From: Zygnema circumcarinatum SAG 698-1b
Taxonomy: Eukaryota; Plantae; Zygnematophyceae
Assembly (NCBI GenBank): GCA_037447605.1
Contig: CM074808.1
Span: 2,790,001 to 2,854,000 of the forward strand
DNA length: 64,000 bases
Direction: 5' to 3'
In this document: positions 1 through 64,000 of the stretch, in pieces
Numbering within the stretch: position 1 is the stretch's first letter
Layout of the letters: every line of letters starts with the position of its first letter
Made by a program: the position numbers and the translations under genes
Notes under the pieces: model-generated
Told to the model about the DNA's origin: nothing
Database searches by the model: none
The model's input: the letters and a program-made list of their open reading frames with translations, nothing else

Positions 1-203
1 CTGCTGAGCTCTTCAGCAATGCAAAAGCACACCCGAACATGGCGGATAATGCAAAGTTGGAAAAGTAAAAAAGGAAGGGGGGGGGGGGGTCACTAAAACC
101 GCGACTTCTGAGTAGAACTTTGCACTGCAAGGCTGTTCTGCTGAGAGGTAATCATCCCCAACACTAGCAGGGCAGGAGTCACATGCCAGTAATGAACTCT
201 TAC

Positions 204-3200
204 CTTCCAGAGCCTGGCTCCTTGCCGATAATGTACAGCTTCTCACTCATGGCTGCATCCACAAAATGTACCGACAGTTTGGAAATGCCACATTCAAGTG
301 ATGAAATGATGAGATAAAATGATGTAATCATAGTAACATGAGATGAGATGAGATGATGATGATGATGGGATGAGCATCAGGGAAAATTTGTAATGGACAA
401 AGGTACTTCTCTGTCTGAAAGGTACGTCTCATGACAGGTCTAGGTTGGAACACTCTAGCATCATCCCAGCAAATGCAAGCAAATGATTGTCTGGGTTCAT
501 TGATGATAGAATACAGTGGGGCTACTCTCAAAAAATCCTTATGGATATACGCTTCGAAATGTATCCGCCATCTGAAAATCACGGTGAAATTCCTCACAAT
601 GTGTTACCCAGTACATTCGCTTGTAACCCTTGAAACCAAAGAGAATATGAAAGGGTACCCTACTGTAAGGGTCCGCCCTTACCAGATAGAAAGGGGTCGG
701 CTCGATCCAAAGCTTCAGTTGAACCTGAAGCCATGATCTGACACATGCAAAAACTCACGTCCAGTTTTTTAATCCAAAAGCAAACTTCAACAAGAGTGGC
801 AGAGAGATAAAATCAGCAGCTTCATAATGTCAGGCATACACAGTGAAAAGATGAGGCAATTCTTCACCTATCCTTGGCAGAACTTTTAAAAACATTTAAC
901 CTTTGAATTGAACGAGCCTGCAAACAAGCGACAGACCGCTGTTATCTATCATCAGTGGGACAGACAAGCCGCAGTCCCATGAGTAATTCAATTCAGTTTT
1001 ATCAACCGCTATGCAGCCCACGCCAAAGGAGCCAAAGGCGACGACCCTCCAAAAAGAGACCAGGGTCGCACAAGAGAATGAACCCACTACTTACAGTAAG
1101 AGAACCCGCAGCAGCGCGAGCCACCCCTCCTGAAACAGGCGCGTCAACCAGCTGCAAACCTCGTCCCAGCCCTGGCACGAAATCAAGCAAAACATTGCTC
1201 GTCGGAAGACAATAGATAGTGCTTGAATACTGTTAGAGCAAGAGAGGCAAGTGCACACACAAGCATAAGGAGGAGTGTTCATGTAGTGGGGAAAATATTA
1301 GAATAAGCATTTATAAACCAGCCTCGAAAGGATGGAAAAAACATCCCGGTCGGTGGAGTAAAGTCTGAAAGGCTCAACTTCTTTCAGTCAAGCGACGTGT
1401 TGGATGCAAGAGTTGATAATGTAAATTCCAGCTTTTTAACTTCTTCAACATTCGACAATTTTAGGCTTAATATAGAGGTCATTTATTGGACAGTTCGTTA
1501 ATCAATTCACCAGCTCTTCTCCCAGTTGAAAGAAAAAACAAACTGCTCTTCTTGAAAGAATACAAGTTCGCTCTGAGATAAGAAAGCATGCCCAATTCCT
1601 TTCAGAACACTTCTGAAAATCAGATACACACTAGTTACAAGCGTGGCATTAGATAGATCAGTCTATGAAAGACGCTACGATAGCAAAAAATCTGCTCTTT
1701 ATGTAGGAGAACTCTTTAACTATATTTCACATCATGCAGTTCGATGAAGAAGTGGCCTACCATTCAAGCGTTGATGGAGAGACCGGGCATAACTCGGAGG
1801 AACAGTTGAACATAGCACCACCACAGCATCATTCGCCAGGCCTGTTCTGCATCATGGGTGAATCTTCAGTGACAAATCATACTGCTCTGCAGAGTAAAGA
1901 GCTAATGAAAGCTGCTTGACTAGATACAGGGAAAAGGAGACCTTTTTTCATTTCAAGATTGCTTATAAAATTAACTTGCAGTTCCTCAACCCGTTTATTC
2001 GCAGCTTTTTTATATCAGCGTTGCATGCTTACAAATAGAATCGAAAGGGCTCCTGTAGGATGGTGATTTAATTCCAAGGATGTGGGCAACGGCCATACAT
2101 CTTTCCAAAAAAAAAATCTCTGAATCCGTTTACCACCTAAGTTTCCAACTTAGACCAACACTGTGTGAAAAATGTCTAATCGCATGAGTAATATCTCGTT
2201 CGGTAGTCAAAATGCGACGGGGTGTAGCAGATTCGGCCTCACCAGTAGCCGCTCCATTTGTTCCCCACAAAACGTCATCAGCTTGTTGAAAATTTGTCAC
2301 CATAATGATTAAAGCAGCCGCACCTGGCTTCCAACCCCAGAGTTGACTGCTCAGGACTTCTATTCATGTTTAAGAATGAAAAGCCTTAAGTTGGCAACCT
2401 AATGAACTGCCAGAATTTGACCCAATGCTTAGTCCCCCAAACACTCAGGGTACTACTCGAGTCTCTAAACTACAACAGAAATAGAAAGGCGAGTTACAAA
2501 ATGTGCATTACTTAAAAAAAACATGAAGTAAACTCTATTTTCATGCCTTGACAAGGGCAATTTTTCAGGATTTTTTTATTCTTATATGCTATCCAAACAA
2601 CACTCGTGCACCATCTTTGCATTTTAACTCAAGTTTACAAACGAATGATGATGAAATAGAGTTATTGAGCCTCTACAGAACGACCCTAAAGAAATCTATA
2701 AGTTGGCGACTAAAGAACAGAGAAAATGAAAGTGCAAAATGTGTGCAAATGACACAGCTATTAGTGTACAAGCTGACAATAAACGAATCTTGGCTCCATT
2801 CTTATGATTCCTTGCTGCTAGTCACGCAGCGGATTTTCAGTGGACTACTACTAACATTGGTTTCTTTCTCTTGCCAATCCGCCACACATTCAGCTGTACT
2901 TCACGCGGGATGCTTTCTTCTAAGTAGTAGCGTCGTGTTACCTTCCGCAGCATGTGCAGGGGAGGTTGAGGATGTAGCACCAGCACTTGCCAGCCGTTCC
3001 ATAGCGGGTGCATACACCTGATTCAGCAAAATGGATAATTTCTTGTGACGCTCATTTTGCGCAAAATTTGCAGCTCAGTCAGCAAACGGCAATTCAGCAA
3101 GTAACATTTCAAAAAAAAACATATACTTTATGTAAATGGACAGGAAAAGATGTTTGGACTTCGTGTGGCTGCTTGAAATAGAGCCTTGGATAACCTTCAT

Positions 3201-3632
3201 GTTTGGTAAAAGTTTAAAAAATGCCAAATTCTAGAAAAACTCTGATAAGTTTCTCCACTTTTGAAAAAAAAAAATTGCCGCCATACGACGTTGGTCTGTG
3301 TGTACAAGATATTTAACACATTTGAATAGAAAAATGAATTTATGGTGATTGCGAATGACTGTTCTTCCGAGCAGCAAACTTTCCGGTTCAACCAATTCCA
3401 CTCTTGAAAATAAAAAACTTGAGTTGGTGCAAAAACTTCTCTCTCAATCGCATAAAAATAGCCCTTCCATATAAAATCACAAAATAAACCTCTTAAAAAT
3501 CGTCGTTTCCAAGCTCACATCAAAGACCCGGACGTGAAAGCCGCTGTTAACCAAAACAGCTGCCATTCCACCGCCCATGGCGCCCAGCCCGATGAAAGCA
3601 ATGTGTCCCCCGCCATGCTTGGACGAAGCCAT
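204..3632 (-). CDS. N-terminal 3-hydroxyisobutyrate/6-phosphogluconate-dehydrogenase-like (NAD-binding) domain; probably the plant multidomain ketose-bisphosphate aldolase class-II family protein; continues beyond the left edge
   Basis: Exons (minus): 3632-3519, 3017-2942, 2323-2243, 1841-1761, 1171-1095, 737-683, 252-204, all GT-AG with compatible phases. Motifs: IAFIGLGAMGGGMA (Rossmann GxGxxG), LCSTVPP, LVDAPVSGGVARAAAGSLTIMASG, AMSEKLYII. No stop codon is reached in the window. Confidence 0.85.
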
Positions 3633-4541
3633 CCCGGCACTCTCTCGTCCAGATATATGAGCGCTGCGCCTTACAAGCTCCTCCCTGCAAGCTCCTTCAG
3701 TCATATATGGCGACGCCTCTGCAGGCTGCTGGTAGCCCCCCTACTAGCCTCCCTGCAACAGTTGGCACTTTGGGGCCCTCCTCAAGTGGTTGAACGCCAT
3801 TACGCAGTTCCGTCCGCCGCTGCTTCGGTTACCGCACGGCGGAACTGTGTCTATGTCCCGATCCATGACAGGTCGTCCGTGGAAGCAGCTGCTTACGTGA
3901 CAGCCTGAGATTGGCTGCGATTTTCAACGGCACCCTCCAACCGAAACCCCTGTAAACCAGCAAAAAGTCAGAGCCGGTCGGCGGCTTGGACGGGAGAGTC
4001 AACGCTAGCGACAAACGCGTGGTGACGGAAAACGGACACGTCAACGTTTTCCGTCGTCTTTTTCGGTTTTCTGGCGGTACGGTACGGTACGGTACCGTCC
4101 TGTACGTTCTCCGAACCTCTCCACTATAACTTCAAACCTGCGATCGCAGATGCCGAACCCATCCGACGTCTCCGAGCCTCTGCCTAACCACCGTCCCCCC
4201 GGCGGGGGGCTGCAGTTTCGACTCAGCTTCTGACCCAAAGCTGCCTTAGTTTTTCGGTTTTACGGTCTCCGTACGAGGTGGCTGGCGGGAGGCGCCCTCC
4301 CCTCTGTTCGTTCGTTCGAACAGAGGTGCAGGAGAGGGGCTGATCGTTTCGCTGCCCTGCCCTGCCCTGCCCTGCTCTGCCCTTCACTGCTGAGCTCCGC
4401 CCGCGCTCCGAGCTCCGCGCTGCTGCGCGCCACTGCGTCGCCGGGGCCCGGACGGGGGGGGGGCTTGCGGGAGGCCCGGAGAGCTTGCAATGTCTGCTTG
4501 AGACGCGGCTGAGGTCGCGCTCAATACGCGCAAGGCATAAC
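3633..4541. promoter_or_regulatory. Bidirectional GC-rich promoter/5'UTR region between the dehydrogenase (-) and RIC1 (+)
   Basis: 909 bp between divergent ATGs. Contains (GGTAC)x4 at ~4076-4095 and a (CTGCC)n run at ~4353-4382. Confidence 0.6.
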
Positions 4542-7500
4542 ATGTATATTGCCTATGGCTGGCCAAAGCTCTTGAGAGTGATTGAAGGCGGGGAGAAGGA
4601 GGCCATTGTTCATGTCAGTGTGGGAGGCAGCTTGCTCGTTGTTGTGTCGTCAACCTACGTGCAGATTTGGACTGCTTCACAGGTAAGCAGCAAGCTGGCT
4701 GGAGGCTTGCTTTTGCGGTAGGACTACCTTTTCTTGTATCTGGAACAGTGCTTGTCTGTCGTGTGGGGCTGGAGCTTACGAGGATACTTGTGGGGTTGCC
4801 AAACGCGATGCTTTCTCGTGCCATTGCCATGCAAGTTCTGAGAGGCGTGCAAAATTAGGGTTCCATGCCAGCTGTTGCCATGTTCATTATCTATAGTATG
4901 CCCTGGTAAAGAATATTCGCCATAAGTGGTATGTGCAGCATCGAATTAGGGTTGGAGAGTACGAACGGGATATCAAATCGCTAATCGCAGACGGAGCTAA
5001 CGTACAAGCCCTTTGGAATGCTCACATTGAAACTTTAGCTGTTCTGGTAAGTTGACCGCCAGAACCTATTCAGATAGTCCTTTCAGAAAGAGATAGCCAT
5101 GCAATTGTAATGACTGTGCCCCACTTGAACTTAGCAGGGTGCATTTGATGTTTGCAAGGGGCTTTGCCGCGTCATGAGCGATCTGCTGTGGCATGCTTGA
5201 AAGCTGGATCAAAATATAAGGGTTTACAATGGATGCATTCAATTCACTGTCTCCGGCCTCCATTAAATGCAACCATGTACGCTGATAGTCGAGTTTTGGG
5301 AGCAACTTATCCAATTAGAGCAGTAGTTTTGCTTCTTTTGTTGTAAGGACGATGGCGCTTATTACGATGGATTTGCACTTGCAGACTGCGGGGAATGTCG
5401 TTCACTTTTATGATGTCAACACAACAGACCAGCGATTACGGCTTGTTGGCCAGGATTCTCCAAGTTTGCCATTCGTGAGAGTGAAATTCAGAAACAGTAC
5501 CAATATTCCTCTTTTTGGTGATGGTATCGTGATGTAAGTTTGAATGTCCCACTTGAAGGACCTATCTGGATGATGTTTGAGGCCACGTCTTTCCAAAGCC
5601 TCGCCAGATCGTATCCTTTCTTTTGAGAATCCAGTGCGGGGATATTTTGTCAAACTGTCATAGGGAGGGTGAGACAAAGACGAGGAGAGTGGTCGAGGCG
5701 GGGAGAAGAGCGGAAAACAATGGAGGAGAGAGAAAAGTTAGGGTAAAAGGAGGAATGAGAGGAGAGGTCAGAGATGTGGGACGGGGGTATGGGCGGGGAA
5801 TAGCTTATCCAATAACTTATGCAACACTTGGAAGTTATTGCAGTCGGTTCCTTGCAGCACTGTTGAGCTGTCCTCCAACTTTGCACATTATCATAACGTC
5901 TTTGCAATCCTGAGGAGGTTTTGCATTTATGAGGAGGTTGGTGGGATTGGTGGATTCGGTGCTTGCAGTCATGGATTTGCTGCTGACGATGACAACATCC
6001 TCTTAGGTCTCTCTAATGGACGTCTTCACCTCGTTTCATGGCGAGGCCAGGTATGGACTTTCCGAGTTCAAAGGAAGGCGAAAAATGGTATAATGATGCA
6101 TACAGAACTAGAATCGTGTATACTTCGACTTGCTGAAAGTATGATTCGGCTGTTGCTCAGCAATTGCGAACCTCTACGATAAAAGTGAAGAACATAACAA
6201 TCAGTTTTGAGAGGTTATGGATCGTGGAATTTTCTGGTCGCTTGCTTCTACTTTCACTTTAGCTGACCACCTAGAGTTCCTTTGTGCAGCTTCGCGGGAC
6301 AGCAGACTCCTGGAGGCAAAATACGAAAGGAGTCCTGGGGCCCATGTATTTGCCAGAGGCCAATGGGTTCCCAAGCACTCCCATCTCGCCTGCCCTTGCT
6401 GTCATTCCTACCTTCCCAACAACCGCAAGCAATGGGCGTAGTGGGGATTTTGGTGCAGCACAATTGGAATATTCAGAATCATTGGGTTTGCTGGTAGTTG
6501 TGCTTCTTGATGGGCGTGTGCTTCTCTGCTCAAATGCGGAAAAGGGCTTGAGACCAGTTGAAGACATCACTCCAGAAAAGTGGGTGGGAGTGGTGGATGC
6601 TGTCTGTGCTTCAATCGGCAACAAGCAGCATTTTTTGGCGGTGGGGACCAAGAGGGGAACAGTGGAGCTGTTCAATCTTGCAGAAAATGCCGCACATGTT
6701 ATGACCATTTCGTTGGTGGACTGGGGGTAAGCAAGAATGACCTTCGTGGTGCTGAAACACAATGGTTTTGCCATAGTCAGCAAGGCCTCATTCTCATTAA
6801 GGAAGTTTGTGTAGCTGCATCTTTCTTGATGTCTTTCATCTTTCTTGGCTCGTAGTATAAAGCCTTTCGACAAGCAGATTGTGGCTTTGCCACAGTTCGT
6901 TCCCGATTCTCTCACCCCCTTATGTAATGGAGCTGGAGCCAGTGCGCTAGCCAAGGAACCTGAGATCGCATTAGATGTTGAATTTCTGGCAGATGAGTGC
7001 GGTGATGATGGATTACAGGGTTTTGGGCATGGGGCAGCTACTCCTTGGAGGACACAGGCCAAGTGAGCTGCATCGCGTGGTCTCCGGATAACTGGGCATT
7101 TGCAGTGGGTTGGAAAGAAAGAGGCTTAGCAGTTTGGTCGGTGTCAGGCTGCCGCCTTATGTGCACAATACGGCAGGGCAGCTTAAGTCACCACAGTATG
7201 CAGTCTCCATCTATGAAGCAGAGCAGTTTGCTGCTAAAGAATTCAGAGCCCATGGCATGTGGAGTAGCTACACTAGCTTGGGGTGAACATGGATATCAGT
7301 TGTTTGCAGCAGAGCAGGGGAACGCCTCCAATCTAGTACAGTTTTCTTTCGCCAGGGGCTGCATGAACAAGGCTGTGGCAGGGAGTGCCAATTTGTGGCA
7401 ACTTATGCTAGCAGAAGATCGCATACTCTTGATTCAGAGCGATGAAGAAGACGAGTTGAAACTGCAGCACCTGGTTATTCCGGTGAGTGTGGGTTAATTC

Positions 7501-10500
7501 TAAATATGAAGGAGAGCAATTTTCGGATACCTTGTTTGAAATGATTTGTTGCACTGGAGAGAAAGGTAGACAGTCATTCAAACGCACCTCGTTGTGCAAC
7601 CGGAACGCAACCCTTTGAAATACCTTCTGTCAATGAAGTTAAGCTAATCAATTTTCTCAGAGGGTCGCCTTTCCCGCCTTCAACGCGCCCTTTGTCATTG
7701 AACTGCTTAAAAGTTCCAGTTCTGGGTCACTGAGATGTTAGTGCTTGTTGATGAGGGCTGGGCACATGCATGCAGCAAACGTATATGGCCATGAACTGGC
7801 CAGTGATGTATGTCACTGCGAACGATGACGGTTCATACTTAGCGATCGCGGGCAGGAGAGGCGTGATATTGTATAATTTAAAGTCAAAAAAATGGCGCGT
7901 ATTTGGAGATGTGATGCAAGAAAGGGCTGTCGAGTGCACTGGACTTTTGTGGCTTGGGAAGATTGTGGTCGTATGCTGCCATCGGGAAACAACCAACTCG
8001 TAAGTTGCACATCCCTCCATTTCGGTTGATATAATATCTTATGGTACTTTTTGAAATGTAGCAGTTTGCAGGATGGGTAACTGAGATGATGTTTTGCTTA
8101 AGACCTTCCACCAGAAGTATGCGTGCTTGGCTTATAGCTCACTTTGAGACGGATCTTGCAGGGTCGTCTTCTGCCTCTACAAGTTCTCCTTGCTTGAGCC
8201 ATGATTCATGAGCTTACTGAGTTTTGTGTCTGTTATGTTTACTTTTACATGGTGTATTTCATAGCACGTATTCCACTGGAACATGTATCACTTTTATTTT
8301 CTCAATTGAGCAAGGAGCGTGATTTCACAATTGTTGGAGAAATTCCACAGGCACAAACTTTTCCAAGTTTGCTTGTTCTAAGTGGGCTCTCCAGTTAACA
8401 AGTTTTCAGCGTTGCTGCCAAGTCCAGGCCAAGTTGCACTGAAGAATAAAGACCTTAATCCATTTGGGCCCAACAGATCTGATGTGTGTAAATCTGTGTC
8501 GGTCGATGTATGGACTGGGTCCCATAAGAACAAGGAACCAGGACATTTTGACATCTTGTTCGGGAAGGTTGCTTTCGACTTCTTCCATTTTGAATTTATG
8601 GGACATTCTCTCGCATTTGGAAAACAGAATTGGTGGCAATGAAATTGGTGGGAAGTGAAAGGGTAGGGGGGTAAGGCTTCAGTTTATTGCTGAATGCAAT
8701 TTCAATTGAAAATTGATGACTTATCTGGTTGTTGTATCCCTCCTCCTTGCCGTCCTTCACTCCTATTTCTCAGATATGAACTCAGTCTCTATCCACGCTA
8801 CCATCTTGACGAATCCTCCTTGCTCTATCGACAACTGCTCCCTGCGAAGCCATTGGCATTGGATTCCTGGCAGGATTACATCCTTGTTGCCACGCCTCCA
8901 TTCGAAGTTCGTGTGTTCCATTTGACTATTGATGGGGAGCTTTCACCACTGAAGCATCCTACTGTGCAGGTACAGATGCTTGGTTGATCTCTTCATCCAC
9001 CGTTGAGCAGAATGCTTAGAAGGTTCTTTGGCTTTCCTGTTACCTTCTTATCTTTTCAAATGTTAGTGTTGGCTGGTTTCCAACCGGCGAAGGGTGATTT
9101 CGAGAAGAAACTATAGTTTGCTTTATTTGATTTCTGGACAGTTGCACACTGTTCGAGAGCTTTCAATAATGAGTGCACGGAGGCCAGTCGTCTCCATGAG
9201 GTTTGTGCCCAAGTCCGGAGAGGAGGAATGGGATGCTTCTCGACAACCGGGTTTGACCCGCGCAGGGGCTTCAACAGATGCATTGCAGAGGCAGCCCACC
9301 AGGTAGGCCACCTTCCACTTTTGTAACCTGGGAGATTGACACCGTTTCAGCATCTATGGTGCCCTATATCACTACATAGCCATCCTCATTTAAAGAATTT
9401 GGACATTTTTTTGGGAGCGTAGCAATCGACCCTCTGAATTCCTAGATCTATGCTCCCTTTATTGTCGGAATATTGTGTGGTTTTTTCCTATCCTTTACTT
9501 CACGGGACATTGAATCGATAACTTGTCTTATTGGCGTGTCACAGGTGTATGATTCTTAGAACAGACGGGAACTTATCATTGCTAGACCTGGACAGTGGAA
9601 GTGAACGACCGTTAGTTTCAGAGGTAGAGCATTTTTGGCTCACACAGGGGAGGCCAAAGGAGGAAGCAGCTCTAATAGAGGAGGTCCCATGGTGGGCTTA
9701 TGGACATCGAGGCATGCAGGTAGGCTTGCCGTGTCTCTGCCTGTGGCAGTTTTATCAATCATTGAAGTTCTCGTCGCTGTTCGTTGGATGACTTGCTAAC
9801 TCGTCGTGAATTAGTCATGTCGGCATCATTTCGAAGAGCTCCCACACACTTCTTTCCACGTGTCATAGAAAGACGGCAAAAAATTAGTTTCCAGTTATGA
9901 TGTGACGTTAGAAGTATGCCCTAGTATTCCAAACACATTATGCAAATTTGGGGAATCAGGAACGTAAGTCATGTGATGGGACATTCCTTATCGTCCAAGT
10001 ACTCGTTTTTTTTTTTTGTAAAAAAATTAACGATTGATCTTATTGTTGAATTGAAAGAATGCTTGTACTTTCCGAGGTCTGTGCTTCTACTGTTCTCTGA
10101 TTCTGCGGTTGGTTATAAAACCATTCGTAAAGAATGAACACGGAATGCTTTGAACTGTATGGCCAGAGATTTTGGCCATAAGGGGGCATTCATATGTTAA
10201 GAAACTGCTGGAGAGAATTGGTGGGAACACAGGTCTGGTATCCTTCACAGCAAACTGATGTCTCTACGCCATCAGCTGATCCTCAGCAGGTTGGCCTTTC
10301 CTTACTTTCCTCCTGGACTCTTACTGGCTGGACATCGGTAGGCTTGGGCAAAGCAATAAGATTAAATGATGATGACTCCAAAATTATTGTCACTCAATTT
10401 TGGACTTTGACCATTGCTGGTGCTTTACCTTGAACTCTTTTGACATTAAAGAAGGTGTATTTGGTAGCCGATAGTATTTCGACGCGTACTAGTTGTGAAT

Positions 10501-13500
10501 TCTGGCCGTGAGAGGCTGGGGATTCGCCAATGGAAAGAAGGACTCTGTCGATTTGACTGAATTTCTAATCCCGGTGTTTCATATTTTTTGAGGTAGGTTT
10601 CTTTTGGTGGAGATGTGTCGAAGCATGTGTGTGTGGGAGCATGTGTGTGTTCCCCCTCTTGAATGATCGGGGCTGACTGTCCTCGCGTGCTGGTTGACTC
10701 TTGAGCAGCTTGACCCTGAGCTCGATTTCGATCGTGAAGTTTACCCATTAGGAGTATCTCCAGCTGCTGGAGTCATTGTAGGAATATCGCAAAGGCTCTC
10801 TATTTCCCTCTGTTCCGATTTACCATGCTTCGAGCCTACTCCACAGGCTCAGCCTATTCTACCGTGCCTTCTACGACACCTCCTGCAGGTAAGTCGGCTA
10901 TTTGGTCAAAGCCATACTTGACGGCTGATTAGGTGCACAGAGGGTTGCGTCATCACATCGCATTTGAAGGCGTTTATGTAGCTTAATTGCTAGAACGAAT
11001 TCTGTGAATAAATAATCCTCATTGGAGTAGCTGCTGAACCTTGGGAGAGTCTTTTTGAATAGTTTCAATAACAGCGATGGCTGAGAGTGTATGTAGTGAA
11101 CTTGACTTGGGAGCGAAAGTGAATTTGAGTGCCTGTATTTTACAGTGACCTCCACAGCGTCGTCAGGCAATAAGCAAGTGATATATTTGACTTACGCTGC
11201 TTACCATAAAATCGTGATGCGACAAATTTTCACATGTGATTTCTGTCTGGTTTCATGACAGAGAAACAAATTAGAGGAAGCAGTGAAGTTAGCAGGATTG
11301 TCAGCAAGTCGGCCGCACTTTTCACATTCTCTTGAATGGTTGCTCTTCACCGTCTTCGATGCGGAGATGGCTAGGTGAGACTCCCTTTCCAAATTTCCTG
11401 TTACTTGAGACACTGAAAAGAGCTGTGGGAGCAATATTGTAATGACACTTGACTCTACTTAAACAGGCTTCGTTTATTCACCAACACAAGTAATGGAGGT
11501 ACTAGACTATATTTGCAATTGCTTGTACCCAGACTGCAGTATTGAGACGAGCTTATGTCTCTCCAATTCTGAGTAGGTTGAAAAGCTTGGGTTGCGACGT
11601 TAGAAAGCTTAAATCTCTGCCTCCTTCTACGCTTCATTTGTTCAGAACTTGAGTTATGCTCAAATGTTTCCCCATTACATGAATATAGAGACTCTTCCCT
11701 TTTGCGTGTAGAAGTATTCACATTGAATCCTAAAGCGAGCGCGTTTGTTCTGCTGCATTTTTTTTTTTTACAGCTCACATGGTAAAAGGAGACCAAAGGA
11801 AACGTCGGGATCCTCAATGCTTGATAAAGCATGTGAACTAGTTAGACATTTTTCGGAGTATCTTGATGTGGTCGTCAGCGTCGCACGCAAAACTGACAGC
11901 CGACATTGGGCAGAATTATTTGCTGCAGCAGGCGTTTCCTCACAGTAAGAGCTTTCTCCTTTCCTTGAGGCTTGTTGAGGTCCTCCTCTTGTAAGGCTTA
12001 CTAGAAAGAGTCTGTTGCCAATCTTTTGTGGTTTCTTTCTCGTCTCGACCATTGATCTTGATTGCTTTGGTGTGCTTATGATGTGAGATGCTTTTTGGAA
12101 CTTGTCTGTGAATGGAGACAAAATTGTTGTTAAGGACTTCGTTATACGCCTCTGAATACTCGGAGCTTGACCATATTGCAGGCTTTTTGAAGAGTGCTTT
12201 GATCGAAAGCAGTATCGAACAGCTACTTGCTATATTTTGGTGAGTTTCCGTCAGTCGGGGGACACGCTGAATTTAGTTTAACATTCGATGGTTTTTGCAT
12301 GTTTGAAAAGAATTTTCAACCCCCTCTGCTGATGTAATTGCAGTGCTTTGATATTTGTAGTAACCAAACAAGTTAATGAAAGCCAAAATCCATCTGTATT
12401 ACATTCTTAACGTTGCTTGTTAGGTTGGGAATTGTGGTGAAAATTGGTGGAAACCTCAATGGGTTGGCTACATTTAGCCTTCCTGAAAGATGGCGGGAGG
12501 TGATGGTTGGTTGTGGGTTTAGTTAAAGTATAGAATCTTTTGTTATTGTATAGAAATAATTCCTACCTACTTGCGGGAAATAGACCACCATATAATGAAG
12601 GATGTCTATGAATATAGGAGGGGCTCAGCAGTGTCGAAAGTTAAATATGTCCGATGAACAGGTCTTCTGTTGTTGAAGGAGGTTTCACATACATACGGGA
12701 AGTATGGGGAGATAGAGATTAGTGTTGATGCCCTGACGGGATATCCCCTTATCTAAGCGTAAAAGTCACAAGTTGTTCCTCCCTTCCCGCCTCGTCCTTC
12801 TCACACAGACATCATTGCCGCCTTATATGTACAGGTAATTGACAAGTTGGAGGGCCCCACTGTGGGGCAGCAAAATGCGCTGCGACTGTTGCAGGTGACA
12901 AATCCCTTTCACCTCCTGCAATTGTACAAACCTTAGGCTTCAGATTTTTTTAAAACGTTCAGAAAGTGCGATGGAAGTAGTGTATCTTGTCAACACACCC
13001 CTTGTGAGTTTCCGTATATAACTGTGGCTGAAATCAAAACTGTTTGTTTCAGGCAACTCTTCAAGTGAAACTGTACGAGTTGGCAGGGGAGCTGGTGAGT
13101 CATCGGTTGCCCAGTTACTTTAGATAGTGCTGCATATTAATTATCACAACCTGGCTGCTTTTCTCCCAAAGAAACTTTCAAGATATGTTATGAAGAGGTG
13201 GTATAGGTTGCCATGAGTACGGAAAGTCAGCTCAGCCAACTGCAATTAAAGCATTTCATTGTTATTGTTTTATTCCAAGGTCGTCTGGAGAGAGAGGGAG
13301 TGAGAGAGAGGGAGTCAAAGGCCTTTCAACCCCGCCTTTTATCTCTGAAGAGCTCCATACATCAATAAAGATAGCTTTAATTATGTTCATGTGATTAAGA
13401 AGCTTTGACTGATCCTATTAGCGAGGTGGGATAAAGAGCTTGGCCCTGTTGCTGTGGTGGTTCGGTTTTGCAGGTGAGGTTTCTCGTGAGGTCAGGTCGA

Positions 13501-15530
13501 GAGTTCAGTAGCATGGAGGGGGAGGAGGAGAGCGGCAAATCGGAAGGGCTACTTAAGTCCTTTTTCAACTTCGGCTTCACCTCCACGTAAAGTGTTTGGG
13601 CTCCCTGTCTGATATAAGGGCACTGACATTGCTGGTAAGGATTGGGAATGTAAGTGAAGGGAAATCCCTGATGCATGTGGTAAGGTGTGAGGTGCAGGGC
13701 CCCAAAGGCGCGTGCAGATGTGTTGCATACCACTGTGAAGAACATACTCGGAGATCATGCACTACATCTCTTGGCCATGAAGGAGCTTCGGGAGCTTGTG
13801 GCGTTTGCAAAGGAAACACAATTTGACTTGAAGGTCAGCTGAGATTCGTATTCTACTCTTATCACTATCTCGTTAGTTGGAAATGGAAAGTTTGGCTACT
13901 ATTGCACGTGTTCATACTGGGACGTTTTGGTCATTCTTTGAAGTTGAGGCTTAACTCTGTGAAGTGCGTTGTCCAAGTTTTTAGTCAAGGGGCTCTAATG
14001 GGTAACGGTTGGTTTCTTGTTGCCTGTAATCTATCGGTTTCACAAGACTTAGGTTATTTAGGATTGCTCTGAATGACACATCTCATTTTTTCTGACTTTG
14101 CAGGAATTTCTACGAGAGCACCAGGGAAGTGCAGTTAGGCTGGAAGACTTCCCTACAGCTCTTAAAATCATGCGTCTTAAGGTGTGCTTCCAATCACAGC
14201 TGGAAGTTGATAACCTACGTTTCTTACTTTCTCTTCTTTTCCTTAGTCTCTTTGTTGGCTCTGCATTGTGTGGTGGGAGCAGTTGGGATCAGACGGTGCC
14301 AGTAGTCGCGCCGATGCGGAATTTCTATTGGCGCAGATGCAGGCAGTTGGATTTCACGAGTGGACGGTGGTGCTGGCGACCTTACTGCAACGGATTGATG
14401 TAAGAGAGAGACAACAACTACTCTCGTCACCCTATTACTCACTCACTCGAGCATTTGTTTTCCATGCGGAGTATGACGAAGTAGTCGTTTGTTTCACAAT
14501 TCTTCACCATTCTGGTGATTATGCATTATGTGAACTAGACGACAGATGCACAGCTGCTGAAGAGGGTAATGGAGGAGGTGTGGCAACTATTTTGTAAAGC
14601 GGGAGCTGATGCTGTCCTGTTCTTGATAAGTACTTGTTGGTTAAACATACTGTTTAAGGATAGAATCACCAAATGTAGCCTTGTTTGGAGCGCTTCGATG
14701 AAACAAGAACCTATTCTTCCTCCAGGCTTGCTTATCTGTTGTAATAGAGACTGAAAAACGATTATTTTGCAACATGTTGAGAATACGCCGTTGTATGGGC
14801 AAAATTGTTCCAGAAAGGTGACTTTTGCCAACCTGGGTGCAGAATGTGTGACGCGTAACATGAGGTGCATGAGTCAGACAATCGATCAAGGCCAATTGTG
14901 GGCCGGCCCTTTTCTGAACGTATGGATGGGATGTATGGGTTGCAGGTGCTCCTTAATCTTTTCCGCGACGACCTGAAGCTGTGGCTGGCCTATGAGAAGA
15001 CCATCATGGTGAGGCTGCATCGCCGCCCTTGTTTGTGCATGTCTCTTCTTGTACCTCGAACTCTCAGGAAGAAATGTTTGAAATCTGCTCTAGTTAAATG
15101 TCCAGAAGTTGTACTTCTCGCTTATGGCAAATGGACTAACTCTTTGGATATTCCTGGGGTATCTGTTTGGAGCTGTTCTGCAATCCGTCTTTTGCTTTGA
15201 TTGGGTTACCATTCACTTTGATGAATGCTCAGGTTGTAAGGTCAGAAATAATGAAAGTCCTTCCGGCGTGTCTTCTTTTAAGGACTGTTGGAAGGTTCAA
15301 TTTTTTTTTGGGGGGGACAGACGCCCTGAAAGAAACAGGTGAAGCCAGTGCGATTGTTACTGTCAGGGTATAGAGATTGCGGAAGGTCTGACTATTATGT
15401 GTGGGTTGTTGAGATACAGGCCCAGTTGAACGCTTACCAGTATGAAGACCTCCTTCAAGCATTGAGAACGGAGCTAAGCGACCATTTTGATCACCACTCA
15501 ATTCCAATTGTGAAGGAGACGCAGGAATAG
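4542..15530 (+). CDS. RIC1: RIC1 / RAB6A-GEF complex partner protein 1 (WD40 plus RIC1 domain), ~1138 aa, 23 exons
   Basis: Exons: 4542-4682, 4939-5046, 5385-5533, 5969-6050, 6290-6726, 7038-7482, 7776-7999, 8774-8969, 9142-9302, 9545-9719, 10233-10289, 10709-10888, 11262-11374, 11774-11944, 12182-12239, 12835-12894, 13053-13094, 13474-13586, 13698-13833, 14104-14181, 14283-14399, 14946-15008, 15420-15530 (3417 nt). Motifs: MYIAYGWP, KKWRVFGD, YPRYHLD, LDPELDFDREVYPLG, VVVSVARKTDSRHWAELF, ADAEFLLAQM. Confidence 0.95.
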
Positions 15531-16860
15531 GAAGACTGCGTGGTCAGCCTTTTCCTGAACTATCGGTCGCTGGCAGAAGACTTGGTTACAAGTCCCTACT
15601 CTTGCAGTGCTGCGATGAAGGGCAGGCAATGCAGGCAGCTGCTCAGCTTATGTCGCCTCCACAGCTGCACCAAATGCAGCTTTCGATCTTCCACTTCGTG
15701 TCAAATCGTCGCCAATTGTCACATTTTTTTTCCGTCAAATTTTTGCAGAGGAGCAGGAGAGTCCGTGCAGTATATGTAGTGGCCACGGTATTGGAAGGGC
15801 CTGCATTCGTTGCTCCGCGGCTGGTCTCGAGACCTGTCATTAGAAGTCAGTGTGGAAGCCACCGCGTTGCTCGCTACTTGTGGCTCCCCAGGAGAGGGAG
15901 GGGTGGGTCTGTGGGAGGTGGCAGTAGGGGTGCGCATATTGGAGGGTAGTACCGGGCCTGCCATTTAGGCACCGTTTAATAATGCAGTGTTAGCGTTGTG
16001 CCCCCAAGTGGGCGCAACTCGTTGTTACTTCAGCCTCTATTGAGTGATGGCCGAGTGCGGCCCTTTCAGTCGCTGGCATTGCCTGCTGATTCTGATTAGG
16101 AGCTGCATACTTTTGTCCCTTGGTGTTTGCTTTGTTTTGTGGCGTTTGTGGGTAATCCAGCTTTGAGTGACAGTAACATGCGGCGATACGTCTGAGAGAG
16201 ATGAAGAGGGAGGGGGCTGTCTACTGGCATCTCCAAGCAGTGGAAAGCTCAGCATAAAGGAAGGATTGATACACTCTGCAGCATGCATGTCAGCAATCAT
16301 CATTAGCTTGAGTAGGCCCCTCCAATTGGAGGAGGCTGCGGCTAACCATCACAAAAGCAGTCTTTCCATTCCATCGTTGCAAAAGGGATATGCATTTTTG
16401 TTTATTGCTAAACTCAGTGGAATTGCATTTATAGAACCTAGAGGGTTAAAGTTGAGAGTTTAGACGTATCAAACATGCCCATGTTGTTCAAGGAAGTGGC
16501 AGATTTGAGTGTGAACAAAATATCTCGCACATAAGCATCTATGCAATGTCTTTCAAAATATTTTGCTTTACTGAAGTGTGCCTTCGTTTTTCTTTTTGAC
16601 CAACTTGCCTCCTTAATTCGATGGCTCTTCAGAAAAAGGCCATCACACTCACACTCTCTTAAACTCATCGCATATTTTCTCTCTTGGCGTGAAACCAAGA
16701 GAGATTATCGAATCATTGTTATTATTATTATTATTAGTGAAATTTTTCTCGTGCGCTCAAATGCAGTCCCCGTCCTTTGGCCCAGAGCCTCCAAAAGTGT
16801 GAAAAGGGAAAGGACCCTCCATTGCGAACTTACAATTGATTATATCCAATCGCAACTCGT

Positions 16861-16887
16861 CACGTGTCTATTATCACACGTGGCAAC
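16861..16887. promoter_or_regulatory. Tandem G-boxes flanking a GATA/I-box-like core (CACGTG..TTATC.CACGTGGC)
   Basis: Sequence cacgtgtctattatcacacgtggcaac, ~150 bp upstream of the ATG at 17033. Confidence 0.4.
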
Positions 16888-17032
16888 CCCTAACTGGTGA
16901 CGGTCTTAAATTTGTACACGTGGCGAATTTCCATTGGAGGTGCCTCACTCTGGGCTCCACTCTCCAAACGGAGTGAATGCTTTCCGACGGTCTGTCTGAG
17001 AGAGCGCCCCTCTCCGGCGGACGCTGACGGCA

Positions 17033-19384
17033 ATGGCCATGGCCATGGCGCCCGCCTCCCTCTCCCTCGCATCCCCTCCCTTCCCTTCCCGCCGCAGCCT
17101 CCTGTTTGAAGGCGCTCCCCTGCAGGCACGCGCGCAGGTGGCTGCGCTGCAGGGGCCCTCGCCCGCACGCGCGTTAGGGCGACAGGGAGCTTTGCGCTCC
17201 CTTCTCGTTAGGCCTAGAGTTCAAGTGCAGGTAAGTCGGAAGCAGTGTAGGAGATGCTATATTATGCCAAAGGGAGAGAGAGAGAGAAGGGGAGGGAGGT
17301 AGATGAGGGGGAGAGGAGAGGGAGGGGGAGAAGGAGGCGGAGGAGAGCGGGGAGTGGGAAGGAGGTGGGGGCGGAGGGGGGGAAGAGAGAGAGGAAGAGA
17401 GAAAATGAGAGAGAGAGCGGAAGAGAGAGAGAGCGAGAGCGCGATTTTCGTCCTGCATCGTGTAGGTTTGGAGCTTCAAATGGAAGCCTTCACTGTCAAT
17501 AGGAATGAAGCAAGTTAGTACATTTGCAAGTTAGTTAGCAAGCTAGTACATTTGATCCGCAGAAGCTTAGTTTAAGATTGAGTTTGAGTTTGGAATTCGC
17601 ATAGGCAGAGTTGCATAGGAATTAGCAATGCGTGTCCTCCTCGCAAGCTTGTGACAAATGGGTAAAGGCCGATGCAGTTCTACATTGAGAGAGATCTATT
17701 ATTTTGAAAAGTTTCATTCCTACTGAGGGAAATTGCTGAGAAAGAGTGAAAAGTACGTTAAACTTCAGCTCATTTTGTATGCCAATGTGTTACTTTTTTC
17801 ATAAACTATGTTTTATAGTCCACAACCTGCAATCCTCTTTTGACACAAAAATGGAGGGTGAGCATGCAGTAAGTTAAAGTTGAAGATGCCAAGTATGAGA
17901 GGAGTCACGTTTGATGAATTCGCCGTTCTCTGTGGATTTACAGAACAGTCTGGTTAGGAGGCATTGGCTGAAACTGCAGTCGCATGGACGAGCGTTTTGC
18001 TCGAAGGCATTTTGGAAGCAGCACGAAGATGAGATCTAGAAACTTCAGCTACCGGCTAGAAGGAACAGTTACAATCACTAAACTGAAGCTCTCTTAAGCG
18101 AGGCAAGCAAGAACCATACGGGTTCTGAGACTTCGTGCGTATGTATTGTCTGGAAAATGTGCAGCGAAACCCTTTTTCCGGCGGTGGACGTTCCTTCTCC
18201 TCGGTTCCACTGTCATCCTCTTCTTCCTGCAAAGGCTGGACAAGGGTTTCCTCCAGCTCCAGCTCCAGCTCCAGATTTCCTGCCGAAAGGCCTTCTCTTC
18301 CTGTGAAGGTCCCTCATGTGGACACATCCACTTCGCCTGCAGCATCTTCCTTTACTCTCTCACCGCTTGTCTCAGCATTGCTGCTGACCGTCTCCATCCT
18401 CCCCCTCTTTGGGCTCCTCTCTCCGCCTGCTTCTGCAACAGTGGCTGCAGACTCCATAGCAGCCCTCAGTTTTGGTCAAAAAGTTGCAACAGCACTTAGA
18501 TCTTCGGGAATTTCGGATGAAGTTATTATTTTCTTAATGGCTATGCTCCCCGTGATAGAGCTTCGAGGGTCCGTTCCAGTGGCGTATTGGATGAAGCTGA
18601 ATCCCTTCAACGCCTCGGTGCTTGCAGTACTTGGGTGAGTCTTCGGGCATTCTTTCTCTCTATTTCGCTCGCTCTCTCTACGCGTCTCTCCATCCATGCT
18701 CCCCTCGCCCTCTCCTCTCCTCTCTCTCTCACTTTCTCTCCCACCCCCCCTTGTCTACCTTTCGCCCTTCTTAGCACCCGTCTCATTTGGTTTGAGCATC
18801 TAGCGTTCTTCTTGCTTGGAAAACAGCCGTCAATCATTGTATCGCTGCGCTCGCCCCTTCCCTTTCTTCCCTATCACTCTCAACCCTAAAACCTTAGAAG
18901 CCCTAAACACCCCTACGAGCCCATGGCGTGCAGCAACATGGTGCCCGTGCCCTTCATTCTATTGTTCCTGGGACCCATTTCGTCCTACATCATCAGAAGC
19001 AATGAGACATTGGGGCGCGTCGTGACATGGCTGCTGGAAACCACTCGCAAGAAGGCGGGCCCCATTGCCGAGTTCAGGTGGCTGGGACTGATGCTCTTTG
19101 TGGCAGTTCCGTTGCCTGGAACGGGCGCCTGGTCGGGCGCCATCGCCGCCTTCCTTTTGGGCCTGCCCTTTTGGAGCTCGCTTTCTGCCAATTTCGTGGG
19201 GGTCCTCCTGGCGGGGCTCATAATGAACATCCTCTGCCAGTTGGGGCTCAGATCCGCGCTGCTGTTTGGGCTCGCCCTCTTTTTGGCCTCCACGTTCGTT
19301 TGGAGTTTCTTGAGATGGCTGTCAGGGAGGCTCTCTCTCACAAGCGGCGGCAGGGTGGGACAGGATGTGGACGGACTAAGTTAA
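17033..19384 (+). CDS. Small multi-drug export (Sm_multidrug_ex) family membrane protein with a plastid transit-peptide-like N-terminus, ~372 aa
   Basis: Exons 17033-17230, 18165-18634, 18934-19384 (1119 nt). Motifs: AMLPVIELRGSVP, GNMVPVPFILL, GLMLFVAVPLPGTGAWSGAIAA. The N-terminus is Ser/Ala/Arg-rich. Confidence 0.88.
17272..17445 (+). repeat. Polypurine (GA-rich) low-complexity tract in intron 1
   Basis: Almost exclusively G/A (gagagagagagaagggagggagg...). Confidence 0.85.
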
Positions 19385-19639
19385 GAGTTATTAATAATAT
19401 TTTTATTAGTTTTTTTTTTTTAAACACACGTGCTTTTGCTGTTTAACCAGAGGAAATTCTCTGCCCCTGAAAATGTGATGCTCCCCACTCAAGAGTGTGT
19501 AGACTTTTGAAGTATCAGAAATATTCAAGAAGTTGTCAATGGGCAAATGCACGAAGGTAAAACGCACCGGCTCCTGCTCTGCCTTAAACAAACAGAACTG
19601 TGTCACGGCCGTACACAATGTACGGAGGCCCCGGAAAGC

Positions 19640-20111
19640 ATGGCGTTCCATGTACGGAGGCTGATATCCGTACGGAGACGACCGCATACTTTAGCTGCCA
19701 CGCCGGCGTGGCTTTCCACGTGGCATGATGTCATTGGCTGCAAGGAAAGCCTTGCACAAAAAGGCGCTGACACGTGTCATACTGACACTGCAGGTCGCAT
19801 TGTAGGGCAGACGTGGCCGCCTGTCCAACTGCGATTCGCTGCAAGCTGCAACCGCGACTCGGCGGCGGCAATCACTTGGCAGCGAGCCACGTGGCAATAC
19901 AACGGTGCGTGACGTGGCATCCGAGACTGATCGTAAGCGTCCAAGCCGCGACGCGATTGGAGGATCCCACATCTTGTAATAGGAAAGTCGCATACGTGTC
20001 AGCCACGTCGGCGCCACGCCGGCGTCACGTTGGTGCCATGTCGTTAAACTGCTCCGACATGGAACTCCGAAGCGCGTCGCACAGGATGCCCAAACGCGCC
20101 ATGGAACGCCG
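19640..20111. mobile_element. Degenerate MITE-like (Mutator-type?) element loaded with ABRE/G-box motifs
   Basis: GGCGTTCCATG (19642-19652) is inverted as CATGGAACGCC (20100-20110). GTTCCATGTACGGAG is inverted at 20052-20065 with a one-base gap. Internal GCCACGCCGGCGT copies at ~19697 and ~20015. No TSD found. Confidence 0.45.
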
Positions 20112-20889
20112 CTCTGAGGTAAAAAATAAAGAATAAAAGTAAAAAAAATCCCCTTTTCCCTTGAGCCAATTCAAGTGTTCAAATAGGCGCTGCTCTCATA
20201 AAACGCCCAGAATCTAATTTTTCCTGAGGCATTTTTTTTTTTTCAGTGCGGCTGAAGTCAGGAAATTCCCCTCAAAGTGTGCTGTTGAACCAGACTCTGG
20301 TTAAATAAGGTGCCGCGAGTTGAAAAAGCTCTATTTCTTTTGCTTAGCTTCTGTTACTGCAGCTGAGTTTTCACTGTAGGCTTTTTGGTGCTGGCAGACA
20401 GCAGCCAAATCTGCCAACCGAGCAGACATATCAACAGGTGGGTCGCCCCTTAAAACATTGGCACTAACTTTTACTGAAAACCTGGAGCCTCCTGCAGCCT
20501 TTCCCGGGTGCAAGATTTCGCTTGCAGAGGACATTTTCGGAATCCGGAAATCGAACTTGGGCATGTCAGATGCATCACAACACAAAGTCTTTTCATGATG
20601 TCCTTGAACAGCCGTATTTGACTCTCAACGAACCCTAAAAATTCTGCTATTATTTGTGAAACATAGAGGGCTGTCCTTGCAGCAAGTAAATTCTGATGCA
20701 CCCACCTATCCGTTAGTGTCTATAACTGCTTAAAATATCAAGACTTATATATAAAAACCCTAATAAGCTCAATCTGAAACTCCTAATCTGAAAGGGGAAC
20801 CTGCTAACTTTTCCTTTGCACCGTTGGTCTATGAGCAGGAGATCTAATCTGATTTTGAAGAAGTATCGACGATTTGTAGGCTTGGCGGC

Positions 20890-22992
20890 ATGGCTGGGGG
20901 TGATATTGCGCCGACATCAAAAGAAGTGTCGCCAAATCAGGGAGAAGCAGGTGCGGTCAAGTTAGGGTTTCGGAAGCAGCATGCCTTGTACTTACCATTT
21001 TGAATCGTTCATTTCTCTGTTGTGGTATTTTCTCGTTCCTAACCCTAAAAGTATCACTTGTTTAGGTTTTCACAAGTCTAACGAATGCGTTCTTACTTCC
21101 AACATCCGAATTGCGGCCACTATGCAGGAGGAACAACTCTCTTTAAAAAGCGCGGCAACGTCAAGAACGTGCGGCGGCGCCAAATGGACGATGCAGAAGT
21201 TGAAAATGCAGAAGATGACGGCGGTTCAGCCGTTGTTCGAAAGGCGAAAGCTGCTCGAAAGAGTGATGGAGTGTTAGGTTTCAGCACAGGAACCGCGTCT
21301 CAGCCTAAGACTGAAAAGGAGGCTCCCAAAATTGGCTTCACATATGAATCCAATCGGCAGGTACAGACCGCTAGCGACAGCAAGGCTACCGCAACCCTAG
21401 AAACAGAGACTGCATTTGACCGAGATGCTCGAGCCATCAGAGAAAAGGTGCTGAAAAATGCAGAGGCTGCTCTTAAAGGAAGCAAAAATGACGATAAACT
21501 GTACAAGGGGCAAGCAGCCTATATGGATCATACTGCAGGATTCCGCCGGGAGCACACGGTAGCAGGAGAGAAGGCCTCTGGGGCCCACGGCCCCCTTAGA
21601 GCTTCAGCACATATTCGGTGGTCTGTGAGATTTGACTATCAGCCAGACTTATGTAAAGATTACAAAGAGACGGGATACTGCGGCTATGGTGATGCCTGCA
21701 AGTTTATGCACGATCGAGGAGACTACAAGTCCGGATGGCAGTTGGAGAACGAGTGGACAGCGAAGGAGAAGAGGAGGAAGGAGATGGCGGCTCGGGGGAT
21801 CACGGAAGAAGAAGAAGACGGGGGAGGGGGAGAGGAGGGAGAGGACAGCGGCGATGAGGAGTTGCCCTTCGCGTGCTTCATTTGCAGGCAGCCCTTTACG
21901 GATCCCGTGGTTACCCGATGCAAGCACTATTTTTGCGAGCACTGCGCACTTAAGGTGAGGAAAAAGGCGGAGAGGGCTCTCTCCCCCTCTCCTCCTCCCT
22001 CTCCTCCCTCTCCTCTTCCCTCTCCCCTCTCCCCTCTCCCCTCTCCCATCTCCCCCCTCTCCCAACTCCCCTCTCCCCTCTCCCCTCTCCCCTCTCCCCT
22101 CTCCCCTCTCCCCCTCCCTCTCCCCCTCCCTCTCCCCTCTCCCCTCTCCCCTCTCCCCTCTCCCCTCTCCCCTCTCCCCTCTCCCCTCTCCCCTCTCCCC
22201 TCTCCCCTCTCCCCTCTCCCTCTCCTCTCCCTCTCCCCTCTCCCCTCTCCCCTCTCCCCTCTCCCCTCTCCCCTCTCCCTCTCCTCTCCCTCTCCCCTCT
22301 CCCCTCTCCCCTCTCCCCTCTCCCCTCTCCCCTCTCCCCTCTCCTCTCCCTCTCCCTCTCCTCTCCTCTCCCCTCTCCTCCTCTCCCTCTCCCCTCTCCC
22401 CTCTCCCTCTCCTCTCCTCTCCTCTCCTCTCCTCTCCTCTCCCCTCTCCTCTCCTCTCCCTCTCCCCTCTCCCCTCTCCCCTCTCCCCTCTCCCCTCTCC
22501 CCTCTCCCCTCTCCCCTCTCCCCTCTCCCCTCTCCCCTCTCCCCTCTCCCCTCTCTCCCTCTCCCCTCTCCCCTCTCCCCTCTCCCCTCTCCCCTCTCCC
22601 TCTTCCCTCTCCCCTCTCCCCTCTCCCCTTCCCTCTCCCCTCTCCCCTCTCCCCTGTTCTGCTGTTAAAGCGATTTTCTTGTTGGCTGTTTGCGGCACCT
22701 CTGGAGAGCGAACAGGTCTGCTCCGATGTTCAGTACATGTATCTGTTTGCTTGAGACATTTCAAACCCTAAATTCCTCAGAAATGTTAAAAATTAGAAGG
22801 CCCTAATGCCAGGAAGCGATGGTGGATGTGGCTGTGCAGCACAATGCGAGGAACAAGAACTGCTTTGTATGCAATAAGCCGACGAATGGGGTGTTCAACA
22901 CAGCGCATGAAATCATAAAGAAGATGAAGGAGACGCGAGAGCTTGCAGAGAAGCCAACGCAAGGCGAGGCCGAGGCGGAGGAGGAAGGCTGA
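20890..22992 (+). CDS. CWC24: Pre-mRNA splicing factor CWC24 / RNF113A (CCCH zinc finger plus RING), 346 aa
   Basis: Exons 20890-20950, 21128-21954, 22840-22992 (1041 nt). Motifs: [38 protein letters not shown] and [52 protein letters not shown]. Confidence 0.96.
21977..22655 (+). repeat. ~680-bp polypyrimidine satellite, mainly (CTCCCCT)n, in CWC24 intron 2
   Basis: Nearly pure C/T with a dominant 7-mer. It explains the spurious Pro/Ser/Leu and Arg/Gly/Glu ORFs on both strands. Confidence 0.95.
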
Positions 22993-24006
22993 ACCTGATC
23001 CTGCTTGAGCGAAGAAGCTGTTCCATGCGGCGGTCAGGCTCCGTTGGTCCGTTGCATTCATTTTTGTATGAGTAGGCCGAGGGCTGCCTTGCAGCCCTGC
23101 TGTAATTTTTGTAAACTCTCGCGTTTGAATTGAACTCAAGACTCTCCGAACGGTTTTAGGACTTTGAGATTGACTCGTTTTAACCCTAATTCAGATCGCG
23201 ATGTCCTCTCAATTTAGCTGAAAGAAAGTGTCCGAAGTGCCAAAAAATACGACAATACTTTTGTTATTCTACAGCTTTTATCGAGTGCATTCGCCATTTA
23301 ATAAAGGCCTCGACTCGCTTTCTTGCAATTATGATGATTGATTATTATGATTAATTATTCATTTAGATATAAATATAGGAAACTGATAAATTAACTACTT
23401 TTTTGAATCGATACAATCCTTTTTTTGCCGTGCAGATTTTAAAATAGACAAAAAGGATTAAAAACGAAAAATTATTTTTTCACACCTTTTTTGGATCGAG
23501 ACACACCTTTTTCCGTCGAAAAGTTTTTATTTTACCAAAAGAAGGTCAAAACCTAAAAACCCATTTAAGCCCTAAAAAAATCCTTTTTTTTGCATAAAAA
23601 ACGTAAAACGAATAGGCATTGCACTTACAATGGCGATGTCATCATATGCACATAGCTCCTCTACTTTTTGGCTTAACGACACACGGCTCTACAAACTGGT
23701 GCAAACCTTCAACTCTTATAAATTGGAAAAGACGCGAAAAATCACTCACTGAATTACTCATGCTAAGACTCAGTTTTATCAAGGCCTCGTATGGCTCATA
23801 CAGAAGACTCTTTCTCCATTTCTATCCATCATGACTTACTCAAAATAACTTTCTTAGAATCCACTATAGTTTAGAACGATCCTCACAAAAACTAAATGCT
23901 GAAGGATAACCTCCAAAGGTTTGGGCTTTAGTCACAAAAACAAAAGCTCAAATAAGAAATGAAATTGGAAATGAAATAAAAAATGTTCTGAAATGTTCTG
24001 CTACCC

Positions 24007-24889
24007 TAGGGCTCAGTGTAGCGGTTGCTACGCCCACCATGGTGCTCCGCGCACCATGTGCCCCGCCGTATGGCCATACAGTCAGCAGTCCTCATATTTT
24101 CCACCCTGTACAGTGCGTCCCCAAGAAATTCGCCCCGATTTTGCCGAAACCACCTTTTTGTACGGTAACTCTGTGTTAGCCGTATTATCCGTACTATCCG
24201 TACCCCTAAAACCCTTAAACCCTAGAAACCCTACGGACCGTACTAGCCGTACTGGCCGTACTTGCCGTACTTGCTGTACTAGCCGTTACGGGCTTCAGCA
24301 AAACTCACCGAATCTTCCCGCACGTGCCGCCGTATGAGGCGCTCGCTCGTCTTTCCTCCTTTTTTGGCTCCGATACGACACGATACGATATGATACTGAA
24401 CGACACGGTACGCCACGGTACGATATGGTACGGTACGATACGTACGGTCCAACATGAACTCTAACAATACCGCCCGTCTATTGGTAACACGAACCTTCTA
24501 TTTGCAAAAATCAATATTTTCGCCTCATATTTGCCAAAACCATGGCGAAAATATGAGGACTGTTGACTGTACCGTACAGCCAATGTACAGTACTGTGCTC
24601 GTACGGTCCATCGTACGGCAGATCGTATGGGCTCGCTGGAAACTATCACTGCAAAGAGAAAGAGGAGAGAATTAGGGTAAAGGGCAGGAACGTCTTCTTA
24701 CACTCAACCACGCAACCCCTTTTAAAGAAACAACGCAAACTTTCATTGAACTCGCGATGGCGAGGCCATCAAATTTACATGGATAAAGGCAAAATGTGGA
24801 ACCACGAAGGACTGGTCACAAAGGACCGAAACACAATAAAACGAAGCTAGGAGCGGAAAACTACGCCTAGGCACAACAACGCAGCCCTA
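24007..24889. mobile_element. Nested element with TAGGGCT...AGCCCTA ends and GTAC-rich subterminal-type repeats (hAT-like?)
   Basis: TAGGGCTC at 24007 and CAGCCCTA ending at 24889. Internal inverted pair cagtcagcagtcctcatattttc (~24078) / gaaaatatgaggactgttgactg (~24547). 9-bp (tagccgtac-like) and 5-bp (gatac/ggtac) periodic arrays. No 8-bp TSD. Confidence 0.45.
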
Positions 24890-24897
24890 GAAGCAGC

Positions 24898-24907
24898 NNN
24901 NNNNNNN
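24898..24907. other. Assembly gap (10 N)
   Basis: Run of n in the sequence. Confidence 1.
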
Positions 24908-25459
24908 AGGGAGCGAGGCTTGCGTACGTGCAAGCGGACCCTCCGGTCGATCGAAAATACCAGGACCCAAAAGGCGATGACATACAGAAAACAAATGCTC
25001 ATCGAAAGATTGCAATGACTCAAGGAAAGCAGGGTTAGGAGGGAGAGTTCGCAAAAGGTATGACGGACGCAAAGCAAAACAACGAGTAAGCAAAGAAAAA
25101 GCCACCTGAGCCACCTTTTAAAGTGGTTGCAAAGGTCTTTCATCGATAATGATTGCCTTTTGCGATCATTGTAAGTGCAATCAATGCCTATTCATTGTAC
25201 GGTTTTTATGCAAGAAAGTGCTTTTTTCAGGGCTTAAATGGGTCTTGAGGGTTTTGACCTTTTTTTGGTAAAATAAAATCTTTTCGACAGAAAATGGTGT
25301 GTCCCGATCCAAAATTGGTGTGAAAAAAGCATTTTCCCTTTTTAATCCTTTTTTGTCGATTTTAAAATATGCACGGCAAAAAAAGGAGTGTATCGATCGC
25401 AACAAGTAGTGGATATATCAGTTTCCTATATGTATATTTATAGTGAACGCGTGTTCCAT

Positions 25460-25620
25460 TTTCGCCCATTCTTTTCGTGGCACATAGACTCCGTCGACTA
25501 TGTGTCGGTAGTCGTACTGTCGGACACGACGGCCATGGAAGGCGGTGAGTTGCGATTGGTTACTGGGTCCGAAAGGTCCAATTGGTGGAGGCAGGGCGAG
25601 GGGAGGTGGAACCCGACCAG
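25460..25620 (+). pseudogene. Fragment of an Fe(II)/2-oxoglutarate dioxygenase-like coding sequence
   Basis: Translates as RPFFSWHIDSVDYVSVVVLSDTTAMEGGEL (HxD iron ligands, hydrophobic strand, GGEL motif). The frame stops soon after, and no start or upstream exon was found. Confidence 0.5.
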
Positions 25621-26508
25621 GTGAAAATTATCGAAAACATTCCCTTATCGTTATCACATGGCGACCAGTGTTTCAGCAGATACCCATCCACTCTTGTTGA
25701 ATGTGGCGACGACTGCAATGCGCTTTCTTGTTCGAAAACCCTAAAACCCCTATTTTTTTTTTGCTTTTGTTGTCTACTGGCAGGTGCTATCGATTTGTAC
25801 TGCAGCTGACCTATCCAGGCTTCAAGATAAAGCCACATTCTACCTGCGATAGAGACACGTTGCATTTTTTATAAAGTCATGTAACAAACCTTCGATAAAG
25901 CCCATTGCTTGTTCTCAGAGTTACACTCCACAAAATTGGCAGCGAGCCGTCCCACCAAACGCAAAAGGTGATCGGTCCCACGACAACAACAAGAGACATT
26001 GGTATCATCAGGACAGATACCGACATATATAAGCCCAACAAGACGAAGGTAAATGACTGGGCACACAAAAAAGCAACGGTCTTTTGACCGTGCGTGGATA
26101 CATTTCTCACCAATGGAAAAAATGGAGAAGGCGTGGCATCACTACCAAACTACTATAAAGCCTAAAAGCCCGGAAAGGACCGAGTCCTCAATCCGCGATT
26201 ACTTTGGACTGCTCATGTAGTGCTCGCAAATGGCTGATTTTCAACACCAGCGATCACTGCAAGACCCAATCTCCTAATGGTAACTGCTTCAAACTTTCTA
26301 GACGGGTTATTTCAGAGTGCAGTCAGCCACGGCCCGCCTACAGCGCGGCGGGACTGACCAGGTACATTGAATCTACACGGCACTCATCAGCGCTACCCCC
26401 TGGGTGGCTGTAATTGGCTAAACGCACAGCATACCTTACAACGTATGAATCTAAATACAGTCTCAGGTGGTGAAGGCATTCCGTGTGATCAGAAAGTTGT
26501 CAATCTGT

Positions 26509-29500
26509 TCACATGGCCTGCAGGACCAAAGCTGCGCTGATATCCGAGTCGTCGGGAGGAGGGCAGACCTGACGATGTTCAGCACCTGCAATCAATCGCA
26601 TGAATCGAGCCACGAAAGGGCAAGAAGATCTGTCAACGCTTCGAAATGGAAAGACAGAGAAACTGCACATTGCGCAATTACTATCCAAAAAAAGGTTGGA
26701 CGGCAAAAAGGGTCTCGCTTATTATTGTGAAGGATGCAGGTGCACGATCCCAGAATAGTAAACCGTTTTTTTCTCTGCCTTTCCACGGTGAAAGAAAATT
26801 CTGTTTGCCATACCTTTAGACATGTCTTCAGACTCCTTGTGTTGCAGTTCGACCCCAAACCTGTGCCCTTTATCTCCTGTTTCTGTATGCAGTCGTACTT
26901 TGTCGGGGCCTTTCATATGCTCCTCGAGACAAAGTTTTTTATTGCTATCCAAATCCGACTCCTTTTCTTCTCTTCTACTTAGATCCACTTCAAAAATTAC
27001 ACGTTTGTAATCCGCATCACAAGGCTCTGAGGCAGAACCTCCAGCATCCCTTTCAATGACCTCATTCTGATCCCTTTCGCCAATGCCTCCAATACTTGCA
27101 TTCGGATTTCCGAGAGTGGAGACCTCGCTCACTTCTCCACTATGCCCATTGACTTCCCCTTTTGAAGGAAGTCCACACTCTAAATACATCCACTCTGCTG
27201 CATCACCCTCTCCCACTCTTCCCCTCTCTAGCCCTCCTCCCTCTGCCCTTGCAGCCGTCCTTATACCTCCATCCTCTCTACATCCTTCAGCCCCATCCAG
27301 CAGCTTCTCAATTTTCAGCCCAAATCCAGAATTATTTTCCTCACTGAGATTTTTCGGCACTTGGGCTGAATGAAATACTCCTCCTTCATCATCTGAAGGT
27401 TGTGTTGTCCTCTTCGGCCTTTCAGCCCCTCCCCCGGCGGCGCTATTCCCCGTCCCGCCAACTTGTGGGAGGCTCCCAACGACTTCGCAGGGACTGCCAA
27501 TGGGAGGGACTGCCTGCTCTTCTTGGCACTTGTTTGCCGCTGCACCTTCTTGTTCTGTCCCATATGCAAAACCAGTGTTTCCGGGTATTCCCTCCTTCCC
27601 ACCCTCCCTGCCATGTAGCCCACAATCTCCTCCTTCTGCATGCACATTTAAGCCCCACGATGTGGTGTTCTTAACCAACAGATCACCTCCTAAGCCTCCG
27701 TTTGCTACTTGAACAGCTTCATCTGTCTGAATACCTGCACTGTGGCTATTTTGCATCATCATTTGGAACTGCTGCAAGCCCACGCGTCCCCACGAGTTCC
27801 TCCAGAGCTCCACCTGCCCTCTCGTATCTTCTATCTCGCAATTCTCATCCTCATATTCATCATCATCATAATAATCTTCTCCATCAGCACTATCATCATC
27901 ATCGTCATCGTCATCATCATCATCATCAACATAATCCTCCTCCTCATCCTCGACCTCCTCTTCACCCCCCTCTCCTGCCTTAGACCCCTCGCCATCTCCC
28001 CCATAGCGGCCGTCTTCCTGGCCATTCTGCCGCGATCTCGCCATCCTCCCCTCCCACAATTTCCTCCTTTTGTTTGCCGGCATCCACCGCACTTGCTCTC
28101 CATTCTGTTCGACTCTACCCAGCCACAGCTCTCCCCTCTCTCTGAAAGGCAACCCATCGCCTCCTCCTGTACACTCGTCCTCTCTCTCGGCCTCTCTTGC
28201 TGCAAAACTCTCTGTCTCATACCTCCCAGCTTCATTCTCAGTGTCCACCCCTCCCTCCCCGGACTCTTTCCATCCAGTCGAGATCGCTCCCACTATCGCA
28301 GCAGGAGCAGGCGGCCCCTCCCCCCCTCCTTCCAGGGCTCTCGGCCGCTTCCACCCGTTCTGCCCTTCTGCCGGTAGCGATACTTCCCTTGTCCTAGGTC
28401 GCTTTTCTCCCAGTGGCGGCTTGCCACGTGTCCGATCCCTGTTGTTCATTGACTGCGGCAACACTTTGTTTGCAGTGTCACGAGCACGCCTCTCCACCTC
28501 CTCGTCTTCCTCAGGAGGTTTCAGCAGAACTTCCCACAGCCCAGGGGGGTAGTCGGACAGCGGAAAGTTGGTAGCCACATCCTTCCCGCGGTATTGGAGA
28601 GCCGCGCGGTCGTAGGCTCGGGCTGCCTCCTCCTCTGCAAAGAGGGGAATGCAAGAGTTTGGAAGGGTTCAGAATCACAAAGACAGAACAGAAGCAGAAA
28701 GTTTGGGGGAGAGCAGGTATCACTTGGCACTCTTGCTAGACCTCTGACAACTGAAAGGAGCGAAACCTATGGAGGACTAAAGTGGCACAGTCGTGGATGA
28801 CGAAAGTTTCAAACTAAGTTTGAAAAGACTTGCCTATATTGTACAGGAGCTCAAAAACATCTCCATTAAACAAAGGACAGGCAAGTGTGGACAGGGGATT
28901 CCGATTTGGATTTCCCTTCCTAGTTCTCACCGTTGTTCTGTTGTCTATTAGTCTATACACTTTTTCGCACACACAACTTGTTTTGGTGCAGGTGAACCTT
29001 GAGACAGCTTTGCACTCAATTTAACTCAGAACTGAATTCGTCGTATACGCCAATATCTTTACGAGCATGTTCGATTTCATCCAATTGGCAGCATTCCAAG
29101 AAGGTGAAGTTACCAGCTGTGCAGTGAAGGAGACGGAAAGAGATATGGGGTTTGCAGAGTTCGGTTACAAGTCTGACAGTGCAGAGAGTTCGGCCTTACA
29201 GGACAAGAACGAGGAAGGCTGAGGCACATACCGCTGTCATAGTACCCCAAATGAATGTCTCTCCGTGACTCCTTGATGCGTGCCTGCCATCTTCCGTGGT
29301 GCCGAGTGATGCCGCGAAATCGAGATCCTTTCATCAGCCTTTTGCTCTGCCGGCGGCTGTCAGAAATTTGAGACCGATCCGGAAAACCTCGTCCAGCTCC
29401 CCTCGGGGATGGAGGCCCTCCACCTGCGCATTCAAACCGCAGGAAGACCGGCCATCGGCATTCAAGGAATCCCTAACTTATCAGTGAATGGCCAGCAGCG

Positions 29501-31051
29501 GAAGCCCTCTAGCATGTTTAATTGTTCCATTCACAACAGGAGCCCATCCAAAAGCCTAAAACTAATTCCCACCTGGAAAGCTGGGTTGCAGCAGCGGCCG
29601 AAACACTCCATAGCGAGGTGCAAGGAGTAGAGGTTGGCCCGATGGTTGCGCCGGAGCTGAGCCTCTCAACTGAAGCTCTGCAGGCTGCGAGAAGCCCCGC
29701 CTTATCTCTCTGCCTCCTGCCCCTATCTCCTCTCCTCCTCCATGAAAACTACTCCGGTGACTACCCTCTGCGCTCAGCAAGGGCTCTTGCCTCCCTGCAA
29801 ACCCGAAATTTCCATTCGGAACAAAGGCAGAGTTGCTAGATCTGCTGTTGTCTGAGGCGGGCCGCAGGGCTATGGCTCTCGGCAGCGAAGCTTTTGCTTT
29901 TGAATTCCCTCCAGGGGTCAGTTGAGGCCCTGCATCACCTCCGAGCCCATACCCAGGCTATCTTTTGAGAGCAGGAGGTGCAAGAAAGCAATAGGTGCAT
30001 GGCTGCCTGGTGGCTCCAACACGGGGGCATAGAATTAGAGTCGGGGTGGAGGAACAGAATGAGGCATACCTGGAGGGATGGAGGGGGTCATGTCGTAAGG
30101 GATGGGAGGAGTTGCGGGATGGGGAAGGTGGTAGGAGACACTTGATGGAAGAGAAGGCGAGCTTAACAATAAGTGGTGGGGCCGAGTACAACGGCCGCAA
30201 TGCAGAAATTGGGAGGATTCAGCTGCCGAAGGCTCCTTGTCTTCAAAATCCCGCGCAGACAAGCTGTACTGGGGAGCGTTTCCATGCAACAAAGTGTGGT
30301 CAAAGTTTGCTGCAGCGCCATCTGCCAGAAGGGAAATAGGTCTCTGCGGGACCCTCGAAGCAGATCCAGCGTTGGTCGGATCTCCCGCCCATCCGGCCGG
30401 CCCCGCTGCCTTGTACGGCTCAGCACTGGCCTCCTTTGGCTGCGCTGATTGCTTTAGCTCGACTCCTTCCAAGGCACTGCTGCTGTTGGTGTATCCGTCC
30501 GTTTTGAAATTAGTCGCAGCATCAGGACCACGGAACTTTATGAGCGCCCTGTCGTAAGCCTGTGCAGCTTCTTTTTCTGTAGGCGAAACGCACACGACCA
30601 ACCAAAACTCAAAACTAAACAAAACATTCAAAACTCTGTTCCAAAGCCCATTCTTCCCTTCTGCCCAACTGAGCCTGCACAACACAATCCTGCACAGTGC
30701 AGATCAGTCCCTGCGAGAATGTTCCAATCGGACCGAGTATCCTGCGCTGGTCTGTCCCTGCAAGAACAAGCACAGTCCCTGCAGGGCCAGTCCCTGCACT
30801 AGCCGCGGCGGGCAGCGGCGGGCCCCCTCACCGGAGTCGAAGTAGCCGAGGTGCAGGTCCCTGCGCGCGACTTTGATGCGCGCCTGCCACTTCCCGTGGT
30901 GCGCCGTCACCCCGCGGTACCGCGCCGCCCGCCCGCCCTCCGCCGGCCCCCACGCGCCGCTCCGCAGCATGCCCACCCACCCTACCACGCCATGCCCTGC
31001 CCCGCCCTCACACGCCACTTGGCGTCTCAGCAGGCCCGCCCCGGGCGCCAT
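26509..31051 (-). CDS. AP2/ERF-superfamily transcription factor with two AP2 domains and a long acidic C-terminal region, ~1057 aa
   Basis: Exons (minus): 31051-30832, 30576-30070, 29929-29573, 29423-29232, 28634-26814, 26585-26509 (3174 nt, phases compatible). Domains: RYRGVTAHHGKWQARIKVARRDLHLGYFDS/EKEAAQAYDRALIKFRGPDAATNF and RFRGITRHHGRWQARIKESRRDIHLGYYDS/EEEAARAYDRAALQYRGKDVATNF. The start codon and linker exons are less certain. Confidence 0.8.
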
Positions 31052-31178
31052 GGAAGCACGCCTGCCGGCGGAGAGGCCGCGGGAAGACGCCCACCGGCAG
31101 CCATGGCTGCCTGCCCTCCCCGCACTCCCGCGCCCCCCCCGCACGGACTGAGCTTTCTTTTTGATTCCATGGTCAGCG

Positions 31179-31236
31179 GTACGAATTTGTACGAATTTGT
31201 ACGAAAGCTTCGAAATTTTCCGTACCTAACCGTACC
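31179..31236. promoter_or_regulatory. SBP-box (SPL/CRR1) type binding sites upstream of the AP2 gene
   Basis: (GTACGAATTT)x2 plus GTACGAA gives TTGTACGAA at 31187-31195 and 31197-31205, matching the reverse complement of TNCGTACAA. Two further CCGTAC follow. Confidence 0.5.
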
Positions 31237-32871
31237 GACGTCCGTGCGGTCACCAATACAGTATGGAGCTGGAAGCGGTTGAGAAACCGGCCGGCCGCTG
31301 CCGGCCGACAGATCTGGCCGACTAGTCGTTTTTTTGCCGGTCGAGTGCGGCTGAGCTGCTTGGTCGGCACCGCTGCCTGGAAACGCGAGCCGTCCGATTG
31401 ACCGGAAGGCCTGATCGGACGGTGGTCCACCCACGCTGTGAGCCAAAAATTTGCTCTCGGTGAAAGCCGGGCGACATCGCGCAACGGCGAGACCTGGCCT
31501 GACGCTTCAGGGCGGGCCAGTCGTGCGGAAATCGACCGGAAGAAGTGCTGAAGATGTTTGAATACCGAAATCTTACGAACGAAAACGTTTCGGAGGTACT
31601 CCGCCGCAGAAAAATCACGCTCCCCAGAGTACTCGTTCTGGTTTCTAAATTACGAGCAACTTTTACGTCTGACACCCCGTATTCCCAAAGTACTCGATTT
31701 AGATCTGACTTATGGAAGTTTTCTTCCGTACTACTGATGATTTTTAGGTCTGACATGTCCTAACTGTGACAGAATCAAGACAGAATCTATAAAACTTGAC
31801 AAAATCTCGCTAGTTCAAAGGGCGCTGTCAGTCGGGAAGGACTCGCCATAGGGCTGGACAAACTTGGGAGACCGGACGGGTTTTACCAGAAGAGATTTTC
31901 AGCATTAGTACTCTTTAGGTCGCCTTTATTTCTATATAATGAGAAATAGAGGTACGTATTCTAAAAACATGCGAAATTAGTGACCTGCCACGTGCTGGCG
32001 GCGATCGCGTCATATGATCATATCCCATCGACAGACCGCACGTGCAATTGTACGGATCCCGCCACACCCAAGGACCGCCGATCCAGCGGCGTGTTTGTCG
32101 CGTAGCGGCGGCGGCCGTGGGGCCCCTCCCGGGGCGGGCCGTGAATGCTGCAGTGAACCTCCGTCCCCACTCCTCAACCCGCCCGCCTCTCTCTCGCTAC
32201 CTCTCCCTCGTCCTCTCCCCTCCCCCTCTCCCTCTCCCTCTCCCTCTCCCTCTCCCTCTCTCTCCGTACGTTTCTAGTTATTCCGGAAAATGTGAAGGAT
32301 CGATATTGCTGCTGTTGTCGTTCAAGCTGAAACTCCGCGCGTATCGACCTTCACACCGGCGGCTGCATGGCCAGCCCTTCGCCGCCATCGCCCTCGCTGG
32401 CAGCCACTTTCGGAAGCCTTCGCTTGCGCCTGTCAGACGCGGACCTTCATCCTACACCTCTAAAATCAACAAAGCCTGGTGGATATTAAAACCCTAATAC
32501 CGTACAAACCTCAGCCTTGAACTTCGTCAGCAAGCTCGTCCAGATGCTCCTCTCTGAGGGTTCAAGGTTTCTAGGGTTTCTAATTCTCTAGAGATAGCTG
32601 GGTTTCATTCACGGCCCTGTCCGGTTGGAGGTTCGCTTGAATGTCAACTGGGCCGTGCATATTCTTATGCTCGAGATGGGGTTACTCATGTAATAACAAA
32701 GAAGAAGTCTACCTGCCTTGACTCCTTTGAGCTCCGATTATTTGGGGTTTTTTTAGGGTCGTAGTGCCTCCGGGGTTGCGGTGAATATTGGGGCTCTGAG
32801 GTCTGATGGGGGCGGCAAAGCTTCGAGGGCAATTGCACGCAGTGCGGTCACCTCGGGTCGAGAGTACTAAT

Positions 32872-33319
32872 CATAGTGCGACACATATGTCATAGTGCGA
32901 CACACACATCATAGTGCGACACACACGTCATAGTGCGACACACACGTCATAGTGCGACACACACATCATAGTGCGACACACACGTCATAGTGCGACACAC
33001 ACGTCATAGTGCGACAAACACGGCATAGTGCGACAAACACGGCATAGTGCGACACACACGTCATAGTGCGACACACACGTCATAGTGCGACACACACGGC
33101 ATAGTGCGACACACACGGCATAGTGCGACACACACGTCATAGTGCGACACACACGTCATAGTGCGACACACACATCATAGTGCGACACACACGTCATAGT
33201 GCGACACACACGTCGTAGTGCGACACACACGGCATAGTGCGACATACACGTCATAGTGCGACACACACTTCATAGTGCGACACACACTTCATAGTGCGAC
33301 ACACACGGAATAGTGCGAC
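32872..33319 (+). repeat. 19-bp minisatellite CATAGTGCGACACACACGT, 23 full units plus a partial 24th
   Basis: Exact 19-bp register from 32872 to 33309 ((33309-32872)/19=23), no indels. Substitutions fall mostly in the last bases of the unit. Confidence 0.95.
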
Positions 33320-33775
33320 GCCGCATGCGGTCATTGCGGTGCGAGGCAAAACGAGAGGTCCTCTTGGCTCCAGGACGAAGGGAGGCTGATTAGAGATAGG
33401 GAGGAGGGAGGATAGGAGCTTCCCTCGATGTGCTTAGTGTAATCTAGTTATGACCTATTGTTTGATTTTTATATACTGCCAAATAGTTCAGGTGTGCCTC
33501 GAGTGAAGGGCATAGTTTTCTGGTAGTAGACTCCACCCTTTCTGCAGTTCTTGACCTAATTTATCGTTGGTTAGTCTGTCCTCGCTTTCCGTGCGGGCCT
33601 CCCTTTGTTTCCTGCTATTGCTGTGCGTCTGCTGCGTCTCATCATCATCGTCATCTTCGAGCTCCCTTGTAGCAGTGTCATTTCGCTTCTAGATTTGTTT
33701 TGAGACCAGTACGTTTCATTGCACTCTTACTACTGTCTTTCCGCGGAAAATGGCAAATTGAAATTGTGATTGGAC

Positions 33776-34250
33776 AGAGAAAGAGAGAGAAAGAGGGAGA
33801 GGGTCAGGGTGGGGGGGCGGGAGGGGGAGGGGGAGATGGGGGGAGAGGGAGAGGGAGAAAGAGAGGGGCAGGGGTGGGGGGCGGGAGGGGGAGGGGCAGA
33901 AGGGGGGAGAGGGAGAGGGAGAAAGAGAGGGGCAGGGTGGTGGGGCGGGAGGGGGAGGGGGAGAAGGGGGGAGAGGGAGAGGAAGAAAGAGAGGAGCAGG
34001 GTGGTGGGGCGGGAGGGGGGGGCAGAAGGGGGGAGAGGGAGAGGGAGAAAGAGAGGGGCAGGGTGGGGGGGCGGGAGGGGGAGGGCGAGGGGGAGGGGGA
34101 GGGGGAGGGGGAGAAGGGGGGAGAGGGAGAGAGAGAAAGAGAGGGGCAGGCTGGGGGGCCGGGAGGGGGAGGGGGAGAAGGTGGGAGAGGTTGAGGGAGA
34201 GAGAAGAGGGGGAGGGGCAAGGTGGGGGGACGGGAGGAGGAGAACGGGGA
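33776..34250 (+). repeat. Purine-rich minisatellite, ~7 degenerate units of ~64 bp
   Basis: Recurring unit approximately cgggagggggagggggagaaggggggagagggagagggagaaagagaggggcagggtgggggg. Confidence 0.85.
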
Positions 34251-34285
34251 AGAAATCTCTGAGTTAACCATTTGAAGTTCACTGA

Positions 34286-35100
34286 CTAAAACACGCCATC
34301 GTTTTTCAAAATTCCATACAACCTCTCCGCACACATTCGAGCTCTGCTATTATAAACATTGAATGATCGTTGCAATTCTCCAATGAAGTTGCCGGCAAAA
34401 AGCCTTGTCAGACCTTTTCGTAGAGGGTAACCTACATCACCAATGATAAGGTGAGAGGCCCACGCCTTCCACTTTCTCAAGGCTCCCTTGCGAGCCTCCT
34501 CCGTATGAGATCCTTTTTCTTCTTCTTCTTCTTCTTCTTCTTCTTCTTCTTCTTCTGCTTTTTCTTTTGTTCTGTTCTGTTCTGTTCTTCTGTTCTGCAT
34601 TATGGACAGAGTCTGGCCGTCCAACGTTGACATCTAGTATCTTAGTGTCAAGACTCCCCACTATTTGCATGATCATGCTGTACCTATGCTTCCTACCATA
34701 CCAGTCCTTATCCCATAACCCTGGCCCTAACTTAATGTTGATGAGGGTTGCATCAATAGCTCCGTAACAACTCACAAACCACCACCGCTCCTTACTAAAG
34801 TCTTCTGCACTTGGCCAGGCCATAAATCTAGGACTCAAAATAGACTTTGCAGCTTTACAAAAGAGTTTCTGCTTATGCCTTACAGTCAGTGCCCTCCCTC
34901 CAAGTACTGCACTTGTGAGATGTGAAGGTCCCCGAGGGCTACCCTATGCAGAGACATCTCTATCTGCCCACGGACTTGAAGGAGACGGCTTGGAATTCTA
35001 AGGAAAGCCGTGGGAGGATTTGTCTCTAAAGCATCATATAAATCTTTGGTGAACTTAGAAAAAACGAGTGGCCTGGTAAGTCTAAACTTTCTTGCGTATT
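34286..35100 (-). pseudogene. Decayed PIF/Harbinger (DDE_Tnp_4-type) transposase
   Basis: Across stops and frameshifts: ARKFRLTR, FCKAAKSILSPRFMAWP, GAIDATLINIK, WYGRKHRYSMIMQIVGSLDTKILDVNVGRPDSVHNA, LIIGDVGYPL, FNVYNSRARMCAERLYGILK. These match the D, D and E catalytic motif neighbourhoods of Harbinger transposases. Confidence 0.88.
34517..34596 (+). repeat. (TTC)13 plus (GTTCT)n compound microsatellite inside the transposase remnant
   Basis: Read directly from the sequence. Confidence 0.9.
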
Positions 35101-36394
35101 ATTACTCATATGCTATCGAATCTATTGCATACAATGAACAATGAGTGGAGCCATGAAAAATACAGTACATCCCTAAGTTACGCACGCTAAGACAAGTGCA
35201 ATGTTCACTACACGACAATTGATTGGCGCTTGCGTAACCTCCTCTTCTTGGAGACGTCGAGTGACATTACGGGGGTCAGACATTGACTACGGCCAAATCA
35301 ATTCAGTAAGCCTGTCAGGCGAATTAAGCATTGGCTGTACGCATTTCGGTACGGTTGGGTACGGCGGAGCCGCGGATCTCGACTCGGAATTCGTACACGA
35401 AAATTTGACTTTTAGTACTGTACTGTATACCCATGGCCATGGTCCATGTCTGACCCCCCCTCTATTACATTTAGCATTGACGCTCGTAACGTAACGCTCC
35501 TGCTTCTTCAATAAGCAGCGTGGTCATGAACGCTGAAAAAAAAACAATTACTCTTGGATTCATTTGTTTGCCTGCCAAAAGATTGAGTCTGGAAGGAAAG
35601 ATATCCAGAAAGATGAGCAAACCCCACCCTTTTTGTCGTTTCCTGTTACCGTACAGTTTTTTTTTCCCCAAAGCATAGTTAACTTTACTCCCAATCCATT
35701 TACTTTATCGAAATTTTGTGGTGTGCGGGTAGGGGGAGGGGGGTCCACCCATTTGTGGCCGACTCTCGTGCCCATAGTGCGACCAAGTTCCCGCCGTGCG
35801 ACGCGCATGCGGCGTGCGACGTTGCACTGCGACTATTCTGTCCAACGACTACATATACACATGGGAACAGTTTGGCGGAACGAATCGAATTTTTTTTTCG
35901 AAAAAAAAAAGTGAATGCCGAATTCGGCGAATTTCGGTTAGGGAACTCGATTTACCGTACCGTACGGACGCCGGCCAACAGGCGGACAGCGCCGGCCGGC
36001 GACTTGAGGCGCCCGCTGGCAGAGCGAGCGCGATTGGTCGATGGGCGTGCGCGAACCGCTGCGCTGTGCGCGAAACGGACGGCTTCGGTACGGCGGAACG
36101 TGGCGAACATGGAGACATTTCTGCCGTCACGTGGAACGTCGGGCTTGCGGGCGCCCTAACGGGACCCGTTTCGCGGAACGGCTGGAGGGGGGGTGCGGCT
36201 GCTTGAGGGAGCGTAGGGGGGCCCGTTTTGGGCGACTCCCTGCGCCGGTTCGAAGAGCGGAGAGCGGAGGGCTGGGAAGGGCGAGGGTGAGGCAAGTAGA
36301 GGGGAGGGGTTGATGAGCATTGCTGCTGCTTGAGGGGAGGGAAGGGCCAGAGAGGGAGGATTTTGACATTTCATGATTTTTTGAGACATCAGAA

Positions 36395-37731
36395 ATGGCG
36401 TACGGCTACTGGAGCTCCTGGAAGACGGCGCTTCTGTATCTCAATCCATATGCGTTCGCTGCGATTGGGATTGCTATTTCAATTGGTATTTCGGTTCTTG
36501 GAGCTGCATGGTGAGGCAGACCTTGCGCATGATCCTTAAGATGTTTAGAGCGGTAGATTGGATCAGATCAATTAACCTTTTGCCGAGAGAAGGTTGTAGT
36601 GAAGTGGCGGGTATCTCTGATGTTTCTGCCTCAGAGGAAAAGTAATCGCGGCCTCGGGAAGGGATTGTTTTGAGAGGATGTAGATGCAAGACGATTGTGA
36701 CGGACTCGGTCATCCTCTTTGTCAATGTTGCAGGGGCATTCTTATTACGGGAAGCAGTTTGCTTGGAGCTGCTATAAAGGTTCCGCGCATCACATCCAAG
36801 AATCTCATCAGGTACGTGCGGCTCTGGAATGCATGCTCATTGAAGGGTATGTCTTTGCTGCCCCGGAATCGCAGGCGGGAAACCGAGGTTAACTGCAGGG
36901 ACATCGTCTTTGATTGATCATATAAAGGTCAGGATTTTACTGTTAGTGAATTGCACTATTGTTTTTGGCAGTTCTTGGAAGAGTAACTTATCGGCTTTGA
37001 AAAGCCGATAAGAGTTCAGTGCATAGTTGAGTTGGCAGAAGACATCCTTAGGGATGCGGAAGGATCACGACTGCAGTAAGTTTAAAGAATGCTCGAAGGA
37101 GTCTGACGTTGATGCTGCTTCCGTTCGTCCTTGGGTGGTGGCATCCAGCGTTATCTTTTGCGAGGCTGTGGCCATCTACGGCGTTATCGTAGCTATTATT
37201 CTGCAGACAAAGCTGGAAAATGTCAAGCCGAATAGTGAGTTCAAGTACTCTCCGGATTCCATGCGCGCTGGCTATGCAATTTTCAACACTGGCATTATCG
37301 TGGGGTGCGCCAATCTGGTTTGCGGGTAAGTGATAAAGTTTTAGTGGCTTGTTTCTCTCTCATACATAATGCAGCTTGGTTACCGTTTGTTAATGTGCAA
37401 GTGTCGGCCTTCTATCCGTTCGATATGTTTATGATCGCCGTCCAGTCCTTTGTTTCAAACAGCTCCTTCTGGACTGTAGAACTGCTGTTTCCAGATAAGT
37501 TTTGCAAAAATACCCTGCAAAGAACTTCCTCCAATTAAACTTTCTAGATGTTGTTGTTGCAGGCTTTGCGTGGGTATCATTGGCAGCAGCTGCGCCTTGT
37601 CAGATGCTCAAAATTCTACCCTGTTCGTGAAGATTCTGGTTATTGAGATTTTTGGGAGTGCCCTAGGGTTGTTTGGAGTGATTGTGGGTATTATTCTATC
37701 TGCTCAAGCGACATGGGTGTCAAATGCTTGA
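36395..37731 (+). CDS. VHA-c'': V-type proton ATPase proteolipid subunit c'' (VMA16/ATP6V0B), 179 aa
   Basis: Exons 36395-36510, 36734-36811, 37149-37325, 37563-37731 (540 nt). Motifs: [51 protein letters not shown] and [25 protein letters not shown]. Confidence 0.96.
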
Positions 37732-39004
37732 TAAGGCATTTCAGAGCAAGGATAGTGCTGGCGCCGATATAGTAATTTTGTAGAGAATGTTCCTGATTTC
37801 ACTAGGTTTAGCTTTTTCGATGGAAGCGCCCGGTACTCATGTTTATATCCATTGCGAAGCGAGATCGCAAAGTGTCCAACTTAGGCGGATTAACTACGGC
37901 TTCATTGTTTCAGCAGCGCTGTGATAGCAGGAAAGGCGCCCCGTTTACTTTCTGCATTGGCCTATTCGGAATTGTTTAGTCCTCAAAAAATCATTTCATA
38001 TTTGTGCACTGCAGCCAGCAGAGCGGGTGCTGGGGCACCTCTTGGATGGAGCTCTGCAACCTTGTTGTTGAGCGTGACCAGAGTTTATGGTCAGGAAAGG
38101 CAGGAGGAACACCTGCTATCAAAATGGAGCATTGATTGAAATATTTGTATGGGCACTCAGACGCTTAGAACAGTGCACATGCATGTGCAGCACTCACAAG
38201 CATGTGGTGAAGATCACACGTAATTGAGGTGCAGCTGGAAGTCCATGACAAGGTCTGGAGTTGTTAGGGTTTACATGTAGCCAATGTGATACCATGAGGA
38301 AAAGAGCCCGTGTTCAATTACCTAAAGGTCCGGTCCTGCCGTTGCAGTTTGTTGTGAGTGTTTTTGGCACTAGTATTCCTGTGAAGTCAAGTTTAGGTCA
38401 TCATAACCCTAATTTGCAGGTGGCACAGATGGAACCTGTGTGCAGTGTTGCTGCTGTGCGCACCCTTCAAGCCGAACAGACGCCACACAATTGAGAATAA
38501 TTTTGCACGTAACTCAAGTTTGTTTGCCTTTCATGGCTAGCTAAAACTTTCAGGCAGACTTGTGTAAAATCCTGCTCATCCTTTTAAGGCAAAACATGTG
38601 TGAGGCCTTCGTATTGATAAAGATCCAATCCGGTCCGTCGCGGCTCCATGGCCTCTGTCGCATGTCAATGTCCCCACCTCAACCCATAGAGGGTCTCCAA
38701 CGAGGCGCACCTTTTGATAACCGAAGCTGCCTACATAGGCCGTATGAAATCCCAGCTCCCTCTTAATTTGAAAGAATAATCAACACAACAAATAGGGCCA
38801 GCGAGGGCTTCAGAACTCTTTTGATGTGTTAAATTTCAGCAGGGCCTCTACTAAGTGCCGGGGAGTGCATAGAGAGGCGGCTCAGGGAATCAACTTATAT
38901 ACATAGGCAACAGCTCCAAACCATCAGCCCCATGGAACCCAGCGAGCCCCAACTGCACTCTGGTAGAGGCGTGTCATGGCAAAGAAGACGGTGTATCCCT
39001 TTAT

Positions 39005-42000
39005 TTACATTCTGAAGTCCAGCACACAGACGGTATTGTTTGAAAAGCAGGCAGCCACTCTGTCGCCCTCCCTGTTCCAGCAGACTTCAAAGATGCCCCC
39101 GCTGCCTTTGTACGTCTTCACAAGGCTCCCGTCCTTAACGTTCCAGATGTGCAGACATCGGTCCAATGACCCACTCGCCAGCAGTCTTCCGTTGGGGCTG
39201 AAGGCCACCGAGTACACCGGCTCACTGCGCACACGTCCTCTCCCAGAACCATCTCATTAGGTTATGTGCTGCAAGAGGTGTTTGCTCCTATCCACGGGTC
39301 TGCTCTCAGCTAATGCTCTCACAACTGTTTAAGGACACTCAAGAGCGCAGCTTCTCAATTGGCACAGCTTTACAGGATAATGGCTAGCAGTCATAAGGTA
39401 ATAGGTCTCCATATACATGGACTGCTCTCTATGCTTGCTCAATGAGAGTCTTGAAAACCCACCTATGCCTCATTAAACTGGTGATGGACGCTCCATGTTC
39501 CACATCCCACAGTTTGATTGTGGCATCGAAGGAAGCACTGTAATTGCACAGGTTCCAAACAGAACACCCACCGCATGCTGAGCGATATGAACATGTAATG
39601 CTGGAGAATCCTAAAAAAACTTTGAGATTGGGACAGAGTAATCAATCTGAAAGTGCAAGCAGGCTCCGCTTTACGTGTTGGATAATCCCTCACATTCGCT
39701 ATAAACCACTGTTCACACATTCTTGCACGCCCGCCAACAACTCAAGTGGAACTCAAGCATTGGCCATTGAGTAAACTGAGAAATGACGCTTTGATCTGAC
39801 TTTCACTGTGTGGGGGATGATCTGAGTAACCGTAAGGATCATATTCTGCTCCAGATCACAAGTAGCATGACATTTAAGGAAAAAGGACAGTCCATTCCCG
39901 GAAAAGCAATTGTGTCTGCTTTACCTCGTGTTGTTTAGCTACAACAGCCCATGACAGCATGTCAGCCTTTCTTTGTGGCCCTAAACTTGAATCCGAATCA
40001 GAAGGTGACCTAAAACTGCAGCGCAAACTGAAGACTGGAGCCAAAGCGAGAACCCGAAATTAAACTTGAATAAAATATGCAGCTAGGTCAAACATCAAAG
40101 CAGATACTAAGCCTCAAATCCCCATAGGATAGCGGCCTCTACCTGGCAAGGATGAGCTGCTGATTGGGGTTACTCGTTCCAGGCCCAGTGGGGCTCCACT
40201 TGATTGTATAAATTTCCTGCACAGAATCTCATTTGCAAAGTCAAGAGAAACCACAAGATCCTTTTGCGGCCAAAAGATTTGACAATCACAGCAAGAAACA
40301 GGCAATGTAAGGGTGGAGTTGAACTCCCGGGTATAAAAGACGGTAGCGAAAGGACCCTGTCCCTCTAGCAGCATTGAAAGCATGAGAGGCGGCAATTGAC
40401 AGGTCTGAGAGAGAGTTCCCTGTGCTTGCCTTGGCGTGCTCTCGGAAATCATGAAGGCATTTGTCTGCTTTGGGACTCCAAATCTGCAACATACGGCATC
40501 TGGAGGCAGAGTGAGGAGGTAGCCTTGGCGAGACGTAACGCAGGTCATCATGCTTTGAGGGCAGCAAGAAACTGTTGGAAAGATAAGGACTGTAATATTA
40601 GAAAAAAGCTGTGTGAAACAGGCTTCCTGAAAACAAGGGCGTAAACAAAACCTTTGTAGGCAATTGCAAATGCATTTGAAACGTTTAGCAACCAAGTCTG
40701 CCTTAATCTGGAAGTGGACGGATTCAAAACTGATCTCATAGATTAGAAAAGTTACAGACTGAAATTCTCCAGCCAACAATGCATCAACAGGACATTTGAG
40801 TGAACACCAGCAGGACTGCAATGACTTAAACCTGACAAAACTGACAAAGAAATCAGAGACAGAGTTATGATAGGCATCTAAAGCAGCAAGACTTGTTTCA
40901 GAGTGTATAGACGACCAGGGCTTATTAATACTTAAGAAAAACACCTCTCACACGAAAATCTGCTCACAGTTATTCACCTTTGCTGTGTAGTCATCCGAGC
41001 AGGAGGCAAGCAGTGTTCCGGTAGGGTCCCACTTTATCGCATTCACTTCATCCTACGCAGCCCCAAAAAGACCACAGATACCCTCTAGATTAGAAACGAC
41101 GTTGGGAGGCTACCTAGTATCTATCTATCGATCATTTCCCCTGGCTTGTCCTACTTACAAAAACTACTGAGAAAAGGTCCCATGCTCACCGAACCTCCAA
41201 GAAGAAACATAAACAAGATTTCAATGGCGTTTCATCTCACCTGATGCCCAGTAAACACTTTGACAGGCCGGGTTTCCCCAAGTTTACAGACATATATCAT
41301 GCGATCTGTCGAACAGGTGGCAAAGGATGCATTGTTCCGCCAGTCCACGTCCAAAGTGGGAGCTGTCCCCCTCTCCACCACACAGAATTGACAGCAGAAT
41401 GGGAAAAAGAGTTGGGGACGAGAAAACATAGAACGCTCGACAAGGAGGCAATAGGACTTTCATGTTTGGAGTAGATCTGAATGGGAAATAAACCACTAAT
41501 AGACTTGCTAATAAACTTACCTGAGTGGAATTCAAACTGCTGCTTCACATCGCCTGATTTCGCATCCCAGACAATCGCAGTCTTATCGACGCTTCCCGAA
41601 AGGAGGCAGTCCCCTTTCTTGTTCCATTTGAGAGAAAAGATGGGACCTTTGTGTTTGGTGAGAGTGGTTTTTAGCTCTCCTGCAATCAAGGAAGAAGGCA
41701 TTATCATGACATGATGTCAAAGATCTCATATCTGCCTCTCCGCAAGAGCTCTTAAAGTCGGCAGAATCCGTGCTAAACATATCACTTAATTACTATAACT
41801 GTAATACAACTAACGAGCATGAGCAAAAGACAATGAAATCATCTTGAGAACAACCCCATTGGTTCACTTGCATTCTTTCTCTTCATCTTCATTCGTGCCT
41901 CTCTACGTACCATCCTTACTCCATATTCGCGCTTGACCGTCGTACGACCCCGTTGCTAGCAATGATCCATCTCCCTGTTCAGCCAAAGGCGAAAAGATAA

Positions 42001-44763
42001 GATTGAAACAACGGTTTCGGTTGCTGATTTCGCCCAAAAACCGGATCCAGTAACAGGACAGTAGTAGCGGAAGTAGGAGGAAAGAATAGTAGCAGGGTAC
42101 CCTAGAATGAAAAGACAAGTTAGACTTCCATTGCCAAAAGGCAACCAACGAACTCACGTAAGGCTAAGGAGCCATCCAGTTCAACAGAAGGCCAGCACCA
42201 AAGAAGACAATACCATGCCACATTCTCCAATGAACTGACATACAACAGGAGGAAATCGTTTAACCACGTCGTGATTCGTGATTTCAGAGTGACCAGATCT
42301 CAAAAAGCAAGACATGGCAGCAAAAGAAGTGCAGCGAAAGCTTACATTCCAGTCGAGAGTTGTGACATCTTTGGCCTTCTCGTTGATTTTCCCCTTTCCG
42401 TGTCTCAACACTATCGGCCGTTGTGAATGGGTCAAAGCCTGAGCTCCCGATGGCCCATCAGGAACGTGCCATATTCGGGCTGTGGAATCCCCGGACCTGT
42501 CATGGAAAAAGGGGGATTTCACGAATAAACAATGCATTAACGTTCGTGCGTAACAAAATAGTGGTCAGTTTTACTTTTCACTTTCACTCTTGCTACAGAC
42601 TTACATCAAGTGTGGCACTGCTCAAAAACATGTTGATGTGTGCTTACCCCGATGCTAACAAAGATCCGTTTGGACTCCAGGCACAGATAAAGACCTGCGC
42701 ATGCCGAAACAGAGAGTTGCGTTGTGCTATAAACAAGGGTTGCAGAAAAAGGAGATTAATAGCACCAATAACAATATTTGGCAATAAGCAAGCACCGACA
42801 TCTCTCCCTCATTAACAAAACCAGAAAGGAAGACAGACAAGACAGACAAGACAGACAGCTTGATGACACTGAAAACCCTAAAAACTAGAATGCTTTATAA
42901 GCTTGAGAATTGCAGCAATTCTCTGTCGAGTCACTGAACGAAACTCTTTGACCTAACGGTTTTCTCAAAACCTCTACCATTTTGCAGCCCTACTAAAGGC
43001 GCAGACCTGCTGTCGCCCCAAAAGGAAAAGTCAAACCTACCTCTGAGGTGTGACCTTCAAAAACGGTAACGTCATCAGGCGAGATCACGCCAGGTGCTCC
43101 TCCTCCATTATCGACTTCCATGGGCTCTGCCCCGCCTCCGCCTGATACCAGCCAGAACAATGCCAGCTACAACACGTTTCATTTCAATGTGAGAACGGAT
43201 TCAGCTGATATATGCAGTACAGTCACTGTCCATGCAGCAGAGTTTATCAACATAAAACACTCTGCACTTCTGCTAAACGCCTTGGAGGCTGAAATCATTT
43301 GTGGTGCACGAGAGTTTTACTACACAAAAAAACATGGAGCGACATAGCTCCATTACTTCAACGAGCACAGAGGATATAGGAATAATAGCCCAGGTTGTTT
43401 TCTCGTCTCCAGGCTTCTTTTACATAGTATGAGCATTCATAGGAATGCTATTGATGACCCACTTCTTGACTTATGGAGCATTAGGGGAGTAAAAGCCATT
43501 TCTGAACTAGGACAAACATGTTATGTGCAGCGAGTACGCACCATTTCTAGTCCAAGACGACGGAACCTCCGTCTTCACCTTCACCTTCTCTTCCCGTTCC
43601 CTCTCTGACCGCTCTGCTCTCTCGCGCTCCTTTTCCCTCTCGCGCTCCTTCTGCTCCCGCTCTTTCTCTTGCCTTTCTCGTTCACGTTCTCTTTCACTTT
43701 CTAATCTCTCACGCTCTTTTTCCCGCTCCCTTTCTCTTTCCCGTTCCTTCTCCCGTTCCTTCTCCCTCTCCCTTTCTTTTTCCTTTTCCTTCTCGCGCAA
43801 CTTCAGCTCTCGTCTTTCGAATATTGTCCTGCGCAACTCTGCTACGTCCTTCGTAAGAAGATCCATAGGCTGCAGTAACGCGAAGTCTGCTTCTACATCT
43901 GCCCCTGTCTGTTCACAAGAAAATATCCCAAGCGCGTACCGTCCACACGCAAGCTCAGTATGACTGCAGCAGGGTTTCATGCTGTAAAAACACCGTCTCG
44001 TACCTTGACTGGTGCAAAGATGACCCGCCCAAACAAATACATTCAGGAAACGAGCCACGCATGGCACAAGAAGATAAAGCTTCAAAAAGTTCAGACAATA
44101 CCGGCTCAAAACTGCAGGTTTCCGGCGAACACTTCTCCCACAGTCATCAGAAACACAGTCCTGCTTGCATGAGTACTTCGGCTGAACCGCTTGGGACAGA
44201 AGCGCAATCATAAGAACACCCTACGAGCCTTACTTCAGGTGGATATCCGTCTTGAAGAATGAAAACAAGGTGCAGCATGACTATCGCTGCGGCATTTCTG
44301 AACCCAATAATGCACTCCATATTGACTGTCAAGTGCTGCTAATGTGCATGACAAAAAAAGAAATGCCAAGACACTTGGCCCTTAAACGTTTCCCTACATG
44401 GCAGCAAAGTGCTCAATTCATCCAGCATGCCTTACATCGTCAAGGTTCGCCTCCAACTCCAAATACTGTAGCCCTTTCTGTATGAAGGAAACCAGAGCCC
44501 CCGGAGGGACATCGTTTCCGTTGATCGTGTTCTTATTCAGCCTCGCCTCATATCCCAAGGTAAAGGCTGAGTGGGTGAAGCCTGCGTCAGGATGCAAGAA
44601 GCACACATGAGGGGATTGCGGATTACATGGCGGACAGGGAAGGACTCCCCTGCTTTCCGAACAGTCAGCAATGTGAAAAAGGCAGGCGAACAAGGGACTC
44701 ACCTGATTCCTGGAGATATCTGAACACCAAATAGTTCACTTCGTCGGAGGTGATGGACGCCAT
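39005..44763 (-). CDS. HOS15: HOS15 / TBL1-like LisH-WD40 corepressor subunit, 571 aa, 14 exons
   Basis: Exons (minus): 44763-44703, 44581-44436, 43908-43542, 43141-43041, 42694-42648, 42496-42346, 41974-41911, 41679-41521, 41362-41241, 41052-40978, 40483-40430, 40216-40143, 39537-39463, 39224-39005 (1716 nt). LisH motif [19 protein letters not shown], an RERE repeat, WD40 repeats, and the C-terminus [10 protein letters not shown]. Confidence 0.96.
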
Positions 44764-45389
44764 GATGTTTCTGCTTCAATTGTCAAGCATGCTCCGCTGA
44801 GTGAGGAAGGACGAGGCCTTCCCTCCCCTGCCTGAGGGCAACCTGCAGTCGCCTACCATGCCCTATCAAACCCTAAAAGCCGTTCCGTGTTGCTCCGCAG
44901 TTCAGTTCCCCCTTAAGCGGAACGACACCTACATAGAACGCTGCTGCAGCGCGGCCAGCGGCCATGCTGCGGACCCCGTGGACAAGTTGGCCAATGACGG
45001 CCGGCCACGGCCCCAAGGGGCCCACGTGGCGCCTTCTGACTGGTCCATCCATTCATTTTTTTTATCGAACTGCCCGTGGAAACCTCCCGCCGTACTGTTA
45101 AGTGCACAATATGACGTCACAAGTGGCTGTAGGTAGACGTCAACTGTATGGTTATGATGTCAGCGGGTGTCTCCCCTAGCGTGCGTTTTCCCTTTACAGT
45201 ACCGGCGGGTCGAAGCTTTCGCTGGAGTTGCAAACCGAGGCGGAAAGTTTGCAACCTCCGAGCGAGGTTTCTCACCCAGCTTCAACCTGTTGGCCCTCGG
45301 TCGTCCGCACGTGTGAGCCAGCTGGTACTCGGAAGGCGGAAGGCGGAAGGCGGAAGGCGGACGCGTAGCAAGCGCCAGCAGGAAATCGC

Positions 45390-45411
45390 CACGTGTTATC
45401 CACGTGGCAAC
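45390..45411. promoter_or_regulatory. G-box / TTATC / G-box composite in the HOS15-hydrolase divergent promoter
   Basis: Sequence cacgtgttatccacgtggcaac. Confidence 0.4.
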
Positions 45412-45555
45412 ATGTGGCACCTAATGAATCTCACATGACACCAGGAATTCTTCACGAGGCCGCCCGAAAAATGTTTGAGTTGCCCGTGACGCCGGCCCGT
45501 TGTAAAGTGTCACGTGTCAGCATTTAGTTGAGTAATTCAGATTCTCCCGAGTCGA

Positions 45556-46015
45556 CCGTAGAACCGAACAGGTTGAGACAAGTAAGGGAGTTTACTTAAT
45601 TTCTCAATTCCCAACCTTATTGAATAGGGTTGCACTTTGAACACTCGAGGTCGAAACTTTTTCAATTAAGAAAGCGAAAAGTTTTAAGAAAAAAGTTCAG
45701 CGACTCAATGTGTTCGGTCGCACGTGTGGATTCCATATTTGGCCACGTTGGTTCCTTGCGATTCGAGGAATCCAGTTAACCCGAGCGCCATTTTTTCCAT
45801 ACGACACGAACGATAATTAAGTGTTCAATTTGCATATGATTCACCATAAAAATTGTATTGAGAAAAAAAATCACGAGTTCATTTCTCATTTCTCAAAAAT
45901 TGGATCGTGTTCACAAATCTAGGGTTTTTATTTAGAAACTGGTTTTGAAAGTTTTTTTTTTTTTGAGAAGCCAAAATCTTTAATTTCTCTTTTCTCAACC
46001 TGTTCGGTTTTACGG
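45556..46015. mobile_element. ~460-bp AT-rich MITE, pogo/Tc1-mariner type
   Basis: TIRs CCGTAGAACCGAACAGGTTGAGA (45556-45578) and TCTCAACCTGTTCGGTTTTACGG (45993-46015), one mismatch. Right flank TA, left flank GA (possibly a mutated TA TSD). The TIR start resembles pogo-family CAGTAAAACC ends. Confidence 0.75.
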
Positions 46016-46217
46016 TACCCCATTTTTACTGTTCGGGTACGAAGGCGAGACCCAAACGTCCATTCACCATCTGTCCAAAACCGTCCGCTTGTGATGACGT
46101 CATGCAAAGTATAGCGACGTCAGCCGCAGTTGAAGCAAGCTGGAAGTCGAGCCATGAGTGCGCGCTCGTTCAGTGAATGTCGTCGGCTGACATCTTGAAA
46201 GCCTTTAAAGGACAGCC

Positions 46218-47147
46218 ATGGCTGCCCCCCCCGCACCGGAGAAGCAGCGTGCGCCTTGGGATACGCCCGAGCTTCTGGAGGTCGGGAAGGGCGTGACGTG
46301 GAGAGAAGCGAGCTTCCAATCCGACGACATAACGATTGTGTATTACTACACTGAGCCGGAGTCTGTTCTTCCAAAGCTTGTTTATATCCACGGCCGTGGC
46401 TCCGCCGGGGCAACCTCCCTGCTTCCTTTCGCAGGCTTTGCAGATGCCTTCCACGTGTTCGTTCCGGACGGCCGGGGTCGTGGCAAGACACAGCCATGTC
46501 CTCACGGCTCCTTCACTATGCCTCGCTTAATTCAAGATGCTATAGCCGCCATCAAACATGTCTCTCCTGGAGAGCCTGTATATCTAATTGGTCATTCCAT
46601 GGGAGCTTCGATAGCAGCACGCCTTGCAAAGGAGCATCCAGAGCTTGTGGCAGGTTTAGTCTTGGAAGATCCTCCATGGCGGCAGTTCCCTGGAGAAACG
46701 GCCCCTCTCACTGGGCTTCCTCCAGGAGGCGGACCGTTTCGTAAGGCTAGAGCCGTGCAAAATTTATCTGAAGAAGAGTTTTTGCAGGAGGAGGAGAAAC
46801 AGGGAGGTCACCGACTGCCTGAGCCATCGAAGACGCCTGTATGGGCGATGCGAGTGATGGATGTAGATCCAATAGAATATGCATTTACGGAAGAAGGGAT
46901 TGAAGTCAAGATAAGCGAGGCTGTGGAGGGAATAACTGTACCGGTTCTCATTATGAGGGCTTCTCATCTTTACCCGAAGGTAGCTGAAAAGGTGCTCGAG
47001 ACATATGCAGAAGGGGAAGAGATTTATTTTCCTGGAGAAGGACTACACACGATTCACAGTCCACCCAATCTCAGGAAGTGGTTGCAGGATGTCAAGGCAT
47101 TTTTTGCTAGGGTGAAGGCTAGTCGAAGCGAAGGAGGTCGGAAGTGA
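46218..47147 (+). CDS. Intronless alpha/beta-hydrolase (bacterial type), 309 aa
   Basis: Single ORF with a good ATG context. Motifs: YIHGRG, DGRGRG, LIGHSMGA nucleophile elbow, LVLEDPPW, GEGLHTIH. Confidence 0.9.
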   Translation: MAAPPAPEKQRAPWDTPELLEVGKGVTWREASFQSDDITIVYYYTEPESVLPKLVYIHGRGSAGATSLLPFAGFADAFHVFVPDGRGRGKTQPCPHGSFTMPRLIQDAIAAIKHVSPGEPVYLIGHSMGASIAARLAKEHPELVAGLVLEDPPWRQFPGETAPLTGLPPGGGPFRKARAVQNLSEEEFLQEEEKQGGHRLPEPSKTPVWAMRVMDVDPIEYAFTEEGIEVKISEAVEGITVPVLIMRASHLYPKVAEKVLETYAEGEEIYFPGEGLHTIHSPPNLRKWLQDVKAFFARVKASRSEGGRK

Positions 47148-48513
47148 GCATTAGGCAAACAAGTTTTCAGTTTTCGTACCTTTCACTTGTAAAAGAGGGA
47201 CGTGAGCTGCTTTGGCCGATGGCAAGCAACTGTCACGAGGCTGCTTCCAAAATCAATTTTGTTATATAACTCTCAAGTTATAGCAAACCAAGCCAGCTTC
47301 GAACACTTATTCGAGGTTTTTTATATATACAAGATAGGACGGCATATTTTTAAAAACAGCATGTGACGTTTCCAGTCACCTTCCGTTTTTTAAATAAGCC
47401 ACTGTCTTTTAACGAGGTCGTTGATTGGTTCATAGCATGGTCAACGTAGCCACACTCTTGAGTGAAACTTGAACATCAAAAGTTCGTTAACTTATTGATT
47501 TCAAATCACCTTGTTTGTTTTTATCGAATTGTCAACTGCTTCATTGCGGTAGATGCTGGTGGATTGGATTCCAATTTTTTGTCTGGTTTAAAGACAACAA
47601 CGTGACTTCTCGTTTTCCCAAGAAAATGTTTGCAGGATTGCAGCCAGTGAAAACGGTTTAGTTAAAAGTTTGATTACTTTATTTTCTAAGTGATTGAATC
47701 AGAAAGCGAATAGACAAGTTTTCATTTGCATGTACTTCAACGAAGTCTCATGGAACAGCGCAGTGCAAAAATGTGGTAACAGTGCAATGTGATGCTCGTT
47801 GACTTGGATTAGGGAAGGGCAGGGCAGGGAAAACAAGCCACCCGCCATTGCTCAAGTCGATAAACATGTTGAGATGCCGATACAGGGAATGGATTCACGG
47901 CACCAGATTCTAGGAAAGCACATGAATAGAAAGCGTCAAAGGCACAAACAACCTGCAATGGAGTTCATTTGTACCGGAAGGAGCGTTGGGATGAGCGGGT
48001 CAGATCGGCTGGACACCAGACCGTAGCCTTGGCCTGTTGCTGCAGCTTATGAACCCGAATCAATTATTTGGCATTAGCACATGTGTGCTGCTCAGCCAAA
48101 GTTCACTACCTGTGTATCTGCTTTTCAGTGGTGCAATTTTATACTACGAGCTGAGCCTGTTGACAACACAGGTCTTCAGTATGAGAAAATTCAAATGGAC
48201 GTGGGCGTCTAAACCTGCAACGTCCTGCCTGACTGTCTGCTACCAAAGCCGGATACTCTGCAAGTCTTGACTTTCCCTTAATTTAGATTGAAGTCTCAGT
48301 ACAATTGGACGGACCGTAGATGCTTTGCATCGCCAAGCCAGATACAAGTCGTTTTGTATAATCCCGGGGAGACGTTCAGATAACTCTACGACAGTCTAAG
48401 GTGTCTGCCACTACGGTTCAAAATGTAGCATGGGCTATTTTACGACGCAGGAGGTTTCAAATACAAGTTTTCACGGGGTACTAGTCAGCACAGGATAATT
48501 GTTGGTGGATGGA

Positions 48514-49629
48514 TCAGGAGATCAGAAAGCTTTTAAAGAATCCGCGAACCTCCTTTAACCATTCCATCAGCGTGGGGAGTTCGTGAATGACGTGCAACGC
48601 CTCTCCAGGATACTTCGTATCTTTGGCGTCTGTATAGCTCTCCAGAGCTTTCTTGGCTACGCCAGGATCAATATGCGAAGCGGACTGGAGCAGGACCGGT
48701 ACAGTAAGGTCCATGACTGCCTCGCTGATGACTGCGCCAGTCCCTTCCATGAAACTCTTTTCAACTGAATCAACATCCAGCATTCGCGAAGCCCATAGTC
48801 TTGTATGCACCCACGGGGGAAGCATCGCAGCTCCCTCGTTCTTTTCTCGCTCTGCAAACTCCTCCTTTGAAAACTCCTGAACTTTCCGCGACCACGCAAA
48901 GGGACCACCCTCCCGAGGACACGGCGGGATGAGTGGAGGCTCGCTCCTCTCAGCTTGACCAGGAAGAGTCCGCCATGGCGGGTCTTCAAGCACAAGGGCC
49001 TGAACCATTGACGGATGCTTTCCTGCAAGATGAGCAGCAACAGTCGCGCCCATGGAGTGGCCTATAACAAAGAGGGGCTGCCCAGCATACATGCGCTCCA
49101 TAAGGGCGAAAGAATCATTGACCAAATTCTCCATCGTGAAGCTGTCCGGAGGACACGGCTGCGTTAAACCGTGGCCCCGGTTATCAGCAACGAAGACGTG
49201 AAAAGAATCTGCAAGACCAGATAGTGCGAGCAAGCAGCAGCCTGCAGCATCTGTCAAGCCATGGATGAAGAGCAATCGAGGCAGCACAACTGCTGGATTG
49301 GAATGGTAATAACGGATGACGACGTCGTCTGATGGCAGAATATCAGGCGTCCAATTGATAGTAAGGCAAAGGTCCGTCAAGCTATTTGGAAATGGCACTT
49401 CAGCCGGAACAGTGCCTTCTTTTTCAGCAGTTGCAACTATACTTCCTTCGTCCTTCTGCGCAGCGCTGTGCTCTGCGTCTGGAACAATTGCTGGTGCAGA
49501 CGCTTGTGAATTGTCAGGCATGGTGGCTGTGAAAGCAATAAGCCGGTCGAGCATTGCCAGGGCAGTGTCTGTTGACACTACAGGAACTTGTTCAGGCAAG
49601 CCTCTGAGCAGCTGCCCCTCTGTGGCCAT
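48514..49629 (-). CDS. Intronless alpha/beta-hydrolase paralog with an ~80-aa N-terminal extension, 371 aa
   Basis: First in-frame ATG at 49629 (the ORF-track start at 49797 is a GTG). Motifs: FIHGLTD, DNRGHG, VIGHSMGA, LVLEDPPW, GEALHVIH. Confidence 0.88.
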   Translation of the reverse strand: MATEGQLLRGLPEQVPVVSTDTALAMLDRLIAFTATMPDNSQASAPAIVPDAEHSAAQKDEGSIVATAEKEGTVPAEVPFPNSLTDLCLTINWTPDILPSDDVVIRYYHSNPAVVLPRLLFIHGLTDAAGCCLLALSGLADSFHVFVADNRGHGLTQPCPPDSFTMENLVNDSFALMERMYAGQPLFVIGHSMGATVAAHLAGKHPSMVQALVLEDPPWRTLPGQAERSEPPLIPPCPREGGPFAWSRKVQEFSKEEFAEREKNEGAAMLPPWVHTRLWASRMLDVDSVEKSFMEGTGAVISEAVMDLTVPVLLQSASHIDPGVAKKALESYTDAKDTKYPGEALHVIHELPTLMEWLKEVRGFFKSFLIS

Positions 49630-49842
49630 GCCTGCGCCAGTCCGGCACCCCCCCGCACCCGGCTTTGAGGCTCGCCTTGCGAACACGCCGTCAGAGCAAG
49701 AGCAGCGCGAGGCCGTCAGTCGAGCAGCCCCGGCAGCTCCCGCAAGCACAAGCGGCAGGCAGGCAGGCACACAGCCGCCATGCGAGGGAAGGAGCACCGT
49801 TGCCTCCCTCCCTCGCCCCTCCCCGCGCGGCCTCCTGGCTCC

Positions 49843-50550
49843 GTACCGTACGGCTTGCCTGGCTCGCTGGCTGGTTCCCCCGCGCCCTGCCGCCCGCCGC
49901 TGCCCGACGGAGGGGCGCCCTCAGGCCGGGCCGAGCGCAATCATTGGCCGAGCGGGGGAGCACGCCAACGTGGCAGGCCCTCATTGGCACTCCAGCATCC
50001 CAAAAATGGACACGTGCCGCGCGCCGGCCGGTACGGCCAGTGTCCGTACTGTCTGGCCCGACAGAGACGCCTCTTGCTAGCCGACACTCGACAGCACCGT
50101 CCGTACAGAGGCGTCACTCGTTCGAACGGTACGACTACATCAGGCCATTCTGCAACTTCCGTATGAACGGCCTGACAAACATGCCGTACGACCCGCCAGT
50201 GGAGATCGCCGTGTGAATCAGCCGTACGGACGCGCCACGGCGGACTGGGGCGGTGGGCGGGCGGGCGGGATCGGTTGGGTGGCCTTGGGATGGACCCATA
50301 CGGACATGCGGTACAGTACAGTACAGTACAGTACTGTTGCCGCTGTAGGGAGCCGTACGGCCATGAGGCCGCCAGTAGCTGTTTGGACGGTAGCGCCTGA
50401 GGTCGAGGGCGGGCGGGCAGCGGGAAGTTTTTGGAAGATCGCGATGTACAAAACTGTACGGTAAACTTGTTGCCCGCCGTACGGCGGTTTCCAATCGGGT
50501 CTCCGCCGCTTCGAGCGAGCGGGCAGGCGGGACGAGGGTGAGTACGGTAC
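49843..50550. promoter_or_regulatory. GC-rich region with 19 GTAC cores upstream of hydrolase 2
   Basis: Hand count: 19 GTAC in ~710 bp, against about 3 expected at 1 per 256 bp. Includes five GTAC cores at 5-bp spacing (GTACAx4 + GTAC) at 50311-50334. Confidence 0.5.
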
Positions 50551-50997
50551 GGTGCTTGAAGGGGCGGCAGCGAGCCAGGGCAGCGCGAGCTTAGCGCGTG
50601 GTGCAGGACGGACATGGAACGAACGCTTTCCCATGCAGCTGTCAGCGTTACCGTTGAGCGGCAGTGTGACTGCCATAGAAGCGTTGGTGAACCGGCAGCT
50701 CGAAAGGCGCACGCAGAAGGCAGCGGTCAGGCAGACGGAGCAGCAGCAGCAGCAGGCGGGCGTGTGGGAAGGACAGGGACTCGGAAATGGACGGGAGATA
50801 GGTCGGTGAACCACAAACAAACCACTGCACATCAATGTGAAAAATCTTCTCATTTTGGCATTCCTAAGCGCAAATGCTTACTATTTCCTAGAAAAAATCG
50901 TTTAACCTCACTAAGCTTAATGAATGCTCATATGTACAAGTCCGTACTACACAAACAATACACATCACTTTGCCGCCATCATTTACAATCGCTAGTG

Positions 50998-53900
50998 CTA
51001 CAACCCCAGCAAGGGGACGAGACCTAGGACGTAGAGAATTCTCAACGCCATGAAGGAAATATAGAGCGTGATAAGCCCCACCCCCTGCACCTTGCTAAAG
51101 CGCATCCCGCATGAGGGCATGACTACAAGCGAGTACACGAGTCCTGCCAGGAGGAACGTCATCGTGCACAACAGCGTGGGGTCTTTAGGGATAACAAATT
51201 CATTTGGGAAGGTCTTCCAGCTGGCCAGAACGAGAGAGGACCCAAGTCCCACGAGGCAGTTGAACATGGGGCCCGCATAGCACCCTGACCAGGCGATCTG
51301 AACTCCGTCAGATTTCTCGCTGCAGGCCATGGCCAGGTTCGCCACCGCATCCCCCATGGAGTTACCCCATGCAAGCACAGTGAGCCCTAACAGGGCGGAG
51401 TCGATCTGAAGGATGATCCCTATGGCCACTAAAGCAGCCACCAGCTCATTCGCGATGATATAGAACCAGACCACGCTCATGATGAAGCCGCCCAGCACCC
51501 ATGGCAAAACAAACTTCTGGGGCGGTCCATCCGACTCCGTCATCAGAATAGCTGCCAGTCCAAACATGAAACCGGCAGCACTCCCCCACACATAGGGCTC
51601 CCAGTTGAGAGTTTCATCGGAGAGAACGAAAGTGCACAGAAGAGGAGCGAGGAAGGCGCTGGCTACAGCATAAGGCTTTGACCACCCGTCTGCCTGGCGG
51701 GAAGGGATGGTAAGGCGGCGAGGCAACATGAGGGGGAGTTTGATGAAATAATCGCAGATGTTCTGCAGACTGCAGGAGGATGGCTGCAAGAACGACCCAC
51801 CAAACAAGGTCTCTCTTTAGGACTCAAAAAATAAATGAGTCATACGTAGGTTGGTTTTTCTTTAGCATGCGTATCCACCATCCAAAACCGATACAGATCA
51901 TCCAGAACTACTTTCTAAGCGAGCCTTTTCACCCAGATTCTGTCACTGGATAATTTTTCTCTTCTACGCTCTGGTCCGACCACACAGGCATTGTGAGTGT
52001 CCACCACAAGAACCAATCAGAAAGCTCAATGACACAGGAGGAAAGGTCAGGCCTTTGCTTCTTCTTGCGCTAAAAAACTTGAAGTTGCCACAGTAACAGC
52101 AGACACAAACCTAATGTGGATGGGCTCAAGTTTGATAATGACACGGGGTTTGAAATGATTGAAAGCCAATGTTTGAAAAGCAGTTCTCACCAGAGGCCGA
52201 TCCTCCTCATCTTCAATCCAACCCCAAAGGGGTCGAGGACTATCACTTCCACTCCGAACCGAATAAATGGCAACATTTGATGTCCATAGCCACTGGGGAA
52301 GGGCTGTGGCACTATTTGTAGAGTCTTCAGAGCGATGCAATGGGTGGTAAAGCCATGCCCCATCATCTTCATCTGCAGCGGTTTCAAGTTGGTCGCCACG
52401 CAACGGTTGAAGTAGTATGTCAGTCTTTCCAGGGCGAGCCCTCCACAACTCAGAAATGCCAACAGCGATGCCATACGTAAAGTAGATTGACAGGAATGCA
52501 ATAGCCCAAATAAGGTGGATGCGACCAATGGCGATAATCACCATTAACACCTGTTGACAAGGAAACAAAAAAGAAACAAGATAACTTTCAGATAGCGAGG
52601 GCAGTAAGCAATGAACAATTCAGGGGACGAGATGAACACTGAGTGCGAAATCGGTCGCTTTACCATCGCGGGAGTGTTTACATATGACGTAGAGGATCCA
52701 ACAGAGAAACGTTCTGAACCAGGGATATTTGTATTGTATTTGTATTCGTATTTGTGAGTTTGGAGGCAGTACCATGAGAGAAAAGAGGTAAAAGCAGACG
52801 TCCCTAATAAACGAAAGTCCATCAATGTGAATAGGGCTCGACATGTTGGCAACAACCAGGCTGACGGACCCCGCCACAACCGTGGTAACAAAAAATCCTG
52901 CTCCTAATACACTATTAAGTCCGACTTGGCCCTCACCCGCGCCAACGAATGCTGCAATGCTGCAAACCTCATCCCCGCGGAATAAGCACAAGCACCATGC
53001 TAATGAACAATGGAAATCCGTGCACCGGCAAGAACATGAATTGGTTCAAGAAGTGGAGTCAATACACACATTGTTCTTCATGAACAAATCTTACCACGCA
53101 AACGAACTAGTTAACTCAGGGCCGTATTCCATTGATGGTAAAGATTAGCTTAGTTTAGAAAACTATGAATCGCGGTCACAATTGATACACAATCTATTTT
53201 TCAGACGTGGCGAGCCGTCATTGGCAGAATGCTTAAGCTTAACTAAACTAAACTAGACCACCAGCTGATTAAGGCCTCAAAAAGTTTAATGTAGGCTAAT
53301 TGATCTACTGACCATGCACCTTGAACAAGGACCACGTTCATATTGAATTATGAAGGCATAACAGCCTAATGAAAAAACACACGCAATGCATACGCCATTC
53401 TGAAATTCTCATCTAACAATATCATGCACACATGATCTCATGCAGGCAAGTAGGCAGTGGCAACGTAGTTCTGCTGAATTACACCAAAAGATTCTGATTT
53501 CGCCGATGAGAATGGGACTATGGCATGGTTATGCACGGACCTGGCAAATACATCAGGAGCACCGTTGCCAAGAGGAAGAAGTGTCACGCCAGCAACTGTC
53601 GGGGGCAGATGGAGCAACTCAGAGAGTTCTTCAAGCGACGGGCAAAAGTAGTCAGCAGCTGTATTCCCGAGCATAAAAAACAGTGACATCAAACCCAGGC
53701 CCAATATCACCGCCCCCAAAATCTTCACTTTCCTGCACGTGCAGTAATAGAAATGCAGGTAGTCCACCAGCGTCCCTGAACGGCAGGATTCATGGGCAAG
53801 CACATACGAGCACTCGTCGGCATACCCCGGATGTTGCGCCACATCATTGCAAAGCTCCGAATCAACATCATTATTGGTAGCATTCACTTCTGCAGATTTA

Positions 53901-54259
53901 TTTCCGCTAACAGTGCTATTTCCTGCTTCCAGTAGTGAACGCCGAAGGCCCAACCCTGTCTGCTTCCATACAGCAGGCTCCACCTGGACATATCCCCCAA
54001 TCCTAGACCGTAGACCGTCCCCTGAACGACCAGCCTCTCCAATACCATCGCGTTCTTCTTTGCTCGCAGAGAAGAAATCATGAGCTCCGTCATTTCCCAC
54101 CAAACTCTGTCGTCTGAATGTCCACGAATCGCTACCCTGCGCCTCTGCTGGTCCTCGGCTGCCAGAACCTGTACGCTGCTGCAACACGAAAATCAGAGAT
54201 ACAACGAGCACAAGCCGCGCTGCAATCCACCACCCATTGCGGATTATCTGTGGAGCCAT
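50998..54259 (-). CDS. CCX: Cation/calcium exchanger (CCX/NCLX family, two Na_Ca_ex repeats), 683 aa
   Basis: Exons (minus): 54259-53541, 52959-52773, 52550-52191, 51783-50998 (2052 nt). Alpha-1 repeat [22 protein letters not shown]; alpha-2 repeat LGLTVLAWGNSMGDAVAN...GCYAGPMFN. Confidence 0.94.
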
Positions 54260-54912
54260 AACCTTTCTCTCCACAAACCCTAAATCACAGACGGCGGCAC
54301 TTGCAGGCGTTTTTTGCTTCCATTTCCATCACTCGATCTTTGCTGCGCGGGAAACCCATGCTCTTGCCGGTCTTACAAAAGCCTGGAAACAAGTCATATT
54401 CCACGTTCCAAATTCTCCCCGAGACAGAAAAGGCTCCATCCGTCTTCGGCCGCCTGCTCGGTCACCATGATGGGCGGGCATGTCATGTCAAAGCCTATTA
54501 TGTCAAAGCCAATCACTCTGTGCCACGTGATAGTTTTGCTGACGTGGCATGCTATGGTTGGCGGGGGCCGAAATGCCCGCATGGAGTCCCATGCCCATGA
54601 TCCCCATCACCAGTTAAAGGATACTGTTCGTATGTGCCCCGTCGCAGGGGAACTGAGAACAGTTAATGTCTAACAGGTTGTGGAACATAACGCGATGTCT
54701 GCATGGCAACGCGTCTGTCGCATTTGAGCCAAATTTGGGTGAAACAAATTTCAAGTCTGAGCCGAAACCGCACTCAGGGAAGGGAAGGGAAAGGCAGGGC
54801 AGCAAAATTAGGGTGCATTTTCATCTACTGTTGCTCTTCTTGCTGATACCGAGGAGCAGTCTGCAGGGGAAGGAGGGCTTCCACTGCTGCAATTCGGAGG
54901 CATTCAGCAGCC

Positions 54913-57900
54913 ATGACTGTCATAACAAGTGCCAGCGGCCTGCTGGCCATGCTGGACGAAGAGCAGGAGGCTCTGAAAGTGCACGCTTTGAAGAATCTGA
55001 ATCGCTTGGTGGATCAATTCTGGGCGGAGATATCTGCAAACATTTCAAGCATGTAAGTAATTCCTTATTTTCTGGATATGGTGATTTTAACAACGTACGA
55101 TGAAGAAAATAATTTCGTAGGTCATTTCACCGCTAGTTCATCAAGTCCTGCATAAGATTCTGGTTCTCCATCGTTTGAGTCCCATGTTCATAAAATCGCT
55201 TCCTTCTCCACGTAATCTACTTTACATCACAAAAATCTGTTAAGTGTTCTAAACGGGAAGGAATTGGTAGCTGGACTTAATCGGCTCAGGTTACATCGGC
55301 TCATATGTCTTAGTGATGCCTTACATGCAGTGAAAGCCTGTACGAGGATGAGACTTTTGGACAAAGGGAGTTAGCGGCTCTGTTGGCTTCGAAGGTGAGC
55401 AGATTTCTTGCAGTCGTTGAAGTTTTTTCAAGAGTTCGTCCGTCTGCATTAATCTGCAACTCTGCATGACGGTGTTAGCCTCAATTGTGCAAGCAGTTAT
55501 TAGTACAGGCACCAACAAGGCCAATTTTCTCAATTTTCTCCAAATGATGAGTTTCTTCAGCGAAATCAATTTTTCGTTCGCTCATTATGTTCTGTGTGGA
55601 GCTTCTTCAAATCGTTGAAAATCCTCAATGTCTGAATTGTGACAACAGGTGTTCTATCATTTGGGGGAGTTGAATGATTCGTTGTCTTATGCGCTTGGAG
55701 CTGGCAGCCTTTTTGATGTTTCAGAGGAGTCAGAATATGTTCAGACTCTCGTCGGTGAGTTCTTTTCTTGGGTTTAACTAGCAGGGGGAAGTATACTTTA
55801 GCCTGTAGAGCAAGTTTTGCGGGGTAGCCGCTTAACTTTGTATGTTCATTCACGTGATCCTTGCCCGGTTACTCGAGCGAGTCTAAGTGTTGAACTCAGA
55901 TATTATCTAACTCAGGTGCTGATGTGTATGTGACCTTTCCTTGACTGTTAACTAGTGGATTAGCCTGTTTTAGACGAGGAATTTCCTGCCTAGTTTTTTG
56001 TGTGTTTGGACTTTTCTTCACAGCATGTATCTATCTAAAACCTTGCTCGGTGAACTGCAGCCAAGTGCATTGACGAGTATGTCGACGTCAGTATCAAGGC
56101 ATTGGAAACTTCAGAGGAGCACCCTCCACCAGACCCTCGATTGGTGGCAATTGTCGAAAAGATGCTTGACAAGTATGAGTTTAACTCCCAGATTTGAATG
56201 TGCGGATGAAAAAGACTTTTACTTTAAGGACTTGATATATTTCGAGTTGCTTCATTAGCCGATCCAGCTCATGGACTTTGCCGAACACAGCTATGTGAGG
56301 AGTAGATATTGCGATGTTGATGACACTGACAAGTGGTTTGGTTTCTTACCCTTCGTTTGCAGGTGTGTTGCCGATGGTCAATTTCAGCAGGCAATCGGTA
56401 TCGCCTTAGAGTGTCGGAGACTGGACAAGCTGGAGGAAGCAATTTTGAAGAGCTATGACATTTCTGGCCATCTTGCTTACACACTACGTGTCTCCCAGAC
56501 CCTCGTGAACCGGAGAGAGTTCCGTCAATCGGTAAGGGGGGGCTTATTTAGAAACACGGACTTAGAACTTGACCTTCGCTTTGGTGAATAATTCAACTCT
56601 AATTGCATTCATTACGTTTGCGCACTTTGCCTATGAGTGATCTTAAACTGAAATGAGAAGATTGTTTAATTACAAATTTGGTTGCTAATCACTGAGAACT
56701 GTAGATTAGTAGCTCGCTCCTGTTGGGCATGTTACTATTTTTTGCGCTTCCATTTCTCCCATGCTCCTTTATGTTTTTGCCGTTTCGTAGTGCAATCCAT
56801 ACTGACGTTTCAGCTTTCATTTGTTTGTAGGTCTTGCGCCTGCTTGTCAAACTATACGAGCAGTCGTCTTCACCGGACTATGTTAGCATTTGCCAGTGTC
56901 TGATGTTTCTCGAGGATCCGGGAAGTGTTGCTGCCATCCTTGACAAGCTGCTACGTGGTACCACGGTAAGCTGCAGCAAAGCAATCTGATTATGGGATGA
57001 GGCTTCTTGTTAAGAAGAGTACCATATTCCATTGAACTCTGCACTGTTCAATTGGAACCTTGTCATGTTTCTCCCTGTTTTATCGTTTACGATTCTACTA
57101 ATGTTTGAGATGTTTCTGATTCTTTTTGATGAAAGACTCTGAATGCTGCTGTATTTCAACAGCTTGGCAAAGCTCCTATTCCATGATTTGGTAGTTGTAC
57201 CTGGAAGCCTGTGGTTCCTATTTTCTATGAAGGAGGAAGACAGATATTGAGCACTCATCTAGTGGGCTGTGTGGCACAGGACGAGAATTTGCTGGCCTAT
57301 CAGGTTGCATTCGACCTTTTTGAAAACGAATTTCAGCAGTTTTTGCTCAATGTCCGTGACCTTCTTCCAGATCCGCGCGTTCCTGCCACTGCAGTGCCTC
57401 CTCTATCCCAAGGAGACCCTGATCCAGTGTCAATAGTTGACGAGCCCTCAAGTCAGGCTCCAACTACTGAAGCTGCCGAGGATGGGCATTCTGCGATGGA
57501 AACTGAAGAAATAACAGCAAATGCTGGCAAAGAGGAGCCTGCCGTACCACCAACAGATGAATCAATGCGCCCTCCTCAGACAGGGGCTGAGTCAGAGCAT
57601 GCAGTAGGTGCAGCAGTTGGATCGAATGATGAGGTCTCGGCACCTGCTCCTGTGGAGACTTCGGGATTGTCCAGTGAGGTCCTTCAGTATGCGGACAGGC
57701 TTGGGAAATTGAAGGGAATTCTTTCGGGGGAAACACCTATCAGCTTGACGTTGCAGTTTCTGTATAGTCATAACAAGTAAGATTTTTCGCTCCTTGAGGA
57801 TCGGCCGTTTTGACTGCCTATGAAGATTTTCCTTCGTTGCGGGAAAACTTGACAACTGTCAATCAGGATAAATGCGTCTTTTTCTTAATGTCGAGTTTTT

Positions 57901-60900
57901 TTGCGGTGCATGTCTTCCAGGTCAGATTTGTTAATATTGAAGAACATCAAGCAGTCTGTGGAGATGCGAAACAGTGTTTGCCATAGCGCAACCATATTTT
58001 CCAATGCACTGATGCACGGTGGCACAACTGTGGATACTTTCCTCCGCGAAAACTTGGTAAGAAACTCAGTCATCTGAGATGCCAAGTCTGTACGATTCCT
58101 CCTCTGTAGAATATGCTGTTGACTGTCCTATAAGACATTTTCTATGCAGGAAGTTCTTTACCATACTTGTCTGTTCCGTGCATGTCTTAACCGAAGTTTT
58201 CATCTCTACTTCAGGATTGGTTGAGCCGTGCCACGAACTGGGCAAAGTTCAGTGCTACTGCTGGTCTTGGAGTCATTCACAGAGGCCATTTGCAGCAGGG
58301 CCGCTCCTTGATGGCTCCTTATTTACCACAAAATGGAACTAGTGGTAGCCCATTCTCGGAGGGAGGGGCTTTGTATGCACTCGGCCTCATTCATGCCAAC
58401 CATGGAGAGGGCATTAAGCAGTTTTTATTGGAAAGCCTAAGGAACACAAGCAATGAGGTACGACCGGACAAATGCTGGTTGTCACATCCTCAATTGTTGT
58501 TCCTCTCTGTCCTGTACCTGGTTTTGTTGTCAAGGTGTTAAAATGCAGGAGAATTTCCGTCGCATGGAATCGATTTGCTCTCCCGATGACGAGGTTACAT
58601 TTATAGATTGACTCATGGGCACAAAGCTGATTTACTGGCAGGTTATCCAACACGGTGCCTGTCTTGGATTAGGGCTTGCGGCTCTTGGAACAGCAGATGA
58701 AGAAGTGTATGAAGATGTGAAGAGTGTATTGTATACAGACAGTGCTGTTGCGGGAGAGGCGGCCGGCATCAGTATGGGTCTCCTCATGGTCGGCACTGCA
58801 AGTGAGAAGGCTGGAGAGATGTTGGCTTACGCCCATGATACACAGCATGAGAAAATCATCAGGTAAGGCCTGTCTACCTTCTTTCATGGTTGGTAGAATC
58901 TACAGGCTAAGATAGTAGTCGGTGTTCAATATGTTCTTTGGTGTTCAATATTAAGAATGTCGCTCTTGACGCATATAAGACAGGTTCTCTATATCTGGAA
59001 GTTGGTAACTTGCATGAATGAGGTTGGTGTTATAATTGCCGACTTCTCTACCTGTATTCCAAGCACTGACGTGTTGAGTAGTCGGTGCTGCATTGCTAAT
59101 GAGCCCTTTGTTAACTAGTCCGTAATCTGCCTCGTTGATGGGTGACAGAGGCTTGGCTCTCGGAATAGCTTTAGTTGTGTATGGCCGGGAAGAAGAGGCA
59201 GATACCTTGATTGAGCAGATGACCAGAGACCAGGATCCCATTCTGCGATATGGAGGGATGTACGCCCTCGGAATGGCTTATAGAGGAACAGCAAATAATG
59301 GCGCCATCAGACAGCTCCTGCATTTTGCTGTATCGGATGTAAGCGATGATGTACGAAGAGCAGCAGTACTGTCTCTTGGCTTTGTCCTTTGCTCCGAGCC
59401 TGAGCAGGTAGGTTACTCTGTCTGAGTTTTGGTAACACTTGTGTGGGCAGGGGTACGTCAAACACAATATCAGACCTTGTTTCCTTTAGCAAATGGTGGA
59501 GTCTCCTCACTATCATTTTTCTCACCTACGCTTATCTGTGTTGTGCTTTTGACCAGCCTCTTCCTGTAAATTGAGGTCATGGATGTGATGAGCCTCCAAA
59601 AAGTTGCATGTGAGCGCGCTACATGTGTATCTAGCACGCATTCGTGATCAGTTTACAACCTTTCTTTTCGGTATTGAGTATGATTTGTGTCGTTGACCTT
59701 GCAGATGCCTCGAATTGTTTCACTTCTTTCCGAGTCCTACAATGCGCATGTGCGTTATGGAGCAGCCTTGGCTGTCGGAATTTCTTGTGCTGGCACGGGA
59801 TTGAGTGAAGCTATCGGTTTGATTGAACCTTTAACTACAGACGCAGTTGACTTTGTGCGTCAAGGAGCGCTGCTGGCCATGGCCATGGTGCTCATGCAGA
59901 CTACAGAGGAGCGCGAACCGCGGGTTGGCACATTCAGGTGATGTCGAACTTTTAGCAAACAATGCATCCACTTGTTGGTCAATTTATTTACTTTTTTTCA
60001 CTTTATTTAGTCAATTTCACTGTAAAGAATGGAATGAGTATTTTAGGGCGTCTCGTCACTTCTTTCAGAACGAGTGTGATGCATGTCTTCGGACCACCTT
60101 GCTCAATTGAGTGGCTCGTTCTTCGTTTGCGTCTAATCCGTTTTCCATTGGTGAATGTACACATTCATATCAATGCACAGCATGCAATAGGTATGCTGCA
60201 TGCTGCTGAACGTGTGCTGCTGAGCTTCTTGCTTCTGCAGGCGACAGCTGGACAAGATCATTGCGGACAAGCATGAAGACACGATGAGCAAGATGGGCGC
60301 CATTTTGGCATGCGGCATTCTGGATGCAGGGGGGCGCAATGTCACTATAAGCTTGAGGTCTAAGACGGGTCATGACCGGATCATGGCCATGGTGGGAATG
60401 GCAGTCTTCACGCAGTTCTGGTATTGGTATCCGCTCATCTACTTTATAAGCCTTGCGTTCGCCCCCACCGCATTCATAGGCTTACAGCAAGACCTCAAGA
60501 TGCCAAAGTTTGAATTTATCTCCGACTGTAGACCCTCTCTCTTCCGGTATCCTCCACCTGCCTCGTCTCAATCGTCTGCCCCAGCTGTCAAGGTGCCCAC
60601 GGCAGTCCTTTCCACAGCTATCCGTGCGAAAAGCAAGGCGAAGAAGGAAGCAGAGGCGAAATTGGAGAAAGCGAAGGAGAAGAAGGAGAAGGAAATGGAA
60701 GATGTCAAGGTGGCGGGTGAACGAGGATCTGCTCCAACAGATGGGAGTGAAGAGAGCCAAAGAGGCAGTGGTGATGCAATGGAGGTGAGAGTTTCACAGA
60801 GTTGGTTCGGCTTCTTGGGTGTAGATACACTGCCAGTTGATCGCCTGAGTTGACTTGAAATCATTACAGGGTCTTTCAGTTCATTACACTTTATTCCATC

Positions 60901-61285
60901 AAGCACAGAGCGCTCCACTTCCGATGCTCACTGTCTGCTCTTTCTGAATCCACAGGTGGATGCTGCTTCCGGAAAGAAGGCAGGCAAGAAGGAGAACCCG
61001 GAACCGAGTTTTGAAGTGCTTGAAAACCCGGCCCGTGTGCTTCCTGCCCAGGACAAGTACATCAAGTTCCCCCCCGACTGCCGGTATGTGCCTCTGAAAG
61101 CAGTGCACTCAGGCTTCGTGATGCTCAAAAATCGGCAAAGAGAAGAGCCGGAGGAGCTGGTTGCCAACGATGCCCCGGTCGGTGCTGCCGACAGCGGCCA
61201 CAGGGGCGCGGCGGCCGGGCAGGGGGCCGCCCAAGATGAGGACGAACCCCCTCCCCCGGAGGCGTTCGAGTATGGCTCCTCTTGA
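54913..61285 (+). CDS. RPN2: 26S proteasome non-ATPase regulatory subunit 1 (RPN2/PSMD1), 1062 aa, 14 exons
   Basis: Exons: 54913-55052, 55331-55394, 55649-55754, 56061-56172, 56363-56531, 56831-56965, 57280-57776, 57921-58056, 58215-58457, 58642-58862, 59149-59407, 59705-59937, 60241-60784, 60956-61285 (3189 nt). Motifs: [59 protein letters not shown]. Confidence 0.97.
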
Positions 61286-62183
61286 GCAGGGAGGGAGGGA
61301 GGCAGCGCAGCTGCAGGGACCGAGGAGGGTAGGGGTAGGGGGGCTGTGAATGTATTGAATTTTGGAAATTTAGGCTGAATATGGCTCGCTTGTTCATGGC
61401 ATCGCCACGGGGTCTGCTCCCTGTGTAAGCGTGCATTTGCCGTGGTCCATGTTCACGAGAGTCATGCCTTTTGAGATTATGATGTGCTTCTCTCGTCTGT
61501 CACAATGGCTCACGTTTGGCCGATGACATGTTGTAGTGGTGGTGCTCGAGCAGTGCCGGTGGCCCTAAATGCTTGTTGAAGATGGTGGGCAGTTAATTCA
61601 ACGCCAGGATTTCTTACTCTTCAGGGAGAGAATTCTTGATTTAAAAACAGCTAAGAAGCAGGAGCAGTGCCGTATGCTGATCGTCTTCCTAAAGAGAAAC
61701 TGGGGCTCCTAGAAACCCATCCATCGGCCACGCTCTGAAGAAAAGTTGCCTTTGCAACAAGAAGATGGCATCTGTGCCTGTGAAAGCGAGTGTCCTAGAA
61801 GCTCACAGTGAACATTTGAAGCCTCGAGTGATCGTATCCTGGCCGTCCGTTCGCATCCGACGGTGTAAAATCCTTCGTGCAGAAGTTTCCTGCCGTCCAA
61901 AATCTGCCCGTCCCTGCGCCTTTCCCGTTGGTTTGAAAACGGAGGGCGGTCGCAACGGCCCGGCGAGAAAGAGCCGCCGCCGAGCAAGGCTGAAGGCTGC
62001 AAGGCCATGGCGGCTGCTGGCAGGAGGCGGGCATGGCGGCAGGCTTGAGAGCTGCCTCTCAGCTTTCTGGCACCGCCAGTGCCATCGCCAATTGATACTG
62101 TCGGATACGCATTGCAGAAGGCACTTGGAGAGGCATCAGACGGCTGATATTCACAGGTTTTATGCAGATTGGAGGGCCAGAAC

Positions 62184-63349
62184 ATGGCGACTAGGGGCTA
62201 TGAGCTCGTTTCTTTACAAAACGATAGTAGTTTGGCGGGATTTTTGGAAAAAGCTTCAGCTGTGGTGAAGTCCGGTCCAAGCAGAACATCTACAAATGTC
62301 ACATTTGCGAACTCTACCGATACTACAGTGCAGACCTTCTGGTTCAACTATCAGGGAGAAAAGGTGTAAACTGCAAACCTCCTGTCTAATTGACTCAAAA
62401 GTAGCCCCTGGGTTAGGTTATTTTGGGAATTCATTTCATTGGCCTTCGCAGCGTATGCTGCATTTTCAAAGCAGGTTCGAGTTATTGCTTATGCTTTCCT
62501 TGACGTATTCTGCTTCGTAATAATGTTCAGTAGAGGTCCCTGCCTCTTTATGCTGTCACTGAGATGTATAGGGATATCTAGTGCGTTTGCAGGTGCCGTA
62601 TCAGACGATCAAACCTGGCAAACAGTATGTCCAACCTACATATGTACTTCATCCTTGGTGTTTTGAAGATGCAATCACACGTCAGCCTTTGGTTGTGAGC
62701 AAGAAACTGGTAAGTATCCGTCACGACGGACCAACGATTTTATGATTTTTATGCCAACGATTTTCAAAAACAGTATACATGCACTTCGAAAAATCCAGTC
62801 TCGCGCAATAAGGCTTCACTCAGCAGTACACGCAAAAATCACAATGTCAGCGTCGCTCAGTCAGCGTTAGTACTCTCATGTCGAAATCGCTCTTGTACTA
62901 AAAAAGGTCATTGCTGAGTAAAAAGCTCGCCATAAGTACTGCATGCATCCTGCCACATTTAACGTGCATGTATTAGCTGCAAGTAAATTCACACGTGTCT
63001 ACCGTCCAGGCACAAGCTGTAATTAAAGCAAAAACTATAGTTGATGTTAAATTGTCTGATGGATCTGGATTGCTGATGCTACTGGATTTTGCTGGAGAAC
63101 TTCTCACCTTTTGGTAGCTGTTGACGCGTGATGTAGGTAGTGTTTCCAGACGACGCAGCACAGAGTGTGATGACTATTAGTCGCCCCGTGGAGATTGAGT
63201 GGACCCAGGAAAACCATGCGCGGTTCCCTCCGGATTTTCAATCAGCCGTCAGGGAGCTGCTGCTTTGTTATCATCGATCCAGCTCAATGTTTCAAGTTTG
63301 CAAGTCAATAAATTCCCTGAATCTCGATGTACGTGCATCCTTCTTTTAG
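62184..63349 (+). CDS. VHL beta-domain-containing protein; C-terminal exon structure unresolved
   Basis: Exons 62184-62363, 62593-62709, 63137-63295 or later (read-through stop at 63349). The spliced sequence KSGPSRTSTNVTFANSTDTTVQTFWFNYQGEKVPYQTIKPGKQYVQPTYVLHPWCFEDAITRQPLVVSKKLVVFP aligns without gaps to pVHL residues 64-138 as I recall that sequence. Confidence 0.8.
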
Positions 63350-63770
63350 GACTGGATCTCATTTCCATATTTAGGTTCACGTGATGAGCTTGGGCATAAT
63401 GCATGTGGGAAAGAAATCACGACTTCCTTTACAATGACAAGATCACGTTACCTGAACATTTTCGGACATTGAGATTATCATGACGTCTATCCAGGTTTGT
63501 TGTTATCAGTGTTTACAGAAGGGAGGACATAGATGAGTTGACCTTATGCTTGCAACACTGTGAATACCTCAGCAAAAGGTTACAAACCATAGACTTGAGC
63601 TCATTGAGTGGGATAATGCCATTAGTCCTCTAGGATCTTCTACTGATTATTGCGAGTCAGTAGAAATTGAATATGGAAGAATACCTTGAGGTGGTTGTGA
63701 ATGGTTTCTAAGATATTGAATGTTTAGGACAGTAAAAAGCACCAAAAGAGTTTCCGGCGCACTCATCTTC

Positions 63771-64000
63771 CTAGCAGTAGGCCTCCGCTGCCAATGCCAT
63801 TACCAGCATCTGTAATTCACACAATAACTTTCTCACGCCATGTGAACTCCTTTGCTGTGTGATGCAGGCCAACGATTCGCAAGATGACAGTGCGCTAAAA
63901 AATGGATACAAGGTGCGAACGAGTGGCCTGTTTGGTAAAGTACCATCAGATGTGCTTTTCATTATTATCAAACGATCTGCACCGAAGGTTCTCGACGTTG
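63771..64000 (-). CDS. Possible terminal exon of a gene entering from the right edge; product unknown
   Basis: The frame is open from the window edge to the TAG at 63771 (...LCELQMLVMALAAEAYC*). No recognisable domain. Confidence 0.3.
   Translation of the reverse strand, partial: TSRTFGADRLIIMKSTSDGTLPNRPLVRTLYPFFSALSSCESLACITQQRSSHGVRKLLCELQMLVMALAAEAYC

What the first reader, a model, noticed from the sequence alone, without database searches (positions are those of the whole stretch)
62184..63349. VHL beta-domain protein with an intact hydroxyproline pocket but a non-VHL C-terminus, in a plant-lineage genome
Seen: the spliced product aligns without gaps to human pVHL 64-138 as recalled (26 of 75 identical by my hand count). 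The hydroxyproline-binding residues W88, Y98, H115 and W117 are conserved and S111 is Thr. The Elongin-C-binding BC-box is replaced by WTQENHARFPPDFQSAVRELLLCYHR. Known: pVHL reads prolyl-hydroxylated HIF-alpha; HIF is animal-specific; flowering plants sense oxygen through the PCO/ERF-VII N-degron route. Inference: an uncharacterised, HIF-independent hydroxyproline-reader module, possibly oxygen-dependent, with unknown substrate and effector. VHL-like domains outside animals are known to exist, so the novelty lies in the function and architecture.
Basis: partly seen in the sequence, partly recalled or inferred. Interest (0 to 1): 0.7.

Follow-up and report, generated by a model that had tools for sequence, protein, structure and literature searches.

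The report
Algal VHL-like protein, unusual tail
A green alga close to land plants expresses a small protein whose core is a true relative of the hydroxyproline-reading part of the human tumour suppressor VHL, but whose tail is a conserved two-helix module unlike VHL's ligase-docking part, so what it reads and what it signals to remain untested.

Summary
The gene is real and expressed. Spliced contigs from four runs of three studies confirm three GT..AG introns. Exons 1-3 encode a VHL beta domain: Pfam PF01847 matches consecutive parts of the profile on exons 1 and 2, and a profile of the family finds human VHL at E 5e-9. The pocket positions W88, Y98, H115 and W117 are identical, and S111 is Thr, in all five family members found.

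The stop at 63349 lies in intron 3. A fourth exon starts at 63868 and runs off the window, probably two to eleven codons short of the stop.

The tail is not a VHL alpha domain. It has no VHL_C, BC-box, F-box or SOCS-box match. It consists of two conserved helices joined by a variable linker: W-x4-H-x-RFP-x2-F-x3-V-x2-LLL, then (L/V)P-x-D/E-LL-x2-I…AP-x-VLD. Full-length orthologues occur in Closterium, in two transcriptome assemblies (one from run ERR2041114) and on a metagenome contig, two of them with matching intron positions.

Most likely it is a cytosolic reader of (hydroxy)proline peptides with a lineage-specific docking tail. Ligand, oxygen dependence and partner are all untested. I rate it a new variant of a known kind. 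The scan noted three other VHL-like genes in this genome.

The parts
61980..62183 (+). Transcribed leader (5' UTR). It contains a 13-codon uORF at 62007-62048.
   Evidence: In run X1 the spliced contig starts at 61980 (record 2). The uORF was read directly from the sequence. In runs X2, X3 and X5 the contigs run on upstream into the neighbouring gene, so the true start is not fixed.
62184..62363 (+). Exon 1, 60 codons: a short N-terminal segment and the first third of the VHL beta domain. It includes N43 (VHL N78) and the pocket residue W53 (VHL W88) at 62340-62342.
   Evidence: Pfam VHL E 5.4e-4, profile positions 1-32; joint 62363|62593.
62364..62592 (+). Intron 1 (229 nt, GT..AG, phase 0).
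   Evidence: Skipped in the spliced contigs of all four runs. The intron sits at the same codon in the orthologue on L002.
62593..62709 (+). Exon 2, 39 codons: the middle of the VHL beta domain with pocket residues Y63 (62599-62601), T76 (62638-62640), H80 (62650-62652) and W82 (62656-62658).
   Evidence: Pfam VHL E 1.3e-6, profile positions 35-71; gapless alignment to human VHL 97-131.
62710..63136 (+). Intron 2 (427 nt, GT..AG, phase 0).
   Evidence: The position is the same in the L002 orthologue.
63137..63328 (+). Exon 3, 64 codons: the last beta strand (SVMTISRP, 63164-63187), then tail helix A with the motif W-x4-H-x-RFP-x2-F-x3-V-x2-LLL (63200-63277).
   Evidence: joints 62709|63137 and 63328|63868; W, H, R, P, F and LL invariant in 7 sequences; helix predicted in two orthologue models.
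63329..63867 (+). Intron 3 (539 nt, GT..AG, phase 0).
   Evidence: Skipped in all four runs at depth 55-759. Only low-depth unspliced contigs cover it.
63868..64000 (+). Exon 4, cut off by the window end: at least 44 codons of variable linker, then tail helix B, VPSDVLFIIIKRSAPKVLDV (63940-63999). Going by the orthologues, about 2-11 codons are missing.
   Evidence: contigs run 133 nt to the window end and 200-750 nt beyond it; aligned with the C-termini of P0004, P0003, P0006 and P0009.

Best explanation
The gene encodes a soluble protein of about 210 residues with no signal peptide. It has three parts.

(1) A short N-terminal segment.

(2) A VHL-type beta sandwich that keeps the five residues which, in human pVHL, cradle trans-4-hydroxyproline: W53, Y63, T76 (Ser in VHL), H80 and W82.

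(3) In place of VHL's Elongin-C-binding alpha domain, a family-specific tail of two conserved helices joined by a variable, probably disordered linker.

I infer that the beta domain binds a short extended peptide containing hydroxyproline, or possibly plain proline, in the way pVHL binds the HIF degron. By analogy with VHL, SOCS-box and F-box receptors that partner would be an adaptor of a ubiquitin ligase, but its identity is unknown.

Shown here: the gene structure, expression, the fold, residue conservation, and the lack of a VHL alpha domain. Inferred: ligand, oxygen dependence and partner.
For: Expression and gene model: the three GT..AG joints appear in spliced contigs of four runs from three studies.

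VHL beta domain:
- Pfam PF01847 hits exons 1 and 2 in profile order.
- Orthologues score 8e-16 and 3e-11.
- The family profile finds human VHL at E 5e-9.
- AF2 models of two orthologues superpose on human VHL 60-155 with Z 12.0-12.4 and rmsd 1.7-2.0 A over 81-91 residues.

Pocket: W88, Y98, H115 and W117 are identical and S111 is Thr in all five family members, while many other positions vary.

Tail under selection: W, H, R, P, F and LL of helix A are invariant in 7 sequences, and the P and A of helix B are invariant in 6. Both helices are predicted at pLDDT about 81 in the second model.

Orthology: introns 1 and 2 sit at the same codons in the metagenome orthologue on L002.

Proline context of the domain elsewhere: VHL beta domains are fused to DPP-IV/S9 prolyl peptidases in planctomycetes. 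A diatom cluster annotated only with a 2OG-Fe(II) oxygenase family also matches the model by shape.

Cytosolic prolyl hydroxylation is plausible in this lineage. Genes like those of the Skp1 hydroxylation pathway are reported in green algae (PMC3515798). A scan note reports a PhyA-Gnt1 fusion in this same genome (s1-337022; I did not check it).
Against: No binding data exist for any non-animal VHL domain.

The pocket geometry could not be inspected, because the tools do not return model coordinates. The window's own protein could not be folded, because the joined product has no reference.

Ser to Thr at position 111 adds a methyl group inside the pocket. The five residues are also among the most conserved positions of the family, so part of their conservation could be structural.

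The tail matches no known adaptor-binding box: not Pfam F-box, SOCS-box or VHL_C, and no F-box or SOCS-box chain in PDB profile searches.

A ubiquitin-ligase role is analogy only. Plants are said to lack Cullin-2 (PMC13223302).
Confidence: 0.5

Rival explanations
1. It is a generic proline-rich-peptide binder that does not depend on hydroxylation. On this view the VHL beta sandwich is an old peptide-docking module, the protein binds unmodified proline motifs, and it has nothing to do with oxygen.
For: The domain is widespread outside any HIF system. It is fused to enzymes that act on unmodified proline peptides (DPP-IV/S9 peptidases), and to SH3_3, SASA and PUB domains. Scan note s1-397000 reports a fusion to a Pro-Pro-endopeptidase-like protease in this genome (not checked by me).
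Against: The two residues that hydrogen-bond the Hyp hydroxyl in pVHL are kept in all five members: H115 is identical and S111 becomes Thr, which keeps the hydroxyl. That is not expected if the hydroxyl were irrelevant.
Confidence: 0.25
2. It is an SCF-type substrate receptor. Tail helix B, (L/V)P-x-D/E-LL-x2-I…AP, would be a truncated C-terminal F-box first helix that binds Skp1. The protein would then be a natural counterpart of the engineered F-box-VHL-beta chimera.
For: The LP-x-E/D-LL-x2-I pattern of helix B resembles the start of F-boxes (pattern recalled from memory; alignment). An engineered SLY1 F-box fused to the VHL beta domain degrades hydroxylated HIF-ODD fusions in plant cells (PMC13223302).
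Against: There is no Pfam F-box or F-box-like hit at E up to 10 on exon 4 or on the full-length orthologues. PDB searches with the helix-B profile and with single sequences return only designed helical repeats, and no F-box protein. The protein ends about 10 residues after the helix, so F-box helices 2 and 3 are absent.
Confidence: 0.15
3. It is a degenerate BC-box receptor. One of the tail helices would still bind an Elongin-C homologue: helix A as F-x3-V-x3-L, or helix B as [LI]-x3-[ACS]-x3-V. On this view the VHL alpha domain was reduced rather than replaced.
For: Helix A lies where VHL helix H1 (the BC-box) lies, directly after the last beta strand. Both helices fit a relaxed spacing of hydrophobic-x3-small-x3-hydrophobic (my reading).
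Against: The canonical [STP]-L-x3-C-x3-[VILA] pattern is not met in the window protein. There is no VHL_C hit. The profile and structural alignments to VHL stop before the alpha domain. Helix B carries a Pro two residues after the 'C' position. A follow-up agent found no BC-box in a paralogue (s1-339072).
Confidence: 0.08
4. It is an artefact or a decaying gene: a chance ORF, a pseudogene or a mis-assembled locus.
For: None beyond the shortness of the exons.
Against: Spliced RNA appears in three studies at depths far above the intron signal. The reading frame is intact across four exons. Orthologues exist with the same architecture and the same intron positions. Functional residues are invariant.
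Confidence: 0.02

Closest known systems
Human/animal pVHL (Pfam VHL PF01847 + VHL_C PF17211), substrate receptor of the Cul2-Elongin B/C ligase
   Same: It has the same beta-sandwich fold (Z about 12, rmsd 1.7-2.0 A, 21-24% identity in orthologue models). The alignment to VHL 64-135 is gapless. The Hyp-pocket residues W88, Y98, H115 and W117 are identical and S111 is Thr. N78 is also kept.
   Different: It has no alpha domain, BC-box or Cul2 box. The tail is a different two-helix module with a variable linker. The gene sits in a streptophyte alga.
Uncharacterised VHL-domain proteins of green algae (ESM Atlas Chlorophyta cluster, 294 aa, PF01847 in 96% of members; Closterium 'unnamed protein product' P0004)
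   Same: P0004 (Closterium sp. Yama58-4) has the same architecture from end to end and is about 50% identical over the exons. The Chlorophyta cluster is the best structural match, and that alignment spans the tail as well.
   Different: None of them has a described function. The chlorophyte-like fragments end in AAYPLSAW rather than AP-x-VLDID.
Engineered SLY1 F-box-VHL beta chimera working with human PHD3 in Arabidopsis (PMC13223302)
   Same: It is a VHL beta domain joined to a non-Elongin docking part in a plant-lineage cell. It shows that such a design can drive Hyp-dependent degradation there.
   Different: That protein is synthetic, carries a bona fide F-box placed N-terminally, and uses human PHD3 and the HIF ODD. 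The natural protein here has no recognisable F-box, and its hydroxylase and substrate are unknown.
VHL beta-domain fusions outside animals (diatom PUB+VHL; planctomycete DPP-IV/S9+VHL; SH3_3+VHL; SASA+VHL; SELENOM+pVHL in Aureococcus, PMC7539508)
   Same: They reuse the same beta sandwich as a module. In several cases it sits next to proline-directed enzymes.
   Different: Those carry enzymatic or other known partner domains. This protein carries only the short conserved helical tail.

Membership tests
VHL family (pVHL-like) | Beta-sandwich domain matching Pfam PF01847 | tested here: met
   Exon 1 hits at E 5.4e-4 (20.4 bits, just under the 21-bit cut-off on its own). Exon 2 hits at E 1.3e-6 (28.8 bits, above the cut-off). 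The two hits cover collinear profile parts. Orthologues score 58 and 44 bits. The joined product was not scanned, because that step was left out.
VHL family (pVHL-like) | Hydroxyproline-pocket residues W88, Y98, S111, H115, W117 | tested here: met
   Four residues are identical and S111 is Thr, both in the window protein and in all four relatives. This is a sequence-level test only. The pocket geometry was not inspected.
VHL family (pVHL-like) | Alpha domain with BC-box (S/T/P-L-x3-C-x3-V/I/L/A) and Cul2 box (Pfam VHL_C) | tested here: not met
   No VHL_C hit at E up to 10 on the exons or the orthologues. The profile alignment to human VHL ends near residue 135. Structural alignments end at VHL 155 in the better model. 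No BC-box pattern is found in exons 3 and 4.
VHL family (pVHL-like) | Binds Elongin C/B and Cul2; Hyp-dependent binding of a degron | not testable with these tools
   This needs a complex prediction or a biochemical test.
F-box proteins (SCF receptors) | Three-helix F-box of about 40-50 residues recognised by Pfam F-box or F-box-like models | tested here: not met
   No F-box family at E up to 10. No F-box chain appears in PDB searches with the helix-B profile or with single sequences. Only a motif-level likeness (LP-x-E/D-LL-x2-I) remains.
SOCS-box proteins | BC-box helix followed by a Cul5 box (LPxP) | tested here: not met
   No Pfam SOCS_box hit. No SOCS-box chain appears in the PDB profile searches.
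Green-algal VHL-like family with the two-helix tail (defined here) | VHL beta domain, then W-x4-H-x-RFP-x2-F-x3-V-x2-LLL, a variable linker, and a C-terminal (L/V)P-x-D/E-LL-x2-I…A(P) helix | tested here: met
   Alignments A3, A4, A5 and A6. Shared intron positions with the L002 orthologue.

The most novel reading that the evidence does not exclude
Streptophyte and other green algae may run a pre-animal, HIF-independent 'hydroxylase plus reader' oxygen-sensing pair. A cytosolic PhyA/PHD-type prolyl hydroxylase would mark a protein: Skp1 itself or another target. This small family of VHL-like readers (four genes in this genome by the scan's notes) would bind the hydroxyproline. Through the new two-helix tail the readers would hand the marked protein to a ligase or another effector. 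That would make the PHD-VHL logic older than animals and would give a natural counterpart to the engineered F-box-VHL system in plants.
Probability: 0.15. Interest if true: 0.85.

Novelty: new variant of a known kind. Interest (0 to 1): 0.55.

Why it matters
The HIF-PHD-pVHL triad is treated as an animal invention. Outside animals, PHD-type enzymes are known (Skp1 hydroxylation in protists), but no hydroxyproline reader has been described. For plant cells, evidence that prolyl hydroxylation controls protein stability is said to be lacking (PMC13223302).

This is an expressed, conserved VHL-like protein with the full set of Hyp-contacting residues, in an alga close to land plants, and it has lost the Elongin/Cul2 docking part in favour of a new conserved tail. 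It gives a concrete, small, easily expressed protein on which two questions can be tested. Did a hydroxyproline reader exist before HIF? What does such a reader plug into in a lineage said to lack Cullin-2?

If it binds only plain proline motifs, it is an ordinary peptide-binding adaptor.

Tried and rejected
It lies in intron 3.

(2) F-box reading of helix B: no Pfam or PDB support. I keep it only as a low-probability rival.

(3) BC-box or SOCS-box reading: the pattern is not met and there are no hits.

(4) Helix B as the equivalent of VHL helix H4. The better second model did not reproduce it.

(5) Helix A profile against the PDB. The best hit is the start of the LUX/GARP Myb domain (W-x4-H-x-RF, E 0.06). 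I judged it a chance motif match, because the remaining Myb helices are absent.

(6) The representative-library search with exon 3 also returned bacterial TPR-like repeat proteins (P0001, P0005) through an 'NPARFAPD' repeat. These are spurious.

(7) ESM Atlas feature searches with the tail (P0004 137-210) and with P0011: scores were at most 0.87 and no family emerged.

(8) Whether the tail module is general and sits on other N-terminal domains. P0011 lies downstream of a 506-codon ORF with an ankyrin-like look on L003, but there is no Pfam hit and no proof that it is one gene. Left open.

(9) The window's own full-length protein was not found in either protein collection. Orthologues served as proxies for folding.

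(10) Literature: no paper on VHL-like proteins of streptophyte or green algae was found in the held library. There are only passing mentions of algal and bacterial VHL-domain fusions.

Full report
Gene model. On the + strand an ATG at 62184 opens a 60-codon exon that ends at a GT donor (62364). A 39-codon exon follows at 62593-62709, and a third exon starts at 63137. I laid the contigs of four public runs (three studies; organism coded) on 61700-64000. Each run carries spliced contigs with the joints 62363|62593, 62709|63137 and 63328|63868. All three joints are GT..AG and phase 0, at depths of 55-1173, against 5-38 for the few contigs that cover the introns. The runs are not on record as RNA, but contigs that lack canonical introns can only come from cDNA.

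A fourth exon starts at 63868 and runs to the window's last base, and the contigs continue 200-750 nt beyond it. In run X1 the leader starts near 61980.

The VHL domain. Pfam VHL (PF01847) matches exon 1 residues 28-59 on profile positions 1-32 (E 5.4e-4) and exon 2 residues 2-38 on positions 35-71 (E 1.3e-6). These are two consecutive pieces of one profile on two consecutive exons. Exon 2 aligns without gaps to human VHL 97-131.

A profile of the family (alignment A3) finds every human and mouse VHL chain in the PDB at E 5e-9 to 3e-8, and nothing else below E 0.3. Using the VHL letters printed there, the window protein aligns gaplessly at an offset of 35. W53, Y63, H80 and W82 equal W88, Y98, H115 and W117, and T76 stands for S111. 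N78 is also kept.

Relatives. The exhaustive representative search with exon 3 and three word-index searches found only a handful of relatives:
- P0004, 210 aa, 'unnamed protein product' of Closterium sp. Yama58-4.
- P0008, a Closterium Naga37s-1 model that looks like a merger with a chlorophyll a/b-binding gene.
- P0006 (243 aa, from transcriptome run ERR2041114) and P0009 (230 aa, Logan).
- P0003, the last exons of a gene on metagenome contig L002.
- Short GC-rich fragments: P0002, P0007, P0010 and P0011.

The window's own protein is in neither collection. P0004 and P0006 score 8e-16 and 3e-11 against Pfam VHL and hit no other family. On L002 the first two introns sit at the same codons as in the window gene, which supports orthology. 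In all five members that cover the beta domain, the five pocket positions are invariant (W, Y, T, H, W), while many other positions vary.

Structure. The joined window protein has no reference, so I folded two orthologues with the family alignment.
- P0004: mean pLDDT 63.7, beta domain 78-94.
- P0009: mean pLDDT 69.4, beta domain 84-92, tail helices about 81.

Foldseek finds only VHL chains at the top (E about 5e-8). VIA-align gives Z 12.0-12.4 and rmsd 1.7-2.0 A over 81-91 residues against VHL 60-155, with 21-24% identity. This did not recur in the better second model, so I do not rely on it. Neither model aligns with the VHL alpha domain. I could not look at coordinates, so pocket openness is untested.

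The tail. After the last beta strand (SVMTISRP) comes helix A, W-x4-H-x-RFP-x2-F-x3-V-x2-LLL. W, H, R, P, F and LL are invariant in seven sequences. A linker of very variable length follows, and then helix B, (L/V)P-x-D/E-LL-x2-I…A-P-x-VLD, close to the C-terminus. The window ends at …APKVLDV. The orthologues stop 2 to 11 residues later, so almost the whole protein is in the window.

The chlorophyte-like fragments carry the same two helices but end in AAYPLSAW. Their starts resemble the last beta strand, so they may be last exons of VHL-like genes too. One of them (P0011) lies downstream of a long ORF with an ankyrin-like look but no Pfam hit, so this question is open.

The tail matches nothing known:
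- No VHL_C, F-box, F-box-like or SOCS_box at E up to 10.
- PDB profile searches with helix A or helix B give only a chance LUX/GARP motif and designed helical repeats.
- Atlas feature searches give nothing.

The likeness of helix B to the first F-box helix, and of either helix to a relaxed BC-box spacing, is at motif level only.

Wider context. A shape search of the ESM Atlas shows the VHL beta sandwich in several settings:
- A Chlorophyta cluster, which is the best match and spans the tail.
- Chordate VHL.
- Diatom PUB+VHL proteins, and a diatom cluster annotated only as a 2OG-Fe(II) oxygenase family that also matches by shape.
- Planctomycete DPP-IV/S9 peptidases, and bacterial SH3_3 and SASA proteins.

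The domain is thus an old module, often found beside proline-directed enzymes. Its presence in algae is catalogued but uncharacterised. In the held literature I found only passing mentions: a SELENOM-pVHL fusion in Aureococcus (PMC7539508) and some bacterial cases.

A 2026 paper shows that an engineered F-box-VHL-beta chimera plus human PHD3 gives oxygen-dependent degradation in Arabidopsis. It states that plants lack Cullin-2 and that evidence for PHD-controlled protein stability in plants is lacking (PMC13223302). Genes like those of the Skp1 hydroxylation pathway are reported in green algae (PMC3515798).

Notes of this scan, which I did not check, report a PhyA-Gnt1 fusion in this same genome and three further VHL-like genes. 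For one of these a follow-up agent also found no BC-box. The scan has therefore met this family before, on other DNA of this genome.

Reading. My best-supported reading is a cytosolic reader of (hydroxy)proline peptides with a lineage-specific docking tail (confidence about 0.5). The fold, the residues, expression and conservation are shown. Ligand, oxygen dependence and partner are inferred. The rivals are a hydroxylation-independent proline-motif binder (0.25), an SCF receptor through a truncated F-box-like helix (0.15), a degenerate BC-box receptor (0.08) and an artefact (0.02).

It is not a member of the pVHL ligase-receptor family in the strict sense, because the alpha domain test fails. 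It may nevertheless work like one at its reading end.

Noticed in passing
window 56200-61285 (+): The upstream neighbour looks like the 26S proteasome subunit RPN2/PSMD1: many short exons, with a C-terminal exon ending at the stop at 61285. This is my reading of the ORF translations, not a search result. In runs X2, X3 and X5 one contig runs from this gene into the VHL-like gene. In X1 the two are separate.
   Followed up: partly
window 62007-62048 (+): A 13-codon upstream ORF (ATG…TGA) lies in the transcribed leader of the VHL-like gene.
   Followed up: no
window 63448-63682: A low-depth joint with CT..AC ends (a GT..AG intron on the minus strand) lies inside intron 3, in run X3 only (depth 6.3). 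It may be a spliced antisense RNA.
   Followed up: no
P0008 (Closterium sp. Naga37s-1, CAI5507800.1): This deposited model joins a chlorophyll a/b-binding domain (PF00504) to the VHL domain and then loses the tail. It is probably a merged or mis-spliced gene model, not a real fusion.
   Followed up: no
L002:6715-7775 (+), metagenome contig GROS21-1 scaffold_2500: A complete orthologue with introns 1 and 2 at the same codons as in the window gene. The prokaryote-style gene call (P0003) captured only its last part.
   Followed up: partly
L003:2-2284 (+): The two-helix tail module (P0011, ending AAYPLSAW) lies downstream of a 506-codon ORF on the same strand. That ORF has an ankyrin-like look but no Pfam hit. 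If they form one gene, the tail module is not restricted to VHL-like proteins.
   Followed up: partly
window 46218-49629: The scan index lists another first-stage note on this window: a tail-to-tail pair of intronless alpha/beta-hydrolase paralogues. I did not look at it.
   Followed up: no
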